In this document: positions 1 through 57,842 of the stretch, piece after piece
Layout of the letters: each line of letters starts with the position of its first letter
Position numbering within the stretch: the first letter of the stretch is position 1
IMG/VR virus record: IMGVR_UViG_3300029709_000016
Length of the DNA stretch: 57,842 nt
Direction: 5' to 3' (one strand)
Origin: a virus
Program-made: the position numbers and the translations under genes
The notes under the pieces: model-generated
The model's database searches: none
What the model was told of the DNA's origin: nothing
Seen by the model: only the letters and a program-made list of their open reading frames with translations

Positions 1-111
1 TTCCACAGCCTATACCACTCAAAAAGAAGTTGAAAGACTATCTTGAGGATAATGTAGATGAAAAGTATTACATCAACAATGAAAAGGCTGGCAAACTGAT
101 AAAACAGCTTA
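1..111. repeat. Terminal direct repeat: 1-111 is identical to 57732-57842 (overlap of a circular or permuted genome; unit 57731 bp)
   Basis: Both ends carry the same 111-nt string (ttccacagcctatacc...aaaacagctta), and it lies inside one continuous reading frame. Confidence 0.95.
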
Positions 112-143
112 GACAACGGCACATTACCAAGTACAATCCCTAA

Positions 144-183
144 GAGCAGAGCAGAGCAGAGCAGAGCAGAGCAGAGCAGAGCA
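144..183. repeat. Pentanucleotide microsatellite (GAGCA)x8
   Basis: Eight perfect tandem GAGCA units start immediately after the in-frame TAA (141-143) of the methyltransferase. The tract is open in all three frames. Confidence 0.95.
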
Positions 184-588
184 GACTTGCGTTGACGGAA
201 CAATCTGTAAACCGCAATCAAGAGAAGTTGCAAACTGTATCAAGGCAAGATACGACTGCGGAATATCAAACTTGCGGTCGGATGGAAACTGTGTTGTTGA
301 AAGACCAAGGAGCAACATTAGATAAACAAATTGATATTGCAACAACATTGAGAGCAAGGGATTACAAAGGGTTTGATAATTACGGAAGTAACGGAGTGAT
401 TGAATGGAAGTATTAGGAAGCATATATACAGAAATTTCAGACAGATTTCAAAGAGGCATTATCGTGGGCATTTCCCGATGTGTAAAGGCTGAAAAACACG
501 ATTTAGGAGTAATTATGGCAGATGTAAATGTAATAGGTTCTCTTGAAGCAAAATTTGAGAGTACCAACAGAATTTATGATGTGTGTGT

Positions 589-597
589 GGGGGGGGG
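589..597. repeat. Poly-G tract (G9) at the junction of two methyltransferase frame segments
   Basis: Sequence gtgtgtgtggggggggga. The upstream frame reads NRIYDVCVGGG and the downstream frame reads GGGSPTLS. One extra G would fuse them. Confidence 0.9.
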
Positions 598-1124
598 AGT
601 CCAACGTTGAGTACAATGCAAGGCGGTAATCAAAAACCGAAAATACTTGAAGTAAAACAGTTGGGATTTATGGATAGTGGCACAGGCAAACACCAATCAA
701 ACACAGTATATGACGAAAATGCACTTTGCCCTAATATCACAACAGTTGAGGGTGGCGGCACGCAACAGATTAAAGTGTGTGAAAGTCAGATAGTTGCTAT
801 GCGTGGCAAAAATCCCGATAATCCGTCAGATAGAACTGTGGGAAGTCCAACAGAGCAGAGATTAGAAGTAAATATGCAAGGCACAAGTAATTGCTTAACG
901 AGTGTGCAGAAAGATAATTTATTGCTTGAAAAACCCCAATATCGTATCAGAAAGCTAACACCTAGAGAGTGCGGACGGCTGATGGGTGTATCTGATGAAG
1001 ATATTAACAAAATGGCAGCAGTCAATAGTAATACACAGTTATATAAGCAGTTTGGTAACAGCATTGTTGTTGATATCATGTGTGCTATGTTTGAAAATTT
1101 GAATATCAATCAAGGTGGTACAGT

Positions 1125-1316
1125 ATGAAAGACGAAGCAAAACACGAAATACAAATCTTACTTGACCTGTTAAAATCCAGCCTTACACGGAACGGCGTAA
1201 GCATGGCAACTGACAGAGAGGGCAATTTGATGTTTTTTGATACCGCAGAATATAACCGAAGTGGTGGCAAGTCATTTGACGGATTTAGAATCAATATTAA
1301 TGATTTAGTAAAGTAA
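1125..1316 (+). CDS. hypothetical protein (63 aa)
   Basis: ORF with aaggtgg RBS; its start overlaps the methyltransferase stop. Confidence 0.5.
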   Translation: MKDEAKHEIQILLDLLKSSLTRNGVSMATDREGNLMFFDTAEYNRSGGKSFDGFRININDLVK

Positions 1317-1356
1317 CGAAGCAACGGAACTTGAATAACAGATAAGGGGCGATAAT

Positions 1357-2118
1357 ATGGCAATATATCGAAATGTCCAATTGGCATTTTGGACGGATAG
1401 CAAAGTTGAAGACGATTTTACACCGGAAGACAAGTATTTTTACATGTACATTTTAACTAATCCACAGACGAATATCTGCGGGTGCTACGAAGTGAATTTT
1501 TCGCAAATGGCAAGACATACAGGCTATAGCAAAGACACTATCGTAAGGCTTCTTGAGCGGTTCGACAAAGTACACAATGTTATAAAATACGATTCAAATA
1601 CGAAAGAGATACTGATATTGCGGTGGTACAAATACAATTGGAATAAATCGGAAAAAGTTCTTGCAGGAGTATTGAGTGCGGCAAAACGGATTAAATCTGA
1701 AAAATTCAGAAAATACGTTAATGATATTGTTGATTCAATCAGAAATGACACACCATTATTAGACCACAGCATTGAAGAAACATCTGATACCAATTTGCCC
1801 GACAGCGCAAATGAAAAAGAAGACAATGCGGTGTATATGAATGTTATCGACTACTTGAACAAAAGATGTAATACTAAATACAGATACAATACGCAGTCAA
1901 CGAAGCGGCACATACACGCAAGGATAGAAGACGGATATAGAGAATCCGATTTTTACGAGGTGATAGACAAAAAGGCAGGCGAATGGCTGGGAACGGATAT
2001 GGAGAAATATTTGCGACCGGAAACCTTGTTCGGGACAAAGTTTGAAAATTATTTGAACCAAAATATAGTACCTAATAAAAATTTTAGCAAGGGTACTATT
2101 GATTGGGACAATGTGTAA
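1357..2118 (+). CDS. phage replisome organizer / DnaD-like replication protein
   Basis: N-terminus NVQLAFWTD..FYMYILTNP..CGCYE. C-terminus IDYLNKRCNTKYRY..HIHARIEDGY..ETLFGTKFENYLNQ, typical of the conserved phage C-terminal domain. Confidence 0.7.
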   Translation: MAIYRNVQLAFWTDSKVEDDFTPEDKYFYMYILTNPQTNICGCYEVNFSQMARHTGYSKDTIVRLLERFDKVHNVIKYDSNTKEILILRWYKYNWNKSEKVLAGVLSAAKRIKSEKFRKYVNDIVDSIRNDTPLLDHSIEETSDTNLPDSANEKEDNAVYMNVIDYLNKRCNTKYRYNTQSTKRHIHARIEDGYRESDFYEVIDKKAGEWLGTDMEKYLRPETLFGTKFENYLNQNIVPNKNFSKGTIDWDNV

Positions 2119-2134
2119 AGGCAGGTGGCAATGA

Positions 2135-2797
2135 TTGACAAGAGAAGAAACAGTCAAAATCATTCGGATTATGTGCGACAGCTATCCGAATTATAAGCCG
2201 AACAATATTTCGGAAACGGTTGACGTGTGGTGCATGATGTTAGAGGATTACAACTACAATCAAATTTCGGTTGCGTTAAAAGCTTACGTAACATCGGATA
2301 CAAGCGGATTTGCGCCGAGTATAGGAGAGCTGATAGCAAAAATACAAATGATTTCACAGCCGCAGCAATTGAATGAAATGGAAGCATGGAGTTTAGTGAG
2401 TAAAGCATTGCGGAATGGTACATATGGTGCAGCCGAGGAGTTTTCAAGGCTTCCGCCGACCGTTCAAGAAGCTGTTGGGAATCCCGATAATCTAAGAAAT
2501 TGGGCAACGTCCGATTACAAAGCGATTGAAACCGTAATACAGTCCAATTTTATCAAAACTTACAGAAGCGTTACAAGCCGGGCAGAAGAAATTAAAAGAG
2601 TGCCGGCAGAAATTCAGAAACTTATCGAAAAAGTAAATCAAAATTCACTAAAGGCTCAAATCGAGCAAAAATACCAAAATAATACAAATCTTCTTTCGGA
2701 CAAGAATAAGCCGTCTATGAGCGATACAGAAGACGTAGAAGCATATTCAGAACCACCGAAAGAATTTGAAATTTTAAAAGACAGTTTGAGGAAATAA
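2135..2797 (+). CDS. G39P-like helicase loader/inhibitor family protein (putative)
   Basis: TTG start 7 nt after aggtgg. N-terminal pattern KIIRIMCDSYPNYKP..VDVWCMMLEDY..V..ALKAY resembles the G39P family. Confidence 0.45.
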   Translation: MTREETVKIIRIMCDSYPNYKPNNISETVDVWCMMLEDYNYNQISVALKAYVTSDTSGFAPSIGELIAKIQMISQPQQLNEMEAWSLVSKALRNGTYGAAEEFSRLPPTVQEAVGNPDNLRNWATSDYKAIETVIQSNFIKTYRSVTSRAEEIKRVPAEIQKLIEKVNQNSLKAQIEQKYQNNTNLLSDKNKPSMSDTEDVEAYSEPPKEFEILKDSLRK

Positions 2798-2798
2798 A

Positions 2799-3464
2799 AT
2801 GGCATTAACGCAAAAAGAAATTAGTCACAATTGTTACATAAGACGCAAAGAAAATGGATTATGTCCACGTTGCGGAAAGCCGCTTGACAGAACTGGTTAC
2901 TACTGTTCGGATTGTTTAAAGAAAAATAACGAACGTGAAAAAGAATTTCGTGAGTGGTGCAAAGAATACAAAATTTGTCCGCAATGCAAAAAAAACAAAC
3001 TTTTTGGCGATGAACATATTTGCCTGGAATGTTTAGCAAGAAAATCTATATACCGTGCAAACAATCCCATATCCGATGAAAAACAAAAACAATACAATGA
3101 GAGATTCAAAAAACAGCAGCGGGCGCTGTACCAGCAACGAAAAGAACAAGGTATTTGTACCCGTTGTGGTAAACGTCCAGCGGCAAAGCCTAAAGCCAAA
3201 TGTGCAATATGCTTAAAAAAGAACGCTCAAGCGCATAAAAAGCAATATTACGACAAAATAGATATAAAAGAGTATCGCAAAGCTAATAATCTATGCTACC
3301 ACTGCGGCAATCCTATAGACCGTGAAACAGGGCAGTTGTGCCAATCGTGTTGGGATAAATGCCGTGAAAATGGATTAAAAAGCCCACATGATAATACATA
3401 CTGGCGGCAGGACAATAACATAGTTTTTAAATGGAATCGAGGTGCTAAAAATGAACATAAATAG
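2799..3464 (+). CDS. multi-zinc-ribbon protein (four CxxC..CxxC units)
   Basis: Repeated CPRCGK..CSDCLKK, CPQCKK..CLECL, CTRCGK..CAICLKK, CYHCGN..CQSCW. Confidence 0.6.
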   Translation: MALTQKEISHNCYIRRKENGLCPRCGKPLDRTGYYCSDCLKKNNEREKEFREWCKEYKICPQCKKNKLFGDEHICLECLARKSIYRANNPISDEKQKQYNERFKKQQRALYQQRKEQGICTRCGKRPAAKPKAKCAICLKKNAQAHKKQYYDKIDIKEYRKANNLCYHCGNPIDRETGQLCQSCWDKCRENGLKSPHDNTYWRQDNNIVFKWNRGAKNEHK

Positions 3465-3588
3465 TGCAACTGACAAAGGCTGTGATAAATGCAAGCATAA
3501 GTTTTATTTAGGCACAAATAAGCAAGGTGCGGCAATTTACGGTTGTAAAAACCGTACTGGTAAATGCCCGGAGCGCAAAAACAAATAA
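3451..3588 (+). CDS. small Cys-rich protein (45 aa)
   Basis: ATG preceded by gaggtg. Encodes MNINSATDKGCDKCKH..GCKNRTGKCPERKNK. Below the ORF-track size cutoff. Confidence 0.4.
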   Translation: MNINSATDKGCDKCKHKFYLGTNKQGAAIYGCKNRTGKCPERKNK

Positions 3589-3605
3589 TTGAAAGGAAAC
3601 GGCTT

Positions 3606-3815
3606 ATGAAAATTTCAGAATTGACTAAGCCGGAGCTTGAAAAAATCATTGAAAATGCCAATTTTACAGATGAAGAAGAAAGAATTTTTAAATTGCTTTC
3701 AAAAGGGAACACTATAACACAGATAGCAATTCGGGTATCACTTTGTGAAAGAACTGTTAATCGAAAAGTTATTAAAATCAAGCAAAAAATTAAGCGATTG
3801 GAGGATATTTTATGA
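3606..3815 (+). CDS. sigma-70 region-4-like / HTH transcriptional regulator (70 aa)
   Basis: Internal ATG with gaaagga RBS. Pattern FTDEEERIFKLLSKGNTITQIAIRVSLCERTVNRKV is HTH-like. Confidence 0.5.
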   Translation: MKISELTKPELEKIIENANFTDEEERIFKLLSKGNTITQIAIRVSLCERTVNRKVIKIKQKIKRLEDIL

Positions 3816-3910
3816 TTAATGTTACTCAAAATGGTAAAAATGTAGACACGGAAGAATTAACATTGCCGGACAGTATCGTTAAAATGATTGCAGAGATAAT
3901 TGACAAGTAA
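3812..3910 (+). CDS. small hypothetical protein (32 aa)
   Basis: Strong RBS ttggagga 7 nt upstream of the ATG. Confidence 0.35.
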   Translation: MINVTQNGKNVDTEELTLPDSIVKMIAEIIDK

Positions 3911-3922
3911 ATTTTAGATGTG

Positions 3923-3960
3923 TAAAATGTGCTGTATCGTGATAAATGCGGCACATTTTA
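3923..3960. promoter_or_regulatory. Perfect 10-bp inverted repeat TAAAATGTGC-N18-GCACATTTTA just upstream of the integrase (attP or operator candidate)
   Basis: Read directly from the sequence. The spacer contains atcgtgataaatgcggca, which recurs inverted at 5386-5403. Confidence 0.4.
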
Positions 3961-3981
3961 TACTTTAGGAGGATATATACT

Positions 3982-5343
3982 ATGAAATGTGTTGCTTATA
4001 TGAGAGTATCGACAGAGAAACAGGCAGAAGAAGGTAACGGACTTGAAAGCCAAAAGCGCGATATTGAAAACTATTGCAGAAAAAATGAATTGATAATAGC
4101 TGATTGGTATGTTGATGAAGGATATACGGGTTCAAATATGAATCGCCCGGAATTGCAAAGGCTGATTACTGATTGTAGCCGCAAAAAAGTAAATTGCGTT
4201 GTTGCATTTAAGCTTGACCGTATTTCCCGAAGCATGGTTGACGGAATTTACATCATCGAAAAAGTATTCCAAAGCAATAATGTTGCGTTTAAATGTGTAC
4301 ATGACAGCATTAGTTATGACAGCCCTATGGAACAGGCATACACACAGATGATGGCAGTATTTGCACAACTCGACAAAAACACAATGATGTTGCGTATGCG
4401 CGGCGGTATGCTTGAACGTATTAAGCAAGGCTACTGGTGGGGTGGCGGCAATACGCCTTACTGTTATCGGTATGATAAAGAACAAGGAATATTAATTCCT
4501 ATCCAGGAAAGAGCAGAACAGGCAAGGAAAGCCTTGGAATTGTTTATTTCCGGCTATTCAGACGCGAAAATTAAAGAAATATGTGGCTTCAAATCTGAAT
4601 TAGTTACGCGAAAAGTGCTTACCGGAGTTGTAAATATTGGCATGATACCATACAAAGGCAATATCTATCAAGGCAAGCATAAACCGATTTTTGATAAAGA
4701 TAGATTTGAACTTGCTCAAGAATTGAGAAAATCAAGGTGCTCTGCAAAAATAAGTTGCTTTACTGAACCGAATTTACTCACAGGTTTGTGCTATTGCGGA
4801 GTGTGCGGTTGTAAAATGCGTTATCAAAAGTGGAGTAATGGGAATCACAAGATATATTGCTGTTCAAGAAATAAAGGCTTGAAATATCTTCCGAATTACA
4901 ATCCGAACTGCAATAATTCTCTTGAATGGGCCGACGATATAGAAAAGCAAGTTACTGATGAAATACTTAAAATTTCACTCAATTTGTCTTCTTACAAACC
5001 AAAAGCAAAAGAAACAAAGCTTGAAATTATGCAATCACAACTTGAGCGAGAACAAACAAAGCTTAAACGTCTATATAGCTTATATGCAGACGGCAATGAT
5101 ACTGTCTTGGAAATGATAAAAGATTTAGAATCGCAAATTTCAAAGACAAAAGAAGATATTTCTGTAGAAAGTAAAAATGCCATTAATACACAAAAGAAAG
5201 AATTTACTTATCAGAACATAAAAAAACTTGCCGATGTTTGGGACAACATCGACAAGAAACAAAAAAATTTCATACTGAAAACTATAATAGATAAAGTTAT
5301 TATAGTCAATGGAAATGTTGAAATTCAGTTAAAGAATTTTTAG
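3982..5343 (+). CDS. int: large serine recombinase (phage integrase)
   Basis: CVAYMRVSTEKQ catalytic-Ser motif, recombinase domain GYWWGGGNTPYCYRYD, zinc ribbon CYCGVCGCKMRY..YCCSRNK, C-terminal coiled coil. RBS aggagg. Confidence 0.9.
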   Translation: MKCVAYMRVSTEKQAEEGNGLESQKRDIENYCRKNELIIADWYVDEGYTGSNMNRPELQRLITDCSRKKVNCVVAFKLDRISRSMVDGIYIIEKVFQSNNVAFKCVHDSISYDSPMEQAYTQMMAVFAQLDKNTMMLRMRGGMLERIKQGYWWGGGNTPYCYRYDKEQGILIPIQERAEQARKALELFISGYSDAKIKEICGFKSELVTRKVLTGVVNIGMIPYKGNIYQGKHKPIFDKDRFELAQELRKSRCSAKISCFTEPNLLTGLCYCGVCGCKMRYQKWSNGNHKIYCCSRNKGLKYLPNYNPNCNNSLEWADDIEKQVTDEILKISLNLSSYKPKAKETKLEIMQSQLEREQTKLKRLYSLYADGNDTVLEMIKDLESQISKTKEDISVESKNAINTQKKEFTYQNIKKLADVWDNIDKKQKNFILKTIIDKVIIVNGNVEIQLKNF

Positions 5344-5385
5344 CATATACTTAATGCTACGGGTATTGCGTTAAAGAAGTGCTAA

Positions 5386-5403
5386 TGCCGTATTTATCAC
5401 GAT
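5386..5403. repeat. Inverted copy (17/18) of 3936-3953, downstream of int
   Basis: tgccgtatttatcacgat matches the reverse complement of atcgtgataaatgcggca. Confidence 0.7.
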
Positions 5404-5430
5404 TTTTAAACATGAATTATTTGAATATGT

Positions 5431-5472
5431 CGCTAAAGTGTCGTTTTGATGTCGCTTTTAGCGTCTTTTTTT
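5431..5472 (+). terminator. Rho-independent terminator after int
   Basis: cgctaaag...cttttagcg stem (one bulge) followed by a T7 run. Confidence 0.55.
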
Positions 5473-5505
5473 ATGCCAAAATGTAATTGTAAGGAGGAAG
5501 CGCTT

Positions 5506-5670
5506 ATGTTTTCAGACGAAGTTTTAGAGAAGATTTTTGCAAGAAAAGAATTACAAAGCTTACCTCTGCAAGTTCAGTCAAGCATAATCCATGCGATTGA
5601 AAATGTTTTAGAGGAGGACAGCAAAAATGCAGATAAACAATCCGTATCAGCAACCGGCAATGAATTATAA
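5506..5670 (+). CDS. small hypothetical protein (54 aa)
   Basis: ATG 7 nt after aaggagg. Confidence 0.5.
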   Translation: MFSDEVLEKIFARKELQSLPLQVQSSIIHAIENVLEEDSKNADKQSVSATGNEL

Positions 5671-6169
5671 TCCAGGATATGCCGCATATCAGTACAATCC
5701 TATGGCAAATATGCAGAGATACCAACAGTCGGATACGCAAATTCAACAGCAGGTTCCACAATTTCAGCAACAACAGCAGGTAATCGGCATAAACGGCAAG
5801 ATTGTAGCAGCAGTTGAAAATATTACCGCAAATGATGTGCCTATGGACGGTTCAGTTGCCTTTTTCCCAAAGCAGGATTTGTCGGAAATCTATGTAAAAG
5901 GTTGGAACGCAGACGGAACAATCAGAACGATTGTGTATAAGCCTTATACAGAGCCTTCAAACAATACAGCGGTAAATTCTATGGGCGGCACAGAAAAATC
6001 AAAATTTGACCTATCAGAGGAAAGCACAGAGGTATTAATGAACAGGTTTGATAGTTTGGAAAATAGATTAAGTGAAATCGAGCAGTTTATGACGACTAAA
6101 ACATCGGCAAAAAGCACGGCTAAATCAAAAAATAGCCCAAAGCAGGACGGTGGGGGTGAAGATGAATGA
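5627..6169 (+). CDS. Gln/Tyr/Asn/Pro-rich N-terminus protein (180 aa), function unknown
   Basis: RBS gaggagg. N-terminus NNPYQQPAMNYNPGYAAYQYNP..QQQVPQFQQQQQ, then a globular domain. Confidence 0.6.
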   Translation: MQINNPYQQPAMNYNPGYAAYQYNPMANMQRYQQSDTQIQQQVPQFQQQQQVIGINGKIVAAVENITANDVPMDGSVAFFPKQDLSEIYVKGWNADGTIRTIVYKPYTEPSNNTAVNSMGGTEKSKFDLSEESTEVLMNRFDSLENRLSEIEQFMTTKTSAKSTAKSKNSPKQDGGGEDE

Positions 6170-6402
6170 ATCCAGTTGAGCTTATTCGATTAATAAAAAG
6201 TGGCAATCCGCAACAGGTCCTTTCGCAAATGATGAATAGCAATCCTCAAATATCAAACAATCCTATGGCTAAAAATGCCATTCAGATGTACAAAAATGGG
6301 GACACGCAGGGACTAAAAACGCTGGCAGAAAATCTTTGCCGCGAACAGGGAATTACGACCGATGAAGCAAAACAGCGAGTTTTAAGTATTTTTAATCGTT
6401 AG
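6166..6402 (+). CDS. hypothetical protein (78 aa)
   Basis: ORF translationally coupled to the previous gene (atgaatga overlap). Confidence 0.5.
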   Translation: MNPVELIRLIKSGNPQQVLSQMMNSNPQISNNPMAKNAIQMYKNGDTQGLKTLAENLCREQGITTDEAKQRVLSIFNR

Positions 6403-6474
6403 TACATTTTGGGTTGTGCGCACATAATAACCGGTTATCCCATTTGTAAATATATTTCAATGGAGGTAAACAAA

Positions 6475-7266
6475 ATGTTTAACACAGGTGCAATGCCTAG
6501 TCTTGCTGATATTGCGGCAGTAACGGGCAATAAAAATGATGGTGGCTGGGGCGACGGCAACGGCTGGTGGGTTCTTATTATTCTTTTTGCCATTTTTGGC
6601 GGCTGGGGCAACGGCGGCTGGGGTGGTAATGGTGCAAATGGCGGTGCAACACCTTATGCCACAAGCGCTTTAACGCAGGCAGATTTACAGAGAGGATTTG
6701 ATACACAGTCAATCGTGTCAAAGCTTGACGGAATCTCAAACGGACTTTGTGACGGATTCTATACACAGAATACCGCGCTTATGAGCGGATTCCACGGTGT
6801 CGATAACGCTATCTGCAACTTAGGCTATCAGACACAGCAGGGATTTAACACAACAAACGTTGCGTTAATGCAGGGACAGAATGCTTTGCAGTCACAGCTT
6901 GCTAATTGTTGCTGTGAAACGAGAGAAGCCATTCAGGGTGTAAATTACAACATGGCACAGAATACTTGTGCATTACAGAATACAATGAATAGTAATACAC
7001 GAGATATTATCGACAGCCAAAATGCAGGAACAAGAGCCATTCTTGATTATCTCTGCAATGAGAAAATTTCCAGCTTACAGGCAGAAAACAACGATTTACG
7101 CAGAGCGGCTTCACAGGATAGACAGAGTGCATTACTTACTACTGCAATGGCTTCGCAGACACAGCAGATTATTAATGCAGTCAATCCGGCGCCGATTCCG
7201 GCATATCAGGTGCCGAACCCTAATGTATATTACGGTTGTGGTTGCAATAGCGGTTGCGGCTGCTAA
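6475..7266 (+). CDS. Gly/Trp-rich membrane-anchored, Cys-rich protein (263 aa)
   Basis: ATG 8 nt after ggagg. GGWGDGNGWWVLIILFAIFGGWGNGGWGGNG hydrophobic segment, CCCE motif, C-terminal YYGCGCNSGCGC. Confidence 0.6.
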   Translation: MFNTGAMPSLADIAAVTGNKNDGGWGDGNGWWVLIILFAIFGGWGNGGWGGNGANGGATPYATSALTQADLQRGFDTQSIVSKLDGISNGLCDGFYTQNTALMSGFHGVDNAICNLGYQTQQGFNTTNVALMQGQNALQSQLANCCCETREAIQGVNYNMAQNTCALQNTMNSNTRDIIDSQNAGTRAILDYLCNEKISSLQAENNDLRRAASQDRQSALLTTAMASQTQQIINAVNPAPIPAYQVPNPNVYYGCGCNSGCGC

Positions 7267-7445
7267 TTTACTAAATAATCAAGTATCTTAATCAAATTGA
7301 GTTTTTTCGAGTTTCACTCGGAATAAAACTCAAAAGGTTATGTCTGCTAATGCAGTATTACAATGTTCCCGACACCAATGTCGGGAAGACAGGGCAGACT
7401 TCAAGAAAGTTTGCCCTTTATTTTGTGAAAGAGAGGTATTATTTT

Positions 7446-7868
7446 ATGGCAGAATTTACAGGAATTGCACTTCAAACTGTTGCGCAGGGAGAAGATGTTG
7501 CATTTACAGAAACACCGGTTGCTGGTTCAAATTGCATTACGCACAGACAGGGAAGCGGTATTGTTAAATTGAGAGGACTTACAAACCAGTGCCGGGCAAG
7601 ATTTTTAGTATCTTATTCCGGGAATATTCAAATCCCGACAGGTGGAACGGTTGAAGCTATTTCTCTTGCTATTGCGATTGACGGTGAGCCGCTGCAGTCA
7701 ACTCGTATGATTGTTACACCGGCGGCAGTAGAGAACTTCTTTAATGTTTCGGCACAGGCATATGTAGACGTTCCACGCGGTTGCTGCGTTACGGCAGCGG
7801 TACAAAATACATCTGCACAGGCAATCGAAGTTCAGAACAGCAATTTAATTGCAGTTCGGGAAGCATAA
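7446..7868 (+). CDS. BclA C-terminal-like (C1q/TNF-like jelly-roll) domain protein (putative)
   Basis: Internal ATG after agagagg. The pattern LQTVAQGEDVAF..ARFLVSYSGNIQ..LAIAIDGEPLQST..NSNLIAVREA parallels the BclA C-terminal domain layout from memory; no alignment was run. Confidence 0.4.
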   Translation: MAEFTGIALQTVAQGEDVAFTETPVAGSNCITHRQGSGIVKLRGLTNQCRARFLVSYSGNIQIPTGGTVEAISLAIAIDGEPLQSTRMIVTPAAVENFFNVSAQAYVDVPRGCCVTAAVQNTSAQAIEVQNSNLIAVREA

Positions 7869-7880
7869 GGGGGCGGTTTT

Positions 7881-8516
7881 ATGGATATTATGAGAATGCA
7901 CGACATGATTGAAAAACTGTCTGAATGTGCCAAATGTGAAATTGACAAAGGAATTGAAAATATAGACCCGTGTGAAATGGGACAGGTTACAGATATGATG
8001 AAAGACCTTGCAGAAGCAATGTATTATCGTACATTGATGAAATCAATGGAAGAATCGAGTGCAGATGAAACAATGGAAATGTTTGAGCGGCTTGGTGACG
8101 GCAGAAGATTTTATGATAACTACCGCTATTCAAACGGCAGATTTGCACCGAAAGGCAGAGGAACGCGCCGGGGATACGATGAACCTCCGTATTTCCACAT
8201 GACACCGGAAATGTACCGCGGAATGGAACATGACAGGGATATTGACCGCAATTATGGAAGAATGTATTACACAGAACCGGCGACAAGCGGCATGAATATG
8301 ACTGAAAGCGGATATGATAAAGCGAAGCGGCATTATACAGAAACCAAAGAAATGCACAAAGCGAATACCGCAGAGGACAAAGAACATAAGATGAAATCGC
8401 TTGAAAACTACATGAAAGAGTTGTCCGGCGATATTACAGAACTGCTTACAGACATGACGGCAGAAGAACGTACAATGCTGAAAAGCAAGCTTTCAACGCT
8501 TGTAAGTAAAATGTAA
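7881..8516 (+). CDS. Tyr/Arg/Met/Glu-rich protein (211 aa), unknown function
   Basis: RBS aaggggg. Low-complexity core RRFYDNYRYSNGRFAPKGRGTRRGYDEPPYFH..YRGMEHDRDIDRNYGRMYY. Confidence 0.55.
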   Translation: MDIMRMHDMIEKLSECAKCEIDKGIENIDPCEMGQVTDMMKDLAEAMYYRTLMKSMEESSADETMEMFERLGDGRRFYDNYRYSNGRFAPKGRGTRRGYDEPPYFHMTPEMYRGMEHDRDIDRNYGRMYYTEPATSGMNMTESGYDKAKRHYTETKEMHKANTAEDKEHKMKSLENYMKELSGDITELLTDMTAEERTMLKSKLSTLVSKM

Positions 8517-8526
8517 TAATGTAATG

Positions 8527-8554
8527 GCAGGGGCAGAAATGTCCCTGCTTTCTT
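8527..8554 (+). terminator. Rho-independent terminator closing the 5506-8516 cluster
   Basis: gcaggg-N10-ccctgc followed by tttctt. Confidence 0.5.
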
Positions 8555-8617
8555 GAACATTGACAACTAAATATTGGCTAGTGATTTGTGGATTTAAAAA
8601 ATTTTTTCAAAAAGGCA

Positions 8618-8646
8618 TTGACTTGTTACACGTAACATTATATAAT
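8618..8646 (+). promoter_or_regulatory. Sigma-A-type promoter (TTGACT-17-TATAAT) with GTAAC/GTTAC operator-like repeats
   Basis: Exact hexamers with 17-nt spacing. GTTAC/GTAAC motifs occur four times across 8625-8660. Confidence 0.7.
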
Positions 8647-8664
8647 GTAACTCGTAACAAGGAG

Positions 8665-8847
8665 GTGGTTAAAATCGCACCTAAGAGCAGAGCTGATTAC
8701 ATGAAACAGCGTAGAGAAAAGACAAGAAATTTTAGTGCTGAACTTGACAGAGAAAAGTTTGAGAAGCTAGAAAAAAAACTTTCTGAAAAAGGGATAACTA
8801 AAAAGGAATGGCTTGACAACAAGGTTGATGAAGAAATCAGTAATTAA
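8665..8847 (+). CDS. ribbon-helix-helix-like small DNA-binding protein (start uncertain: GTG 8665 or ATG 8701)
   Basis: PKSRADYMKQRREKTRNFSAELDREKFEKLEKKLSEKGITKKEWL has a beta-strand-then-helix layout. GGAGG at 8661-8665. Confidence 0.5.
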   Translation: MVKIAPKSRADYMKQRREKTRNFSAELDREKFEKLEKKLSEKGITKKEWLDNKVDEEISN

Positions 8848-8975
8848 GCAAAAAGAGCAGTTGCCCATGATTTGACGGTCATGCAACTGCTCTAAAACCG
8901 AGATAACTCTCTGTGAAATATTTTATCATAGAGAGTATCTCTTTTCAAGAAAAAATTGAAAGGTAGGTATAATTT

Positions 8976-9218
8976 ATGAAAGAATTTTTGCAAATAGTGT
9001 ATACGAATCAAATAGAAAATACGGAAACTGGTGATGAGTATTTTAAAATCTTTGAACCATTTATGGATAGGCTTAAAGAAATCTTGAGTGACAGCCTTTA
9101 TGAAGAACTAGAAGAATTGTTCAATACTTGTGCAGCTCAAAACAACAGCTTCTATGCAGTTACGGGTATGAAACTGGCGATTGGCATTATGGACGGAACC
9201 TTTGTTCCAACATGCTAG
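8976..9218 (+). CDS. hypothetical protein (80 aa)
   Basis: ORF with a ggtaggt RBS-like stretch. Confidence 0.5.
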   Translation: MKEFLQIVYTNQIENTETGDEYFKIFEPFMDRLKEILSDSLYEELEELFNTCAAQNNSFYAVTGMKLAIGIMDGTFVPTC

Positions 9219-9229
9219 GAGGTTCTGTT

Positions 9230-9883
9230 ATGAATGGAGAAGTAATAAATAAAAATACTACAATAACTACATTAGAAATTGCAAATATGCTAGAAATGAA
9301 ACATTATAAGATACTTGAAAAATTAGAGGGTACAAAAGACGGCAAAACAAAGGGAGTTATTGAAACTTTAACTCACCACGATTTCGTGGTCAGTGATTAT
9401 TTTATTCCGTCTACATATAAAGACGATAGCGGAAAAGAAAACAAATGTTATAAAGTAACCCGCATGGGCTGTGAGTTTCTTGCGAATAAGTTTACCGGGG
9501 AAAAGGGAATTGTTTTTACCGCCCTGTACGTGAAACGCTTCCACGATATGGAGCAGGCATTGAAAAAATCACGGCAGGCAATCCCGGAGAAAGAGTCACT
9601 TGAACATTATGGTATTGTAGAAAAGCCGGATAGCGGCAAGTGGTTTAACAAGAATAACTGGAAACTTAAAATAATCTGTGACCGATTCAAATGGACACGA
9701 AAATTTTTATACCACAAAATTCTTGTTGAACTGTCCGATTTGCACAATTTAGAGCTTGTAGAAAAGCTTTATACCGTTGCATACGGACACAAACCGGAGT
9801 ACAAGCTGAATTTGCTGGATTACAGTGAAGAACTTGCCGAAACAGCAACAAGATATGTTAATTACTTGTTAATTGAAGAATGA
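9230..9883 (+). CDS. Rha-family phage regulatory protein
   Basis: ATG after aggagg. TTLEIANMLEMKHYKILEKL..CYKVTRMGCEFLANKFTGEKG is typical of the Rha N-terminal domain. Confidence 0.65.
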   Translation: MNGEVINKNTTITTLEIANMLEMKHYKILEKLEGTKDGKTKGVIETLTHHDFVVSDYFIPSTYKDDSGKENKCYKVTRMGCEFLANKFTGEKGIVFTALYVKRFHDMEQALKKSRQAIPEKESLEHYGIVEKPDSGKWFNKNNWKLKIICDRFKWTRKFLYHKILVELSDLHNLELVEKLYTVAYGHKPEYKLNLLDYSEELAETATRYVNYLLIEE

Positions 9884-9905
9884 AAAAATAATAATTTCAA
9901 ATTTA

Positions 9906-9946
9906 GAAATCACTGGCTGATATTTAGCTGGTGATTTCTTTTTTTT
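9906..9946 (+). terminator. Rho-independent terminator
   Basis: 13-bp stem gaaatcactggct/agctggtgatttc followed by T8. Confidence 0.8.
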
Positions 9947-9956
9947 GAGGTGAAAT

Positions 9957-10280
9957 ATGTTTTTGATAAATGGTATTGAGTGGAAAATTGAATTTGTTCA
10001 CGGCACAAACAATAATTTGACACGTTCTGACGGCTCTATAAGCCTTGCTGTGACCGATTGGAACGACAAGACTATATATGTATCAAACAAGCCAAAAGGG
10101 GCTTATTTGCGTAAAATAATAGCACACGAACTATGCCATTGTTTTTGCTTTTCTTATGGTGTGAGTATGCCGATTGAACAGGAAGAATTTATGGCAGACT
10201 GGATAAGCAAATATGGCACAGATTTGATTTATCTGCTTGATTATTTAATGGCAGGGATACAGAGGGGAGCGGCAGTGTAA
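9957..10280 (+). CDS. small HExxH metallopeptidase (ImmA/IrrE-like, putative)
   Basis: HELCH motif in KIIAHELCHCF. RBS gaggtg. Confidence 0.5.
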   Translation: MFLINGIEWKIEFVHGTNNNLTRSDGSISLAVTDWNDKTIYVSNKPKGAYLRKIIAHELCHCFCFSYGVSMPIEQEEFMADWISKYGTDLIYLLDYLMAGIQRGAAV

Positions 10281-10444
10281 TGGATAAAATAGATAAGCTT
10301 CTTGAATATGTGCGCCGGACAAATCCCGAAATGACAAAAGAACGATTGATTTATGAATTGGGAGAGTGCCAGTATACAGCAAAATCATTAATCTTTACGG
10401 CAGAAAGTGTGAATTTGCAAAAAGAAAAAGATTTAAAAAGTTGA
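10280..10444 (+). CDS. small hypothetical protein (54 aa)
   Basis: taATG overlap with the upstream stop. Below the ORF-track cutoff. Confidence 0.35.
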   Translation: MDKIDKLLEYVRRTNPEMTKERLIYELGECQYTAKSLIFTAESVNLQKEKDLKS

Positions 10445-10500
10445 TTTAAAGCTATCTACATGGTATAGTATTAGAAAACGCAATAAAGGGGTAGCGAAGT

Positions 10501-11070
10501 ATGAAAACTTGTCCAAATTGTGGAGAACTGATAGGCGATAGCGTTGACCGTTGTTTTAACTGCAATTACAGCTTTAAGTACAAGAGCGTAATTAAGAAAG
10601 AAGCATTGCAGGAGTGCAGAAAGCAGGCAGAAAAAGAAATCGAAGAACTTAACCGGAAAAGAAAAGAAGAAAATGAGCGAAAAGAAGCTGTTATTAATGC
10701 TATTAAATCCGGCAGAATCACAAAAAACGACGTCATGAAAACAACCGGATTTGATTTTGTGGGATATAAAATTGTCAGATATTGCGGAATCGTAACCGAT
10801 ACTGCGTTATACAGTTTAGGCATGATGACGGATTTAAAAAATGCAATGAATTTTAAAGCGATGGTCGCAGGAAAAGAATATAGTGCATTTTCAGAAAAAG
10901 TGCAAACTTTTATAGATGAATTAATGAACGACATGGCATTAGAAGCCTTGTACAAGGGCGCAAACGGTTTAGTTGGAATATCATATAGCTGTGCGCCGTA
11001 TTGGAATACCGGCGACATTTCATTAATGATTACAATGAGCGGAACGGCTGTCTGCATTGAAAAGGAGTAG
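10501..11070 (+). CDS. zinc-ribbon + YbjQ (UPF0145)-like domain protein
   Basis: N-terminal CPNCG..CFNC. C-terminal TTGFDFVGYKIVRYCGIV..ALYKGANGLVGISY..SGTAVCI resembles the YbjQ fold family. Confidence 0.5.
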   Translation: MKTCPNCGELIGDSVDRCFNCNYSFKYKSVIKKEALQECRKQAEKEIEELNRKRKEENERKEAVINAIKSGRITKNDVMKTTGFDFVGYKIVRYCGIVTDTALYSLGMMTDLKNAMNFKAMVAGKEYSAFSEKVQTFIDELMNDMALEALYKGANGLVGISYSCAPYWNTGDISLMITMSGTAVCIEKE

Positions 11071-11076
11071 AAACTT

Positions 11077-11766
11077 ATGGCACTTCCTATTTTTAAATTC
11101 TATGAGAAAGGGGAAACAATGCCGAGGAAAGCAGACACTACTATTATTGATAAAGTATATAACAATTTGAAAGCTGACAAATTGACGGACCAGTACAATT
11201 CATATCATAGAAGACTTTATGAATGTACTTGTTTGCTGTGTGGGAAGAAAAGACTTGCTACTAAACAAAATCTTCAAAGAAACGAAGTAAAGGATTGTGG
11301 AAATCATCGGGATTATAAGGATATTAAAAATAAACGTTTTGGCAAATTAGTTGCAGTATACGTTACCGACCAAAAAAGCCATACAAAAAGCAGATGTAAA
11401 ATATGGCATTGTAAATGCGATTGCGGCAATGAATGTGATGTACATTATGATGATTTAAAAAACGGAAAAGTAAAAAGCTGTGGCTGTTTAAAAAACGAAA
11501 ACATTCAAAAATTATACGCTTATGGTACTGCACCGTGCAAATTGAACGGAAATAAAATAAGAAAAACAAATACATCAGGGACAACAGGTGTTTGGTTTGA
11601 TAAGTCAAGGAATAGGTGGTGCGCAGAAATAATGTTTAAAAAGACAAAATATTTTTTAGGACGCTACAAAAGCAAAGAAGAAGCTATAAATATTCGGAAA
11701 ATTGCAGAAGATAAAATTTTTTGCGAATTTTTAGAATGGTATGAAAAAACTAAAAAAAGTGATTGA
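11077..11766 (+). CDS. AP2-like DNA-binding domain protein with Cys clusters
   Basis: TSGTTGVWFDKSRNRWCAEIMFKKTKYFLGRYKSKEEA is AP2-like. Upstream CKCDCG..SCGC clusters. RBS aaggag. Confidence 0.5.
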   Translation: MALPIFKFYEKGETMPRKADTTIIDKVYNNLKADKLTDQYNSYHRRLYECTCLLCGKKRLATKQNLQRNEVKDCGNHRDYKDIKNKRFGKLVAVYVTDQKSHTKSRCKIWHCKCDCGNECDVHYDDLKNGKVKSCGCLKNENIQKLYAYGTAPCKLNGNKIRKTNTSGTTGVWFDKSRNRWCAEIMFKKTKYFLGRYKSKEEAINIRKIAEDKIFCEFLEWYEKTKKSD

Positions 11767-11827
11767 CTTTTTGCGAGGCATTGATATATTTATTCTATAT
11801 AGTAAAAAGAGAGGAAGTGAAAGAAAA

Positions 11828-12016
11828 ATGCCGGCGGGACACTTGAAAAATGAACATGATAAAGAGAATAAGGAACAGGACTTTGAAACAACATTTTTGC
11901 ATGGGCATGACGGTTCGCAATGTATATATTATACAAATGAAAAATGCTTATATTATAATGACTGTGAATCACCGTGCCACCATTGTCATCACTACACGAC
12001 AAAAATTAGAAATTGA
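11828..12016 (+). CDS. small His/Cys-rich protein (62 aa)
   Basis: Internal ATG after gaggaag. Encodes CESPCHHCHH. Confidence 0.35.
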   Translation: MPAGHLKNEHDKENKEQDFETTFLHGHDGSQCIYYTNEKCLYYNDCESPCHHCHHYTTKIRN

Positions 12017-12020
12017 AAAA

Positions 12021-12051
12021 CTGCTTGTTGTTCGCAACGGGCAGTTTTTTT
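12021..12051 (+). terminator. Rho-independent terminator
   Basis: ctgcttgttg-ttcg-caacgggcag stem-loop followed by T7. Confidence 0.8.
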
Positions 12052-12388
12052 AAATTTTCGCTCAATTTTTTATTCGGAAAAATTTTTAACCCCCCGTCCC
12101 TTTAGATTTTCAGCCCGGTCAATCCATTTTCAAAAATCCCCGATTTTCGAGCGGATTTTAATCAAATTTTGCTGGCAAAATTCACGAAAAGTTTTACTAT
12201 TTTAACGTGCTAAAGTATAAACTATGAACTTGCTTCGGCGAATGAAAAGTCTATTTTTTTATGTCTGCAATCTTGTAAAATGCCCGCAGTCGCCTTATTA
12301 TTTTGCTATGGTAAAAAGCTAGCCATATAAGGCATTTAAAGCCGTATAAGGCTATAAACGGTATAGAAGCGCAACGGCAAAAACACCT

Positions 12389-12745
12389 TTATTTTGGTGG
12401 CTGTTGTTCCTGCTTGTGCTTTGCCCGCGTAGCTTTTACGCGTTGTATAACAGCGTCCCGATTTTGGACGTAGTATTCCCGGTTGTTTTCCGCTGAATTT
12501 TTGCGGCGTGCGATTTCTGCGCACTCTGAACAGCAGTATTTCCGGTACACAGACATAAAAGTTTTACCGCATACTGGACAGATTCGGCTTGTTTTTTGGT
12601 TGGATAACTGCAACCGCCTGCGTTCATTTCCGGCGGCGTCCTGCCGGCGCTTACGTTCAGTAGCACAGGCAGCGGAGCAGACCTCTACACCCTTGCAGCT
12701 TAAAAAGCTTTTGCCGCAAATGGTGCATTTTTTCATTTTTGGCAT
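12389..12745 (-). CDS. double zinc-ribbon protein (118 aa)
   Basis: CTICGK..CSAAC and CPVCGK..CCSEC. RBS aaaggggg on the minus strand. Confidence 0.6.
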   Translation of the reverse strand: MPKMKKCTICGKSFLSCKGVEVCSAACATERKRRQDAAGNERRRLQLSNQKTSRICPVCGKTFMSVYRKYCCSECAEIARRKNSAENNREYYVQNRDAVIQRVKATRAKHKQEQQPPK

Positions 12746-12932
12746 AGAATACCCCCTTTATATTTTAAGATAACACAAAAAAAGCTATAAAAATAGCCTT
12801 GCATTTTTTTGGTATATATGCTATTATATTTTTGTAAACAAAAGTTTGTAAGGTGTGCGGCGCTTTGATAAACCGTAACGCGTGGCGTATTGAAATATGT
12901 TTTAGTACTATTTCAAAAAAAGCCGCACACAA

Positions 12933-12957
12933 AAGCCCCGGATTTTTTTCGGGGCTT
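12933..12957 (-). terminator. Hairpin terminator for the minus-strand gene 12961-13269
   Basis: aagccccg-N9-cggggctt. On the minus strand it is followed by ttgtgtg. Confidence 0.5.
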
Positions 12958-12960
12958 ATT

Positions 12961-13269
12961 TTAATATACATCTGTTACTTTGTATATAGTTTCATGATAT
13001 TCATTTTCGTTTGATACCACCTCTATAGTAATAGATATATTTTCATCGTATACTTCCAACGTTTGCGAGCTGGTATATGGTATATCTCTAAAATCACCGG
13101 TTTCCACGGCATAATCCGAATAATCCTGGCTGTTTCCGTTTTTGTCCAAATATTCAGAATCGAAAGAACAGATTAAATTTTCGTAAAAATTTTCTTCTGT
13201 CTTCCATTCTCCAATTAAATTTCTTAAATTTTCGCGGAAGCGTTCTTCCGCCTGTTCTATTGTATACAT
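12961..13269 (-). CDS. small highly acidic protein (102 aa)
   Basis: RBS aaagggg. Sequence is visibly rich in D/E/Y and poor in K/R. Confidence 0.6.
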   Translation of the reverse strand: MYTIEQAEERFRENLRNLIGEWKTEENFYENLICSFDSEYLDKNGNSQDYSDYAVETGDFRDIPYTSSQTLEVYDENISITIEVVSNENEYHETIYKVTDVY

Positions 13270-13370
13270 AATATACCCCTTTCCGGGTTTTCACCCTTGA
13301 AATTTATTTTTAGTTAAAAGCAAGCCGGGGGATTGAACCCCGGAAGCCCGGCACCGTCTGCCGCTTGCCA

Positions 13371-13730
13371 CTATTTATTTAAACTGCAAATTAAATCCGC
13401 AGCTTGTGCAAGTGCTCGGGCTTGCACATCTAGCCATTGTTCGCGGCTGTTTGGTGCAAGTTCTCCGCCCCTCTTGCGTTTTAACTCGGACGGCGTGCAT
13501 AGTCTTTCTGCTATGTCGCCGTTGTAAATTAAGGAGCTACCGCCCCAGCTATACTGGCTCCAATCGGCGGCACCATTTAATAAAACGGCTTCTAATTCTA
13601 ATTTTGAAGCCGGAAGAGTTTCTTCTTCCAGATTCTCTACAAGTTCATAGGCGTACAACAATACGCCTTTACCCCATGCGCTTTTTGCCTTTCGGCTTTC
13701 TATTTGCTCCATAATTTCATTTTTTTTCAT
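13371..13730 (-). CDS. hypothetical protein (119 aa)
   Basis: RBS aaaggtga on the minus strand. Confidence 0.6.
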   Translation of the reverse strand: MKKNEIMEQIESRKAKSAWGKGVLLYAYELVENLEEETLPASKLELEAVLLNGAADWSQYSWGGSSLIYNGDIAERLCTPSELKRKRGGELAPNSREQWLDVQARALAQAADLICSLNK

Positions 13731-13785
13731 TGTTTTTCACCTTTGCCCATGTTATAATAGGGCTACCTTTCTTTTTTTGATTGGT

Positions 13786-13825
13786 GGCGGTTGCATGCTT
13801 TTGAGGAGTGGCAACCGCCTTTTTT
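13786..13825 (+). terminator. Rho-independent terminator (insulator-like; no plus-strand gene upstream)
   Basis: ggcggttgc-N16-gcaaccgcc followed by T6. Confidence 0.5.
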
Positions 13826-13863
13826 ATATTGCCTTTCGACATTGTTATAATAACACATTAATT

Positions 13864-13952
13864 ACATAAATGCAATACATAAATGCAATAAAATTAAAAT
13901 AATATTTAATTTAATGCAAAAAATTGACTTTTATTGCAATATGTATTATTAT
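13864..13952 (+). promoter_or_regulatory. Operator array plus promoter for the RHH gene
   Basis: Perfect tandem 13-mers ACATAAATGCAAT x2 (13864-13889), further TGCAA/ATTGCA copies, then TTGACT-17-TATTAT (13924-13952). Confidence 0.6.
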
Positions 13953-13987
13953 ATGTAATAGCATTACATTAATGAAAGGCGGATAAT

Positions 13988-14377
13988 ATGGATAATATTG
14001 AAATGTTAGAAAAGTACAAACAAAGGATAAAACGGCAAAACGAAAAAATAAAGCAGGACTACGACCGTGCGAGCGTAACACTCCCCAAAGGCACGAAAGA
14101 CCGTATACAGGCATTGGGCTACACTGTAAACGGATTTTTAAATTCTGCGGTATTGGCAGAGCTGGAAAGGTTAGAAGCAGAAGCGCCGCAGACAGCGCAG
14201 CCGGAAGCCGCAAAAGAAGAACAGCCGGAGCAGGCACAGCCAAAAGCAGACCGGCCGGAAGATGTCGCAGAATTAAATAACTGGCTGCACCAAATACAGC
14301 AGGAAAACGAGCAAAAACGATTGCAGGAGGTCGCACGCAGACAGGCGAACGTGGAGGCAGAAAACGGATATGATTAA
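13988..14377 (+). CDS. ribbon-helix-helix (Arc/CopG-like) protein with acidic P/E/Q-rich tail
   Basis: RASVTLPKGTKDRIQALGYTVNGFLNSAVLAELERL. RBS gaaaggcgg. Confidence 0.55.
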   Translation: MDNIEMLEKYKQRIKRQNEKIKQDYDRASVTLPKGTKDRIQALGYTVNGFLNSAVLAELERLEAEAPQTAQPEAAKEEQPEQAQPKADRPEDVAELNNWLHQIQQENEQKRLQEVARRQANVEAENGYD

Positions 14378-14468
14378 TAAAATAGTTGCCGTTTAAAAAA
14401 TTAAGTTATATAATACTATACAGAGCGGAACACGAACCGCTCAACAATTTAATATAGCACGTAAAAAA

Positions 14469-14501
14469 AGAGAACCGCGCCCCCTCGGCGGTTCTCTTTT
14501 T
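14469..14501. terminator. Bidirectional terminator
   Basis: 10-bp stem agagaaccgc/gcggttctct with an A-run before and a T-run after. It sits between convergent genes. Confidence 0.75.
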
Positions 14502-14510
14502 ACTTCTTTT

Positions 14511-14771
14511 TTATTCTTCGGAGTTTCCCCAGCCGGAAAGCGTGCACGGATTCCCGTTGCCGTCTTCCCATCCACCCGTTATCGGGTCAATGCCGCTGTT
14601 AAGTTCAGCGGTGCAATTTTTATAGTCCGCGTAATCTCTGCAAACTATATAGCCCAAAAATTCCCCGTTTAAATTTACGGAAAATATTTCCGAGCCGTCA
14701 CCCTCTACCGTTATGCCGTTTTCAAATTCCCAATATTCTGAACTGTAGTCGAATTTAAACATATTTCCCAC
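14511..14771 (-). CDS. small acidic protein (86 aa)
   Basis: RBS agggtggg on the minus strand. Confidence 0.55.
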   Translation of the reverse strand: MGNMFKFDYSSEYWEFENGITVEGDGSEIFSVNLNGEFLGYIVCRDYADYKNCTAELNSGIDPITGGWEDGNGNPCTLSGWGNSEE

Positions 14772-14873
14772 CCTTGCGGCAGTGTCGCCGCCCTTTCTTT
14801 TTTAATAATAGTATTATCGCACCGGCTTAATATTTTGTCAAGACAATTTTATCTAAAAATAGAATAATTTTTA

Positions 14874-14902
14874 TTGACATTTTATTACATATAATGTACA
14901 AT
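14874..14902 (+). promoter_or_regulatory. Promoter TTGACA-17-TACAAT
   Basis: Hexamers and spacing read directly from the sequence. Confidence 0.6.
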
Positions 14903-14935
14903 TTTTAACATATTAAAAGGAAAGGAGAACGCAAA

Positions 14936-15163
14936 ATGATAAAATATAAAATAGACGTGTTTGAGCTTTTAAAAGAACGTGGATACAATCAAGCCCGAAT
15001 CCAAAAAAATGGTCTTTTATCAGGGCAGACAATACAAAATATTAAGGCAGGCAAAAGCATTACACTAGAAACGTTAAACCGCATTTGCATAATGTGCCGT
15101 TGCCAGCCGTCCGACATAATAGAGGTTGTGCCGACAGACGCGGAAAAAATAAAATTTTTCTAG
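14936..15163 (+). CDS. XRE-type helix-turn-helix protein (75 aa)
   Basis: LLKERGYNQARIQKNGLLSGQTIQNIKAGKSITLETLNRICIMCRCQPSDII. RBS aaaggagaa. Confidence 0.65.
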   Translation: MIKYKIDVFELLKERGYNQARIQKNGLLSGQTIQNIKAGKSITLETLNRICIMCRCQPSDIIEVVPTDAEKIKFF

Positions 15164-15172
15164 CAAAAGCAC

Positions 15173-15201
15173 TTGACAACATTCTAAAATTAGAATATAA
15201 T
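15173..15201 (+). promoter_or_regulatory. Consensus promoter TTGACA-17-TATAAT
   Basis: Exact consensus hexamers with 17-nt spacing. The leader carries a cgcccc-gtaga-ggggcg hairpin. Confidence 0.7.
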
Positions 15202-15253
15202 AAAGACAGATTAAAGGAAAGGGCGCCCCGTAGAGGGGCGAGGGTACAGAAAC

Positions 15254-15451
15254 ATGATGAATGAAAACAACGGAAGCTGGCAGGTGTTCGCGGTTGCACG
15301 CGAACATTTAAAGGAAATGCCGTTTGACTATGACGGTAAACACGCAACTGGCGACTGCGTGAAGTTATCCACAACAGGTGAGTGGGTAACGGAATATGAG
15401 GGCGAGGAATACGAAGACGCGCCCGACTGCGTGGAAACGTGGGAAGATTAA
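15254..15451 (+). CDS. small acidic protein (65 aa)
   Basis: Has its own consensus promoter. C-terminus EYEGEEYEDAPDCVETWED. Confidence 0.55.
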   Translation: MMNENNGSWQVFAVAREHLKEMPFDYDGKHATGDCVKLSTTGEWVTEYEGEEYEDAPDCVETWED

Positions 15452-15510
15452 TATAATTTCCCATTTTGATAGTTAGATAGTTACCATGATAAAAATATAA
15501 CTACATTTTT

Positions 15511-15545
15511 AGCCGGGTACATAATGCCCGGCTATTTTTATTTTT
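15511..15545 (+). terminator. Rho-independent terminator
   Basis: agccggg-N9-cccggct followed by a T-rich run. Confidence 0.7.
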
Positions 15546-15646
15546 AATAATAAATATTAATTTTAATATTTTATCTACAAAAAGTCAATAAAATATCCAA
15601 TTTATAGAAATTTAATAAAATTTATAAAAAATTCCGCCACTCGAGC

Positions 15647-15667
15647 GATACCCTATAGATACCCTAT
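15647..15667. repeat. Tandem direct repeat GATACCCTAT x2 (1-nt spacer)
   Basis: Read directly: gataccctat a gataccctat. Confidence 0.85.
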
Positions 15668-15671
15668 CCGC

Positions 15672-15773
15672 AGAAGAAAAAAGAGAAAAAAAGAACGAAA
15701 GAAAAACCAAAGAGAAAAGAAGCAAAAGAGAAAATAAAAAGAAAGATAGAATAAAAAGAGAAATAAAGAAGAT
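15672..15773 (+). repeat. ~100-nt polypurine (A/G) tract
   Basis: agaagaaaaaagagaaaaaaagaacgaaag...; only about nine pyrimidines by hand count. No start codon for the K/E/R-rich frame. Confidence 0.85.
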
Positions 15774-15981
15774 ATATTTTTAAATATTTTTAAATAAAAT
15801 ACACTTTATTTTTTATTTTTAAGTAATTAGGGAATTAATTTAGTTTATATATATAATATAATACGCGCGGATTTATTTAAAATATATTCAAAAAAGCTAT
15901 TGACAGTATAATTATTTTAGTGTATTGTGTAAGCACAGGTTGCAGAAATGCAAAAATGAAAATTGAATAGTAATTATTTTT

Positions 15982-16080
15982 AATACCTACAAACGCGAGC
16001 CGCGGATTCATTCCAGCGGCCAAAGAAACCCAAATAAAAACTGGGTTGAACAATGCAGTTTGTAGGTATTTTTTTATTTT
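15982..16080 (+). promoter_or_regulatory. Branched terminator-like RNA leader immediately upstream of terS
   Basis: A 13-bp closing stem aatacctacaaac/gtttgtaggtatt encloses two hairpins (gccgc..gcggc and aaccca..tgggtt). A T-run follows. Confidence 0.5.
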
Positions 16081-16109
16081 AAAATTTAAAAGTTGGGAGG
16101 TGTACAGAA

Positions 16110-16835
16110 TTGGAGAAATTAGCAGGAGCAGAGCCAAGCTCATTAGAATCAATCAAAAATGATTTTGAGGAGTATTTAAAAGAGTTCTGCACTGAAAACA
16201 ATATTAAAGACCAGTACGACATCTATCCGGCTATGTGGAATGCAGCACTTACATATATTTGTCAAAATACTTTTAAGGCTAATCCAAGTATTTTAGCAAT
16301 GCCTAAAAATATAAATAATGCCTATAACTTAGAAGCTGTAGATTATATATTAGATATCTACGCTTATGAATGTTTTATACATAATCAAGAGATTAGTGTT
16401 ATTGGTTTTCATTTATTTTCAGGTATATCTTTAAATGCTATATATAATTTAAACAATAACAATAAAAGAGTTGTTGTGTATAAGGACTTAGAGGGTAATG
16501 TTATTAGTAATTTAACTGTAAGCAGATTAAAAGAGGGGGAATATACAAAAGAATTAAGTTCAAAAGGGAGTGACATTTTTAAAAAATTGAAATTATTTTC
16601 TGAGGAAAGTTTGACAGCTCTGATGAAAGACAGGCGAAACAATCCAATGAAGTACTTGCCCATACTAAATAGGCGCTTCGGTTGGAATCTGCCAGGAGTA
16701 AGCCGGGAAACATTCGGAAAGACTGCATTGACAGCGGCGGACCTCCCAAAATTGGGAACGGAATTGGACGAAAACAGCGCACAACTGCCACAGTTAGAAG
16801 CGTGCGAAACGTTAAACAATTCAGACACAATTTAA
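16110..16835 (+). CDS. terS: terminase small subunit (putative)
   Basis: TTG 9 nt after gggagg. VIGFHLFSGISLNAIYNL and NPMKYLPILNRRFGWN resemble small-terminase HTH and C-terminal motifs. First gene after the late leader. Confidence 0.5.
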   Translation: MEKLAGAEPSSLESIKNDFEEYLKEFCTENNIKDQYDIYPAMWNAALTYICQNTFKANPSILAMPKNINNAYNLEAVDYILDIYAYECFIHNQEISVIGFHLFSGISLNAIYNLNNNNKRVVVYKDLEGNVISNLTVSRLKEGEYTKELSSKGSDIFKKLKLFSEESLTALMKDRRNNPMKYLPILNRRFGWNLPGVSRETFGKTALTAADLPKLGTELDENSAQLPQLEACETLNNSDTI

Positions 16836-17083
16836 AAGTGCCGTATTTACTGGCGTTCAAGCTATTTCGATATGCTTAGAACTTCGCTAAACATGAGTTT
16901 AGCGAAATGTATAAAACAAATAGTCAGAAACAGCAAACAAAACAGCAAATAATCAAACAATTAAATAACGGCAGATAATCGCCTGCAATGGTGATTCTGT
17001 TAGGGGGTGGGGGTTGAATAAAAACAGCCACCCAGCCCGACTAAGTACCAAAAATAATCTCAAAAACAAAAAGAGGTGTATCA

Positions 17084-17425
17084 ATGACATTAAACGAGTA
17101 TCAGACAGAAGCAATGCGTACAGCAAGTAGAACAGCCACAGCACACGAAGATAATCTTTTGCTTAATGGAGTGATGGGCTTAAATGGCGAAGCTGGAGAA
17201 GTGATTGACATGGTAAAGAAAATGCTTTTTCAAGGTCATACGCTTGATAAAGACCACATGGCAAAAGAACTGGGCGATTGCCTTTGGTATTTAGCCGTAG
17301 CCGCAAAAGGCATTGGATATGACTTAGATACCATTGCTGAAATGAACAAAGCAAAGCTTAGAAATCGTTACCCGAACGGTTTTGAATCCGAAAGGTCGTT
17401 ACATCGGGATAGCAAAGACATTTAA
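17084..17425 (+). CDS. mazG: MazG-like nucleotide pyrophosphohydrolase
   Basis: LNEYQ..AMRTA..GLNGEAGEV..ELGDCLWYLA..IAEMNKAKLRNRYP. Confidence 0.8.
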   Translation: MTLNEYQTEAMRTASRTATAHEDNLLLNGVMGLNGEAGEVIDMVKKMLFQGHTLDKDHMAKELGDCLWYLAVAAKGIGYDLDTIAEMNKAKLRNRYPNGFESERSLHRDSKDI

Positions 17426-17525
17426 AGCAAAACAAACACCTTGTCAAACAATGCTGTAAGAATGGCTACAAAGGATAGTACAATGAGGTGTGCGGGGAAT
17501 AGAGTTGGGAATACCCGCAAAACAA

Positions 17526-17596
17526 TGCCCTATAGCCAAGCGGTAAGGCACGGGATTTTGATTCCTGTATCACCGGTTCAAATCCGGTTAGGGTAG
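17526..17596 (+). tRNA. tRNA-Gln (anticodon UUG)
   Basis: Hand fold: acceptor tgcccta/tagggta, anticodon stem cggga/tcctg with loop ttTTGat, T arm accgg-ttcaaat-ccggt. Confidence 0.8.
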
Positions 17597-18151
17597 CTGG
17601 GCTTTTGATAGCCCTTTTGTCCCATTCTTTGGTACCCCCTTATCTCCCGTTAGCGGAAAGCTGATTAAAGGACCGTCACAAGGTCCGGCGGGATTTACAA
17701 ACATGATTACCCCGGTGAAGATAGGCTTTTCAACCTTGCCGGGATACACTGAATTGAGTTAAAGCTTTTCGGGATACTGGAAAGTGTAGGCTTTTTGCTT
17801 GAAGCAATTCAAGCAAAGAAGACAGCAAAGCTGGCAACAAAGTGGTGTAGTATATCATCATAAGGACGTCAAAAGTAGAATCCTTGTGGCTGACGAATAA
17901 TAAACGCTTGCGGTGCAAGAATAACCTGTTTGTGTTCGTGGTGTGAAAGACTACAAACAAAACAGGAATTTCATTAAGTCGGCTTGCCTTGAATCCGGGA
18001 AATTTGCAGGTTAAATTCGCTCCCTGTCCGTGCTTGACAGCGGTAAGAAGCCAAGGGTCGCACCCGGAAGCTCGGACTTATCGTCACGGTGACTGAATGT
18101 GACTGCGGGTATGATGAATAAAGAGAAGTCTTAATCATGTTTGTTTTTTTT
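17597..18151 (+). ncRNA. Large structured non-coding RNA candidate between two tRNAs (ROOL/GOLLD-like context; class unverified)
   Basis: ~555 nt with no credible ORF. Many hairpins, e.g. ggacc-N7-ggtcc (17670-17686), gcttgaa-GCAA-ttcaagc (17797-17814), cttgc-ggt-gcaag (17907-17919), cctgttt..aaacagg (17925-17966), and a long-range ccggg/cccgg pair (17994/18063). Confidence 0.45.
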
Positions 18152-18241
18152 GGAAAAGCGGCAACGATTGGCGGTGTTGCGGCAGACTGTAAATCTGTTC
18201 CCATGTGGTAAACATTGGCGGTTCGATTCCGCCCTTTTCCA
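18152..18241 (+). tRNA. tRNA-Tyr (anticodon GUA), class II with long variable arm
   Basis: Hand fold: acceptor ggaaaag/cttttcc, anticodon arm gcaga-ctGTAaa-tctgt, variable arm atgt-ggtaa-acat, T arm ggcgg-ttcgatt-ccgcc. Confidence 0.75.
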
Positions 18242-18279
18242 TTTTTTTAAAAAAATTAAAAATAAAAAAGAGGTGCAGT

Positions 18280-18465
18280 ATGGCAAAAGGTGTTCATGCA
18301 GTAGATAAGGACAAGTTTATTGAAGCCTATAATAAATGGGCAAGCGGCGAGGTAACGATAACAAAAGCAACGGAAATAGCCGGCATGAGTTATCCGACAT
18401 TTCACAAATACGTAGGCATATTAATTACAGGTGGGAAATTTCCTGACGGGCTATTTAAGGATTAG
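18280..18465 (+). CDS. small HTH protein (61 aa)
   Basis: ATG after aagaggtg. ITKATEIAGMSYPTFHKYV is HTH-like. The track ORF start at 18205 overlaps the tRNA. Confidence 0.5.
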   Translation: MAKGVHAVDKDKFIEAYNKWASGEVTITKATEIAGMSYPTFHKYVGILITGGKFPDGLFKD

Positions 18466-18475
18466 GAGAGTGCGC

Positions 18476-18718
18476 ATGAGAGTAGAGATTAAAGGCAATG
18501 TATATGGAATGTCACGCAAAGAGTACAAGCGGTTCCTTAAAATAGCAAGCAAAGCTATACCACGCGGAATTTATGCGGCCGAAAAAGGAAGCACTGCTAT
18601 TATGCTGAATGAAAAATACAATAGCGTTGAAGATTTGAGAAAATCCGTGTCCGAATATAAATTGAAAGGGTTTAAGGTGTATTACAATGACAAGAATAAC
18701 GATAAAAAAAGTTCTTAA
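18476..18718 (+). CDS. hypothetical protein (80 aa)
   Basis: ATG after aggagag. Confidence 0.45.
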   Translation: MRVEIKGNVYGMSRKEYKRFLKIASKAIPRGIYAAEKGSTAIMLNEKYNSVEDLRKSVSEYKLKGFKVYYNDKNNDKKSS

Positions 18719-18887
18719 AACTCTTAATAAAACACTTGATATGTTTATATTTGCATTAATTATTTCAGTTTTAATCGCTGGTCTTAGAATTATTTTAGAA
18801 TTTTTATTTGGTGTAAAAATGACAGCAATCATTGTGTTTGCCTTAATGTTTATTTGTATTTTTATATTAAACTTTTTGAAAGGGTGA
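18687..18887 (+). CDS. small membrane protein (66 aa, two hydrophobic helices)
   Basis: FIFALIISVLIAGL and AIIVFALMFICIFIL segments. Confidence 0.45.
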   Translation: MTRITIKKVLKTLNKTLDMFIFALIISVLIAGLRIILEFLFGVKMTAIIVFALMFICIFILNFLKG

Positions 18888-18892
18888 TGTTC

Positions 18893-19147
18893 ATGAAAAA
18901 AAAGAAACTTTGCGGATTAGTTATGTGCTTTTTACTCTGCACGGCATTGGTTGGTTGCAGTGTATCTGAAATTGAAACTACTGATAATGCAAGCATAACA
19001 GAAATTCGCAATCCGAGCATTTATGAATTTGTTGACAAAGATACAGGTGTCCACTATTGGATTTATTCTCAAAGATTAACTAAGGGGGGAATGGGTGGGA
19101 TAACACCGAGATTGAATTCGGACGGAACAGTAATGACAACAAAATAA
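18893..19147 (+). CDS. lipoprotein (84 aa)
   Basis: Signal peptide with lipobox LVGC. C-terminus DKDTGVHYWIY..GGITPRLNSDGT. Confidence 0.6.
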   Translation: MKKKKLCGLVMCFLLCTALVGCSVSEIETTDNASITEIRNPSIYEFVDKDTGVHYWIYSQRLTKGGMGGITPRLNSDGTVMTTK

Positions 19148-19249
19148 TCAAATTACCGGCTGACAAATAGGGTCAGTCGCTAACCAACAAAAATTATTGG
19201 CAGAGGTCTGAAAGTGCCTTTGCTTTTTGGAAAGTAGAGGTGCTTTTCT

Positions 19250-20998
19250 TTGGCAAGTTCAAGCCTTATTTCGGCAGTAAAACAATATGAAAATTACATA
19301 GAAAGAAAAGAAATAGATGAGCAGGTTATTGACGCGTATATACAAGCTGTAGCCGTTTCACTAAGAACCGAACATGATATTAATTATGGATTGAAAATAT
19401 CGGCAAGGACAAAGCAACTTATAGCTCAATTTGTTAGAGAACATACAGGCGGCAGAGTTGCGGACTTAGAGGTTTATGCAGGAGAACATGATACGACATA
19501 TAAAGCACTTCAGCAATTTTATGATGTTTTAATGTATGAATCGGCATACTTAGTCGATAGCTTTTTTTATTATATCGAAATTGATGAAAAAGACCCATAT
19601 AAAAGATTTTATTTTCCAAGATATAAAGTTTTACAACCTGTAGTTAAAGCGTATCAAGAAATTTATGACGGAAAATTAGATTTTTTGTCTGTATCACAGC
19701 CCAAGAGAACAGGAAAAACAACAGGCGGTCTGAAGTTGGCACAGATGATGGGTGGGAGAGACCCAGACGGAAGTATATTTGGTGTTGGAAAAGGTGAAGG
19801 ACTTGTTAAGCGATTTTATGGTGGTTTATTGCAAAGCTTTGAGACAGAAAGTACATATCAAAGGTTTTTAAGTGTTTTTCCCGAAGCTACAAAAATAGGC
19901 GAAAAAGACTATAAAAGTGCTGAAAATTTTTCTATTGACCTTAAAAGCAAAAATATATTTCCAACTTTTACTTGTAGACCTATTGACGGAGCGATTGTCG
20001 GTTGCACAGAAGCAAATGTACTTGTATACATTGATGACTGTGTAAAAAATCATGAAGAAGCAAGAAACAGAGATAGACTAGAGTTTCTTTGTGAAAAGGT
20101 CACAGACGATGTTCTTGGTAGGCGATTAGAGGGAACACCAATTATTATACAAGGAACAAAATATAGTCTATATGACCCGATTACAGCGTTACAAAATAAG
20201 GCAAATGAGTTGGGGTGGAGTTGGCGAGAGGTAGCGATTCCAGCACTTGACCCAGTTACAGATGAAAGCAACTGGGAAATATATCGCAAGGATAAAAAAG
20301 GCTTGCGTAAGATATTTACAACAGATTATTACCGCAAAGAGCGCAAGCTGGTGTCAGAAGAAACATGGGCGGCAGAGTTTCAACAAGAGCCATTTGAAGC
20401 AAAAGGACGAATGTTTGCAGAAAATGAGCTTAATTACTTTGAAGAACTTCCTGTTGACAGAGAGCCGGACGCTATTATGGCGGCTTGTGATAGTGCCGAC
20501 AAAGGAGAAGACAGTTGCTCAATGCCGATTGGATATGTTTATGGTAATGAGGTGTATATCGTTGATGTAGTATTTGATAATGCAGGAACGCAGTTTACCA
20601 AGCCAGAATGTGCCAATATGCTTATTAAACATAATGTCAAAACCGTTACATTTGAGAGCAATAGCGCCGGAGAATACTTTGGACGTGACGTAATGGATAT
20701 TGTTAAAGACCGGGGCGGTAGATGTAGCGCAAGGTTTAAATTTAATTGTTCAAATAAAATAACTCGAATGGAAAACGCAAGAGATAATATCATTCGAGAT
20801 TATTATTTTAGAGATTTTAAAAAAATGGACAGGCAGAGCCAATATTACAAGTTTATGAAAGAACTTACCACTATGACAAGAAGCGGCAAAGTCAATCATG
20901 ATGACGCACCTGATAGCATAGCGCTGTTTGAGAATGAAATGCGGACAGGAACTGTAGCAAAAGTAGAAGCCACACAAAATCCATTTAGGAGGTATTGA
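19250..20998 (+). CDS. terL: terminase large subunit
   Basis: 582 aa. Walker-A-like QPKRTGKTT, a nuclease-half acidic motif, and a position upstream of the portal gene. Confidence 0.85.
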   Translation: MASSSLISAVKQYENYIERKEIDEQVIDAYIQAVAVSLRTEHDINYGLKISARTKQLIAQFVREHTGGRVADLEVYAGEHDTTYKALQQFYDVLMYESAYLVDSFFYYIEIDEKDPYKRFYFPRYKVLQPVVKAYQEIYDGKLDFLSVSQPKRTGKTTGGLKLAQMMGGRDPDGSIFGVGKGEGLVKRFYGGLLQSFETESTYQRFLSVFPEATKIGEKDYKSAENFSIDLKSKNIFPTFTCRPIDGAIVGCTEANVLVYIDDCVKNHEEARNRDRLEFLCEKVTDDVLGRRLEGTPIIIQGTKYSLYDPITALQNKANELGWSWREVAIPALDPVTDESNWEIYRKDKKGLRKIFTTDYYRKERKLVSEETWAAEFQQEPFEAKGRMFAENELNYFEELPVDREPDAIMAACDSADKGEDSCSMPIGYVYGNEVYIVDVVFDNAGTQFTKPECANMLIKHNVKTVTFESNSAGEYFGRDVMDIVKDRGGRCSARFKFNCSNKITRMENARDNIIRDYYFRDFKKMDRQSQYYKFMKELTTMTRSGKVNHDDAPDSIALFENEMRTGTVAKVEATQNPFRRY

Positions 20999-21001
20999 TT
21001 T

Positions 21002-21433
21002 ATGACGACAAAGGAATATTTACAGCAAATCGGAAAATTAAACAAAATGATTAACAATAAAATGATTGAACTTTCACAAATGAAAGAAATGGCATACAGT
21101 ATTAAAGCCGTGGGAACAGATGAGCGCGTTATGTCTTCTAGCGACCCGGACAAAACAGGCTGCGCATATGCTAAGATTGAAGAAATGGAAGAAAAAATTA
21201 ACGGCATGATTGACAACTACGTAGATACTAAAGAAAAAATTATTAATCAAATTGAAAGTATAGAAGACGAAAACCTATATAATATTTTATTTTTAAAATA
21301 CATAGCAAAAAAACGGTTTGAAGATATTGCGGTGGAGATTGACAAATCATGGCGACAGACAATCCGATTGCACGGAACGGCACTCAAAAAATTTGAAGAA
21401 AAATACGGAAAAGAATACTTGTCATGTCATTGA
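21002..21433 (+). CDS. sigma-70 region-4-like / DUF1492-like putative late regulator
   Basis: C-terminus LFLKYIAKKRFEDIAVEIDKSWRQTIRLHGTALKKF is HTH-like. Confidence 0.4.
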   Translation: MTTKEYLQQIGKLNKMINNKMIELSQMKEMAYSIKAVGTDERVMSSSDPDKTGCAYAKIEEMEEKINGMIDNYVDTKEKIINQIESIEDENLYNILFLKYIAKKRFEDIAVEIDKSWRQTIRLHGTALKKFEEKYGKEYLSCH

Positions 21434-21546
21434 ATGTCATATTAATACTGTGTTATTATTATAATGTAAAATAAAAGTAAAAGTTCCGAGGAAAGCACTG
21501 CTACAGAAATGTGGTGGTGCTTTTTTCATGCCAAAAGAGGTTGAAT

Positions 21547-21756
21547 ATGAGGTTTTACACTAAAAAAAATAAGGCTGTAATGTGTCCGAATTGTGGCAAA
21601 TTATTGACGTATGCCGATAAAGATGACCCCAATTTACATAAATTGGCTTGCAAGCATTGTCGTAAGTGGATTTGGTATTATCCGAATGATGATGATAAAA
21701 ATGAAGCCAAAGAAATCCCGGATACACGCTCGTCAAGCGGAGTTAGACTTTACTAG
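21547..21756 (+). CDS. zinc-ribbon protein (69 aa)
   Basis: CPNCGK..CKHCRK. RBS aagaggt. Confidence 0.45.
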   Translation: MRFYTKKNKAVMCPNCGKLLTYADKDDPNLHKLACKHCRKWIWYYPNDDDKNEAKEIPDTRSSSGVRLY

Positions 21757-21767
21757 GAGTATTAAAT

Positions 21768-23207
21768 ATGTTAAATGATGTATATTTCTACGAACTCGTA
21801 AGAGGTTGTTATGGACGCAAAATTGCATATACCAATGTTGAAAAAATAACAGCAGATAACGTTGTTAAAATCGTTGGAGATTGCATTGGTGTATTTAACT
21901 ATAACAAGCCCATTATCCGGTATTTGTGGCACTATTATAAAGGCGACCAGCCGGTATTATACAGAATAAAAATGCAAAATGAAGACGTAAACAATAAAGT
22001 TTGCGAAAATCACGCATATGAACTGGTTCAATTTAAGGTTGGACAAACATATGGTGAACCGATACAGTACGTTAGCCGAAAAGACGATGAAAAAGTTAAT
22101 AAAGCGGTTGATACGCTGAACGATTATATGTCTGACGCTAACAAGCAGGAAAAAGATATTAAGGCAGGAGAGTGGCAGTCAGCGACCGGCACATCTTTTA
22201 AAGCAATACAGATTGTTGACGGCGACATACCGTTTCGGATTATAGCACCAAGCCCAATGAACACCTTTGTTATTTACAATAAAGCTACAGAGGAACCGGT
22301 GCTTGCTGTACAGGAGTTAAAAGACGAAAATAACAACTTTTATAAGCTGTGTTATACAGATTCAATGACATTTAAAATTCAAGACAGCAAAGTTATTGAA
22401 AGCAGATTGCACGCGTTTGGCAGTATCCCGATTGTGGAATATCCGAATAATCACGAAAGAATTTCGGATATTGAATTGGTTATCAGCCTGTTAGATTCAA
22501 TAAATGCCATGCAGTCAAATCGAATGGATTCGGTACAGCAGTTTGTTGAATACTGGATAAAATTTATCAACTGTGAAATTGATGATGAAACTTTTCAAAA
22601 GATGAAAATGAACCATGCACTCGTTGTTAAGTCTATTAATAAGGATAACAAGTCAGACGTGGAAATTATGACGCAGGAATTAAACCAAACACAGTGTCAA
22701 GTTGCCAAAGACGACTTGTGGGACAATACATTGTCAATTCTTGCGGTTCCAAACAAACAGGGTAACACAGGCGGAGATACGCAAGGTGCGGTGGAATTAA
22801 GAAATGGTTGGGATTTTTCGAAAACAAGGGCAAAGCTTAAAGACCCGATTGTAAAAGCAGCGGAAAAGCGGCTTGTAAAGGTTGTGTTAAATATTATACG
22901 GATTAAGGACCGCGATTTAGGCATAAAAATGCGGGATTTTGAAGTGCAAATTAATCATAGTCCACAGGATAATATGTACACTAAAGCACAAACACTTACA
23001 GTATTGCTTCAATCTGGCATACATCCACTTGTGGCAATTAAAACGGTGGGGCTTTGGGGAGATTCAGAAAAAACATTTGTTCTTTCAAAGCCATACCTTG
23101 ATGTCTTATATAAGACTGTTAAAAATGCGAAAGAACAGGAAAACAAAGCACAGGAAATAGTTAATCAACTTAATAATCAGCAAAATAAAGCAGTTATCGA
23201 GCAATAA
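21768..23207 (+). CDS. portal protein (SPP1 gp6-like)
   Basis: 479 aa, located just after terL. Its size and composition fit the portal family. Confidence 0.8.
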   Translation: MLNDVYFYELVRGCYGRKIAYTNVEKITADNVVKIVGDCIGVFNYNKPIIRYLWHYYKGDQPVLYRIKMQNEDVNNKVCENHAYELVQFKVGQTYGEPIQYVSRKDDEKVNKAVDTLNDYMSDANKQEKDIKAGEWQSATGTSFKAIQIVDGDIPFRIIAPSPMNTFVIYNKATEEPVLAVQELKDENNNFYKLCYTDSMTFKIQDSKVIESRLHAFGSIPIVEYPNNHERISDIELVISLLDSINAMQSNRMDSVQQFVEYWIKFINCEIDDETFQKMKMNHALVVKSINKDNKSDVEIMTQELNQTQCQVAKDDLWDNTLSILAVPNKQGNTGGDTQGAVELRNGWDFSKTRAKLKDPIVKAAEKRLVKVVLNIIRIKDRDLGIKMRDFEVQINHSPQDNMYTKAQTLTVLLQSGIHPLVAIKTVGLWGDSEKTFVLSKPYLDVLYKTVKNAKEQENKAQEIVNQLNNQQNKAVIEQ

Positions 23208-23313
23208 TCGGTAACTGCTTTTATTTTATAAATTTGCAGTCATGCGACAAATGGCAGAAACAATCGAGCGGAGAGAACCGTGTAAAAAAACGTGATTTTA
23301 GGAGGAATAAACG

Positions 23314-23895
23314 ATGACAAGAGAACAGGCAAAACAGAATCTTATTTCAATCGGAATTTCAGAACCGACCGATGAGCAGGTGAGTAATTATCTGAATCAG
23401 TTAAACGGTGAAACAAAGAAAGAAAAAGATAAAGCGGCAGAGTATAAAGCGAAAGCTGACAAGGCAGACGAACTTCAATCAAAAATTGATGAAATAGAAG
23501 CCGGAAACCTTACAGAGCTTGAAAAAGCCAACAAAGCACTGGAAACGGCAAACAATCAGATTGCGGAGTTACAAAAAAGCAATGCAATTAGAGATTTGCG
23601 TGAAAAAGCTATGACGGATTTTAAAATCACGGCAGAGCAGGCAAAGACGGTTGTAAAAGAGGACGGAAGCTTTGACACAACTGTTCTCGGACAGATTATT
23701 TCAGAGAAAGAAACCGCTTCCGCACAGGCAAAGGAACAGGAAATTGCCAAAGGTACACCGAATCCGGGCGGCGGCGGTAGTAACCAAGATTTAGAGAAGA
23801 CAGAAGCAGAAAAAATAGCCGCAAGTCTTATCTCAAGCAATTCAAAAAGTCAAAGCAACAATGATGTTTTGTCACATTATTTAGGAGGTAATTAA
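23314..23895 (+). CDS. capsid scaffolding protein
   Basis: Helical and charged (KKEKDKAAEYKAKADKADELQSKIDE..). Lies between the portal and capsid genes. Confidence 0.7.
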   Translation: MTREQAKQNLISIGISEPTDEQVSNYLNQLNGETKKEKDKAAEYKAKADKADELQSKIDEIEAGNLTELEKANKALETANNQIAELQKSNAIRDLREKAMTDFKITAEQAKTVVKEDGSFDTTVLGQIISEKETASAQAKEQEIAKGTPNPGGGGSNQDLEKTEAEKIAASLISSNSKSQSNNDVLSHYLGGN

Positions 23896-23897
23896 AA

Positions 23898-24242
23898 ATG
23901 TCAAACATGCAGTATGAACAGACTTCATATGTCGGAAACGTTCAGATTTTAAAAAGACTGCCTAATGAAGCGATTCCAATGACACTTGATTTTACAGATG
24001 TTGTTGAAAAGACGGCTGACGGCAGAAAGATTGTAAAGGCCGGCACACCAATCGGAAAAAATGGAAAGGCAGACAACACGGCAACGGTCGTAGGCATTTT
24101 GAGATACGATGTCACAGAAGACAGGCCGCAGGGTGTGCTTTTAAAGAAAGCATATATCAATAAAAGCGTGGCTGAAAAGCATTCCGGTGTTACATATGAC
24201 GCAGGCGTTTCCACAGCGCTTCCAATGATTGTATTTGAATAA
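23898..24242 (+). CDS. head decoration-like protein (putative)
   Basis: 114 aa, immediately upstream of the major capsid gene. Confidence 0.35.
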   Translation: MSNMQYEQTSYVGNVQILKRLPNEAIPMTLDFTDVVEKTADGRKIVKAGTPIGKNGKADNTATVVGILRYDVTEDRPQGVLLKKAYINKSVAEKHSGVTYDAGVSTALPMIVFE

Positions 24243-24258
24243 TTTGGGAGGTATATAG

Positions 24259-25329
24259 ATGTTAATTAATGAAGTGTTAAACAGTAAGTCTATTGCACTT
24301 ACAACAACAGAAGAAGCAAGTAATCAAATCCCATATCTCGGATTAAATTGGTTTCCGGAAAGAAAGAAACAGGGGCTTGATTTAAGCTGGATTAAGACGC
24401 ATAAGGGACTTCCGGTATCGCTTGCGCCGTCAAATTTCGACACAATTCCGACACTTAGAGCAAGAGAGGGATTGCGCAAGGAAAAAACACAAATGGCATT
24501 TTTCCGTGAAGGTATGGAAGTCGGCGAAGAAGAAATGCTTGAAATTGAACGTATTAGTTCTACAGATGACCCGTACCTCGCAAGTGCCTTATCAAGCGTA
24601 TATGGCGATACTAACAACCTTGTGAGCGGCGCAGAAGTCGTGCCGGAACGCATGAGAATGTCGCTTCTTGCTACAGAAGCAGGACACCCGGTTATTGCTA
24701 TTGAAAGTGACGGTGTACAGTACGCATATGATTACGACAAGGACGGTTCATATGCAAAAGACCATTATGCAAAGCTTGAGGACACTAGCATGTGGAGTGA
24801 TACAGTGAACTCCAAACCACTTACAGACCTTAATAATGCTCGGAAAAAATTACAGAAGAAAGGCAAGATTGCTAAATACGTTCTTATGAACACCAATACG
24901 TTTCAGTATTTACTTGAAAATGCACAGATTAGAAATTCAATCCTTGCACAGAATCTCACGGCAACGATTGAGGTTGATGACGACACGGTAATTTCAGTTG
25001 TTCAGAAGCGTACAAAGCTTACAATCGTCCTGTACGACAAAATGTATATGGACGAAGCTGGGAAAGAACACTATTTTTACCCGGACAACAAAGTAACACT
25101 GTTGCCGGACGGAAAACTGGGTAGTACGTGGTTCGGAACGACACCGGAAGAAAGAACTGCAAGACAGGTTGCTGACGTTGATGTAACGACATATGGAACA
25201 GGAATCACAGTCGCTACAAAGGTTGAGTATGGCCCGCCAATGAAGATGTCAGTATTCGCTTCTGAAGTAGTATTGCCATCTTACGAAAATATGGATAGCA
25301 CATTCGTACTTGAGGTCCATCATGATTAA
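24259..25329 (+). CDS. major capsid protein (protein E-like family)
   Basis: 356 aa. LNWFPERKK..FDTIPTLRAREG..MAFFREGMEVGEEEM pattern and its position. Confidence 0.8.
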   Translation: MLINEVLNSKSIALTTTEEASNQIPYLGLNWFPERKKQGLDLSWIKTHKGLPVSLAPSNFDTIPTLRAREGLRKEKTQMAFFREGMEVGEEEMLEIERISSTDDPYLASALSSVYGDTNNLVSGAEVVPERMRMSLLATEAGHPVIAIESDGVQYAYDYDKDGSYAKDHYAKLEDTSMWSDTVNSKPLTDLNNARKKLQKKGKIAKYVLMNTNTFQYLLENAQIRNSILAQNLTATIEVDDDTVISVVQKRTKLTIVLYDKMYMDEAGKEHYFYPDNKVTLLPDGKLGSTWFGTTPEERTARQVADVDVTTYGTGITVATKVEYGPPMKMSVFASEVVLPSYENMDSTFVLEVHHD

Positions 25330-25342
25330 TCGGAGGTAGCAT

Positions 25343-25570
25343 ATGAAATATCCATATATCGTTATTAAAAACGGGAAATGGTATGCGGCAGGCGAAGAAG
25401 TCCCGGACACCGTGCCGGGAAACAAGCCCACCGGATATACCAAGACTGAAATCAACCGTATGCCGACAGCGGAATTGCAGAGTTTAGCGGCACAGAACGG
25501 CATTGAAAATGCGGCGGAAATGAGCGGAGTTGACCTTAAAGCAATCTTGATTGAGAAGTTAGGATTATAA
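25343..25570 (+). CDS. small protein with HeH/SAP-like C-terminal motif
   Basis: TAELQSLAAQNGIENAAEMSGVDLKAILIEKL. Confidence 0.35.
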   Translation: MKYPYIVIKNGKWYAAGEEVPDTVPGNKPTGYTKTEINRMPTAELQSLAAQNGIENAAEMSGVDLKAILIEKLGL

Positions 25571-25583
25571 GCAGGAGAACAGC

Positions 25584-25964
25584 ATGGAAGAATACACAAC
25601 ATTAGAGCAGGTAAAAATCCGGCTCAAACAATTTCATATTGAAACGGTTGAAAATGAGGATAACACTGAATCTGATGTTGTTGTGTTTGACAGCAAAGAA
25701 GACAACTTGCTTCTTGAACAGCTCATAAAACAGGCAACGAAAGATGTAATTGCAAAACGGTGTTATCCGCAAAGTTATACGCAGGAACAGATTGACAATG
25801 ACTTGAAATGCTATGAAAGTGTAATTGTCAATCTTGTGGTATATGACCGGTCACAGGCAGGAGAAAACTACATGGCAAGCTACAGTGAAAACGGTGTAAG
25901 CCGTAGCTGGAAAGACCGTGATAGCCTGTTTGTAGGGGTATATCCGTTTGTAAAAGCATTATAG
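25584..25964 (+). CDS. head-tail connector (gp6-like) protein
   Basis: 126 aa. LEQVKIRLKQ..D..LLEQLIKQATKDV pattern and its position. Confidence 0.55.
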   Translation: MEEYTTLEQVKIRLKQFHIETVENEDNTESDVVVFDSKEDNLLLEQLIKQATKDVIAKRCYPQSYTQEQIDNDLKCYESVIVNLVVYDRSQAGENYMASYSENGVSRSWKDRDSLFVGVYPFVKAL

Positions 25965-26066
25965 AAGATTGTGCGTTACGTTTTACCAGCACCGGGGAAA
26001 CGTAGCAGGCGGCACACAGTAAGGGTGGTGGGCGGTGTGCCACAAAAAAATGAAAGGCGGTATATT

Positions 26067-26390
26067 ATGCCAGTTGCAATAATTATAAGTATCATATCGG
26101 TTGCTTTTTCCGTCTTTTTTGGATTTTTTAGTCTTTGGTTTGGTTTGAAAAACAACAAACACACAGACACAAAAGACATTGAAGAACGCGTAAAAGAGAA
26201 TACACGTATCAATATGAAACTTGACGCCATTTCAAGCAATACAACTGAAATAAAAAAAGAAGTGTCAGAAATGAGAAAAGAGATTAATTCTCACGATACA
26301 CGAATTATCAAAGTTGAAGAAGGCGTGAAATCGGCACATTACAGACTGAACACTATTGAAGAACGTCTGAATGGCGAAAAGGAGATGTAA
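26067..26390 (+). CDS. N-terminal TM + coiled-coil protein (107 aa)
   Basis: ATG after gaaaggcgg. PVAIIISIISVAFSVFFGFFSLWFGL, then a heptad-rich helix. Confidence 0.5.
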   Translation: MPVAIIISIISVAFSVFFGFFSLWFGLKNNKHTDTKDIEERVKENTRINMKLDAISSNTTEIKKEVSEMRKEINSHDTRIIKVEEGVKSAHYRLNTIEERLNGEKEM

Positions 26391-26391
26391 T

Positions 26392-26718
26392 ATGAATATT
26401 TTAGAAACATTGACGTCAAACATCATGATTATTTTAGCGGTAATCGGCGCAATCGCGTTTATTGTGTCGGTGATTACACAGGTTATCAAAGGAGTAGGTG
26501 TTTTTGCGAAGATTCCAACTGACGGATTGGTACTTGTGTTATCAATCGGCATTACAGTAGCGGCATTTGTAGCATATATGCAGTATTTACACATGACTAT
26601 CCTGTGGTACATGGTTTTAGCCGCAATTATGGCAGGCTTTGTTGTTGCTTTTGTTGCTATGTATGGCTGGGAGAAGCTTTCAGAACTGTGGAAACGGTTC
26701 GGAAAGAACGTAGATTGA
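26392..26718 (+). CDS. holin (multi-TM, Hol118-like, putative)
   Basis: ATG after aaggaga. Three hydrophobic helices, TQVIKGVGVFAKIP motif, charged C-terminus. Confidence 0.55.
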   Translation: MNILETLTSNIMIILAVIGAIAFIVSVITQVIKGVGVFAKIPTDGLVLVLSIGITVAAFVAYMQYLHMTILWYMVLAAIMAGFVVAFVAMYGWEKLSELWKRFGKNVD

Positions 26719-26719
26719 T

Positions 26720-27151
26720 ATGTTGGACATTAATAAACAAAAGATGATTTACGCACTTAAAGACGGCAGAACACCGGTATACCAACTGAATAAAGACGGC
26801 TCAATAAAATACATCATTGTTGACGGTGAAGAAGTCCCTGTTGAAACAGGAGAGTATACCACAGGTTATAAAAAGCCTGTGGTTTTTTATTCTTCAATAA
26901 GCAATAAATTAAGTGAAGCACTGATAAAGGAATTTGGTGTAGATAATTCTACGAATTTTGTTCAAATTGTGGAAGACAAAGGCAAATTGCCGTTAGATGT
27001 TGGCTCGCTTGTTTGGAAAAAGTCGGAAGTGAGGTACAAAGATAAGGATAAAACAATCATTGATGAAACCAGTTGCGATTATATCGTTAAGGGTGTCGCT
27101 GATGAGGGATTAACGGCAGATTTATTTCTTTTACAGAGAAACGTGAGGTAA
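26720..27151 (+). CDS. head-tail/tail accessory protein (unknown)
   Basis: ORF in the morphogenesis operon. Confidence 0.4.
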   Translation: MLDINKQKMIYALKDGRTPVYQLNKDGSIKYIIVDGEEVPVETGEYTTGYKKPVVFYSSISNKLSEALIKEFGVDNSTNFVQIVEDKGKLPLDVGSLVWKKSEVRYKDKDKTIIDETSCDYIVKGVADEGLTADLFLLQRNVR

Positions 27152-27155
27152 GCAC

Positions 27156-27695
27156 ATGGCTACAAGACCAATAGTTATAACATTGTCCCAAAAATCCGTA
27201 GAAAACGCAATAAAACGAGTACAGCAGTATCAATTAAGATTTCAACGCAAACTTAGAAAATTCGTGAAAGAACTTGCTAATGTAGGCATTGCCGTAGTTG
27301 ATACCAATATGACAGAAGCGCAGTATACGTTTGACGGCAAAATAAGAAGCGGTTCTGACACGTCACACAATGCTTACGTAGAACTTAATTCCAATGGTAG
27401 TACGGCAGAAGCAAAACTGATTGTACAGGGGAAAGAACTGTTATTTATCGAGTTTGGCGCAGGCGTATATTATAACGGCGCCGCCGGTGCAAGTCCGCAC
27501 CCCAAAGGAGAAGAATTTGGATTTTTAATCGGTTCGTATGGCAAAGGCAACGGACAAAAAAAGGTTTGGGGCTATTACGATGAAAATAACCAACTTGTGC
27601 TTACAAGAGGTGTAAAAGCTACTATGCCAGTATTGAAAGCAGAGCAAAAGATAATTGAGGACTACAAAAATGTTGTAAAGAAGGTGTTCGGATAA
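27156..27695 (+). CDS. head-tail joining / tail completion protein (putative)
   Basis: Position, plus LLFIEFGAGVYYN motif. Confidence 0.35.
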   Translation: MATRPIVITLSQKSVENAIKRVQQYQLRFQRKLRKFVKELANVGIAVVDTNMTEAQYTFDGKIRSGSDTSHNAYVELNSNGSTAEAKLIVQGKELLFIEFGAGVYYNGAAGASPHPKGEEFGFLIGSYGKGNGQKKVWGYYDENNQLVLTRGVKATMPVLKAEQKIIEDYKNVVKKVFG

Positions 27696-28105
27696 TGATT
27701 GATAATCAGTGGGCTTTTGATTTAGAAACAAATGTATTTTCGATAATCAAAAAAAAGGCATTGGCAATTCTTGAAGATAATTACCCGGATATTAGCATTA
27801 CAACCGATGAAGAATCAAACGATAAACCGGTGTTTCCGACAATATTAATACAGTCTGTTGAACCGACTGAAACAAACAGCGATTTAGAAGCCGACAGAAT
27901 TAATACTGTAGACTTTACAGCACAGGTAACAGTAACAACAAACCGAAGCAGAAGCGAGGCATTGCAAGTATCCAATGTTATAGCAGATTTGTACAAGAAA
28001 CGATTGTTTAAGATAAAGCCCATGCCGTTTGTACGAAAAGAGGGGAATCTGTGGACAGCAACTTTCCGTGCAAAGCGCAAATTTGGGTGGAATGACATTT
28101 TATAG
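27695..28105 (+). CDS. tail completion/terminator-like protein (putative)
   Basis: Position immediately upstream of the major tail gene. Confidence 0.35.
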   Translation: MIDNQWAFDLETNVFSIIKKKALAILEDNYPDISITTDEESNDKPVFPTILIQSVEPTETNSDLEADRINTVDFTAQVTVTTNRSRSEALQVSNVIADLYKKRLFKIKPMPFVRKEGNLWTATFRAKRKFGWNDIL

Positions 28106-28162
28106 CAATTTACAAAGAGCCGAAAGGCTCTTATTTTTATGCATTTTTTTTAGGAGGTAAAC

Positions 28163-28663
28163 ATGGCTACAGGTTTAAAAAGTAGAATTATTTACAGGAA
28201 AAAGACCAAAGAAAGCAACGAAAGCGATTACTGGGCTGGCACATACAACCTGTTGATTAGAGCAAAAAGTATTCCGTCCCCAGTAGGTGAGCGTAACATG
28301 GTTGATACGTCTACGTTGGAAGATTTAGTCGAAACGCAAGAACCCGGAAGACGCGCGGCGGGTTCAATGGCTGTAAGCGGTGCATTTGAACGCGAATATC
28401 TTGACAATTTAGTTGAGATTGAAGACGAAAAGTTAGACATTGTTGTTCTTTATGGCACAGACGGCAAAGGTAAAGAGGGTATTTGTGGTTTTATCGGCTC
28501 TGAATCATTCGCACCGGACGAAGCTACAGACGACCATTTAACAGGCACTTGCAACATTGCTATTTCAACAGTGCCGCGTTGGATTCATAAAGATTATGAC
28601 GTTGCGGTAACAGAAGATGAAAACGGTTATCCGACATCAATTACATTATCAAAAAAATCGTAA
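28163..28663 (+). CDS. major tail (tube) protein
   Basis: 166 aa with a strong RBS aggaggt, just upstream of the chaperone pair. Confidence 0.55.
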   Translation: MATGLKSRIIYRKKTKESNESDYWAGTYNLLIRAKSIPSPVGERNMVDTSTLEDLVETQEPGRRAAGSMAVSGAFEREYLDNLVEIEDEKLDIVVLYGTDGKGKEGICGFIGSESFAPDEATDDHLTGTCNIAISTVPRWIHKDYDVAVTEDENGYPTSITLSKKS

Positions 28664-28802
28664 GTCAGTCCGGAAAAACAAATAAGGCTGTTGCGACTGA
28701 CGAGGATACAAAAACAGCCGTAGTAATTTGATAGTTAGTAAATAATATGGCAGGGCGGCAGAAATGCCGTCCCTGTCCTATATAAAGCGAAAAGGACAGG
28801 TA

Positions 28803-29240
28803 ATGAATATGAAAACAATTACAGTAAACAGTAACGAATATAAATTAGAGTTCTCTTTTGAAGCGGCAGAGTATAAAGACATCGTGCAGAAAATGTTTAA
28901 GGTCCTCAGCGGTGCTTACGTTGTCGAAGAATCAAAGGATATGCAGAATCCTACTACTAAGGATATTATCAACGGCACGGCAAATATGATTGGCGATACA
29001 GCAGATATTTGCGTTACTGCTTTTTATGCCGGCTTATTAGAAAATAATCCACTTTCACATGAAGAAGCAAAAACAGTCATGAGGGATTATATGAAAGAAA
29101 ATAAGCTTTCGTACAAAAAACTGTATGACGAATTGAGAAATTGCATGGAAACAGATGGTTTTTTCGACCTGTCGGGGCTGAACGACATGATTCAGCAGAT
29201 GTACGGGACAGCACCGGAAGCGACAGCACAGACAGCATAA
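28803..29240 (+). CDS. tail assembly chaperone (G-like)
   Basis: Lies between the tail tube and tape measure genes. Contains the slippery site. Confidence 0.7.
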   Translation: MNMKTITVNSNEYKLEFSFEAAEYKDIVQKMFKVLSGAYVVEESKDMQNPTTKDIINGTANMIGDTADICVTAFYAGLLENNPLSHEEAKTVMRDYMKENKLSYKKLYDELRNCMETDGFFDLSGLNDMIQQMYGTAPEATAQTA

Positions 29241-29632
29241 AAAAATCTGAAATTAACTGGCATAAAATAATTTGGGAAGACTATTTTCCGACAGCCTTTT
29301 CAATCGGGATACACATAGATGAGTTTAAGCATATGACACCGGCACAGTTAGGATACTGCATAAAAGGACATGAGTTGAAAAGAAAAGAACAGGATAGCGA
29401 TATGTGGCACTTTGCCGGCACATATGGAATATCTGCCCTTATTTATGCGATAGACCGTTGCTTAAACGGTAAAAAGGCAAGGTCGGAGTACATCAAAAAA
29501 CCAGTTTCAATTTTACTTGAAGAAGAAAGTAAGCCAAAATCAAAAGAAAGCAATGAAGATGTTGCAATGTTTGAAATGCAACAAAGAATCAAAATACTGG
29601 AAAAAGAGGGCGGCATATTAAGTCCGTCATAG
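28803..29632 (+). CDS. tail assembly chaperone G-T fusion made by -1 programmed frameshift
   Basis: Heptamer T_TTT_TTC at 29159-29165 in the zero frame (ggt ttt ttc). The -1 frame then stays open to 29632 (FFRPVGAERH...). Confidence 0.65.
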
Positions 29633-29667
29633 GTGGTAGCACGCGAATTGCTACCACCTTTATTTTT
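29632..29667 (+). terminator. Intrinsic terminator-like hairpin between chaperone and tape measure genes
   Basis: ggtggtagc-N9-gctaccacc followed by tttattttt. Confidence 0.55.
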
Positions 29668-29687
29668 GCGCTAAAGGTGGTGAGGAC

Positions 29688-32600
29688 GTGGCAGATAATG
29701 AACTGGACAGCTTAGAACTTAAAATACAAGCAAATGCAACACAGGCAAACAATGCGCTTGATAAACTTGTTAAAAATTTAGAGAATTTATCAAGTTCGTT
29801 AGGAGTTATCAACAATGCCAATCTTGCGGGGTTTGCAAGTGGTGTAAAAAATATTACAAATGCAATGCAGGGAATGAAAAGCGTAAGCACGGCAGATTTT
29901 ACGCGTTTGTCAAAAGGTATTCAGAAGATTTCAACCATTGACACTGCCGCAATAAGCAAGGCTTCTACAGCAATGACGTACTTAAGTAAGTCATTTAATT
30001 CCATGCAGGCAACCAGTGAAGCAACAAAGCAGATTACGGGACTTGTGACAGGAATCAAGCAGTTAGGATATGCCAGCGCCGCAAAAGCTATTGACAATAT
30101 ACCGAAGCTTTCAAGCGCGATGAAACAGCTTATGCAAGAACTGTCAAAAGCACCACAGGTAAGTCAAAATCTTATTGACATGACTAATGCGCTTGCGAAT
30201 TTAAGCCGCACAGGGGCTTCAAGTGGCAGAGCGGCAACGTCATTAAGCAAAAACTTTTTGAATGTTTCATCTTCTGCAAATTCGGCAACCAAAAGCAGTT
30301 GGTCGTTGGCTTCTGCATTTGGTAAATTATACGCTTCATACTGGCTTGTTTTCAGGGCAATAAATAAACTGGGAGATTCGATTAATATAGCTTCATCACT
30401 CACGGAAGTTGAAAATGTTGTACGTACAACTTTTGGAAATTATGAAAACCTTGTAGACGACATGGCAAAAACATCTATACAGGATTTTGGTATGTCAGAA
30501 CTGTCCGTAAAGCAGTATTCAAGCCGTTTTCAAGCTATGGGCGTCGCTATGGGATTTTCTCAAAAGAAAATGGCCGATATGTCCATTGAACTGACAAAGC
30601 TGACGGCCGATATGGCTTCATTTTACGATGTAGAACAGTCAGACGTTGCGAGAAATCTTCAAGCAATTTTCACAGGCGAAACAGAGCCATTAAGAAAATA
30701 TGGACTTGATTTGACACAAGCAACGTTAAAAGAGTGGGCTTTAAAAAACGGACTTGACGCTAATATCAGTTCCATGACGCAAGCAGAAAAAACCATGTTG
30801 CGATACAAATATGTTATGGCAAATACGGTGGCAGCGCAAGGCGACTTTGCAAAAACTGCCGATACATGGCACAATCAAACGGTCATTTTAAAGCAATCAT
30901 TTCAAGAACTGGCAGGAATTATAGGTACATCGTTGATTAATGCGTTTAAGCCGTTTTTAAGCGGATTAAATTTCGCAATGACACAGGTTATTAATTTCGC
31001 TGAAACGGTAACAAATGCCTTAGGTGCAATTTTTGGTTGGAAATTTGAAGTTACAAACAAAGGTATTGCCGATGATTGGTCGGACGCCGCGGACAGCGCC
31101 GATGATATAGCAGACAGCACCGGAAACGCCGCTAAAAACGTTGAAAAGCTGAATAAGGGTGTAAGACAGTTTGATGAATTAAAACTGATTACAACACCGG
31201 ATTCAAGCAGTGGAAATGGCAAAAAGGGTAGCGGTACAGGAGCGGCAAGTGCAGACGGAGCAAGCGGTGGCCTTGTGAAAGTCGATACCATTTGGAAAGA
31301 CTATAAAAGTCAAATTAAAAATTTACGCGAGTTAGGCGAGTATATAGGCAATACGCTTACAGATACGCTGAATAGCATTGACTGGGACAGCGTGTATGCC
31401 GGTGCTAAAAATTTTGGTAAAGGCCTTGCTGATTTCCTCAACGGGCTTATCTCACCGAAATTATTCGGTGCTGTCGGCAGAACTATTGCAGGAGCATTAA
31501 ATACTGCTGTGTATACGGCTTTATCGTTTGGGGAAACGCTTGACTGGGAAAACTTAGGATTTTCTATTGCAACCGGAATAAATCAATTTTTTGAAACGTT
31601 TGATTTTGCTTCAACCGCAAAAGCTATCAATAAGTGGGTTCAAGGCATTTATGACACAATCAAAACAGCTATAAAAAATATCAAATGGTCAAAAGTGCTT
31701 GAGGGAATAGCAACATTAATTGGTGATGTTGAACTAAAAACAGTAGCAATCATAATTGGAGCAGTACTTTTAAAGAAATATTTCAAACTGGAAATTGCTA
31801 AAAATATTTTAAAGGGTATTGCAACGTCAATTTCACAGTCAATAGCAAAATCACTTGCGGCAAAAATGGGTGTTGAAATTGCACAAAACGCAGGAATTTC
31901 AAAGGCACTTACAGCTGGAATTAAAAAATCAATAGGAAATATTGATTATGGTGGACTATCAAAAACACTTTCGTCTTTAATGTCAACAAAGTTAAAAGCC
32001 ACAATCGGAATTGCGGGTATTGCAACAGAGTTTTTAACAGTTGCAACTGTTTTTGAAAAAATTGGGGAAGGTGCTAATTTTACAGTCGGCATGTTGGCAA
32101 AAGTGGCGGCAGGCGCAGGAGTGGCGGCGGCCGCATTGAAGTTGATTGGCTTATCTACACCGTGGACAGCGGCTATCGTTGGTATTACAGGTGTGGTTGC
32201 GGCTATCGCAGGAATCGGCATTGGTGCGGCAAAAGCAGAAAAAGAGATAAAAGATTCATCTATAAATATAAGCGATACAGTAAAACAGACAGCGGAAAAC
32301 TTAAATTCAACAATACAGTCATCTAAAGACCAGCTTAACAGTGTAGGTGATACCTACGCAGGCGTTAAAAGCGTTGCAGATAAATATTTTGAATTGGCAG
32401 ATAATTTTGACAATTTAACAGATTCGCAAAAAGAAATGCTTATTGCATACGCAAATTACATTGTCGAACAGTGTCCAGAATTGGCAGATTCGATTGATAC
32501 GGTAACAGGTGAGTTTAAAGGGCAAAAAGATGAAGTTTACAATACAATTTCTGCACTTGAAGCTTATGCCAAAGCGGCGGCAATGCAAGATGTATTAAAG

Positions 32601-33932
32601 GATTTGTACAAACAACAATTTGACATCGGAAACCAGTTAAAAGAAAACAATGAAAAAATTAATGAAGCAGATAAAATCATCTACGATTACGTCAAAAACC
32701 TCACCGGGATGTCTAAACAGGCATTTGATTCAACATATGAAATCAGTGGATTGGGTGACGCATTTGATGTTTTAACGGAAATACTTGATAAAACAAAAGA
32801 ACGCACTAACGGTTTCAAAAAGACATCAGAAGATTTGCGTAATGAACTGGGACTTAATCGCAAAGAAGTTCACGAATTAACAAATAACAGCGTAATATTA
32901 GAAAATAATTATGCAAAGGCTACAAACGCAATATCAGACGCCGCGACAGAAGCGGCAGTATGCAGAAATGAATACAACAATCTTACCCAACAGCAGGACG
33001 AAACCGCGGACAGTTCTAATAATTTGCGGGATACAATGCAACAAAACAATGAGCAAATAAGAGAATCCGTGCAACAGTCAATGTATGACATTGAAAAAAA
33101 TGTAGCGGAAAAGTCAGGCGAATCTACAGAAGATATTTCAAATTTTTACAACAAGGCAAGTGAAACCTTTGGCAGATTGGGTGTTGTAGGAACAGACGGC
33201 GGTACAAAGCTGTATAACGGATTTACGACCACAACAAGCGGATTGCCGGGATACAATAGCGCAATATTCGACAATATTCAACAAACGGCTATTTCAAAGG
33301 CACTTGATACCGGCTCAAAAGCGGGTGAAAACTTTGTTGATACGTATAAGAAAAATATTGACGGTGTACCGAACACAACGGCAGTTGCTTTCCTGTCAAT
33401 TATAGACGCAGTAAACGCAGGAGAAATCGGTTCAGATGTTGGTGCTGACCTCATGAACAACTTAGCGGATACGATAAGCAGTAAAGCATGGAAAGTCCAT
33501 GACGCATTAACCAATGCTATTCAAACAAATTACAAATTGGAATTGGAAACAGACGGAAATTACAGTACGGGCGACCCGTTTAGCACTGGATTTTCAAGGT
33601 TAAACGTTAAAGAAATTCCCAAAAGAGCAAAAGGCGGATATTTGCCGCAGAAATATAGCATTTGCATAGCGGGCGAAAATGGCATACCAGAAATTGCCGG
33701 AACGGTCGGCGGCAAGTCGGCAGTAGCGGGCGGCGCAGAAATTACGGGTATTAAAGATTCCATTTACGATACGTCACAGCAAGAGATAGCATTGCTTAGA
33801 CAGCAGAACCAGTTGTTACAAGGAATACTCAACAAGGACTTGAGTATAAGCCAAAACGACATCGGAAGCAGTGCAAGAAAATACGCAAGAGAATATTTTA
33901 AAAGAACTGGCAAACCGGCATTTGATTATTAA
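29688..33932 (+). CDS. tail tape measure protein (1414 aa)
   Basis: GTG after aaaggtggtgagg. Long helical protein with a central hydrophobic Gly/Ala-rich block. Confidence 0.9.
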   Translation: MADNELDSLELKIQANATQANNALDKLVKNLENLSSSLGVINNANLAGFASGVKNITNAMQGMKSVSTADFTRLSKGIQKISTIDTAAISKASTAMTYLSKSFNSMQATSEATKQITGLVTGIKQLGYASAAKAIDNIPKLSSAMKQLMQELSKAPQVSQNLIDMTNALANLSRTGASSGRAATSLSKNFLNVSSSANSATKSSWSLASAFGKLYASYWLVFRAINKLGDSINIASSLTEVENVVRTTFGNYENLVDDMAKTSIQDFGMSELSVKQYSSRFQAMGVAMGFSQKKMADMSIELTKLTADMASFYDVEQSDVARNLQAIFTGETEPLRKYGLDLTQATLKEWALKNGLDANISSMTQAEKTMLRYKYVMANTVAAQGDFAKTADTWHNQTVILKQSFQELAGIIGTSLINAFKPFLSGLNFAMTQVINFAETVTNALGAIFGWKFEVTNKGIADDWSDAADSADDIADSTGNAAKNVEKLNKGVRQFDELKLITTPDSSSGNGKKGSGTGAASADGASGGLVKVDTIWKDYKSQIKNLRELGEYIGNTLTDTLNSIDWDSVYAGAKNFGKGLADFLNGLISPKLFGAVGRTIAGALNTAVYTALSFGETLDWENLGFSIATGINQFFETFDFASTAKAINKWVQGIYDTIKTAIKNIKWSKVLEGIATLIGDVELKTVAIIIGAVLLKKYFKLEIAKNILKGIATSISQSIAKSLAAKMGVEIAQNAGISKALTAGIKKSIGNIDYGGLSKTLSSLMSTKLKATIGIAGIATEFLTVATVFEKIGEGANFTVGMLAKVAAGAGVAAAALKLIGLSTPWTAAIVGITGVVAAIAGIGIGAAKAEKEIKDSSINISDTVKQTAENLNSTIQSSKDQLNSVGDTYAGVKSVADKYFELADNFDNLTDSQKEMLIAYANYIVEQCPELADSIDTVTGEFKGQKDEVYNTISALEAYAKAAAMQDVLKDLYKQQFDIGNQLKENNEKINEADKIIYDYVKNLTGMSKQAFDSTYEISGLGDAFDVLTEILDKTKERTNGFKKTSEDLRNELGLNRKEVHELTNNSVILENNYAKATNAISDAATEAAVCRNEYNNLTQQQDETADSSNNLRDTMQQNNEQIRESVQQSMYDIEKNVAEKSGESTEDISNFYNKASETFGRLGVVGTDGGTKLYNGFTTTTSGLPGYNSAIFDNIQQTAISKALDTGSKAGENFVDTYKKNIDGVPNTTAVAFLSIIDAVNAGEIGSDVGADLMNNLADTISSKAWKVHDALTNAIQTNYKLELETDGNYSTGDPFSTGFSRLNVKEIPKRAKGGYLPQKYSICIAGENGIPEIAGTVGGKSAVAGGAEITGIKDSIYDTSQQEIALLRQQNQLLQGILNKDLSISQNDIGSSARKYAREYFKRTGKPAFDY

Positions 33933-34095
33933 TGCATGTACAATAGATGATAATTAATCTATTATAATACGTGACAACTTGCTTTGCGGCGGAATCTATT
34001 TTATGTAGGTTTCGCCTTTTGCCATTTCTTTAGCACATATCGAATGCCGGTATGTGCTTTTTTGTTACCAATTTTTAAAAATGTGAGGTGCAGGC

Positions 34096-34512
34096 ATGGC
34101 GTACAACGGCTTTTTAATTAAAATTGGAGATTATACGATACCGGGCGGATTAATCAAGGCAGATTCCTACAGCGCATATGCAAATATGCAGGACATTGAC
34201 GATTACACGGACGCCAACGGATACGAGCATAGAAACGCTGTTGAATTAAAGGCATTAAAAGTTGAATTTGAAACCAAGGCAATGCTTACAAATGAAACAT
34301 TTGAAGTATTGATGAGCAATATTCGCAACAATTTTACAAATTCGCAGGAACGTGGCTGTTATATTACGGCTTATATCCCGGAATATGATGATTATGTTAC
34401 GCAGTATGGCTATATGGCTGATTTTCAGCCTACAATTTACGGCACGTACGGAAATGTAATTCGATACGATTCAATCAGGCTTGCTTTTATTGGAGGTGTT
34501 TACGGTGGTTAA
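34096..34512 (+). CDS. distal tail protein-like (putative)
   Basis: First gene after the tape measure gene. Confidence 0.4.
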   Translation: MAYNGFLIKIGDYTIPGGLIKADSYSAYANMQDIDDYTDANGYEHRNAVELKALKVEFETKAMLTNETFEVLMSNIRNNFTNSQERGCYITAYIPEYDDYVTQYGYMADFQPTIYGTYGNVIRYDSIRLAFIGGVYGG

Positions 34513-36652
34513 TTATCAATACGCAGAATTATTTAAAAAAGATAGTATAGATAAGCAGTTGACGATTGAAACGGACGACAAAACGACAAAAATTACAAAT
34601 GTTGAACTACATCAAGAGCAGTTTGAATTGACAGAAAGCATTTGTTCGGAATCTGAATTGACAATCGGAAGCTGTGAAGCGGCGGTGCTTAAATTTACTG
34701 TATCAAACATTTTTTTGCCGATGAAAGACAAAATGATAACGGTTAAAACGGTAATTGATAATAACACTGCAAATCCGTTTCAAATTGGCAGATATAAAGT
34801 ATACTCTGACACACCAACGGCAGATAGAACAAAGCGTGATATTGTGGCTTATGACAGGCTGTATGACGTGATAAACGCAGATGTGGCGGAGTGGTACAAT
34901 ACTTTGCTCCCGGATAAAGACAGCGTTACAACAATGAAAGCTTTTCGGGATAGCTTTTTTGGATATTTTGGGATTGAGCAGGCGGACGCACAGCTTGTAA
35001 ATGATGATATGAAAGTAGAAAAGACGGTTGAGCCGGAAGAATTAAGCGGTGCAACTGTGCTGAATTGTATTTGTGAAATTAACGGCTGTTTCGGACACAT
35101 TGGACGTGACAGCAAATTCCATTACATTTACCTTGAACAGGAGATACAGGGGTTGTATCCAAGAAACAACCTGTATCCGGCAGATGATTTGTACCCGCGT
35201 GAACCGAAAAGCACGAGAATAAGCAAAAGTCTGTATATATCGGCGCAATACGAAGATTTCCTCGTGAAAACTATTGATAAACTGCAAATCCGGAAAGAAG
35301 AAGACGATATCGGAGTAATTGTCGGAAGCGGCACAAATGCCTATGTTATACAGGATAATTTTCTTGTTTACGGCAAAGGCAGTGAAGAACTGACGGGAAT
35401 CGCAAATAACATTTACGGAAAAATCCGGGGAATTATTTACAGACCGTTTTCTGCGGACTGCAAAGGAAACCCATGTAATGAAGTAGGTGACGCGGTTCGT
35501 CTGCCAACAAAATATGAAATCATTGAAAGCTACGTGTTAAAACGTACACTAAAGGGCATACAGGCACTTAGGGACAACTATGAAGCAACGGGTGAAGAAT
35601 ACCGTTCTACACAGGCAAATAGCGTGCATAAAAGCATTATACAGCTTAAAGGAAAGACCAATGTACTGACACGGACAATCGAAGAAACAAACAGTAAGAT
35701 TACGGACGTTGAAAGCGGATTAAGTTCTGAAATTAAGCAGACTGCAAACAGTATCCGAAGCGAGGTATCCGATTCAGTAAACAACTTATCCAGTAGTATA
35801 CAGCAAAACGCAGAATCAATTGCAACGGAAGTAAAGCGGGCAAACGAAGCCGAGGGCAATTTATCGACGAAAATTACACAGACTGCGGAATCAATTACAT
35901 CAGAAGTAAGCAAAAACTACGAAACAAAAGAAAACGCTACAAACACAAAAACGGAGTTGGAAAGTTCTATAAAACAGACGGCAGACGGATTTACGGCAGA
36001 GTTATCAAAACAGGTAACGGAAACTAAACAATATGCTGAATCTGCCGCTGAAACGGCTGAAAGTAATGCAAAACAGGACACAGCAGATAAGTTAAAGGAT
36101 TACAGCACAACAACGGAAATGAATACCCAAATCAATGCTACAGCAGAGGGAATTTCGGCAGAGGTAACCCGAAAACTGCAAAGCTACAGCACTACAGAAC
36201 AGATGAATAGTGCAATAAGGCAGACGGCGGACAGCATTAATACAGAAGTATCAAAAAAAGTAAATGGCGATGAAATTATTTCAAAAATTAACCAATCTGC
36301 CGAAAACGTTTCGATTGAAGCAAACAAAATCAATCTGAACGGCGCTGTGACGGCTAATCAGAATTTTAAAATCGGTTCGGATGGCAGTATGGAAGCGTTA
36401 TCTGGACTAATCGGAGAATGGCAGATATTTGACGGATATTTGCGGTATGTTTTAGGAGAAAATGCACAGGCACTTTTAAAACCGGACGAATTGCTTATTA
36501 GTAGAAGTGCCGGGGCAAACTTTCACGCATATCCGGGATTGTTGTATATGCAATCTGATGACGGAGAACGAAGCATTTCTATTGATTGCAATGACGGAAG
36601 CATTAATTTGGGCGGAAGCTGGACAACTCCGTGGGGCGACATAGAAGGATAG
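34505..36652 (+). CDS. tail-associated (Tal-like) baseplate/tip protein with coiled-coil repeats
   Basis: GTG 7 nt after ggagg. Repeated S..I.QTA.SI..EV heptads. Confidence 0.5.
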   Translation: MVNYQYAELFKKDSIDKQLTIETDDKTTKITNVELHQEQFELTESICSESELTIGSCEAAVLKFTVSNIFLPMKDKMITVKTVIDNNTANPFQIGRYKVYSDTPTADRTKRDIVAYDRLYDVINADVAEWYNTLLPDKDSVTTMKAFRDSFFGYFGIEQADAQLVNDDMKVEKTVEPEELSGATVLNCICEINGCFGHIGRDSKFHYIYLEQEIQGLYPRNNLYPADDLYPREPKSTRISKSLYISAQYEDFLVKTIDKLQIRKEEDDIGVIVGSGTNAYVIQDNFLVYGKGSEELTGIANNIYGKIRGIIYRPFSADCKGNPCNEVGDAVRLPTKYEIIESYVLKRTLKGIQALRDNYEATGEEYRSTQANSVHKSIIQLKGKTNVLTRTIEETNSKITDVESGLSSEIKQTANSIRSEVSDSVNNLSSSIQQNAESIATEVKRANEAEGNLSTKITQTAESITSEVSKNYETKENATNTKTELESSIKQTADGFTAELSKQVTETKQYAESAAETAESNAKQDTADKLKDYSTTTEMNTQINATAEGISAEVTRKLQSYSTTEQMNSAIRQTADSINTEVSKKVNGDEIISKINQSAENVSIEANKINLNGAVTANQNFKIGSDGSMEALSGLIGEWQIFDGYLRYVLGENAQALLKPDELLISRSAGANFHAYPGLLYMQSDDGERSISIDCNDGSINLGGSWTTPWGDIEG

Positions 36653-36664
36653 AAAGGAGCAGGC

Positions 36665-39127
36665 ATGAATAAAACGTATGGTCGTATAAATTGGGAAAAT
36701 TATCCGAGTGATGAAACACCACTGAATGAAAGTAATCTGAATAAAATAGATGTGGCTACAGATGAAATTGACAATAGGGTAATTACACTGGACACTACCA
36801 AAGCGACTAAGGAAGAAGTTTCAACACTGGTGCAGGACGTTACATTTGAAGAAAAGACAGGCATTATTACTATTACTAAAAAAAATGGCTCAAAAATAAC
36901 GATTGACACGCAGATGGAAAAAATCGCGGTAAATTTTTCATACAATGCCGAAACACAGCAGATTATTTTAACGCTTATTGACGGCACAAAGCAATATATA
37001 GACCTGACAGCACTGATTACGCAGTATGAGTTTTTGGCCAGTGATACGGTGGCATTTTCGATTGACGGCACCGGTAAAGTGTCTGCAATCGTAAAAGAAG
37101 CGAGCATACAGGAAAAGCATTTACAGCCTAATTATCTTGCAGATATTAAAGTTGAAGTTGCAAAAGCACAGGCAAGCCAGTCGGCGGCGGCAAAATCTGA
37201 AAGCAATGCAAAGGCAAGTGAAACAGCGGCGGCAACCAGTGAATCCAATGCGGCGGCGAGTGCTACAAAAGCACAGAGTTATGCTACTGGCGGTACAAAC
37301 AGCCGCACGGGCGAAGATACGGACAATGCAAAGTATTATAGCCAACAGTCGGCACAGAGCCAATCGGCGGCGGCAACAAGCGCAGATACGGCAAGTACGA
37401 AAGCAGAAGAAGCGGCGGCAAACGCGGCAACAGCTAAAACAAGTGCCGATAATGCCGCGGGAAGTGCAAATTTAGCCAATGAAAAGGCAAATAGCGCGGC
37501 AAATAGCGCAACCATCGCAGTTTCAAATTCCAATGCGGCACAGCAGTACGCTTCCAATGCGGCGGCAAGTGCGGACACAGCACAAAACTATGCCGTAGCA
37601 GATACAGACAGCGCAAAATACTATTACGAGCAGGCAAGACGGATTTCTGAATCGTTCTCGGGTGCATTAAGACCGATGGGAACGGTTACATTTGCAAATC
37701 TTCCGGCACTATCAGAAGCGGACGGCGGAAGCATGTATAACATTTCGGACCAGTTTACAACAACTGCTGAATTTAAAGAAGGAGCGGGAAATACTATTCC
37801 GGCAGGTGCTAACGTATACAAGACAGAGGACGGCAAGTGGGATGTCCTTGCGGGAACACCTGTAACAGGCGTAAAAGGCAGTGCAGAAAGCGAATATAGG
37901 AGAGGAAATGTTAATATTACAGCGGAAAATGTAGGACTTGGAAACGTTGACAATACAGCAGATTCCGCAAAGTCTGTAAAATATGCAGCAAGTGCAGGCA
38001 ACGTAAATTGGAACGGTATAACAGATAAACCGTCTACATATCCGCCGTCCAATCATAATCATGGCACAGCAGACCCCAATTTTACGTGTTTTTTAACAGA
38101 TAATACATCCGCAGGATTTTCGGCTTTGCATGACAACGGAGCTACAACAGGATTTTTCTTAAAAACCATCAGAGGACAGTCAACTGCTCCGAGCTGGTTT
38201 GAAGGCAACTATGCTTCCGGTATTGCTTTTGGCGGTGTAGATACCCATGCAGTGATTAGCTGTCGATATGAGTTCCCAAGAGTAACGTTCTGTGGTGGCA
38301 ATGGTACAGAACCGAATTGGTGGTATAGATTACAAGGTACAAGCGGACATAATTATATGTTAGACGATTTTATAACAACATCGGGTACTGACAGCCTTGC
38401 AGGTAGCATTGTTCCTAATGAAGATGTAGGCATGGAATTGGGAGATGAATCACACAGATTCACGAATATTTATTCAAGCAACATTACTACGGATACAATA
38501 CAATTCAATAATTATGATAATAGCGGCAATACAATTTATTATAGCGGTAACGATTCCGCAAATGGAAACGGTGGCGGGCTTAATAATCTGGTAATTCGGT
38601 CATGGTGGGGGGTATCGTTTACTTCCACGTGCGCTGACGGTCGGTACGGCGGCAAAAATCAAACTGCTGTAGGAATTGACTGTCGAGAAGGTATTGTTAA
38701 AGCGTATAATTTTGCGGGCTTAATAAATGGACACAGTGTTAATACAGACGTACCGTCAGACGCAAAATTTACGGATACAAAAGGAAGATATATTGGCACT
38801 ACCGTAACAAAGCCACAAGATAAAACAGAAATGTATATCACATATCTTTCAAGCGGTTATATTGTAATGGCAGGAAAAACAGTAAGCAAAAGCTATGCAA
38901 TGAATACACAATATGGAAATGCGTTTTGGGCACCGTTCACAATTTATTTGCCGCCTAATATTGTAAAAAATATTGACAGCGTGAATATTACTCCATTTGC
39001 GGAAACAGGGCTGATAAGTGCAAGCATAAACGGCTATACCAGCGAACAAATAACGGGATTTGTTTGGTCGCCACAAAACGAAACAAAAAGCATATCATTT
39101 CATGTTACCGTGCATGGAAGGGCATAA
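36665..39127 (+). CDS. tail fibre / receptor-binding protein (820 aa)
   Basis: Ala/Ser-rich fibre repeats (AAKSESNAKASETAAATSESNAAASATKAQSYA) and a globular C-terminus. Confidence 0.6.
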   Translation: MNKTYGRINWENYPSDETPLNESNLNKIDVATDEIDNRVITLDTTKATKEEVSTLVQDVTFEEKTGIITITKKNGSKITIDTQMEKIAVNFSYNAETQQIILTLIDGTKQYIDLTALITQYEFLASDTVAFSIDGTGKVSAIVKEASIQEKHLQPNYLADIKVEVAKAQASQSAAAKSESNAKASETAAATSESNAAASATKAQSYATGGTNSRTGEDTDNAKYYSQQSAQSQSAAATSADTASTKAEEAAANAATAKTSADNAAGSANLANEKANSAANSATIAVSNSNAAQQYASNAAASADTAQNYAVADTDSAKYYYEQARRISESFSGALRPMGTVTFANLPALSEADGGSMYNISDQFTTTAEFKEGAGNTIPAGANVYKTEDGKWDVLAGTPVTGVKGSAESEYRRGNVNITAENVGLGNVDNTADSAKSVKYAASAGNVNWNGITDKPSTYPPSNHNHGTADPNFTCFLTDNTSAGFSALHDNGATTGFFLKTIRGQSTAPSWFEGNYASGIAFGGVDTHAVISCRYEFPRVTFCGGNGTEPNWWYRLQGTSGHNYMLDDFITTSGTDSLAGSIVPNEDVGMELGDESHRFTNIYSSNITTDTIQFNNYDNSGNTIYYSGNDSANGNGGGLNNLVIRSWWGVSFTSTCADGRYGGKNQTAVGIDCREGIVKAYNFAGLINGHSVNTDVPSDAKFTDTKGRYIGTTVTKPQDKTEMYITYLSSGYIVMAGKTVSKSYAMNTQYGNAFWAPFTIYLPPNIVKNIDSVNITPFAETGLISASINGYTSEQITGFVWSPQNETKSISFHVTVHGRA

Positions 39128-39161
39128 GGTAGGTGATTGGTATATATAACGACAGCAGTTA

Positions 39162-39187
39162 AAGACACGAAAGTGTCTTATTTTTTT
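39162..39187 (+). terminator. Rho-independent terminator
   Basis: aagacac-GAAA-gtgtctt followed by T7. Confidence 0.8.
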
Positions 39188-39246
39188 ACCCTAAAACACA
39201 ATAAAAATTATATTTAGCCGCAGAACAGCGGCAGAAAGAGGTTAAT

Positions 39247-40344
39247 ATGAGCAGATATTCAGTAATTGATGTAAGTAAGCATAACGGAGTTATCGACTGG
39301 GATACCACAAAGGAAAATGTTGACGGTGTAATTATTCGTGTCGGTCACGGCAATGACAGCACAACGCAGGACGACCCGCAGGCAATCCGCAACATGGAAG
39401 AATGTGAAAGACTGGGCATTCCGTATGGTGTGTATCTGTACTCTTATGCGTTAAATAATGCCGAAGCAGAAAGCGAAGCGGCGCACGCACTGCGCATGGT
39501 AGAGGGCTACAATCCGGTGTTGGGTGTATGGTTCGATATGGAAGACGCGGACGGATACAAAGAAAAGCACAACTTCAACCCATACGATAACAGACAGGAA
39601 ATTACTGATTTTTGTAAGATTTTCTGCGACAGAGTATCCGAAGCAGGATACAAGACTGGTGTTTACGCAAGCAAAAATTACTGGGATTCGGTAATCTATG
39701 CAGACCAGTTATCCAATTATGAAGTATGGCTTGCACACTGGAGTATTTCAGAGCCGTCAATGGATTGTCTGTTATGGCAGTATACATCAGACGGTGAAGT
39801 TGCCGGTGTACCATCAAGCAGAGTTGACATGAATTACTGGTACGGCGAGTTACCGGAAGTTGACGGCGGCAGTGATTCTGATAGCAATTCGGGCGACTGC
39901 GGCGGCGATGAAGAAGACACAGAGGGCGGTGGATACAGCTATTCTGTAGGCGATACCGTAAACTACGATACAATCTATGTATCTTCAACATCAGAAGAAG
40001 CATTAAAGCCTACCTATACGACCGGCACAATTACACGGATTGTTGACGGTGCGAGAAACCCATATCTGATTGATGATGGCGCAGGCTGGATTAATGATGA
40101 TTGCATTACTGGCGGCGGCAGTGATGATTCTGACGATTCAGAAGAAAGTTCGGATTGCGGCGGCATTTCTGTAGGCGATACCGTCCGTTTCAACGGCGAT
40201 ACTGACTACAATGGCACGGCAATTAAGACATGGCACAATGACAGCGGCTATGAAGTCACACAGCTTGACGGTGATAGAGCAGTCCTTAGCTTCAACGGTT
40301 CTGTATTTGCGGCAGTCAATGTCGGCGATTGCGAATTAATCTAA
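39247..40344 (+). CDS. endolysin: GH25 muramidase + two C-terminal SH3-like repeats
   Basis: VIDVSKHNGVIDW..GVIIRVGHG..GIPYGVYLYSYA..GVWFDMED. Repeated VGDTV..G..W modules are separated by acidic G/S/D linkers. Confidence 0.85.
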   Translation: MSRYSVIDVSKHNGVIDWDTTKENVDGVIIRVGHGNDSTTQDDPQAIRNMEECERLGIPYGVYLYSYALNNAEAESEAAHALRMVEGYNPVLGVWFDMEDADGYKEKHNFNPYDNRQEITDFCKIFCDRVSEAGYKTGVYASKNYWDSVIYADQLSNYEVWLAHWSISEPSMDCLLWQYTSDGEVAGVPSSRVDMNYWYGELPEVDGGSDSDSNSGDCGGDEEDTEGGGYSYSVGDTVNYDTIYVSSTSEEALKPTYTTGTITRIVDGARNPYLIDDGAGWINDDCITGGGSDDSDDSEESSDCGGISVGDTVRFNGDTDYNGTAIKTWHNDSGYEVTQLDGDRAVLSFNGSVFAAVNVGDCELI

Positions 40345-40354
40345 GCATAAAAAT

Positions 40355-40377
40355 ACCGGGAGTGTAATACTCCCGGT
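40355..40377. terminator. Bidirectional hairpin terminator between convergent genes
   Basis: accgggagt-N5-actcccggt. Confidence 0.65.
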
Positions 40378-40383
40378 GATATT

Positions 40384-40893
40384 TTAATTATTATCATGCA
40401 AATCAATCATAACAGCTTCAACTTGTGGAATTGTTATCGGTTTATTCAATGTAGATGTATATGAATACTGACCGACATAACCACCATAAATGGTAATTCT
40501 ATCATTTTCAAGTAGTTTACCGTCAATTACATCATTTGCATAAACAACAAGCAACACATGATTATAGTCATCATCTACAGCCATTCTTATAGCGGTATAA
40601 TTGCTATCAACCGCACCAATCATCTGTATAACTTTTCCGTCAAATTTCACAGGTTTATCAATATTTTTGTCCGGGTATCTTGCAAGAGTTTCGTATGTAA
40701 TATCTTCGGTGTATGTCATTCTATCCCTTGATAACAGCGTTTCTTTTTCTGTAGGGGCTTCTGTTTCAGTTTGCGCTTCCGTGACGGCTTCTGTACTGCT
40801 TGCGGCGGCGGAATTATTCGCAGTTGAATTTTGGCAAGCTACAAGCCCTAAAAGGCATACCGGCATTAATAAGCATAATAATTTCTTTTTCAT
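40384..40893 (-). CDS. lipoprotein (169 aa), lysogeny-expressed cargo candidate
   Basis: Signal peptide with lipobox LVAC. Opposite strand to the late genes. Confidence 0.7.
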   Translation of the reverse strand: MKKKLLCLLMPVCLLGLVACQNSTANNSAAASSTEAVTEAQTETEAPTEKETLLSRDRMTYTEDITYETLARYPDKNIDKPVKFDGKVIQMIGAVDSNYTAIRMAVDDDYNHVLLVVYANDVIDGKLLENDRITIYGGYVGQYSYTSTLNKPITIPQVEAVMIDLHDNN

Positions 40894-41212
40894 AAAAATT
40901 CTCCCTTGCTTTTATTTTTAAATAATAATAGCACATAACCTAATTTTTGTCGAACTGATAAATAGCAAATTAGTACTATATGCACCGCAATCCGACATTA
41001 AGTGACAGCATACGCTATAAAATGTAGACAATATTAGAGTAAATGTCGTTTTTTGCGGTTTAAATCGTTTGTGAAAAATTGGTAATTTTTGTAAAATTAA
41101 ATTGTCCAAAAGATTGGGCGATTCAAGTTCCGGTGGGCGGCTGTGCTATTTGGCATTGCGCCGCCGCCCCTTTACATAACCTTAATTTACATCAGTGACC
41201 TTTGTTCCAATC

Positions 41213-41241
41213 TTGACGGAAGCAAACATTTGTTCTATAAT
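41213..41241 (+). promoter_or_regulatory. Promoter TTGACG-17-TATAAT
   Basis: Read directly from the sequence. Confidence 0.6.
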
Positions 41242-41289
41242 GCTTGTATCGCTACTTTATGTTTTGTGTCGGGGAATACGGAGGGCTCT

Positions 41290-41409
41290 ATGAGTAAAAA
41301 AAACGAAAATGAATTTTACAGAAAAGAAATATACAATCTAATATTAAAATGTGAAAATACGCATTGGCTAAAAGTTATATATGCGTATATAAAAAGGTTG
41401 CTTAAATAA
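41290..41409 (+). CDS. small protein (39 aa)
   Basis: ATG after acggaggg. Has its own promoter and terminator. Confidence 0.4.
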   Translation: MSKKNENEFYRKEIYNLILKCENTHWLKVIYAYIKRLLK

Positions 41410-41413
41410 AATA

Positions 41414-41442
41414 GCCGGGATAGCATTTTGTGTTATCCCGGC
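41414..41442. terminator. Bidirectional terminator
   Basis: gccgggata-N11-tatcccggc followed by a T-run. Confidence 0.7.
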
Positions 41443-41448
41443 GTATTT

Positions 41449-41814
41449 TTATTTGTCTTGTACCATTGAATCGACAAGCTTTTCTAAACTATCCCAGTCT
41501 TTTTCGTCAAGCTTTCTTAACGCCGCAATAAGTCTATACTTAAAGCTTTTTTCACCAGCAGCTTGAATATCAGCAAACATTTCAGCTATTTCTTCATCTT
41601 TTGTCTTTTTAACAAAAGGTTCACCGTCACCTGTACGTAGCCAATATTCATTAACAGAAAATTCCTTACAAATCAAAGCTATTGCTGAATCACTCGGAAC
41701 GCTTCTTCCCATTTCATATGTTGCAACAGTATTCCTTTTTACTTTTATTTTATCGGCAAATTCCTGTTGCGTCAAATTAAAATGACTTCGGATTTCTTTA
41801 ATTCTATTGTTCAA
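41449..41814 (-). CDS. CI-like XRE-family repressor
   Basis: IKEIRSHFNLTQQEFADKIKVKRNTVATYEMGRSVPS HTH. Divergent from the early operon. Confidence 0.8.
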   Translation of the reverse strand: MNNRIKEIRSHFNLTQQEFADKIKVKRNTVATYEMGRSVPSDSAIALICKEFSVNEYWLRTGDGEPFVKKTKDEEIAEMFADIQAAGEKSFKYRLIAALRKLDEKDWDSLEKLVDSMVQDK

Positions 41815-41851
41815 TGTTTTGTCCTCCTTTCCAAAACTAATATATCACACC

Positions 41852-41870
41852 TTGTTGAAAAAATCAACAA
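41852..41870. promoter_or_regulatory. Operator-like palindrome TTGTTGA-N5-TCAACAA
   Basis: Perfect 7-bp arms between the repressor gene and the early promoter. A partial copy acaatcaacaag lies downstream of the -10. Confidence 0.6.
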
Positions 41871-41877
41871 AAAGTTC

Positions 41878-41906
41878 TTGACAAATGTTTTTTATCGACA
41901 TATAAT
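41878..41906 (+). promoter_or_regulatory. Early promoter, exact consensus TTGACA-17-TATAAT
   Basis: Read directly from the sequence. Confidence 0.75.
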
Positions 41907-41935
41907 TGTTTTACAATCAACAAGCAGAAAGTGAG

Positions 41936-42160
41936 GTGATAACACTGAAACAATATGTACTTGGTGAGCTTGAAACTACATATGTGGGTAAGGCATATGC
42001 AGAATATCAGCGTTGCAACAGTCAGAAAGCTTCAGAATTAGAAAATGAAGTTAAAAAGCTAATATCCGAATACAATCTGACTGCTACAGTTGCTAAAGGC
42101 TTCTTGGAATACATGAGATTAGTTATTGATGGTTGCTCATGCATTCCGAAAGAGAAATAA
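41936..42160 (+). CDS. first early-operon protein (start uncertain)
   Basis: The track start TTG 41906 lies inside the -10 box. An SD-like agaaagtgaggtgat is at 41927-41940; candidate starts are GTG 41936 or CTG 41945. Confidence 0.4.
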   Translation: MITLKQYVLGELETTYVGKAYAEYQRCNSQKASELENEVKKLISEYNLTATVAKGFLEYMRLVIDGCSCIPKEK

Positions 42161-42353
42161 CCTCAACGGAATGTTCGTTTGAAAGACAGTTTCCGTCGGG
42201 AATTTCACTTGCGAGATTGAGCATTGCGATTAACTTACCTGAATATGGATACTCTTTTCCACAGTTAGGGCAAATAACTTTATCGGAATTAATATCTTCA
42301 TTTACAGTGTATGTGCAATGGCAAGGGCAAGAAACTTTAATTTTAATGAACAT
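42123..42353 (-). CDS. zinc-ribbon protein (76 aa)
   Basis: Internal ATG after aaggaggtgg on the minus strand. CPCHC..CPNCGK. Confidence 0.5.
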   Translation of the reverse strand: MFIKIKVSCPCHCTYTVNEDINSDKVICPNCGKEYPYSGKLIAMLNLASEIPDGNCLSNEHSVEVISLSECMSNHQ

Positions 42354-42359
42354 TTGAAC

Positions 42360-42403
42360 CACCTCCTTATAAAAAGATAAGGAGATTATATCACAGAAAG
42401 GAA
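42360..42403. repeat. Control-region repeat copy 1 (AAAAGATAAGGAGATTATATCACAGAAAGGA)
   Basis: 28/31 identical to 42913-42943. Each copy sits between a minus-strand small gene and a plus-strand gene. Confidence 0.7.
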
Positions 42404-42412
42404 GTGAATGAA

Positions 42413-42565
42413 ATGAGTGAAAAAGAAAAGGCGATTGTTGAAAAATTAAAAGACACAATTCCTAAAATGTCAGAGTATCAAAAAGGGTATCTGCTTGGCA
42501 TGGTTGAATCAATGGCAGATAGAGAACGGTCAGAACCCAACAAGGAAAAACAGGGAAAGGAGTAG
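42413..42565 (+). CDS. small protein (50 aa)
   Basis: ATG after agaaaggaag. Encodes MSEKEKAIVEKLKDTIPKMSEYQKGYLLGMVESM... Confidence 0.4.
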   Translation: MSEKEKAIVEKLKDTIPKMSEYQKGYLLGMVESMADRERSEPNKEKQGKE

Positions 42566-42568
42566 CCG

Positions 42569-42727
42569 GTGGACGAGAAAAAAAGGCATATTTCAGAAAT
42601 CCTCTGTCAGCAGATAGAGTTGCTGGCAGAGGAAAGCAAGAAAACAAATGATGTAGATGTCAAAATTCGCATTGCGGGCGAAATTGACAGAATGGCAGAT
42701 ACCATTCTTAACATTTACGACGAGTAA
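42569..42727 (+). CDS. small protein (52 aa)
   Basis: GTG after gaaaggag. Confidence 0.35.
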   Translation: MDEKKRHISEILCQQIELLAEESKKTNDVDVKIRIAGEIDRMADTILNIYDE

Positions 42728-42899
42728 ATGTACTGTCAATGCTTGAAATGTTGCGGCTAATATCTTTGAGTTCAACAAAATAACGACTTGATAATGCAAG
42801 CTTTTTGATTGAACAACATTTTTGATTAGATAAATACAACGCACATTCAGATTGGCAATTTTCAAAGTTGTTTAAAGGACATTTATTCAACGTGTTCAC
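42708..42899 (-). CDS. small Cys-rich protein (start uncertain)
   Basis: CPLNNFENCQSECALYLSNQKCC. SD ggaaagaggtga on the minus strand. Confidence 0.35.
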   Translation of the reverse strand: MNTLNKCPLNNFENCQSECALYLSNQKCCSIKKLALSSRYFVELKDISRNISSIDSTFTRRKC

Positions 42900-42946
42900 C
42901 TCTTTCCTATTAAAAGATAAGAGGATTATACCACAGAAAGGAGAAG
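42897..42946. repeat. Control-region repeat copy 2
   Basis: See 42360-42403. Confidence 0.7.
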
Positions 42947-42948
42947 AA

Positions 42949-43680
42949 ATGGCAGAAACGAATTTACAGGTTTTCAGTGGCGAGTTTGGAGAGATTCGAA
43001 CTTTGATAATTGATGATGAACCTTATTTTGTAGGCATTGATGTAGCCGAAAAGCTGGAGTACCAAAACGGTAGTCGAGATATAAAAGCTCATGTTGATGA
43101 TTGCGACAAAAAAATCATTCCTTTATTTGACGGCAGACAGAATAGACAGACAATAGTAATAAATGAGAGCGGATTTTATTCATTAGTATTTCAAAGCAAA
43201 ATGAAAAAAGCCAAGGAATTTAAGCACTGGGTAACGTCAGAAGTTCTTCCGTCAATCAGAAAGACGGGAAACTACAACATGAACATGACGGATGAGGAAA
43301 AAATTCGGCTTATTGCAAAAGGCAATGTGAAGCTGAATGAAAGAATCGACAAGGTTGAAGATAAAATATCTTCCCTTGAAAATGATATGCCGCTGTACGG
43401 CTGTGAAATAGACGAAGTTCAGAAGCATATTAAAAGGAAAGTAGTTGATGTACTGGGCGGCAAGAACACCAGCGCATACAAAGACAGTAGCGTGAGGAGT
43501 TCGGTATTTGCGGACATATACCGGCAGTTGAAACGCGAATACGGGTGTGTTTCGACATACAAGAGTATAAAACGCAAATACATTGCAGATGTACATGATT
43601 TTATTGATTGCTATTTGCCGCCGACCGTGCTTTTAGAACAGATTGAAAATTCCAATGCACAGATGTGCATGAGTTTTTAG
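42949..43680 (+). CDS. antirepressor (BRO-N domain + C-terminal ORF6C-like domain)
   Basis: LQVFSGEFGEIRTLIIDDEPYFVGIDVAEKLEY..ESGFYSLVFQSKMKKAKEFKHWVTSEVLPSIRKTG. Confidence 0.8.
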   Translation: MAETNLQVFSGEFGEIRTLIIDDEPYFVGIDVAEKLEYQNGSRDIKAHVDDCDKKIIPLFDGRQNRQTIVINESGFYSLVFQSKMKKAKEFKHWVTSEVLPSIRKTGNYNMNMTDEEKIRLIAKGNVKLNERIDKVEDKISSLENDMPLYGCEIDEVQKHIKRKVVDVLGGKNTSAYKDSSVRSSVFADIYRQLKREYGCVSTYKSIKRKYIADVHDFIDCYLPPTVLLEQIENSNAQMCMSF

Positions 43681-43693
43681 AAAGGGGTATGAA

Positions 43694-43795
43694 ATGTATA
43701 TTAATCCATTTGCGGCAGGAGTAATTTTCACAATCCTCGTTGAAATTGGGCTTGCGTTGGTTTACTCATGGAGTAACGGAAAGGATAAAAAATGA
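43694..43795 (+). CDS. small membrane peptide (33 aa)
   Basis: ATG after aaagggg. One hydrophobic helix. Confidence 0.3.
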   Translation: MYINPFAAGVIFTILVEIGLALVYSWSNGKDKK

Positions 43796-43974
43796 AACAG
43801 CCAAAGAAACTTACAAGGCAACAGAAAGAAACGTGTTCTGCACACCACTTAAATGCGGAACATTGGCTTTTGGTTGAAGAAACAGAGTTTTATTTAAAAC
43901 TTATTAATAAGGAAACCGGAAGCCGGAAAACGATTGACAAATTTGCAAAGATTAAAAGGGAGAAAAAGAAATGA
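43792..43974 (+). CDS. small basic protein (60 aa)
   Basis: ATGA overlap coupling with the upstream ORF. Confidence 0.5.
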   Translation: MKQPKKLTRQQKETCSAHHLNAEHWLLVEETEFYLKLINKETGSRKTIDKFAKIKREKKK

Positions 43975-44417
43975 ACAAAGAAAAGGTAACAGTACAGGAT
44001 TGCGTAGAAATGCAGGAAATGAAAAATCAGTCAGTCATTTTGAATGACGGCAAGGTTGTAAGATTTGAAGAAAATCCGAAGCCTAAAAAGGTCCTGTGGT
44101 TTTCTCGACACAAAATGACAGAGCCGCAGTTAGCCGCACTGGGGGACGTTGAAATTGTGCAGATTGACCGGTCGATTGAATCGGCAAGCGAGTTGCAGGA
44201 AGAAATAAACGACTGCGACATTATCGCCATTGTCGCGCCTATCGGATTACAGGCACAATTTTTAAGAGTTGCGGGCGACAAGCCGGTAATTGTAGCACTT
44301 AATAACAGAGTACTTGTACCACAGGAAGACGGCACAGAAGCTAAGGCAGTGTTTAATTTTGTTAAATGGGAAAGACTTGTCAAAATTGATGTCGTAAAAG
44401 AAGATTTTAATAATTAA
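43971..44417 (+). CDS. hypothetical protein (148 aa)
   Basis: Coupled ORF in the early operon. Confidence 0.55.
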   Translation: MNKEKVTVQDCVEMQEMKNQSVILNDGKVVRFEENPKPKKVLWFSRHKMTEPQLAALGDVEIVQIDRSIESASELQEEINDCDIIAIVAPIGLQAQFLRVAGDKPVIVALNNRVLVPQEDGTEAKAVFNFVKWERLVKIDVVKEDFNN

Positions 44418-44436
44418 AAGAAAAGAGGACAAAGAA

Positions 44437-45030
44437 ATGAACAAAATTGAAATTAGCGGAAGAATCACAAAGGGGCAGGTTTTTTCTCACGAAAACCATG
44501 GTGAGAAATTTTATTCAACACAGATTACAAGTGTGAGAACGAGTGGCGTTCCGGACACGCTCAACGTTACATTTTCAGAAATTTTCCTTAAAAATATTAA
44601 GGAAGATGAACAGGTTGAAATTTTTGGAGAAATCCGAACAATGAACTATGACGGTCACTGTCACATCTTTGTATTCGCAAAAGACGTTACAGAGTATCCG
44701 GGAAAAGACGGAAATTTTGCGGAACTGGACGGATATATCTGTCGTGAACCAATTTTCCGTGAAACGCCGCTGAATAGAAAAATTACTGACTTACTGGTAG
44801 CAAGTAACCGGAAGTACGGAAAATCAGATTACATTCCTTGCGTTGCATGGGGAAGAAAAGCTGTTAAGGCAGGGCTTATGAATGTGGGTGAAAAAATCTC
44901 TTGTACCGGCAGACTACAAAGCCGTGAATATCTGAAAAGGTATGAAGACGGCACAGAAGAAATCAAGACAGCCTACGAATTGTCAATCAATAATTTACGA
45001 GAGGGGGATTCCGAAAATGGCGAAGATTAA
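44437..45030 (+). CDS. tandem OB-fold ssDNA-binding-like protein (putative)
   Basis: Two SSB/PriB-like halves (IEISGRITKG.. and AELDGYICREP..CVAWGRKA..GEKISCTGRLQSREY). Confidence 0.4.
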   Translation: MNKIEISGRITKGQVFSHENHGEKFYSTQITSVRTSGVPDTLNVTFSEIFLKNIKEDEQVEIFGEIRTMNYDGHCHIFVFAKDVTEYPGKDGNFAELDGYICREPIFRETPLNRKITDLLVASNRKYGKSDYIPCVAWGRKAVKAGLMNVGEKISCTGRLQSREYLKRYEDGTEEIKTAYELSINNLREGDSENGED

Positions 45031-45211
45031 GATTTCGAAGAAACGGTATGAAGCACTTTTGGACACAGAAACAAGAGTTCAAGTGCTTTTGAGCAAAACA
45101 AAAGCGGATAAGTACATATCACTGGTGGACATGTACAGAATTTTGGGAAATGAGTTTGAAGCCCAAAAAATTGAAAAAGAAAGGGACAAGGTGGAATGGG
45201 ATGAAGATTAA
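45017..45211 (+). CDS. small protein (64 aa)
   Basis: Internal ATG after gaggggg. Confidence 0.4.
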   Translation: MAKIKISKKRYEALLDTETRVQVLLSKTKADKYISLVDMYRILGNEFEAQKIEKERDKVEWDED

Positions 45212-47138
45212 GCTGTTAAAAATTATATTAGAAAATTTCATGTGTTATGCGCATGAAGAATTTAACTTCTTTGATTTAACAAAAATCGCCGCAATGAACG
45301 GCAAAGGAAAATCCAGTATTGCTACGGCATACAACTGGTGCCTGTTTAACTGTGATTATGAATTAAAAGATAATCCGGTTGTGCGCCGGGAAGTAGGTGG
45401 AAAGCCTGTTGATGATATGGACACCAGTTCAACACTGGTGCTTGATGTTGACGGGAAAGAAGTAATTATGAAAAAAGTGCAGAAGCGTACCTACAGTAAG
45501 GATGGCAGCAGTTATAAGGACGATAACAAGTATTTCGTCAACGATGTGCCTAAGACATTAAAGGATTTTAACGCGTATCTTGATGTTGATATGAACGTGT
45601 TTAAGATGTGTAGTAATGTGAACGCATTTCTTAATCAGAAACCGGCAGACATGAGAGAATATTTATTCAATTTAGTAGAGGACGTTTCTGATATTGATGT
45701 AGCACGCCAGCAGACCGAATTAGCCGAGTTAGTTCCACTGTTGAACAAATATGCGGCAGAGGAATTATTGGCTATGAATAAGGCTATCAAGACCAAAATT
45801 ACAAAGGATTTGCCTATTCTTGACGGACAGATTAAGGAAAAGGAAAGAGATATACAGCTTAAACAGGCCGTAGATACATCTGACCTTGAATTACAGAAGA
45901 ACAGCCTTAAAGAGCAGATTGCCGATTGTGTAGCAAAGCAGACTGACAATGATAAGCTGTTATCCGGATATGATAAGGCAAGTACCGATATTATCAATCT
46001 TAAATTTGAACTGAATGACATGGGTCGCAAGGCAAATGAAGAAAATTTCAAACAGAGAAGACGGATTGATGATGAAATCGTTGACGTCAAGCGTAAGATT
46101 GATGAAATTTCAAGAAGCATTAAAACAGCTAATGATGAAATCGAAAAAGCCAATGCAGTTATTGGCAGATACACGCTTGAATTGCAGGAAGCTAGGGGGA
46201 CGTGGACGAAATTACATGAAATGCAGTTTGACGAAAATGAAAAAATTTGTCAGATGTGCGGACAGGAGTTGCCGGCAGACAAAGTTGAATTGCTTATTAA
46301 AAACTTTGAATCTAAAAAGGCTTCGGCACTCGAAAGCGAAGCTGAAAGGGGCAACAAGATTAAATTTCTTGTGGATTCAGAAAGAGAATCTGTTGCTAAA
46401 TTGAATGAAGAAATTGCTACACACGAATCCGAAAAAAAAGAACAGGAAGCGAAGTTAAAAGACCTTGAAAGCCAATTAGCGGCACTTCCAGTTGAAATTG
46501 ATGTAACAGGAACAGACGAATACAAGGCACTTGAACAGCAGATAGTTGAAAAGGAAGAAGCTATGCACAAGGCTAATGATATTTCAGCAGTCAAGGCAGA
46601 ATTAAAAGCACAGGAAACAGCTTTAAGGCAGCAGTTAGCAGAATGTGAAAGCCGGATTGCAAAGTCTGATACGGCAGCAGACGAACAGCGACTTGAGGAA
46701 TTAAAGCAGACAAGGATTGATTCTGAACAGAATAAGGCTAATGCGGAGAAAATCCTTGATTTACTTGATGAATTAGACAAAGCGAAGAATGAAGCTTTGA
46801 CAGAAGCAGTAAGCAGCCATTTTGGGTTAGTTAAGTGGCAGTTGTTTGAATATGCCAAGAATGGCAATTACAAGAGCTGTTGCATACCGACAGTAGATGG
46901 TAAGTCAATTCTTACCACTATGTCAAACAAAGGTAACAGAATACTGGGCAAACTTGATATTTGTAATAGTATTCAAAAAATCAGTAACTTGTCAGTGCCA
47001 ATTTTCTTAGACGACAGCGAAAGCTTATCGTCTGATAATCAAAGGAAAGTTGCAAATATGATTAACAGCCAGTTGATTATGTTGATTGTTAATAACAGCG
47101 ATAAATTAGAAATTTTAAATGGAAGTGAGGAAAATTAA
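45201..47138 (+). CDS. SbcC/Rad50-like AAA ATPase with long coiled coil
   Basis: Walker A NGKGKSS, a ~350-aa coiled coil with a central CQMCGQ hook-like motif, Walker B PIFLDDSESL. Confidence 0.7.
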   Translation: MKIKLLKIILENFMCYAHEEFNFFDLTKIAAMNGKGKSSIATAYNWCLFNCDYELKDNPVVRREVGGKPVDDMDTSSTLVLDVDGKEVIMKKVQKRTYSKDGSSYKDDNKYFVNDVPKTLKDFNAYLDVDMNVFKMCSNVNAFLNQKPADMREYLFNLVEDVSDIDVARQQTELAELVPLLNKYAAEELLAMNKAIKTKITKDLPILDGQIKEKERDIQLKQAVDTSDLELQKNSLKEQIADCVAKQTDNDKLLSGYDKASTDIINLKFELNDMGRKANEENFKQRRRIDDEIVDVKRKIDEISRSIKTANDEIEKANAVIGRYTLELQEARGTWTKLHEMQFDENEKICQMCGQELPADKVELLIKNFESKKASALESEAERGNKIKFLVDSERESVAKLNEEIATHESEKKEQEAKLKDLESQLAALPVEIDVTGTDEYKALEQQIVEKEEAMHKANDISAVKAELKAQETALRQQLAECESRIAKSDTAADEQRLEELKQTRIDSEQNKANAEKILDLLDELDKAKNEALTEAVSSHFGLVKWQLFEYAKNGNYKSCCIPTVDGKSILTTMSNKGNRILGKLDICNSIQKISNLSVPIFLDDSESLSSDNQRKVANMINSQLIMLIVNNSDKLEILNGSEEN

Positions 47139-47744
47139 ATGAGTAGAGAACTGGAACTTGCAAGAGAACCTGTGAGAAAGTTGGAAGAAGCAGAAAAGAC
47201 TAATAAGGTACAGTTATCAGAATTACAGCCAGGAGAAACGTTTAAAATCGGAGAACATGATTTTATCGTTCTTGAGCAGAACGTTTGCAATGGCACAACA
47301 AATGTAATATCTAAAGGCTTTATGGCAAAGGGTATTGTTTTTGACAGCAATACAAGAGATTACAACAAATCTAATCTTAAAAGAGCTATTGAAGAAAACA
47401 TCCAACCGGTCATTGAATCAGAGATTGGAGCAGGCAACATTATTAAACAGGCGGTTAGCTTAACATCTGTTGATATGCAAGATGAGTTTAAGCCTTGTTA
47501 TTGCAAGGTAAGACCGATAACGTTTAACGAAGCAAGAAAGTATAACAATTTGCTTTTTAATAAAGGATTGGACGATTGGTGGTGGACATGTACGCCTTGG
47601 AGTACGGCTGACAGGTGTTGGGAATGTACTGTAGCCGTTGTTTCGCCGTCCGGCGATGTCCGCAACTACGGCTGTGGCGACTGCTACGGTGTTCGCCCTT
47701 TTTGTATCTTAAAATCTAATATCTTTGTATCAAAAGGAGAATGA
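47139..47744 (+). CDS. DGR variable protein 1 (201 aa)
   Basis: C-terminus DDWWWTCTPWS..VAVVSPSGDVRNYGCGDCYGVRPFCI carries VR1. No signal peptide. Confidence 0.85.
   Translation: MSRELELAREPVRKLEEAEKTNKVQLSELQPGETFKIGEHDFIVLEQNVCNGTTNVISKGFMAKGIVFDSNTRDYNKSNLKRAIEENIQPVIESEIGAGNIIKQAVSLTSVDMQDEFKPCYCKVRPITFNEARKYNNLLFNKGLDDWWWTCTPWSTADRCWECTVAVVSPSGDVRNYGCGDCYGVRPFCILKSNIFVSKGE
47631..47707 (+). repeat. DGR variable repeat VR1
   Basis: 77-nt alignment to the TR. 16 differences, all at TR adenines, plus one C/T difference in the 3-prime IMH-like end. Confidence 0.9.
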
Positions 47745-48352
47745 TTATGACATTGACAATGAAAAGCTTGCAGGAGCAGATTAATGAATTAAGAAATGAA
47801 GTTGCTGTTTTAAAAGCATTTGAAAAGACAAGAAAGATTCCTACCGGGTTAAGTGTAGGAGATACATTTAAACTTGCTGGGCTTACATGGACAATCCTTG
47901 ATATTACAGATAAAGGATATATGTGTATTGCTGACAGATTAGAGGATTCAATGAAATTTGATAGTGAATCAAATAATTGGGTTGGAAGTCAGTTGAGAGG
48001 ATATCTCAACACGAAATTTATTAAAAAAATTGCTGATGAGATAGGGGAAGAAAATATCGTTTCGTTTAATCGAAATCTTCTTTCGCTTGACGGTCAAGAT
48101 GAATATGGAAACTGCAAAGACACAGTATCTTTATTGACCGTAGATGACTACCGCAAGTACAGAAGATTTATTCCGAATACTGACGATTGGTGGTGGCTTG
48201 CAACACCATGGAGTACAAAGCGTAATAGCTATGAATATTCCGTTGCCGTTGTTTCGCCGTCCGGCAATTTCAACTACCACGGCTGTGTCAACTACTACGG
48301 TGTTCGCCCTTTTTGTATCTTTTCATCTGAACTCTTTGAATCAGAGGATTAG
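47741..48352 (+). CDS. DGR variable protein 2 (203 aa), paralog of protein 1
   Basis: C-terminus DDWWWLATPWS..VAVVSPSGNFNYHGCVNYYGVRPFCI carries VR2. ATGA overlap with target 1. Confidence 0.85.
   Translation: MIMTLTMKSLQEQINELRNEVAVLKAFEKTRKIPTGLSVGDTFKLAGLTWTILDITDKGYMCIADRLEDSMKFDSESNNWVGSQLRGYLNTKFIKKIADEIGEENIVSFNRNLLSLDGQDEYGNCKDTVSLLTVDDYRKYRRFIPNTDDWWWLATPWSTKRNSYEYSVAVVSPSGNFNYHGCVNYYGVRPFCIFSSELFESED
48243..48319 (+). repeat. DGR variable repeat VR2
   Basis: 77-nt alignment to the TR. 13 differences, all at TR adenines, plus the same 3-prime C/T difference. Confidence 0.9.
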
Positions 48353-48355
48353 TAA

Positions 48356-48727
48356 ATGGCAGAAACAGATTTAAAAGTTATTTTAAAAGCAAAAGAACTG
48401 GCAGAACATACTTTGAGGATAACTTCAAATTGTAACCGATACCCGAAAAAATACAGATTTTCATTGGTAGATAAAATGCAGAATAAATCACTTGAAATCT
48501 ATGAATATTTGTATGAAGCCAATTGGACAGACTTGAAATTATATCGCAGAGAACGGTCAGAGCTGCAGACCAAAGCAATAACACATTGCGATGAATTGCT
48601 ATTTTATATTGAATTATCAATGAAACTGAACATTGTTAATGTAAAAAGCATGGAATACTGGTCGAAAATGGTTTCTGACATTAAGCATATGGCGATTGCT
48701 TGGAGAACCAAAGACAGAGGAAGATAA
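48356..48727 (+). CDS. avd: Avd-like accessory variability determinant (four-helix-bundle family)
   Basis: 123 aa, basic. YPKKYRFSLVDKMQNKSLEIYEYLYEAN pattern. Lies between the targets and the TR. Confidence 0.7.
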   Translation: MAETDLKVILKAKELAEHTLRITSNCNRYPKKYRFSLVDKMQNKSLEIYEYLYEANWTDLKLYRRERSELQTKAITHCDELLFYIELSMKLNIVNVKSMEYWSKMVSDIKHMAIAWRTKDRGR

Positions 48728-48751
48728 AATATTATAGGTTACGCACTGTAT

Positions 48752-48828
48752 AAACCGTTGTTTCGCCGTCCGGCAATATCAACAACAACAACTGTAACAA
48801 CAACAACGGTGTTCGCCCATTCTGTATC
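48752..48828 (+). repeat. DGR template repeat (TR)
   Basis: Non-coding copy with eight AAC codons in the VR frame (aat atc aac aac aac aac tgt aac aac aac aac). 3-prime end cccattctgtatc versus VR ccctttttgtatc. Confidence 0.9.
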
Positions 48829-48926
48829 AAACAGGCAGTAAGAGTAGGCAATAAGCCGAAATCAGTAAAAGATACAAAAAAGTGCGCAACCTTTCCTAAA
48901 AGGATAAAAACAAAGGAATTATTACT

Positions 48927-49955
48927 ATGGATAAAGATATTATTTGTGATTATGAAAATTTGTACAAGGCTTATAAAAAAGCTAAAGCAGGCAAAGGCTT
49001 CAATGGAAGCAGTGCTAGGTTTCAGATGATGAATCTTGAGGGACTACATATGTTAAAAGAACAACTTGAAAATCAAACATATAGGGTGAATCCGTACAAT
49101 GAATTTAAGGTTTATGAGCCAAAGGAAAGAGTGATTAAGTCGTGTTCTTTTAAAGATAAAGTAGTACAGCATTGCTTGTGCGATAATGTGCTGCACCCGC
49201 AGTTGTCTAGTGAATTTATCAGAACGAATTATGCCGGACAAACAGGAAAAGGCACACATTTTGGAATGGATTGTTTGAAAGAGCAAATGCTTGAATTTTA
49301 CAAACAGCACGGGCTTGATGGTTGGATTTTGAAATGCGATATTACGAAGTTTTTCTATCAAATAAACCGCGATATTCTGAAAGACATAGTTGATTACTGT
49401 TTCAATGATGAGTATACAGTGTGGCTGAATCATCTATACATTGACAGTACTGACGGTTTGGGACTTCCACTTGGCAATCAAGTAGCACAAGTATACGCAT
49501 TACTTATGCTAAATGGGTTAGACCATTTTGTAACAGGCGAGTTAGGAGTGAAACTATATGGCAGATATATGGACGATTTTTATTTGATAGCGCCGAGCAA
49601 ATATTATTTGAAATGGTGTCTTGAATGTATTCGGCGGTTTGTGGAAAGTCTTGGACTATCCTTGAACGGAAAAACGCAAATAATTCCATTTAGAAGTGGA
49701 ATTTTATTTACAGGCTTTCATCATTATATCACAAAAGACGGAAAGTACATAAGAAAATTAACCAATACTAATAAGCGCAGAATCCGAAAGCGACTGCGCA
49801 AGTGGTGCAAGTTGGTTAAAACAGGGAGAATGACAGAGAAGAAGTTTTATGAAAAATACAATGCGTGGAGAAATCATGCGTTGCATGGAAATTGCATAAA
49901 GCTGTGTCATTCAATGGATTTATATGTAAAAGAATTATTAGAAAGAGAGGAATAA
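48927..49955 (+). CDS. DGR-type reverse transcriptase (342 aa)
   Basis: ILKCDITKFFYQI, GLPLGNQVAQVYA (DGR-type I/LGxxxSQ-like motif), GRYMDDFYLI (YMDD). Confidence 0.9.
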   Translation: MDKDIICDYENLYKAYKKAKAGKGFNGSSARFQMMNLEGLHMLKEQLENQTYRVNPYNEFKVYEPKERVIKSCSFKDKVVQHCLCDNVLHPQLSSEFIRTNYAGQTGKGTHFGMDCLKEQMLEFYKQHGLDGWILKCDITKFFYQINRDILKDIVDYCFNDEYTVWLNHLYIDSTDGLGLPLGNQVAQVYALLMLNGLDHFVTGELGVKLYGRYMDDFYLIAPSKYYLKWCLECIRRFVESLGLSLNGKTQIIPFRSGILFTGFHHYITKDGKYIRKLTNTNKRRIRKRLRKWCKLVKTGRMTEKKFYEKYNAWRNHALHGNCIKLCHSMDLYVKELLEREE

Positions 49956-49957
49956 TT

Positions 49958-50698
49958 ATGGCAGAGAATACGCAGTTAGTTGAATATGAATCAAATGGAG
50001 AAATGGTAAAAATTTCTCCAACAATGATAAGGAGATACCTTGTAAGCGGTGGTGGTAATGTATCTGACGGAGAAGTAATGATGTTTATGTCATTATGCAG
50101 ATACCAGCACTTAAATCCGTTTTTGAGAGAAGCATACCTTATTAAGTATGGAAGCAACGAGCCCGCCACAATAGTTACTGGAAAAGATGTTTTTACAAAG
50201 AGAGCCAATGCAGACCCACGATATAAAGGAAAGAAAGCAGGAATTATTGTAATTAAAAAGGACGGAGCTGTTGAAGAGCGAGAGGGAACAATGGTTTTAC
50301 CTAACGAAACCATCGTAGGTGGCTGGGCGAAAATCTTTATTGACGGAAAAGAGGACGAATACCAGTCAGTAGGTTTTGACGAATATGCTGGAAGAAAAAA
50401 GGACGGCTCACTCAATAGCCAGTGGGCAAAAAAACCAGCTACAATGATTAGAAAGGTTGCTGTCGTACAGGCTTTAAGGGAAGCATTTCCAGATAGATTC
50501 CAAGGCTTGTATGCACAGGAAGAATTTCAGAATATATCAGATGTAAAACTTGATACAGAAAAGGTTGTTGCTGATGAGGTTAAAGAGAACGCAAACACAG
50601 TAGATTTTGAGGAAAGCGACATTATCGACACCACAGCCACAGAAGTAACCGAAGAACAGGCAGAAGACAGTACGCTTCCACCGTTTATGCAGGAATAG
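49958..50698 (+). CDS. recT: RecT-family single-strand annealing recombinase
   Basis: ISPTMIRRYLVSGGG..FMSLCRYQHLNPFLREAYLIKYG..WAKKPATMIRKVAVVQALREAFP. Confidence 0.85.
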   Translation: MAENTQLVEYESNGEMVKISPTMIRRYLVSGGGNVSDGEVMMFMSLCRYQHLNPFLREAYLIKYGSNEPATIVTGKDVFTKRANADPRYKGKKAGIIVIKKDGAVEEREGTMVLPNETIVGGWAKIFIDGKEDEYQSVGFDEYAGRKKDGSLNSQWAKKPATMIRKVAVVQALREAFPDRFQGLYAQEEFQNISDVKLDTEKVVADEVKENANTVDFEESDIIDTTATEVTEEQAEDSTLPPFMQE

Positions 50699-50708
50699 GA
50701 GTGTAATT

Positions 50709-51143
50709 ATGGAAGATAGACATTTATTTAAAGCAAAAGATAATAAAGAGTGGGTCCGCGGAAGCTTGGTTTATACTTTTACTGGCACGCCTTATATCGT
50801 TACAGAATACGATCACATAATGAACCTTATCGGTATGCACAAGGTAGACCCATCCACAATCTGCCAATGTACAGGCTTGAAGGATAAGAACGGCAAGCTG
50901 ATTTGGGAGAATGATATTGTTGTTTATCGTGATGTCACAGAAGAAAAATATGTGATTGCGTGGGAACAGAATGAAGCTTGTTTTGAATATCAGCAATATG
51001 GTCGCTCAATAATGAATTTTGACCAATTAAGTGGTTGTGAAGTAGAAGTTATTGGCAACAAATTCGGCAATAAAGATTTGTTAGAAAGGAGTTTTTTGAA
51101 TGAGAGTAATATCACAGGACGGAATAATAGATGTTCCTTATGA
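50709..51143 (+). CDS. YopX-family protein, copy 1
   Basis: FKAKD..EWVRGSL..QCTGLKDKNGKLIWENDIV..EVIGN. Confidence 0.75.
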   Translation: MEDRHLFKAKDNKEWVRGSLVYTFTGTPYIVTEYDHIMNLIGMHKVDPSTICQCTGLKDKNGKLIWENDIVVYRDVTEEKYVIAWEQNEACFEYQQYGRSIMNFDQLSGCEVEVIGNKFGNKDLLERSFLNESNITGRNNRCSL

Positions 51144-51407
51144 AATGGCAGTTGTTTATGTTGAATGCGAAGGTGTTATTGCCAAAGTTGGTGATAAAAG
51201 ATATGTAATGGGTAGTTATTCAACAGAAAAAAGGCAGTTAAGGCTATGGAAATGTTGAGGGAGCATAATGAGGGTGTCATTTTTCTCAAAACAATAATAA
51301 ATACCGAAAAAGGTACTCCGTTCGTAAGTGGTTTGTCGAAAACTGATTTTAACAAGCTGACGCAGAATTATTTTCAGTTTCCACAGGATAATGAAATCGA
51401 GGTGTGA
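51100..51407 (+). pseudogene. Small conserved-looking gene interrupted by a frameshift at an A6 run (51227-51232)
   Basis: Strong RBS aaaggag. Frame 1 gives MRVISQDGIIDVPYEMAVVYVE..SYSTEK and stops at 51256-51258. The -1 frame continues as KAVKAMEMLREHNEGVIFLK..FQFPQDNEIEV to 51407. Confidence 0.55.
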
Positions 51408-51409
51408 GT

Positions 51410-52138
51410 ATGAGATTAAAATGCTTAGGCTCATCGTCAGCCGGAAATTGCTATCTGCTAACTTCCGACAGTGGAGAAACACTTATCCTTGATTGTGGAA
51501 TACCGATTAAGGAAATCAAGAAAGGCTTGGATTGGAACATAAGAAATGTGGTTGGCTGCATAGTCAGCCACGTTCATTCAGACCACAGCAAGTCAGTAAA
51601 GGATTTTAAAGCTATGGGAATACCAGTATTTGCCCCATACATAAGCGAAAAACCTATGAAAATTGGTAATGGAGATTTTAGAGTACAGGCATTTTACCTA
51701 ACAACAATAGACGGAAGCTGGACACATACCAATGCAGACGGAACACCTTGCCCGATATTCGGATTTCTGATTACTCACAAGGAAATGGGGAGAATGCTTT
51801 ACATAACCGATTGTGAATTAATCAAGTGGAAGTTTAAAGACATAAACCACATTCTCTTAGGTGTGAATTATGACAAGGATTTAATCGACAGGGATAACAC
51901 AGGCAAAGCTAATCACGTTTTCAGAGGTCACTTATCCATTGACACAGCTTGCGATTTTGTTAAAGCAAATCATTCAGACAACTTGCAGAACGTCATAATG
52001 TGCCATCTATCAAGTGAAAATTCTGATAGATATAGTTTTATCGAGAAGATGAAAAAAGTTGCTTGCGGGGCAAATGTGAGTGTTGCAGAAGCCAATAAAG
52101 AATGGATTCTAAAAAATCCGAATGAATGTCCGTTTTAG
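51410..52138 (+). CDS. MBL-fold metallo-hydrolase (phage nuclease-like)
   Basis: GSSSAGNCYLL..LILDCG..HVHSDH motif. Confidence 0.8.
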   Translation: MRLKCLGSSSAGNCYLLTSDSGETLILDCGIPIKEIKKGLDWNIRNVVGCIVSHVHSDHSKSVKDFKAMGIPVFAPYISEKPMKIGNGDFRVQAFYLTTIDGSWTHTNADGTPCPIFGFLITHKEMGRMLYITDCELIKWKFKDINHILLGVNYDKDLIDRDNTGKANHVFRGHLSIDTACDFVKANHSDNLQNVIMCHLSSENSDRYSFIEKMKKVACGANVSVAEANKEWILKNPNECPF

Positions 52139-52154
52139 AAAGGAGTAAACAAGC

Positions 52155-52328
52155 ATGAAAGTTAAAGAATTAATTGAGGAATTAAGCAGATACAATCCTA
52201 ATGCAGAGGTTGAATGTACATATAGCAATGATACGTTTAACATTAATGAAATTGTGGATAAAACGTTTGCAACATTTTATCCTACGGTACTTATAGAGCT
52301 TGAAAATCAAAATTTGAAAGGAAACTAG
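52155..52328 (+). CDS. small protein (57 aa)
   Basis: ATG after aaaggagt. Confidence 0.4.
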   Translation: MKVKELIEELSRYNPNAEVECTYSNDTFNINEIVDKTFATFYPTVLIELENQNLKGN

Positions 52329-52333
52329 AAAAC

Positions 52334-52432
52334 ATGATTAAAGGCAGAAAAGTCTATGACCCACTGACAGATACTTGGAGTACTGGATATTGGATTGTGG
52401 ACGACAAAGGAAATTATTACCCGGTGTGGTAG
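52334..52432 (+). CDS. small Trp-rich peptide (32 aa)
   Basis: Short ORF with a weak RBS. Confidence 0.25.
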   Translation: MIKGRKVYDPLTDTWSTGYWIVDDKGNYYPVW

Positions 52433-52444
52433 AAAGGAGCAGAA

Positions 52445-52858
52445 ATGAATATCGATGATTTTATAAAACGTGCGAAAGAAAAAGCAGAAGAATATAAATA
52501 TCGTGCGAGCTTTTTTGAGAGCAGTAATCCCATGAATACAGCTTGCATTAAAGTCGCAAAAGACCATGAACAGTTAGCTGAATGGCTTGAAAAATCCAAG
52601 GAATATCAGCAGCTAGAGAAACAGGGAAAGCTAATCAAGATACCGCTTGAAGCGTACTGCATTGTGGATTTTGAAGTACGAAAAGGCTTTGTATTAGAGG
52701 AAACATATCATATGAGTAGAAAACCTTTGCTAGTTGTTCGATATGATGATAACACTCTCAAAAGCCATAGTGGATACTTAGGAATTTCGGTATTCCTCAC
52801 AAAATCCGAAGCAGAAGCAAAACTGAAAGAATTGCGAGGTGGAGAAAATGAGCGATAA
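52445..52858 (+). CDS. hypothetical protein (137 aa)
   Basis: RBS aaaggagc. Confidence 0.55.
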   Translation: MNIDDFIKRAKEKAEEYKYRASFFESSNPMNTACIKVAKDHEQLAEWLEKSKEYQQLEKQGKLIKIPLEAYCIVDFEVRKGFVLEETYHMSRKPLLVVRYDDNTLKSHSGYLGISVFLTKSEAEAKLKELRGGENER

Positions 52859-53024
52859 GCACACCAATGCCGACAGAATCAGGAATATGTCGGATGAAGA
52901 GTTACTTGATTTTATATGTTCAATAGAAACTTATGAAGAGGGTAGCGTTAAGACTATTGAAAACGGGGTTTCAATGCACACAGTGACGGAAGTTAGGGAA
53001 TGGCTTCAATCAGAAGCAGAATAG
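52848..53024 (+). CDS. small protein (58 aa)
   Basis: ATG after ggtggaga. Confidence 0.4.
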   Translation: MSDKHTNADRIRNMSDEELLDFICSIETYEEGSVKTIENGVSMHTVTEVREWLQSEAE

Positions 53025-53032
53025 GAGAAAAT

Positions 53033-53206
53033 ATGGTTGAAAAGCCATTATATAAAAGCGTACCAACAATGAGAAATTATGAAGATTATATCAGTGAATG
53101 CGATTACGCAAAAGGTTGGAATGACGCTATGGATTTTATTTTCCCAGAAGCAAAAAAGAAGCGCGAAAAGGAAAGAATAAAGAAAAACATGTCCATAATC
53201 AAATAA
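53033..53206 (+). CDS. small protein (57 aa)
   Basis: ATG after taggagaa. Confidence 0.4.
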   Translation: MVEKPLYKSVPTMRNYEDYISECDYAKGWNDAMDFIFPEAKKKREKERIKKNMSIIK

Positions 53207-53224
53207 ATACTGAAAGGAGAAAAT

Positions 53225-53632
53225 ATGGAAGATAGATATTTATTCAAGGCTAAGAGAGTTGACGATGGAGAATGGGTTACAGGCTCTTTAATTACTTGTG
53301 AAGATGGAACATGCAAGGTTGCGACAAGTTGTTTAGAGGGTAAAGCTGATGAACCAATACTTGTGTGTGCTTATGATGTGGACAGAGACACCATCTGTCA
53401 ATGCACAGGCTTAAAAGATAAGAATGGCAAGCTGATTTGGGAGAATGATATTGTTGTTTATCGTGATGTCACAGAAGAAAAATATGTGATTGCGTGGAAA
53501 CAGGATGAAGCTTGTTTTGAATATCAGCAATATGGTTGTTCAATAATGAATTTTGAGCAATTAAGTGGTTGTGAAATTGAAGTTATTGGCAACATATTTG
53601 ACAATTATGAATTATTAGAAAGTGAGGAATAA
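53225..53632 (+). CDS. YopX-family protein, copy 2
   Basis: Same family motifs. The 3-prime 202 nt are near-identical to copy 1. Confidence 0.75.
   Translation: MEDRYLFKAKRVDDGEWVTGSLITCEDGTCKVATSCLEGKADEPILVCAYDVDRDTICQCTGLKDKNGKLIWENDIVVYRDVTEEKYVIAWKQDEACFEYQQYGCSIMNFEQLSGCEIEVIGNIFDNYELLESEE
53393..53594 (+). repeat. 202-bp direct repeat with 50859-51060 (YopX 3-prime halves)
   Basis: Hand alignment shows about a dozen mismatches. The offset is 2534 bp. Confidence 0.8.
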
Positions 53633-53633
53633 T

Positions 53634-54095
53634 ATGGCAAAAATATTTAGATTTAGCGGCTATTTAGTTTCCAATCGTGAAAATATTTCACTAGAAGATA
53701 TATATGATGACATAAGTAATGTGGGATATGCTGAAAACTGGCAACAGTTACATATCGAAGAGTCGGAAGAATTTAATCTTGATGGCGAAGATAAGTCAAA
53801 CTGTGACCTTGCGTTACTCACAAGGCATTTTAAGGCAGATAACATCAGTACAGAATTTGACAGACCTTTACCACAGAAAGGCGAGAAATATAAGCATTTC
53901 AAGATTGGCAAGATTGTTACTATTATCGGTATTTCAAGGCACACAGAAACAGAGGAAATATCAGTTGTATATGAACATGAGGGACATATCTGGAATAGAC
54001 CTCTTGAAATGTTTATGAGTGAAGTTGATAAGGAAAAATATCCTAATGCAGAACAGAAATACAGATTTGAATTAGCAGAAAGTGAGGAAAATTAG
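53634..54095 (+). CDS. DUF1653-like domain protein
   Basis: C-terminus YKHFKIGKIVTIIGISRHTETEEISVVYEHEGHIWNRPLEMF. Confidence 0.5.
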   Translation: MAKIFRFSGYLVSNRENISLEDIYDDISNVGYAENWQQLHIEESEEFNLDGEDKSNCDLALLTRHFKADNISTEFDRPLPQKGEKYKHFKIGKIVTIIGISRHTETEEISVVYEHEGHIWNRPLEMFMSEVDKEKYPNAEQKYRFELAESEEN

Positions 54096-54527
54096 ATGAA
54101 TCGTGTAATTTTATGCGGGAGACTGACTAGAGAACCAGAGGTCAGATATTCGCAGACAGCAAACGGAAGTATGGCAGTAGCACGGTACACATTAGCTGTT
54201 GACAGAGCTTTTAAGAAAGAGGGCGAACAGGCAGCAGACTTTATTAACTGTATCGCATTTGGCAAGAATGGAGAGTTTGCGGAGAAGTATCTTCATCAGG
54301 GGACTAAGATTATCGTTGAGGGTAGATGGCAGACAGGCAATTACACTAACAAGGACGGACAGAAAGTCTACACTGATGATTGCGTTGTTGAAAGACATGA
54401 ATTTTGTGAAAGTCGTGCTAATCAGCAGAACAATAATAACAATGGAATTATGGGCGGTAATGCTAGTTCAGACGGCTTTATGTCAATTCCAGATGGCGTA
54501 GCTGATGAGGGATTACCATTTAATTAA
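54096..54527 (+). CDS. ssb: single-stranded DNA-binding protein
   Basis: MNRVILCGRLTREPEVRY..ADFINCIAFGK.AE.....G..I.VEGR, and an acidic tail DEGLPF. Confidence 0.85.
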   Translation: MNRVILCGRLTREPEVRYSQTANGSMAVARYTLAVDRAFKKEGEQAADFINCIAFGKNGEFAEKYLHQGTKIIVEGRWQTGNYTNKDGQKVYTDDCVVERHEFCESRANQQNNNNNGIMGGNASSDGFMSIPDGVADEGLPFN

Positions 54528-54539
54528 AGAGGTGTGAGT

Positions 54540-54806
54540 ATGAAAGAGAATGAAGCAAACACAATCTTGAAAGCAGAGATAGTACATCATCCAGAGTGTT
54601 CAATTTTTGCAGAAGCGCTTGGTCTTGCAATACAGGCACTTGAAAAGCGGATACCAAAAAAGCCTATAGAAAATGATACTAATAGTTTCGATTGCCCTTG
54701 TTGTAAATATGATTTAAAAACGGACACAGGAAACCCGTTTGGAGATTATTTTTTGCGTTATTGTGATAATTGCGGTCAAATGATAGATTGGAGTGATGAA
54801 ATTTGA
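54540..54806 (+). CDS. Cys-cluster protein (88 aa)
   Basis: CPCCKY..CDNCG. RBS agaggtg. Confidence 0.45.
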   Translation: MKENEANTILKAEIVHHPECSIFAEALGLAIQALEKRIPKKPIENDTNSFDCPCCKYDLKTDTGNPFGDYFLRYCDNCGQMIDWSDEI

Positions 54807-55396
54807 ATTATCAAAGCATTAGGCAGGCAAAAGCGATTGAACAGAACAATAAAAAACGTTTATTAGAAGTCAATCCAAAGCTTGACGAGGAGAGCGGCAT
54901 ATACTTTTTGACACGAATTGATGAAAACGGATTCAAGTATGCCTATATCGGGCAGGCTGTACATATTCTGACAAGGCTTGCACAGCACCTTGTCGGATAC
55001 CAACATATTGACCTTTCACTCAAAAAGCACAAATTGTACTCAAAAAGCAATCCTTGTGGCTGGAAGATAGGATTTCTGCATTTTCCTAAGTCGGAACTGG
55101 ATAAGCAGGAACAGCATTATATCAAAGCATATGCCGATTATGGTTATCAGTTGCGAAATAAAACAAGCGGTTCGCAGGGAGAGGGAAAAGCACAGATTGA
55201 TGATTACAAGCCGTCTAAAGGCTACCATGACGGCATACAGCAGGGTAAAAAGGTGTTAGCAAGGGAATTATCCTCTATCGCAAAAAAGCACCTTATAATC
55301 CGCTTAAAGCCCGAAAAAGAGCATAACAAGGTGTCACAGAAGCAGTATGAGAAATTTATGGATTTGCTGAAAGCGGGTGAAAGTGATGAGCAGTAA
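54803..55396 (+). CDS. GIY-YIG nuclease domain protein
   Basis: SGIYFLTRID..YAYIGQAVHILTRLAQH..EQHYIKAY. Confidence 0.6.
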   Translation: MNYQSIRQAKAIEQNNKKRLLEVNPKLDEESGIYFLTRIDENGFKYAYIGQAVHILTRLAQHLVGYQHIDLSLKKHKLYSKSNPCGWKIGFLHFPKSELDKQEQHYIKAYADYGYQLRNKTSGSQGEGKAQIDDYKPSKGYHDGIQQGKKVLARELSSIAKKHLIIRLKPEKEHNKVSQKQYEKFMDLLKAGESDEQ

Positions 55397-56198
55397 GTTA
55401 CACAAAATACCGCATTTTAATTCTTACGATGATATAAGAGTTGAAATGCAAAACGATTTACAGTACAGGCTTGCGAATAGAACGGATGAAACATCTCTTG
55501 GTAGGCCTTTATATTATCGAATAAATGTACAATTGATATTAACACAGGAATGTCCTTATAACTGTCCGTTCTGCTTAGAGAGGAAGAACCCTATGGCAGG
55601 AGAAAATGACTTTGATAATCAGATTGAATCATTGAAAGCAATTTTGAGCGAACATCCTAACGCAAGACTTACAATAACAGGTGGAGAGCCGGGACTTTAT
55701 CCACAGCATATTAAACAGCTTGTAGATATATACAACGAACTTAGCAACAATGTTTTTTGTTCTGTAAACACAGCAGGATATACAAGAGAGTTAAACGGAT
55801 TATGCCACATAAATTTGTCTCATAACGATTATGTACACGCAAATCCGAGCAACTTCCCTAACTGTACATTGCAGACTGTTGTGGAAAATCCAAGCATAGA
55901 TTTTATAAAGGAATTTATGCACAAAGACGCTGACAGCTTTTCATTCAGATTTTTAAGTGGTCTTGAAAAGAAAGATTATCCTGTAAAAATATGGAATGAT
56001 TTACAGAATGATGATGATATTGATATTCATACCTTTAGAATTGGTGATTTCTTTGTATATGCAACATTTGACTATATGGGAAAACATGCAAGATTGACAT
56101 TAGGAGATATGTGGCAGCAGAGAAACAATGATTATAAAGATGGATACTCAAATATTATTATTCATCCCGATGGAACTATAGGAACTAATTGGAGATAA
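55386..56198 (+). CDS. radical SAM domain protein (compact, stand-alone)
   Basis: CPYNCPFC (CxxxCxxC) followed by LTITGGEPGL. Confidence 0.7.
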   Translation: MSSKLHKIPHFNSYDDIRVEMQNDLQYRLANRTDETSLGRPLYYRINVQLILTQECPYNCPFCLERKNPMAGENDFDNQIESLKAILSEHPNARLTITGGEPGLYPQHIKQLVDIYNELSNNVFCSVNTAGYTRELNGLCHINLSHNDYVHANPSNFPNCTLQTVVENPSIDFIKEFMHKDADSFSFRFLSGLEKKDYPVKIWNDLQNDDDIDIHTFRIGDFFVYATFDYMGKHARLTLGDMWQQRNNDYKDGYSNIIIHPDGTIGTNWR

Positions 56199-56215
56199 GA
56201 AAGTAGGCGAAAACA

Positions 56216-56485
56216 ATGCTAATTCCGAAAGTTAAAGCCAAAGAATTTGAAAAATTCGGATTTAAGAAATGTAAGGGCGAATATGGAAAGAACGGTTGTT
56301 ATTATCTTTGCGTTTCAAGGGGGTGCAAAATGCTTTTTGTGAGCAGTGCGATTTTCGATGTTAATGATTGGATAAATAATGACCCGAGAATACACAAAGA
56401 CGCAAATTGCCAATACAGGGACCACAGGACATATCTTGATATTATCTACGAACTTATTAAGGCGGATATGCTTGAAAGCAGGTGA
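56216..56485 (+). CDS. hypothetical protein (89 aa)
   Basis: RBS aagtagg. Confidence 0.5.
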   Translation: MLIPKVKAKEFEKFGFKKCKGEYGKNGCYYLCVSRGCKMLFVSSAIFDVNDWINNDPRIHKDANCQYRDHRTYLDIIYELIKADMLESR

Positions 56486-56491
56486 TTCAGA

Positions 56492-56632
56492 ATGAATGAT
56501 TGTAAAGGCTGTAGATACAAAAACAGCACAGATATAGAGGTACATTTAGAATTTTGTACAAATTGTAAAAGAGCCTATTCCAATGAAGAAGATAGAGAAT
56601 TTCACGAAGATAGGTATGAAACTGTAGATTAA
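56492..56632 (+). CDS. small zinc-ribbon-like protein (46 aa)
   Basis: CKGC..CTNC. SD aggtgattcag. Confidence 0.35.
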   Translation: MNDCKGCRYKNSTDIEVHLEFCTNCKRAYSNEEDREFHEDRYETVD

Positions 56633-56658
56633 AAATCAAAGAAAGTAGGTGATTTAGA

Positions 56659-56934
56659 ATGAAGATTTTAAGCAAGAAGAAATACAACAAACTCATTGAA
56701 GATTTTGAGGAATTGCAGAAAAAGGTCGAAGAACTCAAAAGGATAAACGAGAGTATCGGGAAAAAGCTGGAAGATAAAAAGACAAGTTGCAAATTGAACA
56801 ATGGTAAGGATTTCTGCTTTAAATGCGAAAACTCTTACAGATATAAGACATATTGGAGAGGGATAGAAATCGAAAAATGCGGTTGTTTGCTTGATGTACC
56901 TTGCGAGAGTTTTAAAAGAAAAGAAAACGACTAA
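56659..56934 (+). CDS. hypothetical protein (91 aa) with C-terminal Cys cluster
   Basis: SD aagtaggtgatttag. The same intergenic string recurs at 56936-56963. Confidence 0.5.
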   Translation: MKILSKKKYNKLIEDFEELQKKVEELKRINESIGKKLEDKKTSCKLNNGKDFCFKCENSYRYKTYWRGIEIEKCGCLLDVPCESFKRKEND

Positions 56935-56963
56935 CTAAAAATCAAAGAAAGCAGGTGATTCAG

Positions 56964-57131
56964 TTGAAAGATAACCAGTGCAGAGCTTACAAACACACAT
57001 ACAAATGCCCGAAAGACAAGTGCGACGGCTGTCATCGGCGCATGAGCAGATTCTATTTGATACAGGAAATCGTAGAAATTTTGATGAAATCAGACACACC
57101 AGTAGGAGTTAAAACATGGACAGACAAATGA
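56964..57131 (+). CDS. small Cys-rich protein (55 aa)
   Basis: TTG after aagcaggtgattcag. CRAYKHTYKCPKDKCDGCH. Confidence 0.35.
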   Translation: MKDNQCRAYKHTYKCPKDKCDGCHRRMSRFYLIQEIVEILMKSDTPVGVKTWTDK

Positions 57132-57842
57132 CTTTATTTGACTTTATGAGAGAGCCAGTTTCCATAACGAAGCCTATTCGATTAATAGAGCTTTTTGCTG
57201 GTTATGGAAGTCAAGCTATGGCGCTAAAGAGAATAGGTGCTAAATTTGAGCATTACAGAGTTGTGGAGTTTAATAAGTATGCTATAGCAAGCTATAACGC
57301 AGTGCACGGCACAGATTTTCCTACAATGGATATAACTAAGGTTCATGCAGAAGATTTGAATATCTGCGACACAAATGCATTCACTTACTTACTTACTTAC
57401 TCATTTCCTTGTACGGATTTATCAGTTGCTGGGAAACAAGCCGGAATGTCTAAGGGCAGCGGCACAAGAAGCGGTCTGTTGTGGGAAGTTGAGAGAATAC
57501 TAACAGAAATCAGAGATAGCAACGGAGAATTGCCACAGATTTTATTCATGGAGAATGTGCCACAAGTACATAGTCAGGATAATATGCCTGATTTTAGAAA
57601 GTGGATAGATTTCCTTGAAAGCCTTGGCTACACAAATTACTATCAAGATTTAAACGCTAAAAATTATGGGGTAGCACAAAATCGTGAAAGGTGTTTTATG
57701 TTTTCATTCCTGGGCGAGTACAATTACCATTTTCCACAGCCTATACCACTCAAAAAGAAGTTGAAAGACTATCTTGAGGATAATGTAGATGAAAAGTATT
57801 ACATCAACAATGAAAAGGCTGGCAAACTGATAAAACAGCTTA
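57116..57842 (+). pseudogene. DNA (cytosine-5)-methyltransferase, N-terminal catalytic half (continues across the junction to base 143)
   Basis: ATG at 57116. Translation contains IELFAGYGS (motif I), SFPCTDLS (motif IV), FMENVPQV (motif VI) and AQNRERCF (motif VIII). The frame runs off the window end and resumes at base 3. Confidence 0.9.

Follow-up and report, generated by a model that had tools for sequence, protein, structure and literature searches.

A functional-looking diversity-generating retroelement with two DUF6273 targets in the early operon of a temperate gut phage

The analysed stretch of 57,842 nucleotides (IMG/VR record IMGVR_UViG_3300029709_000016, referred to here as the window) covers the entire 57.7-kb genome of a siphovirus-like, temperate phage of gut Lachnospiraceae. 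Two neighbouring genes of this phage carry, near their 3' ends, variable versions of a non-coding repeat that precedes a reverse transcriptase (RT) gene. This raises the question of whether the locus is a diversity-generating retroelement (DGR), what it diversifies and whether it is still at work. The sequence makes it highly probable that the cassette is a canonical, functional-looking DGR with the order target1-target2-avd-TR-spacer-RT, located in the early operon of a temperate gut phage. All features described below lie on the + strand.

Adenine-specific footprint of the repeats

The template repeat (TR, 48753-48828) is non-coding and its adenine-mutagenised part covers 48753-48819. Ungapped alignment and pattern matching placed the variable repeats VR1 at 47633-47708 (mutable part 47633-47699) and VR2 at 48244-48319 (mutable part 48244-48310). 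The initial annotation had used a 77-nt frame starting one base earlier, and machine alignment confirmed for this frame both the 24 adenines of the TR and the gap-free match of 48752-48828 to VR2 at 48243-48319. VR1 also aligned without gaps as claimed, but not at the coordinates given: positions 47631-47707 produced 61 mismatches to the TR, and a shift by +1 to 47632-47708 brought the alignment back. VR1 then differed from the TR at 17 positions, 16 of them TR adenines, and VR2 at 14, including 13 TR adenines; the remaining mismatch was C48822>T in both. Hence, the previously counted 16 and 13 differences were correct for the adenines, each total being higher by one, and the single non-adenine change common to both VRs had been rightly assigned to the IMH/IMH* zone near the 3' end. 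The adenine bias of the mismatches gave hypergeometric p values of 8e-10 (VR1) and 1.6e-7 (VR2), and all 10 differences between VR1 and VR2 fell on TR-adenine positions. With each A of the TR replaced by N, the pattern occurred exactly three times in the window at 0 mismatches (0 expected from 100 shuffles), and this search found no TR/VR copies in the window beyond TR, VR1 and VR2.

In the VR reading frame the TR reads ACC GTT GTT TCG CCG TCC GGC AAT ATC, four AAC, TGT, four AAC and GGT GTT CGC CCA TTC TGT ATC, and thus contains the eight AAC codons noticed at the outset. Judging from this sequence, 11 codons per target (ACC, AAT, ATC and the eight AAC) would be randomised in the C-terminal segment, so that each target could exist in about 6e11 peptide variants. 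Both VRs end in GGTGTTCGCCCTTTTTGTATC, the IMH (47688-47708 in VR1, 48299-48319 in VR2), whereas machine alignment showed the TR ending in GGTGTTCGCCCATTCTGTATC, the IMH* (GC-rich block 48808-48818 followed by 48819-48828). IMH* and IMH differ at 48819, at 48822 and, in relatives, at 48820. The adenine-specific footprint and the make-up of IMH/IMH*, in which a few fixed differences come after a GC-rich block, are both shared with the Bordetella prototype BPP-1 (mtd-avd-TR-brt), which has the same target-avd-TR-spacer-RT order and a TR of 134 nt as compared with 76 nt here. The hairpin/cruciform just downstream of the VR is a homing enhancer of the BPP-1 type and is not universal. It was found for neither VR of the window, as 66-nt segments beginning within the IMH folded no better than shuffles (z of +1.37 for VR1 and +0.31 for VR2).

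The footprint was then compared across 71 related phages from IMG/VR, which provided 120 TR-VR pairs. Mismatches were present at 1282 of 2299 adenine sites (55.8%) and at 43 of 5381 non-adenine sites (0.8%), and the pairs comprised 118 distinct VRs versus 31 distinct TRs. Position 48822 differed in 113 and position 48820 in 66 of the 120 pairs, with matching non-adenine positions on their flanks. At the other end, position 48752 differed in every pair and 48751 was a non-adenine mismatch, which places the start of the transferred segment at 48753/48754. Of 521 lineage-specific TR substitutions at non-adenine bases, 511 were also found in the accompanying VRs, and this tracking shows a one-way transfer from TR to VR. 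Hypervariability at adenines, which the initial annotation had proposed to look for in populations, was therefore present across related genomes; the independent homing into both targets that it had suggested is likewise supported by VR1 and VR2 differing only at TR adenines, here and in relatives. Three near-identical loci, L051, L054 and L056, were 99.9-100% identical in RT, avd and TR and showed only 0-2 differences per 300 bases just upstream of the VR, whereas their VRs differed at 13-17 of 74 bases; by sequence comparison, this difference is recent diversification. The same adenine pattern was found in at least 70 Clostridia genome loci with RT identity down to 52%, within a family in which RT relatives are encoded by 558 IMG/VR loci and 406 genome loci. 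The DGR region had one 66%-identical partial match, to an unannotated fecal contig.

Could the three repeats have arisen by ordinary paralogy or gene conversion, the TR being a pseudogene fragment, the adenine bias chance and the RT that of an unrelated retron or group II intron? The two target proteins are true paralogues with 35% identity, so some similarity of the repeats would be expected. Such an origin is nevertheless extremely improbable in view of the p values for both VRs, the contrast between adenine and non-adenine sites over 120 pairs and the way the VRs follow their own TR. The RT and RNA data presented below bear on it as well.

Avd, reverse transcriptase and RNA scaffold

The avd gene (accessory variability determinant, 48356-48727, 123 aa) lies between target 2 and the TR. 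Its Avd-like character, noted from the sequence at the start, was borne out by a match to the DGR model NF033474 DivGenRetAVD (E 1.5e-11; 44.5 bits, under the equivalog cut-off of 80), which also matched 36 of 37 Avd orthologues. In Pfam the protein matched bAvd (E 4.6e-4) and 23S_rRNA_IVP (E about 5e-4). Sequence and profile searches of PDB gave no match to bAvd, from which Avd here is too diverged in sequence.

The RT (48927-49955, 342 aa) has the LGNQVAQ and YMDD motifs described earlier. DGR RTs usually carry the motif-4 signature [LIV]GxxxSQ; in LGNQVAQ, one of the differences from BPP-1, Ala replaces Ser and Gln is kept. The AQ form was present in 76 related loci, and SQ forms (LGNQISQ, LGNQVSQ, LGNQTSQ) in other relatives. 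The best solved relative was the Bordetella DGR RT of BPP-1 (PDB 8ub7; E 1.6e-34, residues 4-318), homologous over the full length, and the profile check thus placed the protein closer to this enzyme than to group II (E 5e-13) or retron-type (E 1e-11) RTs; RVT_1 matched with 52 bits. By search match, the nearest phage RTs were the DGR RTs of nd12, nd4 and Faecalibacterium phages, that of nd12 being the closest among GenBank phages (48.8% identity) and those of the Faecalibacterium prophages about 40% identical. The top NCBIfam match by name was a group II RT/maturase, which might seem to speak for the ordinary-repeat origin; the score of 94 bits lies far under the cut-off of 300, and the name reflects a library without a DGR RT model. 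The RT ORF was intact in 147 and YMDD was kept in 148 of 151 related loci.

The spacer (Sp) RNA between TR and RT gene (48829-48926) contains predicted partners for two long-range pairings. The TR 3' end TGTATC (48823-48828) would form the template strand of a template:primer duplex with the spacer primer strand 48871-48876, in which A48876 is the predicted priming nucleotide. The upstream strand of a stop duplex, AGGTTACGCACT (48736-48747), would pair with 48881-48892 by 11 bp and one A.C mismatch (48741/48887). Two hairpins were assigned to the spacer, A (48847-48849/48855-48857) and B (48894-48896/48902-48904), the latter followed by an A-rich run (48905-48916) and then the RT ribosome-binding site. 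Both long-range pairings were also predicted independently by duplexfold-type duplex prediction. The same approach proposed that the spacer GATACA pairs with TGTAT at 48747-48751, 5' of the TR. This candidate was rejected, because the motif varies without compensation (TGTTT, TGCAT, CGTAA and others), whereas the TR-3'-end pairing covaries.

RNAalifold applied to a two-clade MAFFT alignment missed the long-range helices owing to misalignment of the mixed clades; restricting the alignments to clades and using a covariance model brought them out. In the unbiased MAFFT alignment of 30 relatives, 99% of cells in the four helices were paired as compared with 25-45% when the partners were slid, and double changes were seen at 11 pairs. 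For the stop duplex, this alignment showed compensatory changes at 9 of 12 pairs. In the alignment of 79 loci that had been fitted to the model, 96.8% were paired and 20 of 24 pairs were compensatory, including 10 of 12 in the stop duplex and 6 of 6 in the template:primer duplex. Across clades the latter covaried as TGTATC/GATACA, TGGTG/CACCA, TGAGG/CCTCC and TGATTA/TAATCA. A48826, situated within this predicted duplex, was unchanged in 119 of 119 VRs, whereas A48819, located three bases upstream, varied in 75 of 120.

Covariation thus supports a predicted DGR RNA scaffold in which the TR 3' end pairs with the spacer, a second duplex of 12 positions encloses the TR, and a stem-loop precedes a run of A. 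These elements match the RNA in the BPP-1 cryo-EM structure, with its template:primer duplex, upstream:spacer duplex of about 11-12 bp, short stem-loop and adenosines. The strand 48736-48747 would be the analogue of the avd:Sp 'cPRT Stop' duplex; it lies in the avd-TR intergenic gap here and inside avd in BPP-1. Rfam contained no family for DGR RNA and reported no intron or retron RNA; elsewhere in the window it matched one ROOL RNA and one tRNA. With the covarying duplexes bracketing exactly the transferred segment, no intron or retron RNA in Rfam and an RT closer to the DGR enzyme, the origin of the locus from ordinary repeats is effectively refuted. The scan of 42.5-52.5 kb for promoters and terminators gave 31 promoter-like sites versus 29.3 expected and found no + strand terminator within the cassette.

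Target proteins and their place in the phage genome

Target gene 1 (47139-47744) and target gene 2 (47747-48352, counted from ATG 47747) each encode 201 aa. Target 1 consists of an N-terminal helix and a DUF6273 domain with VR1 near the C-terminus; target 2 has an N-terminal heptad-repeat helix followed by DUF6273 and VR2 near the C-terminus. The VR ends precede the stop codons by 12 (VR1) and 11 (VR2) codons. Another in-frame ATG of target gene 2 is present further upstream at 47741. Target 2 matched DUF6273 with 38.5 bits, over the Pfam cut-off of 23.5, and phrog_9958 at E 2.3e-50; target 1 scored 18.6 bits for DUF6273, under the cut-off, and E 7.6e-30 for phrog_9958. In the combined T1/T2 family, 81 of 82 members matched DUF6273. 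An identical 201-aa target 2 protein (P0001) was called in public assemblies.

AlphaFold models of target 2, built from 38-sequence and 82-sequence alignments whose homologues were too alike (66-100% and 79-94% identity), had mean pLDDT values of 59.5 and 52.4, with the VR region below 50. Foldseek with the better of these low-pLDDT models found nothing in PDB at E <= 0.001. Sequence and profile searches of PDB matched neither Mtd nor TvpA, and the sole match of the target profile was weak, to an IgA protease with DUF6273 as its N-terminal domain. DUF6273 is described as a C-lectin-like, DGR-targeted domain (PMC10743442; PMC11792537; bioRxiv 10.1101/2024.10.15.618418). The two targets are paralogous DUF6273 proteins, C-type-lectin-like according to this literature, and presumably bind ligands.

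Similar pairs of targets occur in other gut phages. In the metagenomic phages nd12 and nd4, as here, one TR serves two DUF6273 targets (PMC10743442). The one named 'target2' is small and has a single domain, DUF6273, with short flanking helices and a C-terminal VR (Baykov et al. 2023, PMC10743442), and the other is the large 'tentaclin', which combines DUF6273 with an N-terminal VR and Ig-like domains in myovirus genomes (PMC10743442). In the window, by contrast, the two targets are paralogues of small size, each with its VR at the C-terminus, and the genome is siphovirus-like. The DGRs of Faecalibacterium prophages (Lelie, CP11, Toutatis-like; PMC11792537, bioRxiv 10.1101/2024.10.15.618418), also temperate phages of gut Clostridia, share with it two VRs at the domain C-terminus of DUF6273 proteins and a TR between avd and RT. 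They have a large and a small target, sometimes 17 kb apart, whereas here the targets are adjacent, of similar size and directly upstream of avd. BPP-1 has a single 381-aa target, the tail-fibre tip Mtd, in place of two tandem DUF6273 proteins of about 200 aa.

The endolysin gene lies about 7 kb from the cassette, which is packed gene-to-gene within an early SSB / AAA_23 ATPase / RecT / YopX operon and is far from the tail genes of a genome that has a long tape-measure gene; this location among early recombination genes in a phage of Firmicutes is another difference from BPP-1. The structural module of 21 kb had no megablast match among GenBank phages. In distant relatives the cassette adjoins integrase and CI-like repressor genes or ParB-like genes. 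These settings, together with the small size of the targets, their lack of a recognisable tail- or capsid-attachment domain and a literature that assigns no function to small DUF6273 targets, would fit a working DGR whose products are early soluble coiled-coil/lectin binders, intracellular or lysis-released, and not virion receptor-binding proteins. The conserved cysteines C123, C180 and C190 of target 2 suggest disulfides and hence an extracellular role, weak matches pointed to phrog_10993 'Hoc-like head decoration', and all phage DGR targets studied by experiment are virion surface proteins. Soluble binders appear unlikely, and their diversification against variable host or competitor molecules slightly less likely still; if they were real, they would represent a use of a phage DGR outside tropism switching.

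Proposed cycle, present activity and significance

A canonical DGR of this composition may be expected to work as follows. The RNA reaching from roughly 48730 to the beginning of the RT gene would fold so that the two duplexes, whose pairing is shown by covariation, bracket the template. By analogy with the BPP-1 RNP, RT and Avd would bind this RNA, and cDNA would be cis-primed from A48876, start opposite C48822, run 5'-ward through the TR and stop near 48748-48752, before the upstream duplex. The adenine-only footprint suggests that the RT misincorporates opposite template adenines. Guided by the common IMH GGTGTTCGCCCTTTTTGTATC, the cDNA would then replace VR1 or VR2 independently, and lectin-like protein tips of two targets would be rewritten at adenine-templated positions.

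Whether this cycle still runs in the lineage was judged from nine independent assemblies, in which the VR2 protein and VR1 were identical although the remainder of the 4.1-6.6 kb compared contained 0-10 SNPs. The assemblies had been chosen by their identical VR2 protein, so only VR1 provides an unbiased test. The VR2 allele NFRYNRCYDSN was, in addition, common to several backbones. It is conceivable, at roughly a one-in-four level of belief, that the locus descends from a DGR but has become inactive or strongly weakened in this lineage, the VRs representing past homing frozen by selection on lectin-like proteins. The invariant VRs and the shared allele fit such a history, as do the A.C mismatch in the stop duplex and the related locus L056, which has an RT nonsense codon and still carries distinct VRs. 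It is countered by the intact RT ORF with YMDD and the preservation of avd, the TR adenines, the IMH and all RNA helices. Single stop-duplex mismatches occur also in other lineages with diversified VRs, and minority VR variants are invisible in consensus assemblies. Within the preferred reading of a functional-looking DGR, the invariant VRs and the VR2 allele on several backbones indicate that activity in this lineage is at best episodic and may currently be low. The A.C mismatch, the lack of a hairpin after the VRs, the AQ form of the RT motif, the Avd score under the cut-off and the low-pLDDT target models also weigh against this reading.

Altogether, the DGR described here is well supported but unsurprising and brings little that is new in kind: the number of catalogued DGRs exceeds 30,000, and dual DUF6273 targets in phages of gut Clostridia were published before (PMC10743442; PMC11792537; bioRxiv 10.1101/2024.10.15.618418). 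Its large family and conserved cassette make a good natural data set for studies of DGR evolution. The covariation-backed helices independently support the generality of the Bordetella RNP architecture, with cis-priming and a stop duplex, and for a DGR from Firmicutes they predict which nucleotide primes the cDNA and where its synthesis begins and ends. As an abundant human-gut phage lineage, it would also be tractable for addressing the role of small DUF6273 targets encoded outside the structural module.

Adenine-specific repeats and the DGR proteins

After the ORFs of the 46800-50300 region were listed and repeats were sought mechanically, a single three-copy repeat family was found, the starts of its copies lying 611 and 509 nt apart. 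The repeat finder placed TR position 48752 opposite 48243 in VR2 and 47632 in VR1; the VR1 coordinates of the initial annotation lay one base too far left, and alignment at them gave 61 mismatches. In the correct register, VR1 showed 17 mismatches with the TR over 77 nt and VR2 showed 14, of which 16 and 13, respectively, were adenine-site differences as previously counted. The lone non-adenine change in either VR, C48822>T, was common to both. With 24 adenines in the TR, again as reported before, the hypergeometric probabilities of such a bias were 8e-10 (VR1) and 1.6e-7 (VR2), and all ten differences between VR1 and VR2 fell at TR-adenine positions. When each A of the TR core was masked as N, the resulting pattern had exactly three mismatch-free matches in the 57.8-kb window and none in 100 shuffles, therefore the window has no remote VRs. 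Translated in the VR frame, the TR gives T V V S P S G N I N N N N C N N N N G V R P F C I and contains the eight AAC codons noted initially, along with AAT, ATC, and ACC. Apart from the shift of VR1, both the original observation and its interpretation as a diversity-generating retroelement (DGR) were correct. It is a canonical DGR, and others of its kind have been reported from gut Clostridia phages.

The 342-aa ORF (48927-49955) matched the RVT_1 reverse transcriptase profile. In line with its assignment as a DGR enzyme, its best solved relative by far was the Bordetella phage DGR RT 8ub7 (E 1.6e-34, residues 4-318 aligned) versus 5e-13 for group II intron RTs and 1e-11 for retron-type RTs. 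NCBIfam gave only far-sub-threshold group II, Drt, and retron matches because it holds no DGR RT model. DGR RTs mostly carry Ser where the LGNQVAQ motif of the window has Ala; this Ala is the majority state of the close clade, SQ variants occur among relatives, and YMDD is near-universal. The 123-aa ORF (48356-48727), earlier considered Avd-like, matched the DGR-specific Avd model NF033474 (E 1.5e-11, under the equivalog cut-off), as did 36 of 37 Avd orthologues, and also Pfam bAvd.

The RT ORF was intact in 147 of 151 loci. Internal stop codons were seen in a few relatives, namely L007, L157, and L056 (codon 184, LGN*VAQ). The VRs of L056 are unlike those of L051 and L054, loci otherwise identical to it, therefore the RT loss, unless it is a sequencing error, post-dates diversification.

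Phage genome and target proteins

Window bases 1-111 recur exactly at 57732-57842, and this 111-bp terminal overlap indicates that the window is a complete genome of 57,731 bp (38.4% GC), circularly closed or terminally redundant. It encodes a large terminase, portal, major head protein, tail proteins, and endolysin. With genes for a serine integrase (3946-5343) and an anti-repressor (42868-43680), the phage is temperate. The closest genome-borne relatives were found in MAGs of Agathobacter, Acetatifactor, and other Lachnospiraceae, and one T1 homologue was annotated from Lachnospira intestinalis. No related genome was found among the GenBank phage records, where the nearest named RT was that of phage nd12 (48.8% identity).

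The DGR sits within a tightly packed + strand operon in the order SSB (44437-45030), AAA_23 ATPase (45150-47138), T1 (47139-47744), T2 (47747-48352), avd, TR (48753-48828), RT, RecT (49958-50698), YopX, and an MBL-fold protein; the terminator scan revealed no internal terminator-like site. The MBL-fold protein, encoded downstream of the DGR (51404-52138), was kept in 66 of 81 related loci. It showed a faint match to the anti-Pycsar nuclease family Apyc1 (E 0.0044, 17 bits versus a cut-off of 50).

The tail region holds a 1414-aa ORF and an 820-aa protein (36665-39127), whose N-terminal 190 residues match a PHROG 'kinase' (E 4e-43) and are followed by tail-fibre-like segments. The latter was ruled out as a DGR target by the A-to-N pattern search. 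Directly upstream of the packaging module, a full-length + strand ROOL RNA (RF03087, 17687-18152; 236 bits, gathering score 99) has tRNA-Gln (17526-17597) on one side and tRNA-Tyr (18151-18242) on the other.

T1 and T2 are paralogues (35% identical), both in phrog_9958. T2 scored above the Pfam threshold for DUF6273, a domain matched by 81 of 82 members of the combined T1/T2 family. DUF6273 has been described as a C-type-lectin-like domain whose C-terminal end is targeted by DGRs in gut phages, where two-target cassettes have already been published (PMC10743442; PMC11792537); known targets include small single-domain proteins between helices (PMC10743442). In two AlphaFold runs of target 2, the mean pLDDT was 59.5 and 52.4 and fell below 50 in the VR part, and Foldseek with the predicted target model returned nothing significant and did not confirm the lectin fold. 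T1 (47139-47230) and T2 (47747-47830, residues 5-28) each begin with a predicted heptad-patterned helix, with heptad positions L8, I12, L15, V19, and L22 in target 2, which suggests possible coiled-coil oligomerisation of the lectin-like domains. The invariant cysteines were C123, C180, and C190.

Transfer limits and the RNA scaffold

IMG/VR contained 558 relatives of the RT and the species-representative genome set 406, and the TR and VRs were placed in every fetched locus by BLAST. Upstream of avd, nearly all loci had two VRs separated by approximately 610 nt. In one of them, L053, there were instead three VR-bearing target genes in tandem (VRs at 3114-3190, 3719-3792, and 4321-4394), all mismatching the single TR adenine-specifically. 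The two-target cassette, again mismatched at adenines only, was also present in genomes of Oscillospiraceae, Acutalibacteraceae, and Christensenellaceae with an RT identity of 52-60%. The flanks differ among these distant relatives: L101 has an integrase and an S24/HTH repressor, and L106 has ParB-like and terminase genes. The cassette is thus a portable module. It usually lies in early or accessory regions, not beside tail genes.

The 71 phage loci supplied 120 full-length TR-VR pairs, and across positions 48755-48818 mismatches occurred at 1282 of 2299 adenine sites versus 43 of 5381 non-adenine sites (substitutions to G 671, T 489, and C 122). The pairs comprised 118 distinct VRs and 31 distinct TRs. 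At non-A bases, TRs deviated from the family consensus in 521 cells; in 511 of these the VR had the base of its own TR, and this tracking is direct sequence evidence of repeated one-way TR-to-VR transfer. The transfer boundaries were sharp: 48751 and 48752 differed in every pair, 48753/48754 varied in adenine-site fashion, and A48819 was variable in 75 of 120 pairs. Beyond it, fixed IMH/IMH* differences were found at 48820 (66/120) and 48822 (113/120), and A48826 was changed in 0 of 119.

The 98-nt TR-RT spacer (48829-48926) is strikingly conserved over the whole locus set. Four helices were recognized: helix 1, of 11 bp and one A.C, between 48736-48747 (AGGTTACGCACT) in the avd-TR gap and 48881-48892 (AGTGCGCAACCT); helix 2, between the TR 3' end (48823-48828, TGTATC) and 48871-48876 (GATACA); hairpin A (helix 3, 48847-48857, GGC/GCC); and hairpin B (helix 4, 48894-48904, TCC/GGA), after which come an A-rich run and the RT ribosome-binding site. 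When 30 close relatives were aligned with MAFFT, 99.0% of cells paired versus 25-45% with partners slid by 1-3 columns, and compensatory double changes were present in 9 of the 12 helix 1 pairs and in 2 of the 3 helix 4 pairs. The covariance model built from this alignment recovered the element in 79 loci, where, in an alignment fitted to the model, 96.8% of cells paired and 20 of 24 pairs were compensatory (helix 2, 6/6). Unconstrained duplex predictions gave the same switches (TGTATC/GATACA, TGGTG/CACCA, TGAGG/CCTCC, and TGATTA/TAATCA). The pairing of the helices is demonstrated by these comparisons; the chemistry of priming and termination we infer from the Bordetella prototype.

In the cryo-EM structure of the Bordetella RNP, the template:primer duplex is formed by TR 117-129 and Sp 47-56, and Sp A56 is the nucleotide that primes. 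The extent of cDNA synthesis is limited by a 'cPRT Stop', in which an 11-bp avd:Sp duplex is combined with a short stem-loop and adenosines. The predicted helices of the window have the same architecture. By analogy, cDNA would be primed from A48876, with C48822 as the first templated base, and would terminate near 48748-48752. Such priming and stop sites fit a transfer that is confined to 48753-48819 and spares A48826. The element departs from the prototype in four respects: the stop duplex draws its upstream strand from intergenic sequence instead of from avd, the TR has a short length of 76 nt, there are two small targets, and no hairpin was found 3' of VR1 or VR2.

The single A.C mismatch of the window's stop duplex lies at 48741/48887. 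Elsewhere, the upstream strand 'ACGCAC' is partnered by GTGTGT or GTGCGT and the spacer strand 'GTGCGC' by GCGTGC, so that the duplex looks like a mix of the two; only one other locus, L014, has this combination. The VRs of the window's A.C-mismatch lineage were invariant in nine assemblies.

Recent diversification and episodic homing

A 65.5-kb ENA scaffold, XIEH16-1_SAMEA3449375 scaffold_508 (loci L162 and L168), contains the target-avd-TR block twice. One copy is identical to the window throughout. The other is near-identical up to the TR end, with 10 clustered SNPs in 46769-46817, and from 48830 on shows approximately 15-20% divergence, a 350-aa RT, and no RecT. Either recombination at the TR/spacer boundary or chimeric assembly of two strains living together would account for this scaffold.

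Contigs encoding the exact target-2 protein of the window occurred in 43 blocks of the assembly collection. VR1 equalled that of the window in all nine places that were fetched (eight contigs, eight samples), which had been selected on the target-2 protein and not on VR1. Elsewhere in the 4.1-6.6 kb, eight of the nine places showed 0-10 SNPs, and the ninth, L162, diverged directly after the TR. The 90% cluster of target 2 had four VR2 alleles among 15 members, one of them common to several backbones. Consensus assemblies cannot reveal minority VR variants. Three loci whose RT, avd, and TR are 99.9-100% identical differed at 13-17 of 74 VR positions versus 0-2 of 300 bases upstream, therefore diversification in the family is recent. 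The invariance of VR1 despite the SNPs and the few VR2 alleles indicate that homing is episodic.

Follow-up and report, generated by a model that had tools for sequence, protein, structure and literature searches.

A DGR with two tandem DUF6273 targets in the putative early recombination operon of a temperate gut phage

The diversity-generating retroelements (DGRs) of phages are usually understood as a means of altering host attachment. To our knowledge, the phage DGR targets that have been characterised by experiment are all virion proteins, a record that weighs against the off-virion reading proposed below. Large surveys class viral DGR targets mostly as tail proteins (PMC8144416). A family of small DGR targets with a DUF6273 domain is already known from phages of gut Firmicutes, as follows: nd4_tgt2 and nd12_tgt2 (Baykov et al. 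2023, PMC10743442), the "small targets" of Lelie and CP11 (PMC11792537), and the core VR2 gene of Toutatisvirus (bioRxiv 10.1101/2024.10.15.618418). These have been read as receptor-binding proteins, and the position of their genes was not discussed (PMC10743442; bioRxiv 10.1101/2024.10.15.618418). Bacteria have intracellular DGR targets, namely cyanobacterial C-type-lectin domains fused to regulatory or signalling modules (PMC7517822), and immune roles have been proposed for bacterial DGR targets (PMC10053308). The locus described here adds to the small DUF6273 family and differs from its known members in that a tandem pair makes up the only targets.

The window, that is, the whole stretch of 57,842 nucleotides that was analysed, comes from a temperate gut phage whose host is Lachnospira (one locus was matched in genome contigs). 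It contains a DGR with two tandem paralogous targets. On the plus strand, target T1 (47139-47744) and target T2 (47747-48352) are followed by avd (48356-48727), a 123-aa ORF for the accessory variability determinant, by the intergenic template repeat TR (48754-48829), which lies between avd and the RT gene, 98 nt 5′ of the RT start, and by the RT gene itself (48927-49955; 342 aa; Pfam RVT_1, 8.5e-14). The variable repeats, VR1 in T1 (47634-47709) and VR2 in T2 (48245-48320), both on the plus strand, end 32–35 nt 5′ of the stop codons of their genes. The RT translation has a YMDD box and, read by eye, the residues LGNQVAQ at the position of [ILV]GxxxSQ, the marker motif of DGR RTs. For the avd ORF, the best matches are Pfam bAvd (4.6e-4) and NCBIfam DivGenRetAVD (1.5e-11), both under their curated cut-offs; we count it as Avd because of these best matches and because its position and size are as in DGRs, not on a curated threshold.

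VR1 differs from TR by 17 mismatches, 16 of them at TR adenines, and VR2 by 13, of which 12 are at adenines. Pooled, 28 of 30 mismatches fall at TR adenines (P=6e-13 for 28 or more, given that A makes up 23 of the 76 TR bases). The two targets are 35% identical (E=2e-38), so that the preliminary description was right to call them tandem paralogous DGR targets. The sole non-adenine difference, C>T at 48822, is common to both VRs, as are A>T at 48819 and 48829. By our reading of the sequence, these three positions lie 3′ of the GC-rich element GGTGTTCGCCC that TR and both VRs share (47688-47698 in VR1 and 48299-48309 in VR2, each with an IMH-like tail), and the identical differences downstream of GGTGTTCGCCC in both VRs fit the expected IMH/IMH* asymmetry. 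A hairpin or cruciform downstream of the VR is a feature of the BPP-1 type and is not universal among DGRs. No such structure was found 3′ of the VRs here: no inverted repeat of at least 7 nt follows VR1, and what follows VR2 is just an AT palindrome that lies within avd. An adenine-masked TR pattern has three matches in the window, at TR, VR1, and VR2, with 0 expected. It follows that the tail fibre is without a VR, as had been described, and a hidden VR in that gene is ruled out.

We suggest the following mechanism. RT and Avd would copy TR RNA into cDNA, with misincorporation opposite template adenines, and the cDNA would replace the last ~76 nt of the adjacent T1 and T2, with directionality provided by the GC-rich and IMH-like 3′ ends that the repeats have in common. 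TR encodes T-VVSPSG-N-I-NNNN-C-NNNN-GVRPFCI, with eight AAC codons plus AAT and ATC. The 10 codons that would be rewritten in each target allow, by computation, about 1.5e11 protein variants per VR.

The previously reported size of 201 aa stands for T1. The 203 aa reported for T2 corresponds to an alternative ATG at 47741, overlapping the T1 stop; the likely start is ATG 47747, giving 201 aa, because an AGGAG lies 9 nt upstream and an identical database protein, P0001, has 201 residues. T2 matches Pfam DUF6273 (PF19789) at 1.4e-9 and 38.5 bits, over the gathering cut-off of 23.5, and T1 scores 18.6 bits, under that cut-off. Both match phrog_9958 (T1, 7.6e-30; T2, 2.3e-50), and the phrog_10993 "Hoc-like" profile matches the C-terminal ~60 aa of the targets. 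A PDB sequence search with T2 returned nothing at E≤10, no NCBIfam model matches T1 or T2, and the 5.5-kb region has no megablast match in 50,697 phage records. No 19-residue window of T1 or T2 has a mean Kyte-Doolittle hydropathy above 0.92, a maximum that bears out the earlier statement that neither has a hydrophobic signal or TM segment.

AlphaFold2 gave a T2 model with a pLDDT of 86.8, in which an N-terminal helix spans residues 5-28 (pLDDT about 77-86). VR2 corresponds to residues ~167-192 and takes in strands 165-169, 175-179, and 189-192, with a β-hairpin at 165-179. In a Foldseek search, this model matched the DUF6273 N-terminal domain of the IgA peptidase 9qa6 (E=2e-5), 23 viral DUF6273-type models at E<1e-3, and, weakly, canonical C-type lectins; Mtd was absent among the matches listed for T2. 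T2 is predicted, then, to have a DUF6273 C-type-lectin-like fold that carries its VR on the C-terminal β-hairpin, and the variable hairpin would be the ligand-binding surface. The model agrees with the lectin-like VR scaffold of the preliminary description, and the N-terminal "coiled coil" of that account survives as a predicted helix. The T1 model, made from a T2-dominated alignment, is poor (pLDDT 56.8) and was set aside, so structure prediction of the two proteins is reliable for T2 only. For T1, an N-terminal helix plus a DUF6273 C-type-lectin-like domain is supported by the identity to T2 and by the match to phrog_9958. The IgA peptidase is secreted and sortase-anchored, and its authors report no catalytic role for the DUF6273 N-terminal domain (PMC12402451); as a functional clue, that domain gave no lead.

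The flanking genes place the pair in a recombination operon and not in a tail module, as had been proposed. Upstream of T1 is an SbcC/Rad50-like ATPase (45150-47138, plus strand; Pfam AAA_23, 2.1e-12; phrog_77 SbcC-like, 4.6e-55), and downstream of RT is a RecT/Bet-type single-strand annealing protein (49958-50698, plus strand; Pfam RecT, 4.9e-38; TIGR01913 bet_lambda, 9.1e-41), which starts 3 nt after the RT stop. A CI-like transcriptional repressor (41449-41814, minus strand; phrog_8/phrog_4, E=4.6e-19) provides a lysogeny switch context, and divergent from it is a sigma-70-like promoter, TTGACA-17-TATAAT (41878-41906, plus strand; 12/12 consensus). No strong terminator-like site was found on the plus strand between 42 and 52 kb. 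From the consensus match we infer that this is a putative early lytic promoter of the operon, from which T1 and T2 would be transcribed along with the early SSB, SbcC-like, and RecT genes. The ATPase, avd, RT, and RecT neighbours named earlier all stand. The ATPase stop at 47138 does abut the T1 ATG at 47139; in most relatives, however, an extra ORF of 107–111 aa lies between these genes, and, compared with theirs, the window's ATPase ends in a C-terminus that is a deletion chimera. Judged by this comparison, the direct abutment is lineage-specific.

Of 80 related phage contigs, at least 76 have the T1-T2 pair after the SbcC-like ATPase, and on that count the pair is part of the core gene set of the phage clade. 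The avd/RT core is absent in about 28 of the 80 loci. Losses of avd-TR-RT are precise microhomology deletions of two types, so that the core has been lost at least twice, and the syntenic phages without it are deletion derivatives in which the targets were kept intact. The DGR-less state is derived and not ancestral; a recent insertion of the cassette into the operon was rejected, since the pair is core and the DGR-less genomes arose by deletion. In relatives, TR adenines account for 989 of the 1031 mismatches counted over 95 TR-VR pairs; TR is nearly invariant, and the VRs are hypervariable at TR-adenine positions. These alignments show adenine-specific diversification clade-wide. VRs shared between genomes are found mainly in DGR-less phages, whose VRs are frozen; among DGR-containing genomes, the sole shared VR differs in length from its own TR (a between-genome comparison that excludes the truncated duplicate contig L041).

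In the tree, upstream and downstream copies are separate clades, and upstream-copy orthologues group together across lineages. By this topology, T1 and T2 are ancient, non-redundant paralogues, and recent tandem duplication or concerted evolution is rejected. One could suppose that the ORFs are decaying remnants or a recent selfish cassette with no phage function, and the dispensability of the DGR core in about one-third of relatives would suit such elements. The supposition is very improbable in our judgement. Both ORFs are intact in essentially all 80 related loci, including those that have lost the core, and in distant lineages; the scaffold dN/dS is about 0.2, which also led us to reject pseudogenisation; the order of the paralogues has been conserved since their ancient duplication; and the genomes without a DGR arose by deletion.

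The cassette of two targets, Avd, TR, and RT is found in distant lineages too, at 27 diverse metagenomic loci; in 17 distant loci with both tandem copies, 341 of 384 mismatches are at A. The neighbours at the 27 loci include SSB (8), RecT-like proteins (6), replication initiators, helicases, methyltransferases, and an MBL hydrolase, and there are no structural families among the 25 commonest. The phages Toutatis, Lelie, Brigit, nd4, and nd12 have their small homologues among genes of DNA metabolism, and the flanking 7–8 kb contain neither Avd nor RT. Toutatis has its DGR core after the tail fibre and its small target, gp24, in the early region; the VR of gp24 is genuine, all 12 of its mismatches being at A. 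A single TR serves both the small target and a tentaclin, presumed to be a virion protein, in each of nd4, nd12, Toutatis, and Lelie. Thus homologues are not always encoded in tail modules, since those of the five named lineages and the 27 metagenomic loci are all among DNA-metabolism genes, and sequence comparison ties the small targets to the replication/recombination module across deep divergence, wherever the DGR core sits.

The proximity to SSB and RecT could be explained differently, if annealing functions helped to integrate the mutagenised cDNA in a manner analogous to retron/RecT recombineering. The 3-nt spacing of RT and RecT fits this proposal, as do the counts of RecT-like and SSB neighbours among the commonest at the diverse loci, and, as far as we know, the route of DGR cDNA integration is not settled in the field. 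The Toutatis DGR core, however, is beside tail genes and far from recombination genes, and still serves a VR in the early region. Moreover, small targets remain in early regions without an adjacent RT, about one-third of the relatives lack RT yet have RecT and the targets, and RecT alleles are swapped between close relatives. We consider a dependence on annealing functions quite unlikely as the reason for the location.

The best explanation overall, to which we give about an even chance, joins the DGR anatomy to the proposal that T1 and T2 are early-made, soluble, hypervariable binders that work off the virion. Their most probable place of action is the interior of the infected cell, where they would act on a variable macromolecule of the host or of a rival phage; release at lysis is less probable. 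Early expression, action off the virion, and the class of ligand are what we infer from the observations taken together. An off-virion and probably intracellular role is favoured, not proven, by four features: the synteny just described, fusions with an early-protein domain, cysteine content, and a missing anchor. As to the fusions, some family members have DUF6273 joined to DUF3310 (SaV-like), a domain of the lactococcal protein SaV, which is early, toxic, and AbiV-interacting (PMC8306868). As to cysteine, T1 has 4.5% and T2 2.0%, and the 16 virion-module ORFs of the window have 0.57%, with a maximum of 1.6%, against 2.6% in non-structural ORFs; T1 and T2 exceed every one of the 16 and in this correlative sense resemble non-structural proteins. 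Elsewhere, the Toutatis tentaclin has 0.24% cysteine versus 1.7–2.3% in five small homologues. A reservation about the cysteine argument is that the published exclusion of cysteine concerns aerobic Firmicutes (PMC2823432). Conserved cysteines as evidence of disulfides were dropped, as the residues are not kept across the wider family. As to the anchor, neither Pfam, PHROG, nor the T2 model reveals an Ig-like or beta-prism anchor domain in T1 or T2. The synteny argument, like that from cysteine, is correlative. More narrowly, and only tentatively, T1 and T2 may be two stand-alone intracellular antibody-like binders of about 1e11 variants, made early, that recognise variable host defence or rival-phage proteins; the preliminary description had offered the binding of defence proteins as speculation.

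A virion location has to be weighed against this. T1 and T2 would then be accessory receptor-binding proteins or adhesins, Mtd- or tentaclin-like, attached to the virion and encoded outside the structural module by chance; the terminal helix would hold them to the tail or capsid, and the role of the DGR would be to adjust how they bind glycans of the host surface or of mucus. This is the literature's default for small DUF6273 targets (PMC10743442; bioRxiv 10.1101/2024.10.15.618418). DUF6273 is otherwise found in extracellular settings, namely the tentaclin/Hoc-like virion proteins, the sortase-anchored IgA peptidase (PMC12402451), and P0148, a 6,979-aa DUF6273 protein with 22 matched stretches. 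That other phages diversify a tentaclin and a small target from one TR agrees with a virion role. So does the layout of helix plus lectin domain, which resembles trimeric collectin units, proteins that bind repetitive surfaces, and the heavy use of Asn, Asp, Gly, Tyr, and Ser at the VR is typical of binding sites. On the other hand, chance placement sits poorly with genes that stay in replication/recombination modules across deep divergence, independently of where the DGR core is. The lack of a recognisable anchor domain, a cysteine content above that of all the virion-module ORFs when tentaclins are cysteine-poor, and the DUF3310 fusions tell against it as well, and the phage's own tail fibre is undiversified. 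We regard attachment to the virion as doubtful.

Release is the other extracellular possibility: T1 and T2 might be soluble lectins freed at lysis that mask receptors on debris or neighbouring cells, or bind mucus or glycans as a public good. Small, soluble proteins with a lectin-like predicted fold and neither signal peptide nor anchor would suit this role, and the retention of the targets after DGR loss is in line with it. Masking of receptors should co-vary with the receptor-binding protein, which is undiversified here, however, and the cysteine-rich composition argues weakly against extracellular life. We know of no precedent for such a role in the DUF6273 small-target family, and we think it unlikely.

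If T1 and T2 do act off the virion, DGR hypermutation in gut phages would serve a second interface, be it host takeover, counter-defence, or inter-phage competition, and the small DUF6273 family would be a natural library of compact, programmable binders. If the narrower, intracellular reading holds, phage DGRs would power arms races within the cell in addition to adsorption, and such binders would be widespread, since the family counts 771 clusters at 50% identity with E<1e-10. Cultured lysogens and phages exist, namely Lachnospira intestinalis CLA-AA-H89B and the Faecalibacterium phages Toutatis and Lelie.

How the locus compares with known systems can be summarised as follows. The BPP-1 DGR (mtd-avd-TR-brt) has the same order of target, avd, TR, and RT, adenine-specific transfer from TR to VR, a VR at the C-terminus of a C-type-lectin fold, and a GC-rich/IMH-like 3′ boundary. 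Its target, Mtd, is a 381-aa trimeric tail-fibre tip with a beta-prism, a beta-sandwich, and an FGE-type lectin fold, encoded at the end of the tail module, whereas the present DGR has two 201-aa targets with a DUF6273-type fold in an early operon, and no hairpin after its VRs. An Mtd-type receptor-binding protein was rejected on the early-operon location, the lack of a PDB sequence match, and the lack of a Pfam match to the FGE-sulfatase domain in T1 or T2. Collectins (CL-K1, SP-A, SP-D) also place a helix, the neck, before a C-type-lectin domain, the CRD; Foldseek E-values of 0.06–0.4 and low TM-scores make this an architectural analogy, not homology. Cellular DGR targets offer a precedent for intracellular variable lectin-fold sensors or binders, but T1 and T2, unlike these multidomain proteins, are phage-encoded, stand-alone, and without an effector domain.

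The tentaclins or Hoc-like targets (FP_Mushu, FP_Brigit, FP_Toutatis gp82, and tgt1 of nd4 and nd12) likewise bear the VR on a DUF6273 lectin-like domain. They are cysteine-poor proteins of 400–600 aa, encoded beside tail or lysis genes, with the lectin-like domain N-terminal and then three to four Ig-like domains thought to anchor them to the virion. T1 and T2 have no tentaclin-specific feature, and a tentaclin identity was rejected on their length of 201 aa, their lack of an Ig-like domain, and a VR at the 3′ end. The closest systems are the small targets of nd4 and nd12 (tgt2), Lelie, and Toutatis, which belong to the same PHROG and Pfam families (31–35% identity by tblastn) and share a single C-type-lectin-like domain with a terminal helix, a VR at the 3′ end that forms a β-hairpin, a location among early or DNA-metabolism genes, and persistence where the DGR is absent. 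The helix is N-terminal in T1 and T2 and C-terminal in Toutatis, Brigit, and nd4. In the published cases, there is one small target, which lies far from the DGR core, and a large tentaclin is served by that core too; here, T1 and T2 are a tandem pair, the sole targets, and lie directly 5′ of avd-TR-RT.

The window looks like the complete genome of a temperate siphophage, with the terminase at 19.2 kb, portal at 21.8 kb, major head protein at 24.3 kb, tape measure at 29.7 kb, tail proteins at 34.5-39.1 kb, endolysin at 39.2 kb and a serine integrase at 3.9 kb. There is a strong terminator-like hairpin at 40354-40378, and the gene of a CI-like repressor (41449-41814, minus strand) is faced by a perfect-consensus promoter, TTGACA-17-TATAAT (41878-41906). 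The plus strand genes 3′ of this promoter are, in order, Ant, SSB, an SbcC/Rad50-like ATPase, T1, T2, avd, TR, RT, Bet/RecT and an MBL hydrolase, and no strong terminator is found within the run from Ant to the hydrolase. The two targets of the diversity-generating retroelement (DGR) share this run with SSB, the ATPase and Bet/RecT, in agreement with their earlier assignment to an early operon rather than to the tail module. A Lachnospira intestinalis prophage holds a T2 that is 86% identical to that of the window. Between the endolysin terminator and the repressor is a 169-aa minus strand ORF (40384-40893), probably a lysogeny-expressed moron; its match to phrog_5319, "outer membrane protein" (E=1.7e-21), gives it a strange name, since the host of the phage is Gram-positive.

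T1 (47139-47744, plus strand) and T2 (47741-48352, plus strand) are ORFs of 201 and 203 aa, the sizes first reported, and T2 most likely starts at ATG 47747, giving 201 aa, because this ATG is preceded at 9 nt by AGGAG and database protein P0001, which is identical, has 201 residues. An Avd-like ORF (48356-48727, plus strand, 123 aa) and the reverse transcriptase gene (RT; 48927-49955, plus strand, 342 aa) follow. The 76-nt template repeat, TR (48754-48829, plus strand), is intergenic between these two, and its copies VR1 (47634-47709, plus strand) and VR2 (48245-48320, plus strand) are at the 3′ ends of T1 and T2. Of the 17 differences between VR1 and TR, 16 are at TR adenines, as are 12 of the 13 between VR2 and TR; given that adenine is 23 of the 76 TR bases, the pooled probability of this bias is 6e-13, which substantiates the description of two adjacent diversified targets. 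Read from the sequence, the non-adenine differences are the same in VR1 and VR2 and lie directly 3′ of the common GGTGTTCGCCC; the shared differences beyond it look like an IMH/IMH* boundary. The adenine-masked TR pattern matches just three sites in the whole 57.8 kb (VR1, VR2 and TR; 0 expected), so the tail fibre gene (36665-39127) has no VR, as had been noted. The TR coding pattern, N-I-NNNN-C-NNNN, leaves ten codons open to recoding, which allows 1.5e11 different peptides for each target. Diversification would proceed by standard mutagenic retrohoming, and the DGR is real and appears to be active.

Both targets match phrog_9958, of unknown function, strongly; T2 scores above the gathering score of Pfam DUF6273 and T1 below it, and the two are 35% identical. 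An AlphaFold2 model of T2, built from a 40-sequence alignment (pLDDT 86.8), predicts an N-terminal helix (residues 5-28) and then an alpha/beta domain, with the VR forming a beta-hairpin and the last strand. Against the PDB, Foldseek matches T2 best to the N-terminal DUF6273 domain of an IgA peptidase from Thomasclavelia ramosa (9qa6, E=2e-5), a domain for which the peptidase authors found no catalytic role (PMC12402451); collectin neck+CRD units and other C-type lectins match more weakly. Among viral models, 23 DUF6273-type gut-phage proteins match at E<1e-3. The T1 model was unreliable and was left out; the C-type-lectin-like scaffold proposed in the preliminary description is supported by the structure prediction for T2. 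Neither protein has a hydrophobic segment, in agreement with the reported lack of a signal peptide or TM segment. A 6,979-aa protein of the representative library, P0148, has 22 T2-matching stretches (29% identity) and is presumably a giant repeat protein of DUF6273 domains.

We compared 137 proteins flanking the target family at 27 diverse loci with PHROGs. The commonest neighbour families are SSB (8 proteins), replication initiation, DNA methyltransferases, MBL hydrolase, RecT-like (6), primase/helicases and ParA, and no head or tail family is among the 25 commonest. Small homologues are likewise found in DNA-metabolism regions of phages FP_Toutatis (gp24), Lelie (orf58), FP_Brigit (gp06, between the lysogeny switch and exonuclease/RecT), nd4 and nd12, so homologues are not always encoded in tail modules. 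No Avd or RT is found within the flanking 7-8 kb of these five homologues. The Toutatis DGR core (Avd, TR, RT and the Hoc-like tentaclin, a larger DUF6273 target) is 3′ of the tail fibre gene; nevertheless, early-region gp24 is a true VR of the core TR (12/12 mismatches at A), as is the tentaclin (13/13 at A). Together these observations indicate that the early-module position belongs to the small target family, which is anchored there wherever the retroelement has landed. The alternative that the location of the cassette reflects cDNA integration coupled to RecT and SSB is weakened by Toutatis, with its remote core, and by the RT-less relatives. RefSeq lists in Toutatis a 50-aa "DUF6273 domain-containing protein", gp80, between Avd and RT (NC_047915.1, 49048-49200; 27049-27201 in our locus L200); we reject it as a protein gene, as it is the TR itself (about 49056-49174), an annotation artefact.

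IMG/VR holds many related 40-65-kb contigs. The order SbcC-like ATPase, T, T is kept in at least 76 of 80 loci, with avd and RT present in about 51 and absent from about 28. Three tandem T copies occur in contigs L022, L140, L163 and L196 (the 80-locus set counts three such loci). The DGR-less genomes derive from deletions, as follows. In one type avd codons 1-6 are joined at GATTTA to the last 13 RT codons, and in the other about 41 avd codons are joined at GATTT to the same RT end. This makes at least two losses of the DGR core, and T1 and T2 are both intact after them. Both types are microhomology deletions that share their right-hand junction, GATTTATATG, located 13 codons short of the RT stop (L007/L011/L015/L017/L023, ~10610-10670; L006/L009/L030/L034, ~10610-10760; window counterparts 48356-48375 and 49913-49955), and each leaves a small in-frame avd′-′RT fusion ORF directly upstream of the recombinase gene. 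That gene (window 49958-50698, compared with L006-L038) has two alleles, one 99-100% identical to the window RecT even beside genes 75-90% identical, the other alignable over a short C-terminal stretch only (33-67% identity), a pattern suggestive of module exchange at the very edge of the DGR. In most relatives the ATPase and T1 are separated by an additional ORF of 107-111 aa (e.g., L006, 9063-9398). This ORF is deleted in the window (47100-47140), and the window ATPase C-terminus, ...KLEILNGSEEN, resembles a chimera of the ATPase end and the extra ORF end (...KIINESEEN). The abutment of the ATPase stop (47138) and T1 ATG (47139), correctly described for the window, is therefore a lineage-specific deletion scar and not a general trait.

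When the VR is masked, comparison with the window gives dN/dS values of 0.21 for T1 and 0.20 for T2, as against 0.06 for SSB, 0.06 for Avd, 0.10 for RT and 0.35 for Ant. In 95 non-redundant TR-VR pairs of relatives, 989 of 1031 mismatches are at TR adenines, and the TR is almost invariant. A VR common to other loci is seen in 10/37 cases in DGR-less genomes versus 3/36 in DGR+ genomes; two of these three come from a truncated copy of one phage, and the third is a VR with a length unlike its own TR. We take the target dN/dS values, the clade-wide adenine bias and the VR-sharing pattern as probable signs of continuing function. Nine of the TR-VR pairs examined have a 67-nt VR, one codon longer than the 64-nt TR of the same genome (L008 VR1, L012 VR2, L026 VR1, L031 VR2, L069, L076 and L082; same register as window 47635-47698 / 48246-48309); in other genomes the TR has 67 nt as well, and one of these longer VRs occurs unchanged in three genomes. 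The difference in length points to indels that arose in the TR since homing last took place, or to target-gene exchange between phages. At the eight AAC codons of the window-clade VR cores (register of window 48775-48807), A-to-C is found in 1/632 cases at codon position 2 and 60/632 at position 1, so codons for Thr, Pro and Ala are virtually absent; either selection disfavouring the three residues or a misincorporation bias of the RT that depends on context could account for it.

Beyond the clade, a 50%-clustered library contains 1587 clusters of the family at E<1e-3, of which 771 reach E<1e-10; most have a length of about 200 aa. The T-T-Avd-TR-RT cassette recurs where T proteins share just 30-45% identity with those of the window, and in 17 distant loci both tandem copies carry adenine-biased VRs (341/384 mismatches at A). 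In a neighbour-joining tree, upstream copies separate from downstream copies within each supergroup, with mean identities of 42.6% for same-position and 32.8% for cross-position copies. The duplication is accordingly old, and the paralogues are non-redundant.

Where do T1 and T2 act? We put the chances that they act off the virion at about even, an intracellular role being possible and action after release rather improbable; attachment to the virion seems somewhat unlikely, and the remainder goes to other readings. The consistent non-structural synteny of the family favours off-virion action, and T1 and T2 lack any anchor domain, in contrast to the Ig-like domains of tentaclins and the beta-prism of Mtd. 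Cysteine makes up 4.5% of T1 and 2.0% of T2, compared with 0.57% (maximum 1.6%) in the 16 virion-module ORFs of the window and 2.6% in its non-structural ORFs; the five small homologues have 1.7-2.3% and the Toutatis tentaclin 0.24%. This correlative evidence counts for an off-virion, probably intracellular, role. Other points count against such a role. To our knowledge, the phage DGR targets characterised so far are all virion proteins. Elsewhere, DUF6273 is a domain of extracellular proteins, a single TR can act on a tentaclin and a small target alike, and the helix-plus-lectin unit resembles trimeric collectins, which are surface binders. Moreover, cysteine exclusion is documented for aerobic Firmicutes only (PMC2823432), which weakens the cysteine argument. 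Favouring an off-virion role and counting against attachment, in addition to synteny, cysteine and the missing anchor, are DUF6273-DUF3310 fusions in nd12_tgt2 (L005, 7728-8621) and the library protein P0274, with one or two N-terminal DUF3310 (SaV-like) domains, the one domain fusion found to give a clue to the compartment in which the family acts. DUF3310 proteins are early, often toxic phage proteins; the lactococcal SaV is early, toxic and AbiV-interacting (PMC8306868). The preliminary interpretation is, overall, supported in part.

Published cases already cover the target family, its fold and its link to DGRs, as follows. The nd4/nd12 tgt2 proteins are single C-lec/DUF6273 domains with short flanking helices and a hairpin VR, for which Baykov et al. 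proposed an Mtd-like role (PMC10743442); the words "replication" and "early" are absent from that paper. For the target pairs of Lelie and CP11, a Faecalibacterium prophage study (PMC11792537) considered the function unclear. A hotspot preprint (bioRxiv 10.1101/2024.10.15.618418) reports that Toutatisvirus has another VR gene, a core gene, at a distance of 17.5 kb from its TR, finds that targets persist without a DGR and suggests receptor binding. One survey classes viral DGR targets mostly as tail proteins (PMC8144416), another as head-decoration and tail-fibre proteins. The literature searched contains no tandem small-small cassette as sole target set, no placement of one in a recombination operon and no systematic early-module anchoring of small targets. 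The useful new points are the anchoring independent of the DGR core, the ancient paralogue pair and its retention after repeated DGR loss, which together make the hypothesis of a non-virion phage DGR target directly testable. Set beside these known systems, the cassette is a new architecture of a DGR acting on a known target family.
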